A stretch of 16,541 nucleotides of DNA from Candidatus Thorarchaeota archaeon (GTDB lineage Archaea; Asgardarchaeota; Thorarchaeia; Thorarchaeales; Thorarchaeaceae): positions 1 to 16,541 of the forward strand of contig JBHLRS010000030.1 in NCBI GenBank assembly GCA_048882325.1, given 5' to 3'. Each line of letters starts with the position of its first letter. Within the stretch, counting starts at the first letter, position 1. A program made the translations under genes and the position numbers. The notes beneath the pieces are model-generated. The model ran no database searches. It was not told where the DNA came from and saw nothing but the letters and a program-made list of their open reading frames with translations. This document shows, one piece after another, positions 1 to 16,541 of this stretch.

Positions 1-221
1 TGATGTCTGGCGTTGGCTCAATCACCAGTTGGACTCTCAAGAAACGAATGGAGATTCTCAAGAGTGTATCAAAGGTGTCCGAGTCAAACGCCGTGATCAT
101 CGTGGAAGAGGGCAAGGCTGAGGAAAGTGTGTCCGATCTTCCAGTAATTCGACAGCTCGAGCTTGATGGTATTGAAAAGCCACAGGAACTCAAGAAAATA
201 ATCGATGAACGTTCCAGCTAG
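1..221 (+). CDS. 3' end of a predicted archaeal HTH transcriptional regulator (COG1395-like); 5' truncated by the window edge
   Basis: The open frame runs from the window edge to TAG 219-221. 'SGVG..LKKRMEILKSVSKVSESNAVIIVE..LPVIRQLEL..IEKPQELKKIIDER' resembles the C-terminus of COG1395 proteins as I recall them. Confidence 0.6.
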   Translation, partial: MSGVGSITSWTLKKRMEILKSVSKVSESNAVIIVEEGKAEESVSDLPVIRQLELDGIEKPQELKKIIDERSS

Positions 222-231
222 TGATGTGTAT

Positions 232-909
232 TTAGACGAGGGTGGACTGTTCAGTCGTTTCATCGTCAAGGATTTTTCTGACAGAATCCCAGCTCTTTCG
301 AACTATAGGAGGCAATCTCTTACTATTTCTGACCAATTCTCTGACGAAATCAACTGTCTTTGGGTCTGAAGGATATCCTGAACCAAAGTCTCCGTATTTC
401 TTATGATACTCAGAGATAACACGGTCTCTCTCTACCTTTGCGATAATCGAAGCTGCAGAAACAATCGGGTACTTTGAGTCCGCCTTATGTTCTGAGATAA
501 TCTCTATGCCCTTGGAACCAAGTCCACTGAGACTGGCAATCTTCTCTCCGAATCGGTCTGCCTTCACATCAGCCGCGTCAAGGTACACTTTCTGAGGGTT
601 CAGTTTCTTTACTATCGCTACAAACTCAGCGACCTCTATCTCATTTAGGGTCGTTCTCTTCCGCAGTCTGTCAATATCTGCCGCGGTGACCATTCTGATC
701 TCAATCTTGGTTGCAATCTTCTCGATTTTTTCTTTTAATTTCAAACGCCTAGTATGAGTGAGCGTCTTGGAGTCTTTCGCGCCTATCCTTTTGAGCTCCG
801 AAAGTCTAGCAGAATCAGTCAACACGCCACAGATAACCATAGGCCCTATCATTGGTCCACGACCTGCCTCATCAATCCCTGCAACTCCTTTGAGACCGGT
901 CATATCCAT
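232..909 (-). CDS. rnhB: Ribonuclease HII
   Basis: Motifs GIDEAGRGP, AKDSK, LDAAD, HKAD, VSAASIIAKV, GSGYPSDP. The start is ATG 909 or 903. The ORF-track extension to 1071 runs through the tRNA and is spurious. Confidence 0.96.
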   Translation of the reverse strand: MDMTGLKGVAGIDEAGRGPMIGPMVICGVLTDSARLSELKRIGAKDSKTLTHTRRLKLKEKIEKIATKIEIRMVTAADIDRLRKRTTLNEIEVAEFVAIVKKLNPQKVYLDAADVKADRFGEKIASLSGLGSKGIEIISEHKADSKYPIVSAASIIAKVERDRVISEYHKKYGDFGSGYPSDPKTVDFVRELVRNSKRLPPIVRKSWDSVRKILDDETTEQSTLV

Positions 910-954
910 TAGTGAGTCTTGCTGACTTATTACAGTCACGGACAAGAGAAATAA

Positions 955-1092
955 TGGTGGGGTGGATGGGATTCGAACCCACGATCGACGAGTGTCTTCG
1001 TTGACGACGGTCGTTGTTGACCCCGTCCATTTCAGACGCGAAACGCGCCTAGATCTGGAGCCCGTCGCCATACCGGACTAGGCCACCACCCC
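955..1092 (-). tRNA. tRNA-Trp(CCA) with a 61-nt intron at 37/38 (intron 994-1054); 3' CCA encoded
   Basis: Reverse complement: GGGGTGG TG GCCT AGTCCGGTA TGGC G ACGGG CT CCA G [61-nt intron] A CTCGT CGATC GTGGG TTCGAAT CCCAT CCACCCC A CCA. All stems pair and the mature length is 77 nt. Confidence 0.95.
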
Positions 1093-1122
1093 GGGTGTCG
1101 AGAGGCAAGATTCTGGCACAGG

Positions 1123-1136
1123 TTATGAACTTTTCG
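1123..1136 (-). promoter_or_regulatory. Putative BRE/TATA promoter of tRNA-Trp (and possibly rnhB)
   Basis: The minus strand reads CGAAAAG-TTCATAA about 30 nt upstream of the tRNA 5' end. Confidence 0.55.
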
Positions 1137-1158
1137 TCAATCAAAGCCACACCGCATT

Positions 1159-1166
1159 CTATTAAA
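1159..1166 (+). promoter_or_regulatory. Putative TATA box for elp3 (likely leaderless mRNA)
   Basis: CTATTAAA lies about 25 nt before ATG 1191, with no SD in between. Confidence 0.45.
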
Positions 1167-1190
1167 CTGAAAATCTAGATACCCGGAACT

Positions 1191-2795
1191 ATGGCAGCAC
1201 CTATTGACGACTATCATATCCACAGAGAGATAGTTGAGATGCTGCTTGGTTCTCAAGAGCCTCTTAGTAAACAGGTGATCAATCGCATCAAGAACAAGGT
1301 CTCTGCGAAATACAAGTTGGCAAAAACACCTAGAAATGCAGACATACTACAATCCACAATCCCAGAGGAAGCTGAGATACTACGCCCATTTTTACAGAAG
1401 AGACCTGTACGAACTGTATCTGGAGTGGCTGTAGTCGCGACCATGACAACCCCCCATGAATGCCCTCATGGGAAGTGTGCATACTGTCCTGGGGGCCCAG
1501 ACCTTGGCGTTCCTCAGAGTTACACTGGACATGAACCAGCCACCATGCGAGGGATTCAGAACGAGTTCGATCCATTCAGACAGGTGGAGAGTCGGCTCAC
1601 TCAGCTCTCGACGATTGGACACAGTGTAAACAAGGTCGAACTGATCGTGATGGGTGGGGACTGGTGCTCAAAGCCTCCCGAATATCAGGAGTTCTTCGTC
1701 AAAGGATGCCTAGACGCCATGAACGGGTCAATCAGCACTGATATTGAGCAGGCAAAGAGGACAAACGAGACCGCTGATGTCCGCAATGTCGGTCTTACTT
1801 TTGAAACTCGACCTGACTGGGTGACTCAAGAAAGTATAGACACTATGCTCAGGCTCGGGGCCACGCGAGTAGAGATTGGAGTCCAGACCCTCTCCGATGA
1901 GACCCTGCAGAAGGTGGAGCGCGGCCATGGAGTCATGGAGACCGCTTTGGCTTCCAAGATGCTTCGTGATAGCGGTCTGAAAGTGTGCTATCACATCATG
2001 CCCGGTCTCCCTGGAGCAACTGTTGAAAGCGACCTAGGCACCTTCAAACAACTGTTTTCAGACACAAGGTTCCGTCCTGACATGTTGAAGATCTATCCTA
2101 CTGTAGTTGTGAAGAACACAAAGCTCTACGAGTGGTGGCAGGCTGGCGAATACTCCTCATACACAAACGAACAAATCGTTTCTTTGATTGCAGATGCAGT
2201 CAGTGAGATGCCCGAATATGTACGGATTCAGAGAATGCAGAGGGACATCCCACTCCACCAGATAGAGGCTGGACTTAACAAAGGACACCTCCGTGAGATG
2301 GTCCACCAAAGTATGAGTGCTAAAAACCAGAGAAACCCAACAATTCGATACAGGGAGATTGGCCATTTTCAGATGCGGTCTGAGGAGGAAATTGATCTAG
2401 ACAATATTCAGCTTGTGAAACGTGACTATGAAGCATCTGATGGAACTGAAGTCTTCCTGTCGTTTGAGGACAAAGATTTGGATGTACTCTTTGGCTTTCT
2501 CCGTTTGCGGAGTCCTAGCTCAGATACACATCGGCTTGAACTGACCAGGAAACCTTCTGTCATGATTCGCGAACTACGGGTCTATGGCCCAGTCGTGGAC
2601 ATTGGTAAGAGAGACCGAGATGCTTGGCAACATTTAGGTTTGGGAGAGAAACTGATGTCAGAAGCTGAGGAGATAGGACGCACAGATTTTGATGCCACTC
2701 AGATACTGGTGAATAGCGGTATTGGCGTTAAAGAATACTATCGAGCTCTGGGTTATGTCGATGACGGACCTTATCTAGCAAAGAATCTAGCCTAA
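1191..2795 (+). CDS. elp3: Elp3 tRNA U34 carboxymethyltransferase (radical SAM + KAT domains)
   Basis: RPVRTVSGVAVVA, CPHGKCAYCPGG Fe-S motif, PQSYTGHEPA, ETRPD, LKIYPT, RMQRDIP, IRELRVYG, QHLGLG acetyl-CoA motif, GVKEYYR. Confidence 0.96.
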   Translation: MAAPIDDYHIHREIVEMLLGSQEPLSKQVINRIKNKVSAKYKLAKTPRNADILQSTIPEEAEILRPFLQKRPVRTVSGVAVVATMTTPHECPHGKCAYCPGGPDLGVPQSYTGHEPATMRGIQNEFDPFRQVESRLTQLSTIGHSVNKVELIVMGGDWCSKPPEYQEFFVKGCLDAMNGSISTDIEQAKRTNETADVRNVGLTFETRPDWVTQESIDTMLRLGATRVEIGVQTLSDETLQKVERGHGVMETALASKMLRDSGLKVCYHIMPGLPGATVESDLGTFKQLFSDTRFRPDMLKIYPTVVVKNTKLYEWWQAGEYSSYTNEQIVSLIADAVSEMPEYVRIQRMQRDIPLHQIEAGLNKGHLREMVHQSMSAKNQRNPTIRYREIGHFQMRSEEEIDLDNIQLVKRDYEASDGTEVFLSFEDKDLDVLFGFLRLRSPSSDTHRLELTRKPSVMIRELRVYGPVVDIGKRDRDAWQHLGLGEKLMSEAEEIGRTDFDATQILVNSGIGVKEYYRALGYVDDGPYLAKNLA

Positions 2796-3595
2796 ACAGT
2801 TGAAAACACAAGCCCTCTGAGGAAGTCATCTAGTTCTCTGTTGAAGAACTCGGGATTTTCTAGGTTTGGAACATGTCCCGAACTAGGTACAATCACTTTT
2901 CGAGAATTCTTAATCAACTCAACCATTTTGTCTGCATGTGGAAAAACTGCTTTTCTCTCGTTCTCTCCCAGAATAACAAGAGTTGGAACATTAATGGTAT
3001 CGATTGGTAAGAGCTTGAACGAGTATATGGCATCAGTGATCTTCAAGAGTTCCTCTTTTCTTAATTTCAGCTGCTCCTGTATCAGGTAATTTCTGATATC
3101 CTCACTAATATCGAAGTACTTGAATGACCAATTAGCATACCCCTCATCACTCATTCGTCTAATTGTCCATTTCACCATCCACGAAGGAAACACTGCTTTC
3201 GTTAGTTTATCGGATTTCGTAAGGGCCGCTGCAACAGCTGTATCTGAGAGAACCAGTCCTTTGAGATTTGATTGATATTTCACAGCATACTCTTGAGCTA
3301 CCATTCCTCCAAGAGAGAGACCTATGACCACAGGTTCCTGAAGTCCAAGCCGGTCAATCAACTGATGAAGGTCATCTGCAAACAACTCGCATGTGTATTT
3401 GTCATCAGACCCCTCTGATTTTTGATGTCCTCTAAGGTCATAGGTGATCACATTGTAGGTCCCAGAGAAATGCTCGACCTGGGGTTTCCACATATCATGA
3501 GATGCTCCAGCCCCATGGATGAAGATTAATGGTGGTCCCGCTTCTCCATGCTGTTCATAATATGTTTGGATATTTCCGGTCTGAACAAAGGGCAT
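2792..3595 (-). CDS. Alpha/beta-fold hydrolase (enol-lactonase/esterase-like)
   Basis: FIHGAG oxyanion motif, YDLRGH, GLSLGG nucleophile elbow, GENE acid region, SGHVPNLE catalytic His. Its stop overlaps the elp3 stop (convergent genes). Confidence 0.9.
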   Translation of the reverse strand: MPFVQTGNIQTYYEQHGEAGPPLIFIHGAGASHDMWKPQVEHFSGTYNVITYDLRGHQKSEGSDDKYTCELFADDLHQLIDRLGLQEPVVIGLSLGGMVAQEYAVKYQSNLKGLVLSDTAVAAALTKSDKLTKAVFPSWMVKWTIRRMSDEGYANWSFKYFDISEDIRNYLIQEQLKLRKEELLKITDAIYSFKLLPIDTINVPTLVILGENERKAVFPHADKMVELIKNSRKVIVPSSGHVPNLENPEFFNRELDDFLRGLVFSTV

Positions 3596-3629
3596 GCCGT
3601 TTGATTGTTTGATGACAAGAAAAACGTAC

Positions 3630-4910
3630 CTACCCAGGGGTGCCTTTTCCTGAATAGTCCAGCCACTTTTCCATTATTGACCGAGAATCCTTGCCCAGTT
3701 TCTTCTGCACCAATTCTAGAAACATGTCAGATGTTATTGATTCACTTTTGTTACATATAGCAGCAAAATCACGCATAAGCTTCCTGAACTCTGAAACCCC
3801 AACTGAGTTTGCAACTTCATTCAGCAATAGAAAACCACGGTAATAGAAGGCTGCATAGGACTCATCCTTCTCCCGGACCAAGCTTTTGATTGATGGGAGG
3901 TCTCCCGATTCCTCAAGAAGATTCAGAGTCTTCTTTATGCGTGTTTCCAGAAACTCACCATTCACATAATCATTGACAATATGTATCGAGCAAAATTCAG
4001 CAAGCGCTTCGTCAACCCAATTATCGTACGTCATAGGAGATGCCTTGCAGAACCAGTCATGACATATCTCGTGACACATTGCTTGGAGGACTGAATTTCT
4101 TGCGCTTGATTCGGTAGGATATCCACCTCCCACAACAACCATCCCTGCTCTTGCATAGGCTCCTCCCTGCTGACGAGGTGTAATCACGAATCTAAGTGGT
4201 GCATCGGTCACTCTAGGACCCAACCAGTCTTCCAGCATCCCCCGCAGCTTGTGAATGTGCTCGTCAAACACCTTCTGAGAGCCCACCATCCTCTTTGTTC
4301 CCCAGAAAAAGCTTTCAGGATCGATATGTGCATCCCGGAGCGGCATTCCTACCAGAGTGATGTCATTCACCTGACGATTCTGGTTCCATGTCCAGATAGA
4401 AATTCCGTCAGATGATTCAGAACCACTACTTTCTCCATTAGCATCCCATGTCCAATCAGACGGGCCCTCCAATGTGAAATGAAATGACATGTAGGTCTCC
4501 ATACTCAGCGGTACTGGGTACCAAGCGCTATAACAAGCAAGCTCGACAAAGTCGCTCTTGATGTATCCCATAACTGGCATCTGTGAATCTTTCTTTGGCG
4601 GATGAATCTGCCCACTGTACTCAAAATCAATCACTACTTGATCTTGGTCCGGTTCATGTGGTTCAACCGATGCCTCTACTACCCAAAGGTCTCCATTATA
4701 GAACCGTGGGACTTCCACCTCATCAGTTCGATACAGATTTGCAGATTGCGATTCATCCCCAATGCGCTGCGTCATATTCTTCAATCTCAAACCACGATTA
4801 AGCACGAAGAGGAACTTTGTTTGTTGTTCTGGAATGTTGACTTTACCTTTGACACTCAGCGTCCCCTTTTTGGGTACAATCTTACAGCTGAGGTCATAAT
4901 GAGTAAACAT
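3630..4910 (-). CDS. M1-family-like (gluzincin) zinc aminopeptidase
   Basis: HEICH at 4059-4073, then WVDEALAEF and a downstream YYRG (M1-type Tyr). The start is placed at ATG 4910 behind AGGTGA. The longer track start overlaps the thiolase. Confidence 0.8.
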   Translation of the reverse strand: MFTHYDLSCKIVPKKGTLSVKGKVNIPEQQTKFLFVLNRGLRLKNMTQRIGDESQSANLYRTDEVEVPRFYNGDLWVVEASVEPHEPDQDQVVIDFEYSGQIHPPKKDSQMPVMGYIKSDFVELACYSAWYPVPLSMETYMSFHFTLEGPSDWTWDANGESSGSESSDGISIWTWNQNRQVNDITLVGMPLRDAHIDPESFFWGTKRMVGSQKVFDEHIHKLRGMLEDWLGPRVTDAPLRFVITPRQQGGAYARAGMVVVGGGYPTESSARNSVLQAMCHEICHDWFCKASPMTYDNWVDEALAEFCSIHIVNDYVNGEFLETRIKKTLNLLEESGDLPSIKSLVREKDESYAAFYYRGFLLLNEVANSVGVSEFRKLMRDFAAICNKSESITSDMFLELVQKKLGKDSRSIMEKWLDYSGKGTPG

Positions 4911-5017
4911 CTCAAGGCACATCACCTTTGAGTGCAAACGCACCTTTTGAATAGATTGAATCCGAATATCCTGTTGATAAAAAAGAGATAAAACTGAGAA
5001 AAGCAGAGGTCCTCGAC

Positions 5018-6289
5018 ATGAAAGAAGTATGGTTGGTTGATTACGCACGAACCCCTTTCTCACGATCACGTCCGCAAAAACCGGAGACCGATGCATTTGG
5101 TGAGATTAGGGGTGATGAGCTACTGTCCCGTTTGCTCATGAAATTCTTTGATGGCTCCTTGGCAGATAAGGGGATTGAGAAGAAGGATATCGATGAGATA
5201 ACAATCGGAGTGGCTTCAGGAGTCCTTGAGAACTGGACGTACGGTGGCAAAATTCCTGCCATCTTGTCTGGATTTCCACATGAGGTGCCTTCTATCTTCG
5301 TTGACCGCCAATGTGGTTCTGCTGGTTCTGGTATGCACATTGGTATAATGGAAATCATGACTGGGTTCAGTACGACTGTTCTATCATCTGGTTTTGAGCA
5401 TATGACACGAGTGAGAGGAACAGGTGTAGACCCCAACTTCTCATTCGGTGATGAGAAATCGGAATTCTACAGACCTGGCTTGGATGTACAAACAGTCTTC
5501 AACATGTTGCAGACAGCCCAGAAGCTGTACGAGGAGGAGGTTCCCCAATTCACCAAAGAAGACATGGACAAATTTGGTGTGAGAAGTCACAATCTGACCG
5601 TAAAGAATCAGGAGAGCGGATGGTTCAAAGGTGAGATTATACCAATGGAGGGACACGTACCTGGAAATGTTGATGAGCCTATGCTAGTTGATAGGGACTT
5701 GAGTGCCCGTCCCTCTACTCTTGAGAAGGTTTCAACTCTACCACGAGTATCCACACCCTTCTATATTGAGAAGAATGGTGGAAAGGAGGGCTACATCAAA
5801 CGAGAGGGGACTGATGAGGGAGTGATTACTCCGGGTAACGCATCACCACTGAATGCTGGTGCAACTGCTGCAGTTCTGATGGAGGCTGAGGCGGCAAAGA
5901 AAAGAGGCATTGAGCCAATGGCACGTATTGTGTCCATGGGCTGGGCTGGAGTCGATCCAACAGTCATGGGTCGTGGACCTGTTCCTGCTACAATCAAAGC
6001 TCTCAAACATGCTGGATTAAGTGCTGATGACATTGACTTCTGGGAGATAAACGAAGCCTTCTGCATTGTAGCACTCAACTGCATGGACAAACTGAATATT
6101 CCGGAAGAGAAGGTCAATGTCATGGGTGGATCAACCGCGATTGGACATCCCCTTGGTTCAACAATGATCAGATTGACCGGAACACTTGCAAGAATTCTCA
6201 AAGACAACAAGGCGAAGTATGGTGTTGCTAATGCTTGTGTCGGTGGAGGCCAAGGCGTAGCAACCGTTATTGAGAACCTAGACGCATAA
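5018..6289 (+). CDS. Acetyl-CoA C-acyltransferase (thiolase)
   Basis: YARTPF, DRQCGS (nucleophile Cys), TPGNASPLNAGA, EINEAF, AIGHPLG, ACVGGGQG. There is a GAGG SD-like element upstream. Confidence 0.95.
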   Translation: MKEVWLVDYARTPFSRSRPQKPETDAFGEIRGDELLSRLLMKFFDGSLADKGIEKKDIDEITIGVASGVLENWTYGGKIPAILSGFPHEVPSIFVDRQCGSAGSGMHIGIMEIMTGFSTTVLSSGFEHMTRVRGTGVDPNFSFGDEKSEFYRPGLDVQTVFNMLQTAQKLYEEEVPQFTKEDMDKFGVRSHNLTVKNQESGWFKGEIIPMEGHVPGNVDEPMLVDRDLSARPSTLEKVSTLPRVSTPFYIEKNGGKEGYIKREGTDEGVITPGNASPLNAGATAAVLMEAEAAKKRGIEPMARIVSMGWAGVDPTVMGRGPVPATIKALKHAGLSADDIDFWEINEAFCIVALNCMDKLNIPEEKVNVMGGSTAIGHPLGSTMIRLTGTLARILKDNKAKYGVANACVGGGQGVATVIENLDA

Positions 6290-6321
6290 CCGACGCCAAT
6301 CTGGAAAATAGGAGAACTCGG

Positions 6322-6939
6322 GTGGTAGTTGTGAACATATTCCATATCCTAGCAATCTGTGGAATGCTTAGTCCAATCATCTACACATTCATGTGGATTA
6401 TTGGAGGTGTCTTGCAACCAGAGTACAGTCACATTCGACAGGATGTGAGTTCGCTCGTTGCTACTAATGCACCAAACAAGAAACTGCTTGACAAGTTCAT
6501 TATCTCATCCAGCGTTCTCCTCTTCATATTCTATCTAGGAATGCACTGGGGAATAAACAATGGAGTCGGCTCTATCGTAGGACCTGTCTTATTTGTGATA
6601 AGTGGGCTCCTTGGAGTTCTCGTTGCGTTGTTCTTTCCCCTTGACCCTGGTGGCGAACTAGTGACAACTCGAGGGAAACTCCACCTAGGTCTAATATCCA
6701 TCTCAGGCTTCCTAGCCACGGCTGGGATGGCTACACTATGGTTTAGACTGGAATCAGTTACAGAATGGAGTGCCTTTGCGACATTTTCACTGATTACAGC
6801 TATTGTGTCACTCACACTAGCAATAGCCACATCTGCAGCTACAAAGACCAATTACCTTGGTCTAGTGGAGAGATTCATGGTCAGCACATATCAGATCTAC
6901 TACTTTGTTCTTGCTTTGATGGTGTTTCTAACCAATTAG
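6322..6939 (+). CDS. Multi-pass membrane protein, DUF998-like
   Basis: About five to six hydrophobic segments with PEYSHIRQDVSSL, FPLDP..LH and GLVER motifs typical of DUF998. The GTG start follows AGGAG. Confidence 0.75.
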   Translation: MVVVNIFHILAICGMLSPIIYTFMWIIGGVLQPEYSHIRQDVSSLVATNAPNKKLLDKFIISSSVLLFIFYLGMHWGINNGVGSIVGPVLFVISGLLGVLVALFFPLDPGGELVTTRGKLHLGLISISGFLATAGMATLWFRLESVTEWSAFATFSLITAIVSLTLAIATSAATKTNYLGLVERFMVSTYQIYYFVLALMVFLTN

Positions 6940-6947
6940 AACGGTTT

Positions 6948-7724
6948 CTAGACACTGTATCTTGCAACTCCTGGATGTTCGAGGAACTCCCAATCACCGT
7001 GAACTCCAAACGATCGTGCTCCGAGCTCCAGATGAAGCATAGCGATTCCACAATCGAGTCTCCTTGAAATCCTAAATTCTCCTCTCTTACTGTCAACCGA
7101 AACAGTAATGGATCCCTCATCAATCCCAAATCTCCAAGGCTGTCTATTGGTTGCTGATGGTGCAACCCTAGCAGCCTCCAGAGCTGGTCTAGCCCAATCT
7201 ATGTCATCGACAGCCCCACTCAAAACGAGACTGTCGAGACTCCTTCTTCTGTATGGTTTGGTAGAAACACCAACACGGTCTCTCTCGTTCTTCGAGTATC
7301 CAATGGGTGTGATGCCCAGGACTTGCTCTTTCCCCTTAAGGTCTACGTGTTTTAAGACTGATTCACGTCTATAGAACCCTCCAACCCAACATGTATTCAG
7401 ACCAAGAACCGTAGCCTCTAGAATGACTCCCTCTCCCAAATATCCCATAGTCGCTTGAACATTGGATACACCCATGTCGCCGATGAAAGCAATGTAGAAT
7501 GGAGTTTCTTTCACTTTGTAGAAGAACTCGCCTATTGCTCCCTTGAAAACGTCTTTTCCAGAATCCCTCACAAAGACTGCTCTTGCTCCTGAAAAAGGCC
7601 TGAACTCATTACAGACTTGCTCGATTTTAGCTACCAAATCATCCTCTGGCAACTCTCCTGAATACCGCCTATGTGAGTGTCTAAGAAAAATCGCGTCATA
7701 CCAGGAATCTACAGGAAGCTCCAT
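6948..7724 (-). CDS. Nitroreductase-family flavoprotein (two-domain)
   Basis: AIFLRHSHRRY, GYLGEGVILEATVLGLNTCWVGG, APSATNRQPW, LDCGIAMLHLEL. The start is ATG 7724 or TTG 7739. Confidence 0.88.
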   Translation of the reverse strand: MELPVDSWYDAIFLRHSHRRYSGELPEDDLVAKIEQVCNEFRPFSGARAVFVRDSGKDVFKGAIGEFFYKVKETPFYIAFIGDMGVSNVQATMGYLGEGVILEATVLGLNTCWVGGFYRRESVLKHVDLKGKEQVLGITPIGYSKNERDRVGVSTKPYRRRSLDSLVLSGAVDDIDWARPALEAARVAPSATNRQPWRFGIDEGSITVSVDSKRGEFRISRRLDCGIAMLHLELGARSFGVHGDWEFLEHPGVARYSV

Positions 7725-7809
7725 CAGACATACTCTCAACTAAACAAATATCGAAACCGAATGTACATTAGTGCATCCTATAGCTGCAAAAAAGGAGCGG
7801 CACCTACCA

Positions 7810-8123
7810 CCATCTTGCTTGGCTCATGATGGATCCACAAAACTTTCCTCATCATATCTGGGTGGCACCGCCGAAGACTCTGGCGAGAGCATCTCGCATT
7901 TGGGTGACGGAGTGATGATAAGTGGTAGAACAGCATCAACAGATTTTCCGTGTTCAGATGATGCGTACCAAATCAAAATGGTGGCTCCTACGATGTCTAT
8001 CTTTGTCGAATACACTTTACTCCAACTACACAAGAGCTGTATCCTATGTTTGTCCCAATGTTAGTTGTAGTGGTAATTGTTGCTGCACTAGGTGGAGTAG
8101 TCTTGCTGAAGAAATCGCGCTGA
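7810..8123 (+). pseudogene. Remnant of an SBBP/beta-propeller-repeat surface protein with a C-terminal membrane anchor (5' truncated, frameshifted near 7975)
   Basis: One frame reads LAHDGSTKLSSSYLGGTAEDSGESI..ISGRTASTDFPCSDDAYQ. The -1 frame continues QNGGSYDVYLCRI..MLVVVVIVAALGGVVLLKKSR-TGA(8121-8123). Together these make one SBBP-type repeat plus a TM helix and basic tail. Confidence 0.75.
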
Positions 8124-8133
8124 GAATGAGATT
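8112..8133 (-). repeat. Degenerate direct repeat of the tRNA-Ser 3' end (att-like)
   Basis: aaatcgcgctgagaatgagatt (8112-8133) vs aaatggcgccgaggatgagatt (10347-10368): 19/22 identical, same orientation. Confidence 0.55.
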
Positions 8134-10349
8134 AGGGTAGTATTGCCTTATTTTTTATGAGTAATAATTTTGTAATCAATCAATTCTTATAGAAGTTCAT
8201 CTGACCTATAATGGGGACCATCGTATCATTGAGGACTGCCACCATCTCGTGGTTCTTAGGACCGTATAATGAAGGGGAAGAAATATGGAAAAAGGAGGCG
8301 CTAGGCCGTCACTAGATCTATTTTCGTATAGTATCAAGGGAAAAGACTCCAACGGGTCATACAGTGGCACGATTGAACTGTTGGGAAACGAGAATGATAA
8401 CACCTCATTAACAGTTTCTCGAACAATTAGATATGAGAAAGGAAGAACCTTGCGATTCTCAGGAGAGGGAAATATCAGAGGACGAAGAGTAGATCTTCGT
8501 CTTAGGCAGGTCCATAAACCAGTTGATTGGAAAACGGATGAAAAGAAAAGAGTGGTGTCTAAGAGGAAGAAGATTCCTTTGACACACATCATCGGCGGAT
8601 TCTCAAAGGAAAAAGATTCGTGTATAGCTTTCTGCAGAATAATGGGTAAATCAGATATTAAGAGAGGGGAGGAGAAATGGGAACTAGAGAAGAAACACAG
8701 TCTTCTCGAAAGATATACTCAGGAGTCAAAGAGCATCAAAGGCGAATGGACACCGATACGCATTCCAATGAAGGAACCGGGAATTGTGAAACTTAGTATT
8801 CCAAAGGCAATAGGACCTACTGGAATGTTTCTCAAAGAAGGTGTTGAACCAGAACTCGAGAATATTGATGAGATGTGTATGTTGTATCCAAGGAACTTTC
8901 AATCCCAAAGGGTTCTTGGACAACCAACTCTTTACAATGAAACTGATGGTCCTATTTGGATTAAACAATTCTCTAAGAAAGAAATTGAATCTGACTGGAT
9001 ATTCTGGTATAGGGACGACGAAAAAGAGTCAAATTGGGAGTTTTCAGCTGAAATTCGGATTCTATCTCTACCCGATTGGATTCTATCTCTTATTTGCAAT
9101 CCGTATGTGAAGATTGACGTATGGCCTAGTGTGACTAGTACTGGAGGTGTAGTCTACATCACTGTGACTGCCAGAGCATGGGCTGGACTAGATATGTTCT
9201 GGTGGTATGGCTGTACTGGTATACCCGCGTGGGATCGTGCACATATTTGGGCAGGTAATGGAGCCTACTCTGCTAGTCGTACATGGGTAATCGGTGTTGA
9301 TACGCCTGGTACCTACACATTTGGTGCAAATTGTCGAGATGTTCTCTATCCCGAGCTAGGAGTTCCTCATCAAGCTTCTGAAGGTTGTGGACTCGATTTC
9401 GACTCCGTAGAAGTGCATCCTATGTTTCGTAGGGTCTACAAGGTGGGTTTTGTCCTTCTAGCACCAGAAGGTTCAGATGTCACCTCTAGCGAGTTTCAGA
9501 CATATCTAGACAGACTTGATGGAATCAAGAACGCTCTTAACTACCAATTTCACACGTCTACTTTGGAATATGGTGTTGTTGATGTTGATTATCCTGTTGT
9601 TGTACTAACACCTCCAGGACCTATCTATGATATCTATGATAGTTATACTCAACTGTATGCATTTATCCGGGAAACGATAGCCAACAACTTTTACTCTGAC
9701 CATCCTGATGCCTTTGATTTCTTAGCGATTTACGAAGCGTATCCTGACAAAACCATTGGGTCCAGACACATCACTGTTAATACGAGGGTTGCTGGATTTG
9801 GTATATATCCCTATGACCTATCATATGACTGGGGGTCATCTGGACGTTTGCGAGGAGTTGGATTAGTAGCAGACGTCAGAACACTTCCAGATTCATACGA
9901 TTTCATGGAAAGCAAAATGCACTTACTGCTCCATGAAGTCTTTGGACATCAATGGGGAGTTTTTGCTGACCGAATAGGAACTTCCGGAGCTCATTTTGAA
10001 ACAGGTATTGAATCACCAACATTCACAGTGATGTATGGTCGTCCCTGGCGTAGAATTGATGAAACTCATTTCACTACAGAGAATATCCAAGATCCTGAAA
10101 CAGGCCATTTCAAAGTGACATTCCATCCTTGGATTCTCTATGTTGCTGGTATGTTGGCAAGATCCGAAATTCCAGAAGAGCTCATGGATGTTAGCCCCGA
10201 CACACCACCAGCTCATAGGTATGATTTGGTGGACACGACAGGAACATATGAGATTGTGACACTTCAAAGTGTAATAGACGATTCTGGTGATAGATACGAT
10301 GTCTAGATGCATCATTGGTGTTTCCATTTGGAAAACAGAAACAAGAAAA
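8134..10349. mobile_element. Putative tRNA-Ser-integrated genomic islet remnant (no integrase)
   Basis: Bounded by the intact tRNA-Ser 3' end and a degenerate copy of it. It has an AT-rich left edge and carries one orphan-like gene. Confidence 0.4.
8285..10306 (+). CDS. Hypothetical 673-aa multidomain protein with a C-terminal putative zinc metallopeptidase domain
   Basis: Long uninterrupted ORF. LLLHEVFGHQWG (9932-9949), a further His (GAH) and TVMYG (possible Met-turn). The central segment is beta-rich and Ig-like (PGTYTFGANCRD). Confidence 0.7.
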   Translation: MEKGGARPSLDLFSYSIKGKDSNGSYSGTIELLGNENDNTSLTVSRTIRYEKGRTLRFSGEGNIRGRRVDLRLRQVHKPVDWKTDEKKRVVSKRKKIPLTHIIGGFSKEKDSCIAFCRIMGKSDIKRGEEKWELEKKHSLLERYTQESKSIKGEWTPIRIPMKEPGIVKLSIPKAIGPTGMFLKEGVEPELENIDEMCMLYPRNFQSQRVLGQPTLYNETDGPIWIKQFSKKEIESDWIFWYRDDEKESNWEFSAEIRILSLPDWILSLICNPYVKIDVWPSVTSTGGVVYITVTARAWAGLDMFWWYGCTGIPAWDRAHIWAGNGAYSASRTWVIGVDTPGTYTFGANCRDVLYPELGVPHQASEGCGLDFDSVEVHPMFRRVYKVGFVLLAPEGSDVTSSEFQTYLDRLDGIKNALNYQFHTSTLEYGVVDVDYPVVVLTPPGPIYDIYDSYTQLYAFIRETIANNFYSDHPDAFDFLAIYEAYPDKTIGSRHITVNTRVAGFGIYPYDLSYDWGSSGRLRGVGLVADVRTLPDSYDFMESKMHLLLHEVFGHQWGVFADRIGTSGAHFETGIESPTFTVMYGRPWRRIDETHFTTENIQDPETGHFKVTFHPWILYVAGMLARSEIPEELMDVSPDTPPAHRYDLVDTTGTYEIVTLQSVIDDSGDRYDV

Positions 10350-10470
10350 TGGCGCCGAGGATGAGATTTGAACTCATGCGTGACAAAGCACACCGGTTGA
10401 CTTGGCATTCAGCTTCCGAAGAAACCGGTTTTCAAGACCGGCGCCGTAATCCGGGCTTGGCTACCTCGGC
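10350..10470 (-). tRNA. tRNA-Ser(UGA) with a 32-nt intron at 37/38 (intron 10399-10430); 3' CCA encoded
   Basis: Reverse complement: GCCGAGG TA GCC AAGCCCGGATTAC GGC G CCGGT CT TGA A [32-nt intron] A ACCGG TGTGCTTTGTCACGC ATGAG TTCAAAT CTCAT CCTCGGC G CCA. It has a long variable arm and a G73 discriminator. Confidence 0.95.
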
Positions 10471-10496
10471 TTAGACATGCCACCGTTGGAAATGCC

Positions 10497-10503
10497 TTTT
10501 AAG
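10497..10503. promoter_or_regulatory. Putative TATA element between divergent tRNA-Ser and archease
   Basis: TTTTAAG on the plus strand and CTTAAAA on the minus strand, about 27 nt from the tRNA 5' end and about 40 nt from the archease start. Confidence 0.5.
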
Positions 10504-10541
10504 CTTCTTGTCGTGGTTGGCCGAGAAGGAGAACTAATCCA

Positions 10542-10973
10542 TTGGAGCGCGGTTTCAACTTTCATGATCATACGGCAGACATTACAATAGAGTGCTGGGC
10601 TCCTGATTTGATAGATGCATTTGAACAGGCTGCCCTTGCCACATTTGAGGTCATTCTAGACACATCCACAGTTGAGCCAAAGGAAACTACTGAGATATCA
10701 GTTACAGGAACCGATCTTGAAGAACTTCTAGTAGAGTGGATTGGAAAACTTATTGCATTGATAGATATCAATGGCCAATTTTACTCTGAGTTTCATGTGG
10801 ACCACCTCGAAGCAACTCTGGATGGCTATGTTCTCGAAGCTAGGGCTCTAGGGGAGCCAATCAATCATGAGAAGCATGACACACGAACTGAAGTCAAGGC
10901 CATGACTTATGCTGACATGAAAATACTTCAAGAGCCCAATCGCACCACTATATGGTTCACACTTGACCTTTAG
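10542..10973 (+). CDS. Archease (RtcB tRNA-ligase cofactor)
   Basis: N-terminal DHTAD, DLEELLVEW, EVKAMTY and C-terminal LDL. The TTG start follows AGGAG. Confidence 0.93.
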   Translation: MERGFNFHDHTADITIECWAPDLIDAFEQAALATFEVILDTSTVEPKETTEISVTGTDLEELLVEWIGKLIALIDINGQFYSEFHVDHLEATLDGYVLEARALGEPINHEKHDTRTEVKAMTYADMKILQEPNRTTIWFTLDL

Positions 10974-10985
10974 GAGGATACAGAA

Positions 10986-11843
10986 CTGACTCTGAGAGTT
11001 GCTATTCCTGATACCACATTGACGGACTGCACAGATCTTCGTGAAAAGACTGTGAAAGTTGGATCCTTAGCTCGAGCTTTTGCTGTATTTCGGGTTGAGT
11101 CTGTGTACATCTATGATACAGGGATGCTAAGCGCCGGAAAGAAAAGGGATGCAGACCTACTCAGAAAGATTCTCAGATACATGGATACTCCACAATACCT
11201 ACGTAAACGGAGTTTTCCCAAGTCTCAAGCGCTCAAGTTCGCAGGTCTTCTTCCACCTCTTAGAACCAAGAGTCATCCACTAGAAAGCACACTTGATGAC
11301 ATTCAAGAGGGAACAGTGAGGTGGGGTCTACAGGTCCGACCTGGAAAAATTGATCTTGGGCTTGAGAAGTTGGTCAACTATCCGAAGGCGGTGAGTGAAC
11401 GCGATCCTACCCTTTTCAGATTAACAAAGACTAAGCCACAAATCAGCCTGGAGATAATCGACAGAGATGATGTCAGCGACTACTGGGGCTTTGACATCGA
11501 GCGTGTCACTAACCTAGCTGAGTTCCTTGAGGAGTCTGAAGAAACAACTCGAATTGGATTCTCTAGAAAGGCGCCATTGTTCCACCAACTTGAGAGTGAT
11601 TTGAAATCAACTGTCGCGAGCACACAGTCAGTTCTCGCAGTCTTTGGTGGTCCCGGTCATGGCATCCTCGAATTCTTTGGCAAGGATCGTGAGACCGTGA
11701 AGTCCCACATTGATTTCTGGGTGAACACTATTCCAGACCAGGGGACTGAAACTGTTCGACTTGAAGAGGCTTTGTTTGTGAGTCTCGGTCTACTGAACGC
11801 ATCATTGGGTAGATTGATTACAAAACCCGGCTATCATGAATGA
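10986..11843 (+). CDS. SPOUT-family RNA methyltransferase (COG2106 / SPOUT1-like); probable CTG start
   Basis: VAIPD, ARAFAVFRV, TPQYLRK, AGLLPPL, VFGGP, NTIPDQGTETVRLEEAL. The conserved LRVAIPD lies upstream of the track's TTG (11019). CTG 10986 is 8 nt after GGAGG. Confidence 0.9.
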   Translation: MTLRVAIPDTTLTDCTDLREKTVKVGSLARAFAVFRVESVYIYDTGMLSAGKKRDADLLRKILRYMDTPQYLRKRSFPKSQALKFAGLLPPLRTKSHPLESTLDDIQEGTVRWGLQVRPGKIDLGLEKLVNYPKAVSERDPTLFRLTKTKPQISLEIIDRDDVSDYWGFDIERVTNLAEFLEESEETTRIGFSRKAPLFHQLESDLKSTVASTQSVLAVFGGPGHGILEFFGKDRETVKSHIDFWVNTIPDQGTETVRLEEALFVSLGLLNASLGRLITKPGYHE

Positions 11844-11864
11844 CTAGTGCATGCATGCGTGACC

Positions 11865-11870
11865 TTTATA
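11865..11870 (+). promoter_or_regulatory. Putative TATA box for the glycyl radical enzyme gene
   Basis: TTTATA lies about 28 nt before ATG 11899, with no SD. Confidence 0.5.
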
Positions 11871-11898
11871 GAAGAAACTTCGTAGACGACAAATAACG

Positions 11899-14265
11899 AT
11901 GCAGTCCGAGAGAGTGAAACGCCTTCGAAAACAGAGTGTGGGTACGAAACCCTACATATCTACTGAGAGGGCTGAGCTTCTGACAGATTTCTATCAGAGT
12001 GGTGGTGCAGACCTAGTTTCCACACCTGTAGCTCGGGCATTGACATTCAAACACATTTTGGAGAATAAGACAATCTGCATCAATGATGGAGAGCTTATTG
12101 TTGGTGAAAGAGGCCCAGCTCCGCGAGCTGCGCCAACGTATCCTGAATTGTGTTGCCATACTCTTGAGGACCTCGAGATTGCCAACTCACGTGAACGAAC
12201 TCCTTTTCTGTCTACTGAGGACACGAGAAACACATACCGTGATGAGATCATTCCATTCTGGACGGGTCGGACCATGCGTGAACGCGTGTTTGAATCCATG
12301 TCTGATGAGTGGATGAAAGCATTCAATGCTGGTGTCTTTACAGAGTTCATGGAGCAACGTGCTCCCGGACATGCAATCCTTGATGATAAGATATACCAGC
12401 GAGGTCTCTTGGACTTCATTCAGGACATCCAAAATCATTTGTCATCACTCGACTACTTCAATGATTCAGAAGCCTATAACAAGGAGCAAGAGTTGAAGGC
12501 AATGGAGATAGCTGCGAACGCAGTGATTATCTTTGCTGAGCGACATGCTGAGAAGGCCCGAGAGCTTGCTGAGGAAGAGTCTGATGAAGTCCGAAAGAAG
12601 GAACTCCTACGCATTGCTGAGGTTTGTCAACATGTTCCAGCACATGCACCCCGTAACTTCTGGGAGGCATTACAATCCTACTGGTTTATTCACTTGGGAG
12701 TGATTATCGAGCTGAATGTCTGGGACAGTTTCAATCCAGGAAGACTGGATCTGAACCTCCATCCTTTCTATGAACGGGAGGTTGGCACAGGAACCCTCAC
12801 ACGAGATTTTGCGAAAGAACTCCTTCAATGCTTCTGGGTGAAGTTCAACAATCAACCTGCACCTCTGAAGGTGTCCATTACTGAACAACAGAGCGGAACA
12901 TACCAAGACTTTGCACTGATTAACACCGGAGGACTAACGGTTGACGGGAAGGATGGTGTTAATGAGCTGTCATATCTCATTCTAGAGGTCTGCAATGAGA
13001 TGCGACTCATTCAACCAAGTGTCTGCATTCAGCTGAGTACAGAGAACCCGGGGAGATTCCTTGAGAGTGCAGTTGATGTTGTCAAGGAGGGATTTGGACA
13101 GCCATCCATGTTCAACACCGATGTGATAATCAAAGAGTTTGTTCGTGCTGGAAAATCCATCGAAGATGCACGTAAAGGCGGGCCAAGTGGATGTGTAACA
13201 ATCAGTGCATTTGGGAAAGAGAGCTGTATTCTTACAGGTTACTGCAACTGGCCCAAGATATTAGAAATCACACTTCACAATGGCTCTGACCCTCGAACAG
13301 GTGAGAAAGTGGGTATTAAGACCGGTGATCCAACTGGGTTCAAATCGTTTGATGAACTGTTCTCTGCCTACAAGAAACAGCTTGAGTATTTTATTGATTT
13401 GAAAATCAAGGGCAATAATATCATTGAGCGTCTATACGCAGAACACATGCCTGCGCCTTTCATGTCCCTCTTGTTCGATGACTGTATTGCACGAGGGAAG
13501 GACTATCATGATGGAGGTCCCAGATACAACTCCACTTACATCCAGGGAGTAGGGATGGGAACAATCACAGACTCACTATCAGCTATCAAGTTCCATGTAT
13601 TCGAGAAGAAACGATTCACCATGAAGGAGCTACTTGATGGACTCGTTACAGACTTTGAGGAAAATGAGGTCATGAGAATGACCCTTCTCAACAGGACTCC
13701 TAAATATGGCAATGATGACGATTTTGTTGATGCACTTGCTAGGGATGTGTTCAACACCTACTTCGATTTGATTGATGGTCGTCCGAACACGAAGGGCGGT
13801 GAGTATCGAGTCAATCTTCTCCCAACCACGGTCCATGTCTATTTTGGGCAGGTGACTGGTGCCACCCCGGACGGTCGAAATGCTGGTGCGCCGTTATCAG
13901 ATGGGATATCTCCCAGCCATGGTGCTGACACGAAAGGTCCTACAGCAGTCATCAAGTCGGTGGCCAAGATTGACCACTGGAAGACTGGAGGAACTCTTCT
14001 AAACCAGAAGTTCATGCCTGAGGTGCTAGCTGATGAAGAAGGAAGAATGAAGCTTGGAAACCTCGTGCGGACCTATTTCAAACTGGGCGGTCATCATATT
14101 CAGTTCAACGTGGTTCACGCTGATACTCTCAAATCTGCTCAGAAGAGTCCTGAACTCTATCAAGATCTGATAGTCAGGGTTGCTGGCTACAGTGACTACT
14201 TCATCAACATCGGCAAGGACCTGCAGAACGAGATCATTGCCCGCACTGAACAGAAACGATTCTGA
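11899..14265 (+). CDS. Glycyl radical enzyme of the trans-4-hydroxy-L-proline dehydratase (HypD)-like clade; variant active site
   Basis: RVAGYS glycyl-radical loop (Gly763) and SGCV thiyl Cys432. HypD-clade signatures PTYPELCCHT, FTEFMEQRAPGH, LNVWD, KFNNQPAP, TYQDFA, LTGY, LPTT. Length is 788 aa. Confidence 0.9.
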   Translation: MQSERVKRLRKQSVGTKPYISTERAELLTDFYQSGGADLVSTPVARALTFKHILENKTICINDGELIVGERGPAPRAAPTYPELCCHTLEDLEIANSRERTPFLSTEDTRNTYRDEIIPFWTGRTMRERVFESMSDEWMKAFNAGVFTEFMEQRAPGHAILDDKIYQRGLLDFIQDIQNHLSSLDYFNDSEAYNKEQELKAMEIAANAVIIFAERHAEKARELAEEESDEVRKKELLRIAEVCQHVPAHAPRNFWEALQSYWFIHLGVIIELNVWDSFNPGRLDLNLHPFYEREVGTGTLTRDFAKELLQCFWVKFNNQPAPLKVSITEQQSGTYQDFALINTGGLTVDGKDGVNELSYLILEVCNEMRLIQPSVCIQLSTENPGRFLESAVDVVKEGFGQPSMFNTDVIIKEFVRAGKSIEDARKGGPSGCVTISAFGKESCILTGYCNWPKILEITLHNGSDPRTGEKVGIKTGDPTGFKSFDELFSAYKKQLEYFIDLKIKGNNIIERLYAEHMPAPFMSLLFDDCIARGKDYHDGGPRYNSTYIQGVGMGTITDSLSAIKFHVFEKKRFTMKELLDGLVTDFEENEVMRMTLLNRTPKYGNDDDFVDALARDVFNTYFDLIDGRPNTKGGEYRVNLLPTTVHVYFGQVTGATPDGRNAGAPLSDGISPSHGADTKGPTAVIKSVAKIDHWKTGGTLLNQKFMPEVLADEEGRMKLGNLVRTYFKLGGHHIQFNVVHADTLKSAQKSPELYQDLIVRVAGYSDYFINIGKDLQNEIIARTEQKRF

Positions 14266-14433
14266 GTCAGTCTGGTCAAGTCGCTCGTAGACCAATCTAT
14301 TCATTTACTACTCGTGAAGTCCCAAGTCCCTTTTCAGGACACACTCGCTCAAATATAGTCATCACAACGCTCAGTAACACAGGCCTGATTCCACTAGAAA
14401 CATCTTATAGACCACTTTTGGTCAGTGGGCAAA

Positions 14434-14441
14434 TTTTAAAA
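14434..14441 (+). promoter_or_regulatory. Putative TATA box of the rpl3 operon
   Basis: TTTTAAAA predicts a transcription start near 14463-14466. Confidence 0.55.
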
Positions 14442-14463
14442 ACACACTCCGTCACGGCTCGCG

Positions 14464-14552
14464 ATGTAGTAAGAATAGCCCGAGTGATGTGACTATTCGA
14501 ATTTGTGATGATTTTGATATCACTTTGGCTGCAAAACTACAGGTGAAAATTA
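14464..14552 (+). promoter_or_regulatory. Candidate structured 5' leader of the rpl3-rpl4-rpl23 operon, including the SD GGTGA (14542-14546)
   Basis: Nested helices TGTAGT/ACTACA, GAATAG/CTATTC, GTGAT/ATCAC and TTTG/CAAA. Confidence 0.45.
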
Positions 14553-15560
14553 ATGGCGCATAGAAAGAAGAATGCTCCAAGAAGAGGTAGTCTTGCTTAC
14601 CTACCCAGAGGAAGGGCATCCAAGTTTCTGCCAAGAATCAAGAACTGGCCCTCCTATGATGGTGATTCTGCAAAGTTACTTGGTTTTGTTGGCTACAAGG
14701 CTGGAATGACCCATGCAGTCATGACGATTGAGAATCCTAATAGCCCTTTCAAAGGGCAAGAAACAGTGGTTCCTGTCACAGTCATTGACACACCACCAAT
14801 CAGACCCTTCTCAATCCGTGGTTATGAGGCAACACCCTATGGGCTGAAACTGGTCTCTGAGGTCCTCGCAGAAACCCTCACTGAGGATCTACGGAAAGCA
14901 ATGACATTTCCAAAGGACTATGATCACAATGCCAAGATGAAAGAGTTTGAGGAAAAACTAGACTCGCTTGCAGAGATTCGGATGTTAATCCACACTCAGC
15001 CACGACTTGCAGGAGTGCCAAAGAAGAAGCCCGATATAACAGAGTACAAAGTAGGCGCTCCGAGCGTCAGAGAGGCATTTGAGTACGCTCAAAGTATCCT
15101 TGGCACTGATGTCAGAGTTGCAGATATACTCGATGAAGGAATTCTAGTCGATAGCATTGCTGTGACTAAGGGTCATGGTTTTCAGGGTCCTGTTCGTCGT
15201 TGGGGTATTCGGATACTTCAACACAAGTCACGAAAGACAAAACGTGGAGTGGGTTGCATTGGTCCATGGACTCCGACCAATATCAGGTACTCTGTACCAC
15301 GCCCAGGACAGACCGGTTTCCACACTCGCACCAGTTTCAACAATAAGGTTCTGAAGATGGGCGAGCGTGGTGAGGAAATTACACCTTCCGGAGGTTTTGT
15401 GAACTACGGCGTAATTCGCGGCGACTACATAATGCTTCATGGATCTATCCCTGGTACAGTAAAGAGACCAGTACGATTCAGATTCGCTATTCGTCCCAAG
15501 AAGGGACACGTGGATGCTCCTACTCAGGTGAGCTACATCAGCACAGCATCGAAGCAATAG
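14553..15560 (+). CDS. rpl3: 50S ribosomal protein L3 (uL3)
   Basis: PRRGSLAYLPRGRA, GYKAGMTH, TKGHGFQGPVRRWG, PRPGQTGFHTRT, ITPSGGFVNYG, GSIPG. Confidence 0.98.
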   Translation: MAHRKKNAPRRGSLAYLPRGRASKFLPRIKNWPSYDGDSAKLLGFVGYKAGMTHAVMTIENPNSPFKGQETVVPVTVIDTPPIRPFSIRGYEATPYGLKLVSEVLAETLTEDLRKAMTFPKDYDHNAKMKEFEEKLDSLAEIRMLIHTQPRLAGVPKKKPDITEYKVGAPSVREAFEYAQSILGTDVRVADILDEGILVDSIAVTKGHGFQGPVRRWGIRILQHKSRKTKRGVGCIGPWTPTNIRYSVPRPGQTGFHTRTSFNNKVLKMGERGEEITPSGGFVNYGVIRGDYIMLHGSIPGTVKRPVRFRFAIRPKKGHVDAPTQVSYISTASKQ

Positions 15561-15573
15561 GAGGTTGATAGTT

Positions 15574-16365
15574 TTGGCAAGCGTAAGGAAATACAATTTG
15601 AAGGGCAAGCCTACCAAGGACTCTGTTTCGCTGCCCTCACAGTTTGAAACTCCCTATCGTCCAGATGTGATTAAGAGAGCAGTATTGGCAGTTCAATCAC
15701 GACGATATCAACCCCATGGTGTTGATGAGCTGGCTGGCAAACGGAACACCGCTCAAAGCTGGCAGACCGGACATGGCAGGTCAAGAATGCCGCGTGTGAA
15801 GGGAAGCGGCACTGGGGCAGCTAACAAAGCTGCTTTTGCTCCGGGCACAGTTGGCGGTCGCGTCGCACATCCTCCAGAGGCAAGAAAGGTCCTCGTTGAG
15901 CGCATAAACACTAAGGAGAACCGTTTGGCGATTCGTTCAGCCATTGCAGCCTCTGCAAACCCTGATTTTGTCAAGGCCAGAGGGCACAAGATAGACAATG
16001 TTCCTCAGATACCTTTGGTCGTAAGTGACAAGTTGGAATCACTCTCCACTACAAAGGATGCATTTGAAGCATTGATCTTCCTAGGTCTGGGTGATGACCT
16101 AGATAGAGCCAGAGATGGTCGTAGTATTAGAGCTGGGAAGGGCAAGATGCGCGGTCGTAAGATGAAGGCTCCCAAGTCACTACTCATTGTTGTAGGTGAA
16201 GATTCGGGTATCTCAAAAGCTGCACGAAATCTTCCTGGGGTTGACATCACTGAGGTCCATGGGCTAAATGCTGAACTCCTTGCTCCCGGAACACATCCGG
16301 GACGCCTTGTGGTCTGGACAAAGTCCGCCATTGACAGGCTCGAAAAGGAGAAACTGTTTGTTTGA
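15574..16365 (+). CDS. rpl4: 50S ribosomal protein L4 (uL4)
   Basis: RPDVIKRAV, SWQTGHGRSRMPR, APGTVGGRVAHPP, RAGKGKMRGR, LAPGTHPGRL. The start is placed at TTG 15574, 9 nt after GGAGG. Confidence 0.98.
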   Translation: MASVRKYNLKGKPTKDSVSLPSQFETPYRPDVIKRAVLAVQSRRYQPHGVDELAGKRNTAQSWQTGHGRSRMPRVKGSGTGAANKAAFAPGTVGGRVAHPPEARKVLVERINTKENRLAIRSAIAASANPDFVKARGHKIDNVPQIPLVVSDKLESLSTTKDAFEALIFLGLGDDLDRARDGRSIRAGKGKMRGRKMKAPKSLLIVVGEDSGISKAARNLPGVDITEVHGLNAELLAPGTHPGRLVVWTKSAIDRLEKEKLFV

Positions 16366-16374
16366 GGTGAGCGA

Positions 16375-16541
16375 ATGAGAGATCCAAATGAAATCATTAT
16401 TCGCCCTGTCGTGACAGAAGCCAGTCTTGAGGCAGTGGATGAAGAGAACAAGCTCATCTTCTATGTAGTTCGAACTGCAAACAAGAACACGATCAAGTGG
16501 GCTGTTGAAACTCTCTATGAGGTTGTAGTCGAGAAAGTCAA
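16375..16541 (+). CDS. rpl23: 50S ribosomal protein L23 (uL23); 3' truncated by the window edge
   Basis: The ATG follows GAGGTGA. It translates as MRDPNEIIIRPVVTEASLEAVDEENKLIFYVVRTANKNTIKWAVETLYEVVVEKV, in the canonical position after rpl4. Confidence 0.95.
   Translation, partial: MRDPNEIIIRPVVTEASLEAVDEENKLIFYVVRTANKNTIKWAVETLYEVVVEKV

Follow-up and report, generated by a model that had tools for sequence, protein, structure and literature searches.

The stretch of DNA analysed here (the window) comprises 16,541 nucleotides of a contig from a Candidatus Thorarchaeota archaeon. Its forward strand carries an intact 788-aa open reading frame at 11899-14265, whose product, P0001, is a HypD-like glycyl radical enzyme (GRE) of a kind that we call Thor-type; the assignment draws on the open frame, on Pfam, on the NCBIfam model NF043068 and on the nearest relative with a solved structure, C. 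difficile HypD (PDB 6vxc). On the same strand, two conserved synteny partners recognised by Pfam lie upstream, namely an archease (10542-10973) and a SPOUT-type RNA methyltransferase (11019-11843), and the GRE gene is followed by rpl3 (14553-15560) and rpl4 (15565-16365). Relatives that lack the GRE have rpl3 and rpl4 directly abutting the SPOUT gene, whereas here the GRE gene is inserted between SPOUT and rpl3. A TTTATA element at 11865-11870 (+), a candidate archaeal TATA box, ends 28 nt before the ATG, which suggests that the GRE gene may be transcribed from a promoter of its own, as an mRNA that is leaderless or has a short leader. Pfam detected no activase gene in the 16.5-kb window, nor was one present in the rpl3-linked loci of relatives.

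P0001 contains a PFL-like domain (PF02901, E=3e-233) and a Gly_radical domain (PF01228, E=6e-38). It scored 1264.6 bits against the HypD equivalog NF043068, exceeding the cut-off of 1100, and aligned collinearly with C. difficile HypD at 57% identity, with a single one-residue indel at P0001 residue 38. For this alignment the C. difficile sequence was taken from its genome locus, and P0001 numbering equals HypD numbering minus 2. An AlphaFold model of P0001 (pLDDT 94.9) matched GRE structures and superposed on 6vxc with a TM of 0.98 and an rmsd of 1.0 Å; pLDDT dropped to about 80 in a helix/strand stretch encoded at 12883-12912. The radical-site motif RVxG is present as RVAG763Y, and the residue specified by the Gly763 codon (14185-14187, +) is Gly in 146 of 146 Thor-type sequences. 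Cys432 aligns with HypD Cys434, the catalytic Cys being invariant across all groups compared. As a GRE, then, P0001 has the barrel, the Gly radical domain and the Cys-loop Cys of the superfamily, with an activase in its genome; as a HypD, it has the equivalog score, the clade placement and the Hyp-binding residues, and it lacks Glu436 and an adjacent activase.

Few GRE eliminases are understood as well as HypD, and the Glu of its Cys-x-Glu (CxE) motif counts as a hallmark of the eliminase/isomerase class as a whole. This motif of GRE 1,2-eliminases and isomerases is absent from P0001: the codons TGT GTA ACA at 13192-13200 (+) encode C432-V433-T434, in the context GGPSGCVTISAFGKESCILTGYC, and place Thr where HypD has Glu436. 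A sequence-only reading of this DNA had taken the substitution to be genuine, and the intact ORF and the codons themselves confirmed it. The same reading had judged sequencing error or decay unlikely, and had left to comparison whether such proteins form a conserved clade or whether the close homologs all carry CVE. Of 118 close protein clusters, which stem from many independent assemblies, 115 have Thr at the Glu436 position, as do 35 of the 38 Thor-type loci screened in species-representative genomes (32 of 35 in a first set, to which five further loci were added, two being common to both). All four Thr codons (ACA, ACC, ACG and ACT) are used in Thor-type loci, and passing from GAR to ACN requires at least two base changes, in agreement with the earlier reading. 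By contrast, Glu occupies position 436 in 89 of 89 canonical HypDs (78 bacterial and 11 canonical Asgard). Cys-Val-Thr marks one clade, spread over three Asgard families, and this clade is a subfamily with correlated changes. The Thr is far from chance and is no product of decay, and the idea of a sequencing or assembly error, or of an isolated recent mutation in one MAG, is refuted by the counts of clusters, loci and codons and retains practically no probability. Since the change from Glu436 to Thr is lineage-wide, the protein should either fulfil the HypD role through a rewired mechanism or handle a different molecule.

In the crystal structure of HypD, Glu436 forms hydrogen bonds to His160 and to the 4-hydroxyl, which is the leaving group, while the substrate amine is contacted by Asp278 and, via water, by Asp339, and Phe340 stacks on the ring (PMC7077986). 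D278 is the proposed acid/base for both amine and hydroxyl, mutagenesis found H160, D278, S334, D339, F340, Y450 and T645 each to be essential or important, and the activity of C. difficile HypD E436Q was undetectable (PMC7077986). Alignment showed that P0001 keeps, in HypD numbers, F152, R156, H160, W277, D278, K326, S334, D339, F340, C434, Y450, T645 and G765, with Thr for E436; apart from R156, K326, C434 and G765, these are the residues whose retention had been proposed earlier. His158-Ala159 (12370-12375, +) correspond to the kept HypD His160 and to Thr161, and Trp275-Asp276 (12721-12726, +) to HypD W277-D278. Across the clade, H160, D278, S334, D339, F340 and T645 are present in 146 of 146 Thor-type sequences and Y450 in 145. 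The remodelled amine pocket that the sequence-only reading had envisaged is contradicted by these data, since Asp278, Asp339 and Phe340 are 100% conserved and Glu436 contacts the hydroxyl and His160, not the amine. Its suggestion of an N-substituted substrate such as N-methyl-Hyp likewise gains no support from residue conservation, the amine contacts being retained. Rewiring instead affects the side of the hydroxyl/leaving group, together with its second shell.

Together with Thr, about 30 clade-specific substitutions were fixed in the Thor-type clade. Several adjoin catalytic residues at positions that are invariant in canonical HypD (T161A, E333Q, T338Q and G438S), T161A being found in every Thor-type sequence; L331E is also clade-wide, and a further group replaces large residues by small ones (Y445C, F451C, M616A and N378C). 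L331E, E333Q and T338Q fall in a remodelled short helix and the strand after it (E329-Q-Q331-S332 ... Q336-D337-F338; 12883-12912, +), within which HypD S334, D339 and F340 are kept. The changes ETG>TIS, EAY>ESC and LKES>EQQS, listed previously as neighbours of the Glu loss, proved to be real and mostly clade-wide, whereas ANIN>ALIN was seen in the P0001 alignment but is not among the clade-specific positions.

A FastTree phylogeny (a single approximate ML tree) placed the Thor-type clade as sister to canonical Asgard HypDs, and the two jointly as sister to bacterial HypDs. Monophyly of Asgard HypD had a support of 1.0, and the bacterial, canonical Asgard and Thor-type groups stood apart from outgroup GREs. 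The Thor-type stem branch is long, at 0.20 substitutions per site. The closest pair gave a dN/dS of 0.034, with dS saturated in every other pair; the Thor-type GRE is under strong purifying selection as far as this one measurable pair goes. Glu was regained in two lineages nested within the clade, in proteins that are otherwise Thor-type, and because these two lineages carry it, both the Glu and the Thr state would work in the Thor-type scaffold. Both of these lineages have Met at position 411, a hint that the two states are discrete and not a product of neutral drift. Coupling of position 690 to the Glu/Thr state was considered and rejected, as Thr is also found with Ala690 and Glu with Val690; on the Thor-type background Met411 alone goes along with Glu, in these two lineages. 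Among 86 genomes of the family, 52 have the Thor-type gene, one has the canonical gene and none has more than one HypD-like gene; on account of this last count, the Thor-type form looks like a replacement of canonical HypD rather than a paralog that has taken on another function.

The source genome has one TIGR02494 activase match over cut-off, on another contig (C1:15728-16594), where it adjoins another GRE, and at least one activase occurs in 73 of the 86 family genomes. Next to the Cys-Val-Thr gene of one locus (L044) there are still a radical-SAM activase and an ornithine-pathway-like dehydrogenase. Beside the Thor-type GRE of one family lie an MFS transporter of the organic-anion type and an unknown membrane protein; in that family, a 313-aa upstream gene was considered as a divergent activase and rejected, having no activase similarity and being membrane-protein-like. 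The Pro_racemase family gave only a marginal match (27.9 bits). P5C reductase (proC) was also tried as a discriminator: none of 40 Thor-family genomes had a match over cut-off, and because five Asgard genomes with canonical HypD lack proC as well, its absence is uninformative on the Thr form. The rpl3-linked loci without an adjacent activase, the inactivity of HypD E436Q and a few gene-bearing genomes without an activase over cut-off, among them G337 and the single 2.6-Mb scaffold of G368, would fit a radical-competent but inefficient protein, such as a slow or regulatory relic retained on other grounds, or one never activated after activase loss. We regard this as very unlikely, given the dN/dS of the closest pair and the conservation of Gly763, Cys432 and the binding residues across several genera and three families; moreover, the genomes without an activase are incomplete or hold a fragment at a contig end, and most genomes keep one activase.

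From orthology, fold, residue conservation, the clade-wide Thr, selection and gene context, all observed here, we infer activation in trans, a substrate and a role for Thr. We take the Thor-type GRE to be a functional derived HypD ortholog, with about an even chance that, as a 1,2-eliminase, it still dehydrates Hyp-type substrates; trans-4-hydroxy-L-proline or a very close analogue would most likely be the substrate and P5C the product. The genome's single GRE activase, encoded on the other contig, would install the Gly763 radical in trans. The Ser332/Tyr448/Thr643 carboxylate clamp, unchanged here, and the Phe150/Trp275/Phe338 box would hold a 4-substituted proline ring, from whose C5 the Cys432 thiyl would abstract H. 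Asp276 would deprotonate the amine and protonate the leaving group, with His158 and Thr434, possibly via water, taking over from the His-Glu pair in positioning the 4-OH. On the leaving-group side the proton network would be rewired lineage-wide, Glu436 giving way to Thr with T161A, E333Q, L331E, T338Q and G438S. The NF043068 score, the 57% collinear identity, the model against 6vxc and the tree placement all speak for a derived dehydratase, as do the conservation of the other binding and catalytic residues, the four Thr codons, the dN/dS, the return of Glu and the single HypD-like gene. The activase and dehydrogenase beside L044, and the activase in the source genome and in 73 of 86, point the same way. 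Against it stand the inactive E436Q enzyme, a Glu invariant in 89 canonical sequences and a CxE motif universal in characterised eliminases and isomerases; the long stem and some 30 fixed changes, several of them near catalytic residues, form a pattern typical of function change; and dedicated activase and permease-type neighbours are gone, Met411 is linked to Glu, and strain MK-D1 did not grow on L-hydroxyproline.

Much of this counter-evidence would suit a neofunctionalised enzyme, in which the HypD scaffold, with its C5-H abstraction and its binding of a proline-like carboxylate, acts on a different substrate or leaving group; we hold this to be possible, on the less probable side. Candidates would be another hydroxyproline isomer, a related cyclic amino acid, or an O-substituted (for example glycosylated) Hyp derived from the cell-wall proteins of algae or plants; on such substrates a carboxylate at 436 would be unnecessary or harmful. 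Such a shift is consistent with the loss of a Glu essential in HypD and invariant in canonical sequences, with the stem length and fixed substitutions (T161A, E333Q, T338Q, G438S and the large-to-small changes among them), with a possible coupling of the Glu/Thr state to position 411, and with an altered gene context that has no activase alongside and, in one family, the MFS transporter and membrane protein. Non-CxE Cys loops are also common (36 of 133) in uncharacterised GRE clusters, which suggests that the fold tolerates other chemistries. However, the direct Hyp contacts are unchanged, the two Asp residues on the amine side and the three ligands of the carboxylate among them, Glu came back twice without other active-site changes, the Thor-type and canonical genes never occur together in one family genome, and the neighbouring genes indicate no specific alternative substrate. 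The first three of these points somewhat weaken the sequence-only proposal of new GRE chemistry too. We advance only tentatively, at less than even probability, that the Thor-type clade may be the first eliminase-lineage GRE without the CxE carboxylate, working by His/Asp-only acid/base catalysis or on a new proline-derived Asgard substrate. If true, the natural Thr and Glu forms would be two selectable functional states of one scaffold.

A naturally conserved clade in three families has dropped the CxE Glu while keeping the other contacts, and its Glu-restored natural sisters make with the Thr forms a ready-made pair to test the role of this Glu. Annotation is affected as well: public records and the NCBI equivalog model label Thor-type proteins trans-4-hydroxy-L-proline dehydratase, a name applied although they lack a residue that the reference enzyme needs. 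Of 400 Asgard genomes, 298 had a GRE match at E <= 1e-100 (GRE paralogs included), and HypD-like matches of at least 58% identity were present in at least about 145 Asgard genomes; with HypD-like genes this widespread, what they do matters for models of Asgard amino-acid metabolism. A function has been demonstrated for no archaeal PFL-like GRE (PMC13450708), and our search of the literature on Asgard and Thorarchaeota HypD found no study of the Thr variant.

C. difficile HypD (6vxc/6vxe) and the Thor-type enzyme have in common the fold, the Gly and Cys radical sites, R156, K326 and His160, the carboxylate clamp S334, Y450 and T645, the amine contacts D278 and D339, and the aromatic box F152, W277 and F340. 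The Thor-type enzyme differs in Thr for Glu436, in changes at T161, E333, T338 and G438 and in its archaeal host, and, unlike in the usual operon of HypD, its gene here has no adjacent activase and sits between the SPOUT gene and rpl3. Canonical Asgard HypDs, which include genes from two closed genomes (4.36 and 6.04 Mb in size), show 58-63% identity among the matches listed, have the same length and, in the genomes examined, likewise come without proC, but keep CVE-[T/A/V/S/I]-G, Y445 and F451. A short activase gene (261-283 aa) lies directly upstream in 12 of 13 canonical Asgard loci sampled, with none beside L057, and several such loci have amino-acid-type permease genes alongside, which Thor-type loci lack. 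Canonical Asgard HypD is itself without physiological support, given that strain MK-D1 showed no growth on 1 mM L-hydroxyproline (PMC11316595). The N-methyl-cis-4-hydroxyproline dehydratases HpyG and HpzG (8id1, 8iof) and HplG (7vua), a Hyp C-N lyase, act on isomers of hydroxyproline and have the same overall GRE fold but are related far more remotely (31-35% identity and 411-492 bits, where HypD reaches 1071), and, unlike the Thor-type enzyme, all keep CxE, as does every characterised GRE eliminase or isomerase (reviewed in PMC13450708). Among the nearest 50%-identity cluster representatives, the 36 of 133 with a residue other than Glu at this position include four with CxT. Those non-CxE GREs of the PFL2/glycerol-dehydratase family are uncharacterised, 33-42% identical and outside the HypD orthogroup, whereas the Thor-type loss of Glu lies inside the well-characterised HypD orthogroup and has left the remainder of the active site intact.

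The HypD-like glycyl radical enzyme (GRE) at 11899-14265 on the plus strand is encoded by an uninterrupted ORF of 788 aa with PFL-like and glycine-radical domains (Pfam). Its Cys loop reads GGPSG-C432-V-T434-ISAFGKESCILTGYC (TGT GTA ACA at 13192-13200, plus strand) and its Gly loop RVAG763Y, confirming that Cys-Val-Thr (CVT) occurs in an intact GRE, as the sequence-only reading had claimed. C. difficile HypD (PDB 6vxc) is the nearest relative of known structure (1071 bits); the C. difficile genome copy (locus L080) is 57% identical and collinear except for one residue at position 38, and in this alignment HypD numbering is that of the query plus 2. Because an AlphaFold2 model (100-sequence input alignment; mean pLDDT 94.9) superposes on 6vxc with a TM of 0.98 and an rmsd of 1.0 Å, Thr434 is placed at the backbone position of HypD Glu436. 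With the NCBIfam HypD equivalog model the protein reaches 1264.6 bits (cut-off 1100), and public records of close relatives name them as a dehydratase of trans-4-hydroxy-L-proline (abbreviated Hyp) from Candidatus Thorarchaeota.

Among 118 close 90%-identity clusters (73-100% identical), the Cys loop was CVT in 115 and Cys-Val-Glu (CVE) in three, and a sequencing error is excluded. Of 400 Asgard genomes surveyed, 298 had GRE matches at E <= 1e-100 (paralogs counted), and the HypD-like sequences read from them fell into two types. Thor-type sequences (CVT-I/V-S/G; 68-100% identical to the query) occur in the query's family and two others. Canonical ones (CVE-[T/A/V/S/I]-G...Y...GYF; 58-63%) are spread over six or more further families, two closed genomes (4.36 and 6.04 Mb) among them. 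Position 436 was Glu in all 78 bacterial HypDs fetched, that of C. difficile included (77 CVE, one CIE). An approximate maximum-likelihood tree took the form (bacteria, (canonical Asgard, Thor-type)), with a support of 1.0 for Asgard HypD monophyly and a long Thor-type stem (0.20), so that the conserved clade anticipated by the sequence-only reading was borne out. All four Thr codons are used across species (ACA 18, ACC 6, ACG 5, ACT 4), and dN/dS was 0.034 for the closest Thor-type pair, farther pairs being saturated at synonymous sites. Taken together, the clade-wide motif, the tree, the codons and the dN/dS show that the Thr state is old and kept up by selection, a signal that makes a decaying or inactive protein unlikely.

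Within the Thor-type clade, Glu has been regained twice. The first case is a CVE-IS subclade of the query's own genus (genomes G340 and G362; clusters P0073, P0084 and P0089), with GAG or GAA codons and nested with supports of 0.95-0.999; the second is a genome of another genus (G319, locus L041). Both lineages retain all remaining Thor-type substitutions. Another feature common to the two is Met at HypD position 411 (Val, Ile or Thr in the Thr forms), a faint hint that Glu and Thr may be two discrete states. A suspected link of position 690 to the Glu/Thr state failed when the sequences were checked.

In C. difficile HypD, Glu436 hydrogen-bonds the leaving 4-hydroxyl of Hyp (2.7 Å) and His160 (2.5 Å), and no product could be detected with the E436Q variant; Asp278 and, via water, Asp339 hold the amine, and Ser334, Tyr450 and Thr645 the carboxylate, with Arg156 and Lys326 close by (PMC7077986). 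The "remodelled amine pocket" of the sequence-only reading was therefore misplaced, as the change lies on the leaving-group side; its conserved subfamily with correlated changes stands. We compared residues across 146 Thor-type, 11 canonical Asgard and 78 bacterial sequences. The Thor-type set fully keeps F152, R156, H160, W277, D278, K326, S334, D339, F340, C434, T645 and G765, as well as Y450 in 145 of 146, leaving Glu436 as the sole experimentally important residue lost. Such full conservation of the substrate contacts would favour retention of Hyp-type dehydration, as would the interchange of Glu and Thr inside the clade. About 30 positions are fixed differently from the canonical form; these include T161A (beside His160), E333Q (Ser334), T338Q (Asp339) and G438S at canonical-invariant positions next to catalytic residues, and L331E, Y445C, F/M451C, L/I453W, N378C and M616A. 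L331E and E333Q together look like an acidic residue shifted along the short helix bearing Ser334; model confidence dips to about 80 at this segment (E329-Q-Q-S332). These neighbouring substitutions, the long stem, and the essential and elsewhere invariant nature of Glu436 would point instead to a changed substrate or mechanism, which we regard as a tentative possibility.

Gene neighbourhoods are altered too, which would favour the same change. A short activase gene lies directly upstream of canonical Asgard HypD in 12 of 13 sampled loci (none was found beside the exception, L057), and permease genes are frequent nearby. These activases (loci L049-L060) span 261-283 aa, and the only one compared, that of L058 (261 aa), is without the two-cluster ferredoxin-like insert of the activases of Thor-type locus L044 and the query's genome (G000). 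In the query's family the conserved order is archease, SPOUT methyltransferase, GRE, rpl3 and rpl4, with no activase at these loci. In family genomes that lack the Thor-type GRE (L149-L152) SPOUT abuts rpl3 (about 125 bp), which argues for insertion of the GRE into a translation-gene locus, or its deletion in these relatives. A 673-aa ORF upstream of archease (8285-10306, plus strand) matches no Pfam family. In a second Thor-type family the GRE is preceded by an MFS transporter and, between the two, a conserved, apparently membrane-embedded protein of about 313 aa (L042:2222-3160, L043:2636-3577, L046:2985-3926) without Pfam or NCBIfam match. In a third (L044), the CVT gene still adjoins a radical-SAM activase, along with an Ord-like dehydrogenase (NF040740, 329 bits, under the cut-off of 400); the Glu-to-Thr change thus predates loss of the neighbouring activase, and this order of events supports the Thr form as a genuine radical enzyme.

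G000 (93% complete) encodes three GREs and one activase, which presumably must also activate the Thor-type GRE. The activase directly follows a second GRE (799 aa, Cys loop GCLEN, Gly loop RVTGY; contig 1, ~13311-16684, L011:1030-4403) that falls under every NCBIfam equivalog cut-off. The third (770 aa, GCVEP / RVAGY; contig 11, minus strand, L010:1087-3399) passes only the PFL2/glycerol-dehydratase subfamily model; its flanking KDG-kinase-like and aminotransferase genes suggest a sugar-acid-related substrate. Across the family, 73 of 86 genomes have an activase, usually exactly one. G368 (a single 2.6-Mb scaffold) and G337 have full-length GREs and no activase above cut-off, G337 showing no more than a contig-end fragment; genome incompleteness is the likely cause, though less certainly so for G368. 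HypD-like genes never exceed one per genome (Thor-type in 52 of the 86; canonical in one, G335, a CVE-TG gene with its own activase), which would again fit retained Hyp-type dehydration. No proC (P5C reductase) above cut-off was found in G000, 39 family members, G135, G138, G004, G149 or G067; this absence is common to Thor-type and canonical genomes and does not discriminate between them, and P5C, the product of Hyp dehydration, would therefore not reach proline by the classical route from any Asgard HypD. Overall, the query appears to be a functional HypD descendant in which one hallmark residue has been exchanged and the site around it rewired, and we give retention of Hyp-type dehydration an even chance.

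No demonstrated function exists for any archaeal PFL-like GRE (2026 review, PMC13450708). The HypDs of archaea made up a separate clade in a 2018 survey that did not mention the motif (PMC6219649), and our literature searches found no paper on a Thr variant. L-hydroxyproline, put forward on genomic grounds as a substrate of the cultured Asgard strain MK-D1, did not support growth (PMC11316595); the HypD of this strain is canonical. CxE is kept in all characterised GRE C-O, C-N and C-S eliminases and isomerases (PMC13450708). Non-CxE loops, with His, Ser, Gln, Thr, Arg, Asp or other residues in place of Glu, occur in 36 of the 133 full-length GREs that represent the clusters nearest the query (P0121-P0270), a sizeable reservoir of Cys-loop variants that await study. 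Since such loops are common among uncharacterised GREs, absence of Glu is not novel per se; the novelty is its loss within an orthogroup that is well understood, the remainder of the site being intact. The Thr-variant HypD is of interest to GRE enzymologists and modellers of Asgard metabolism.
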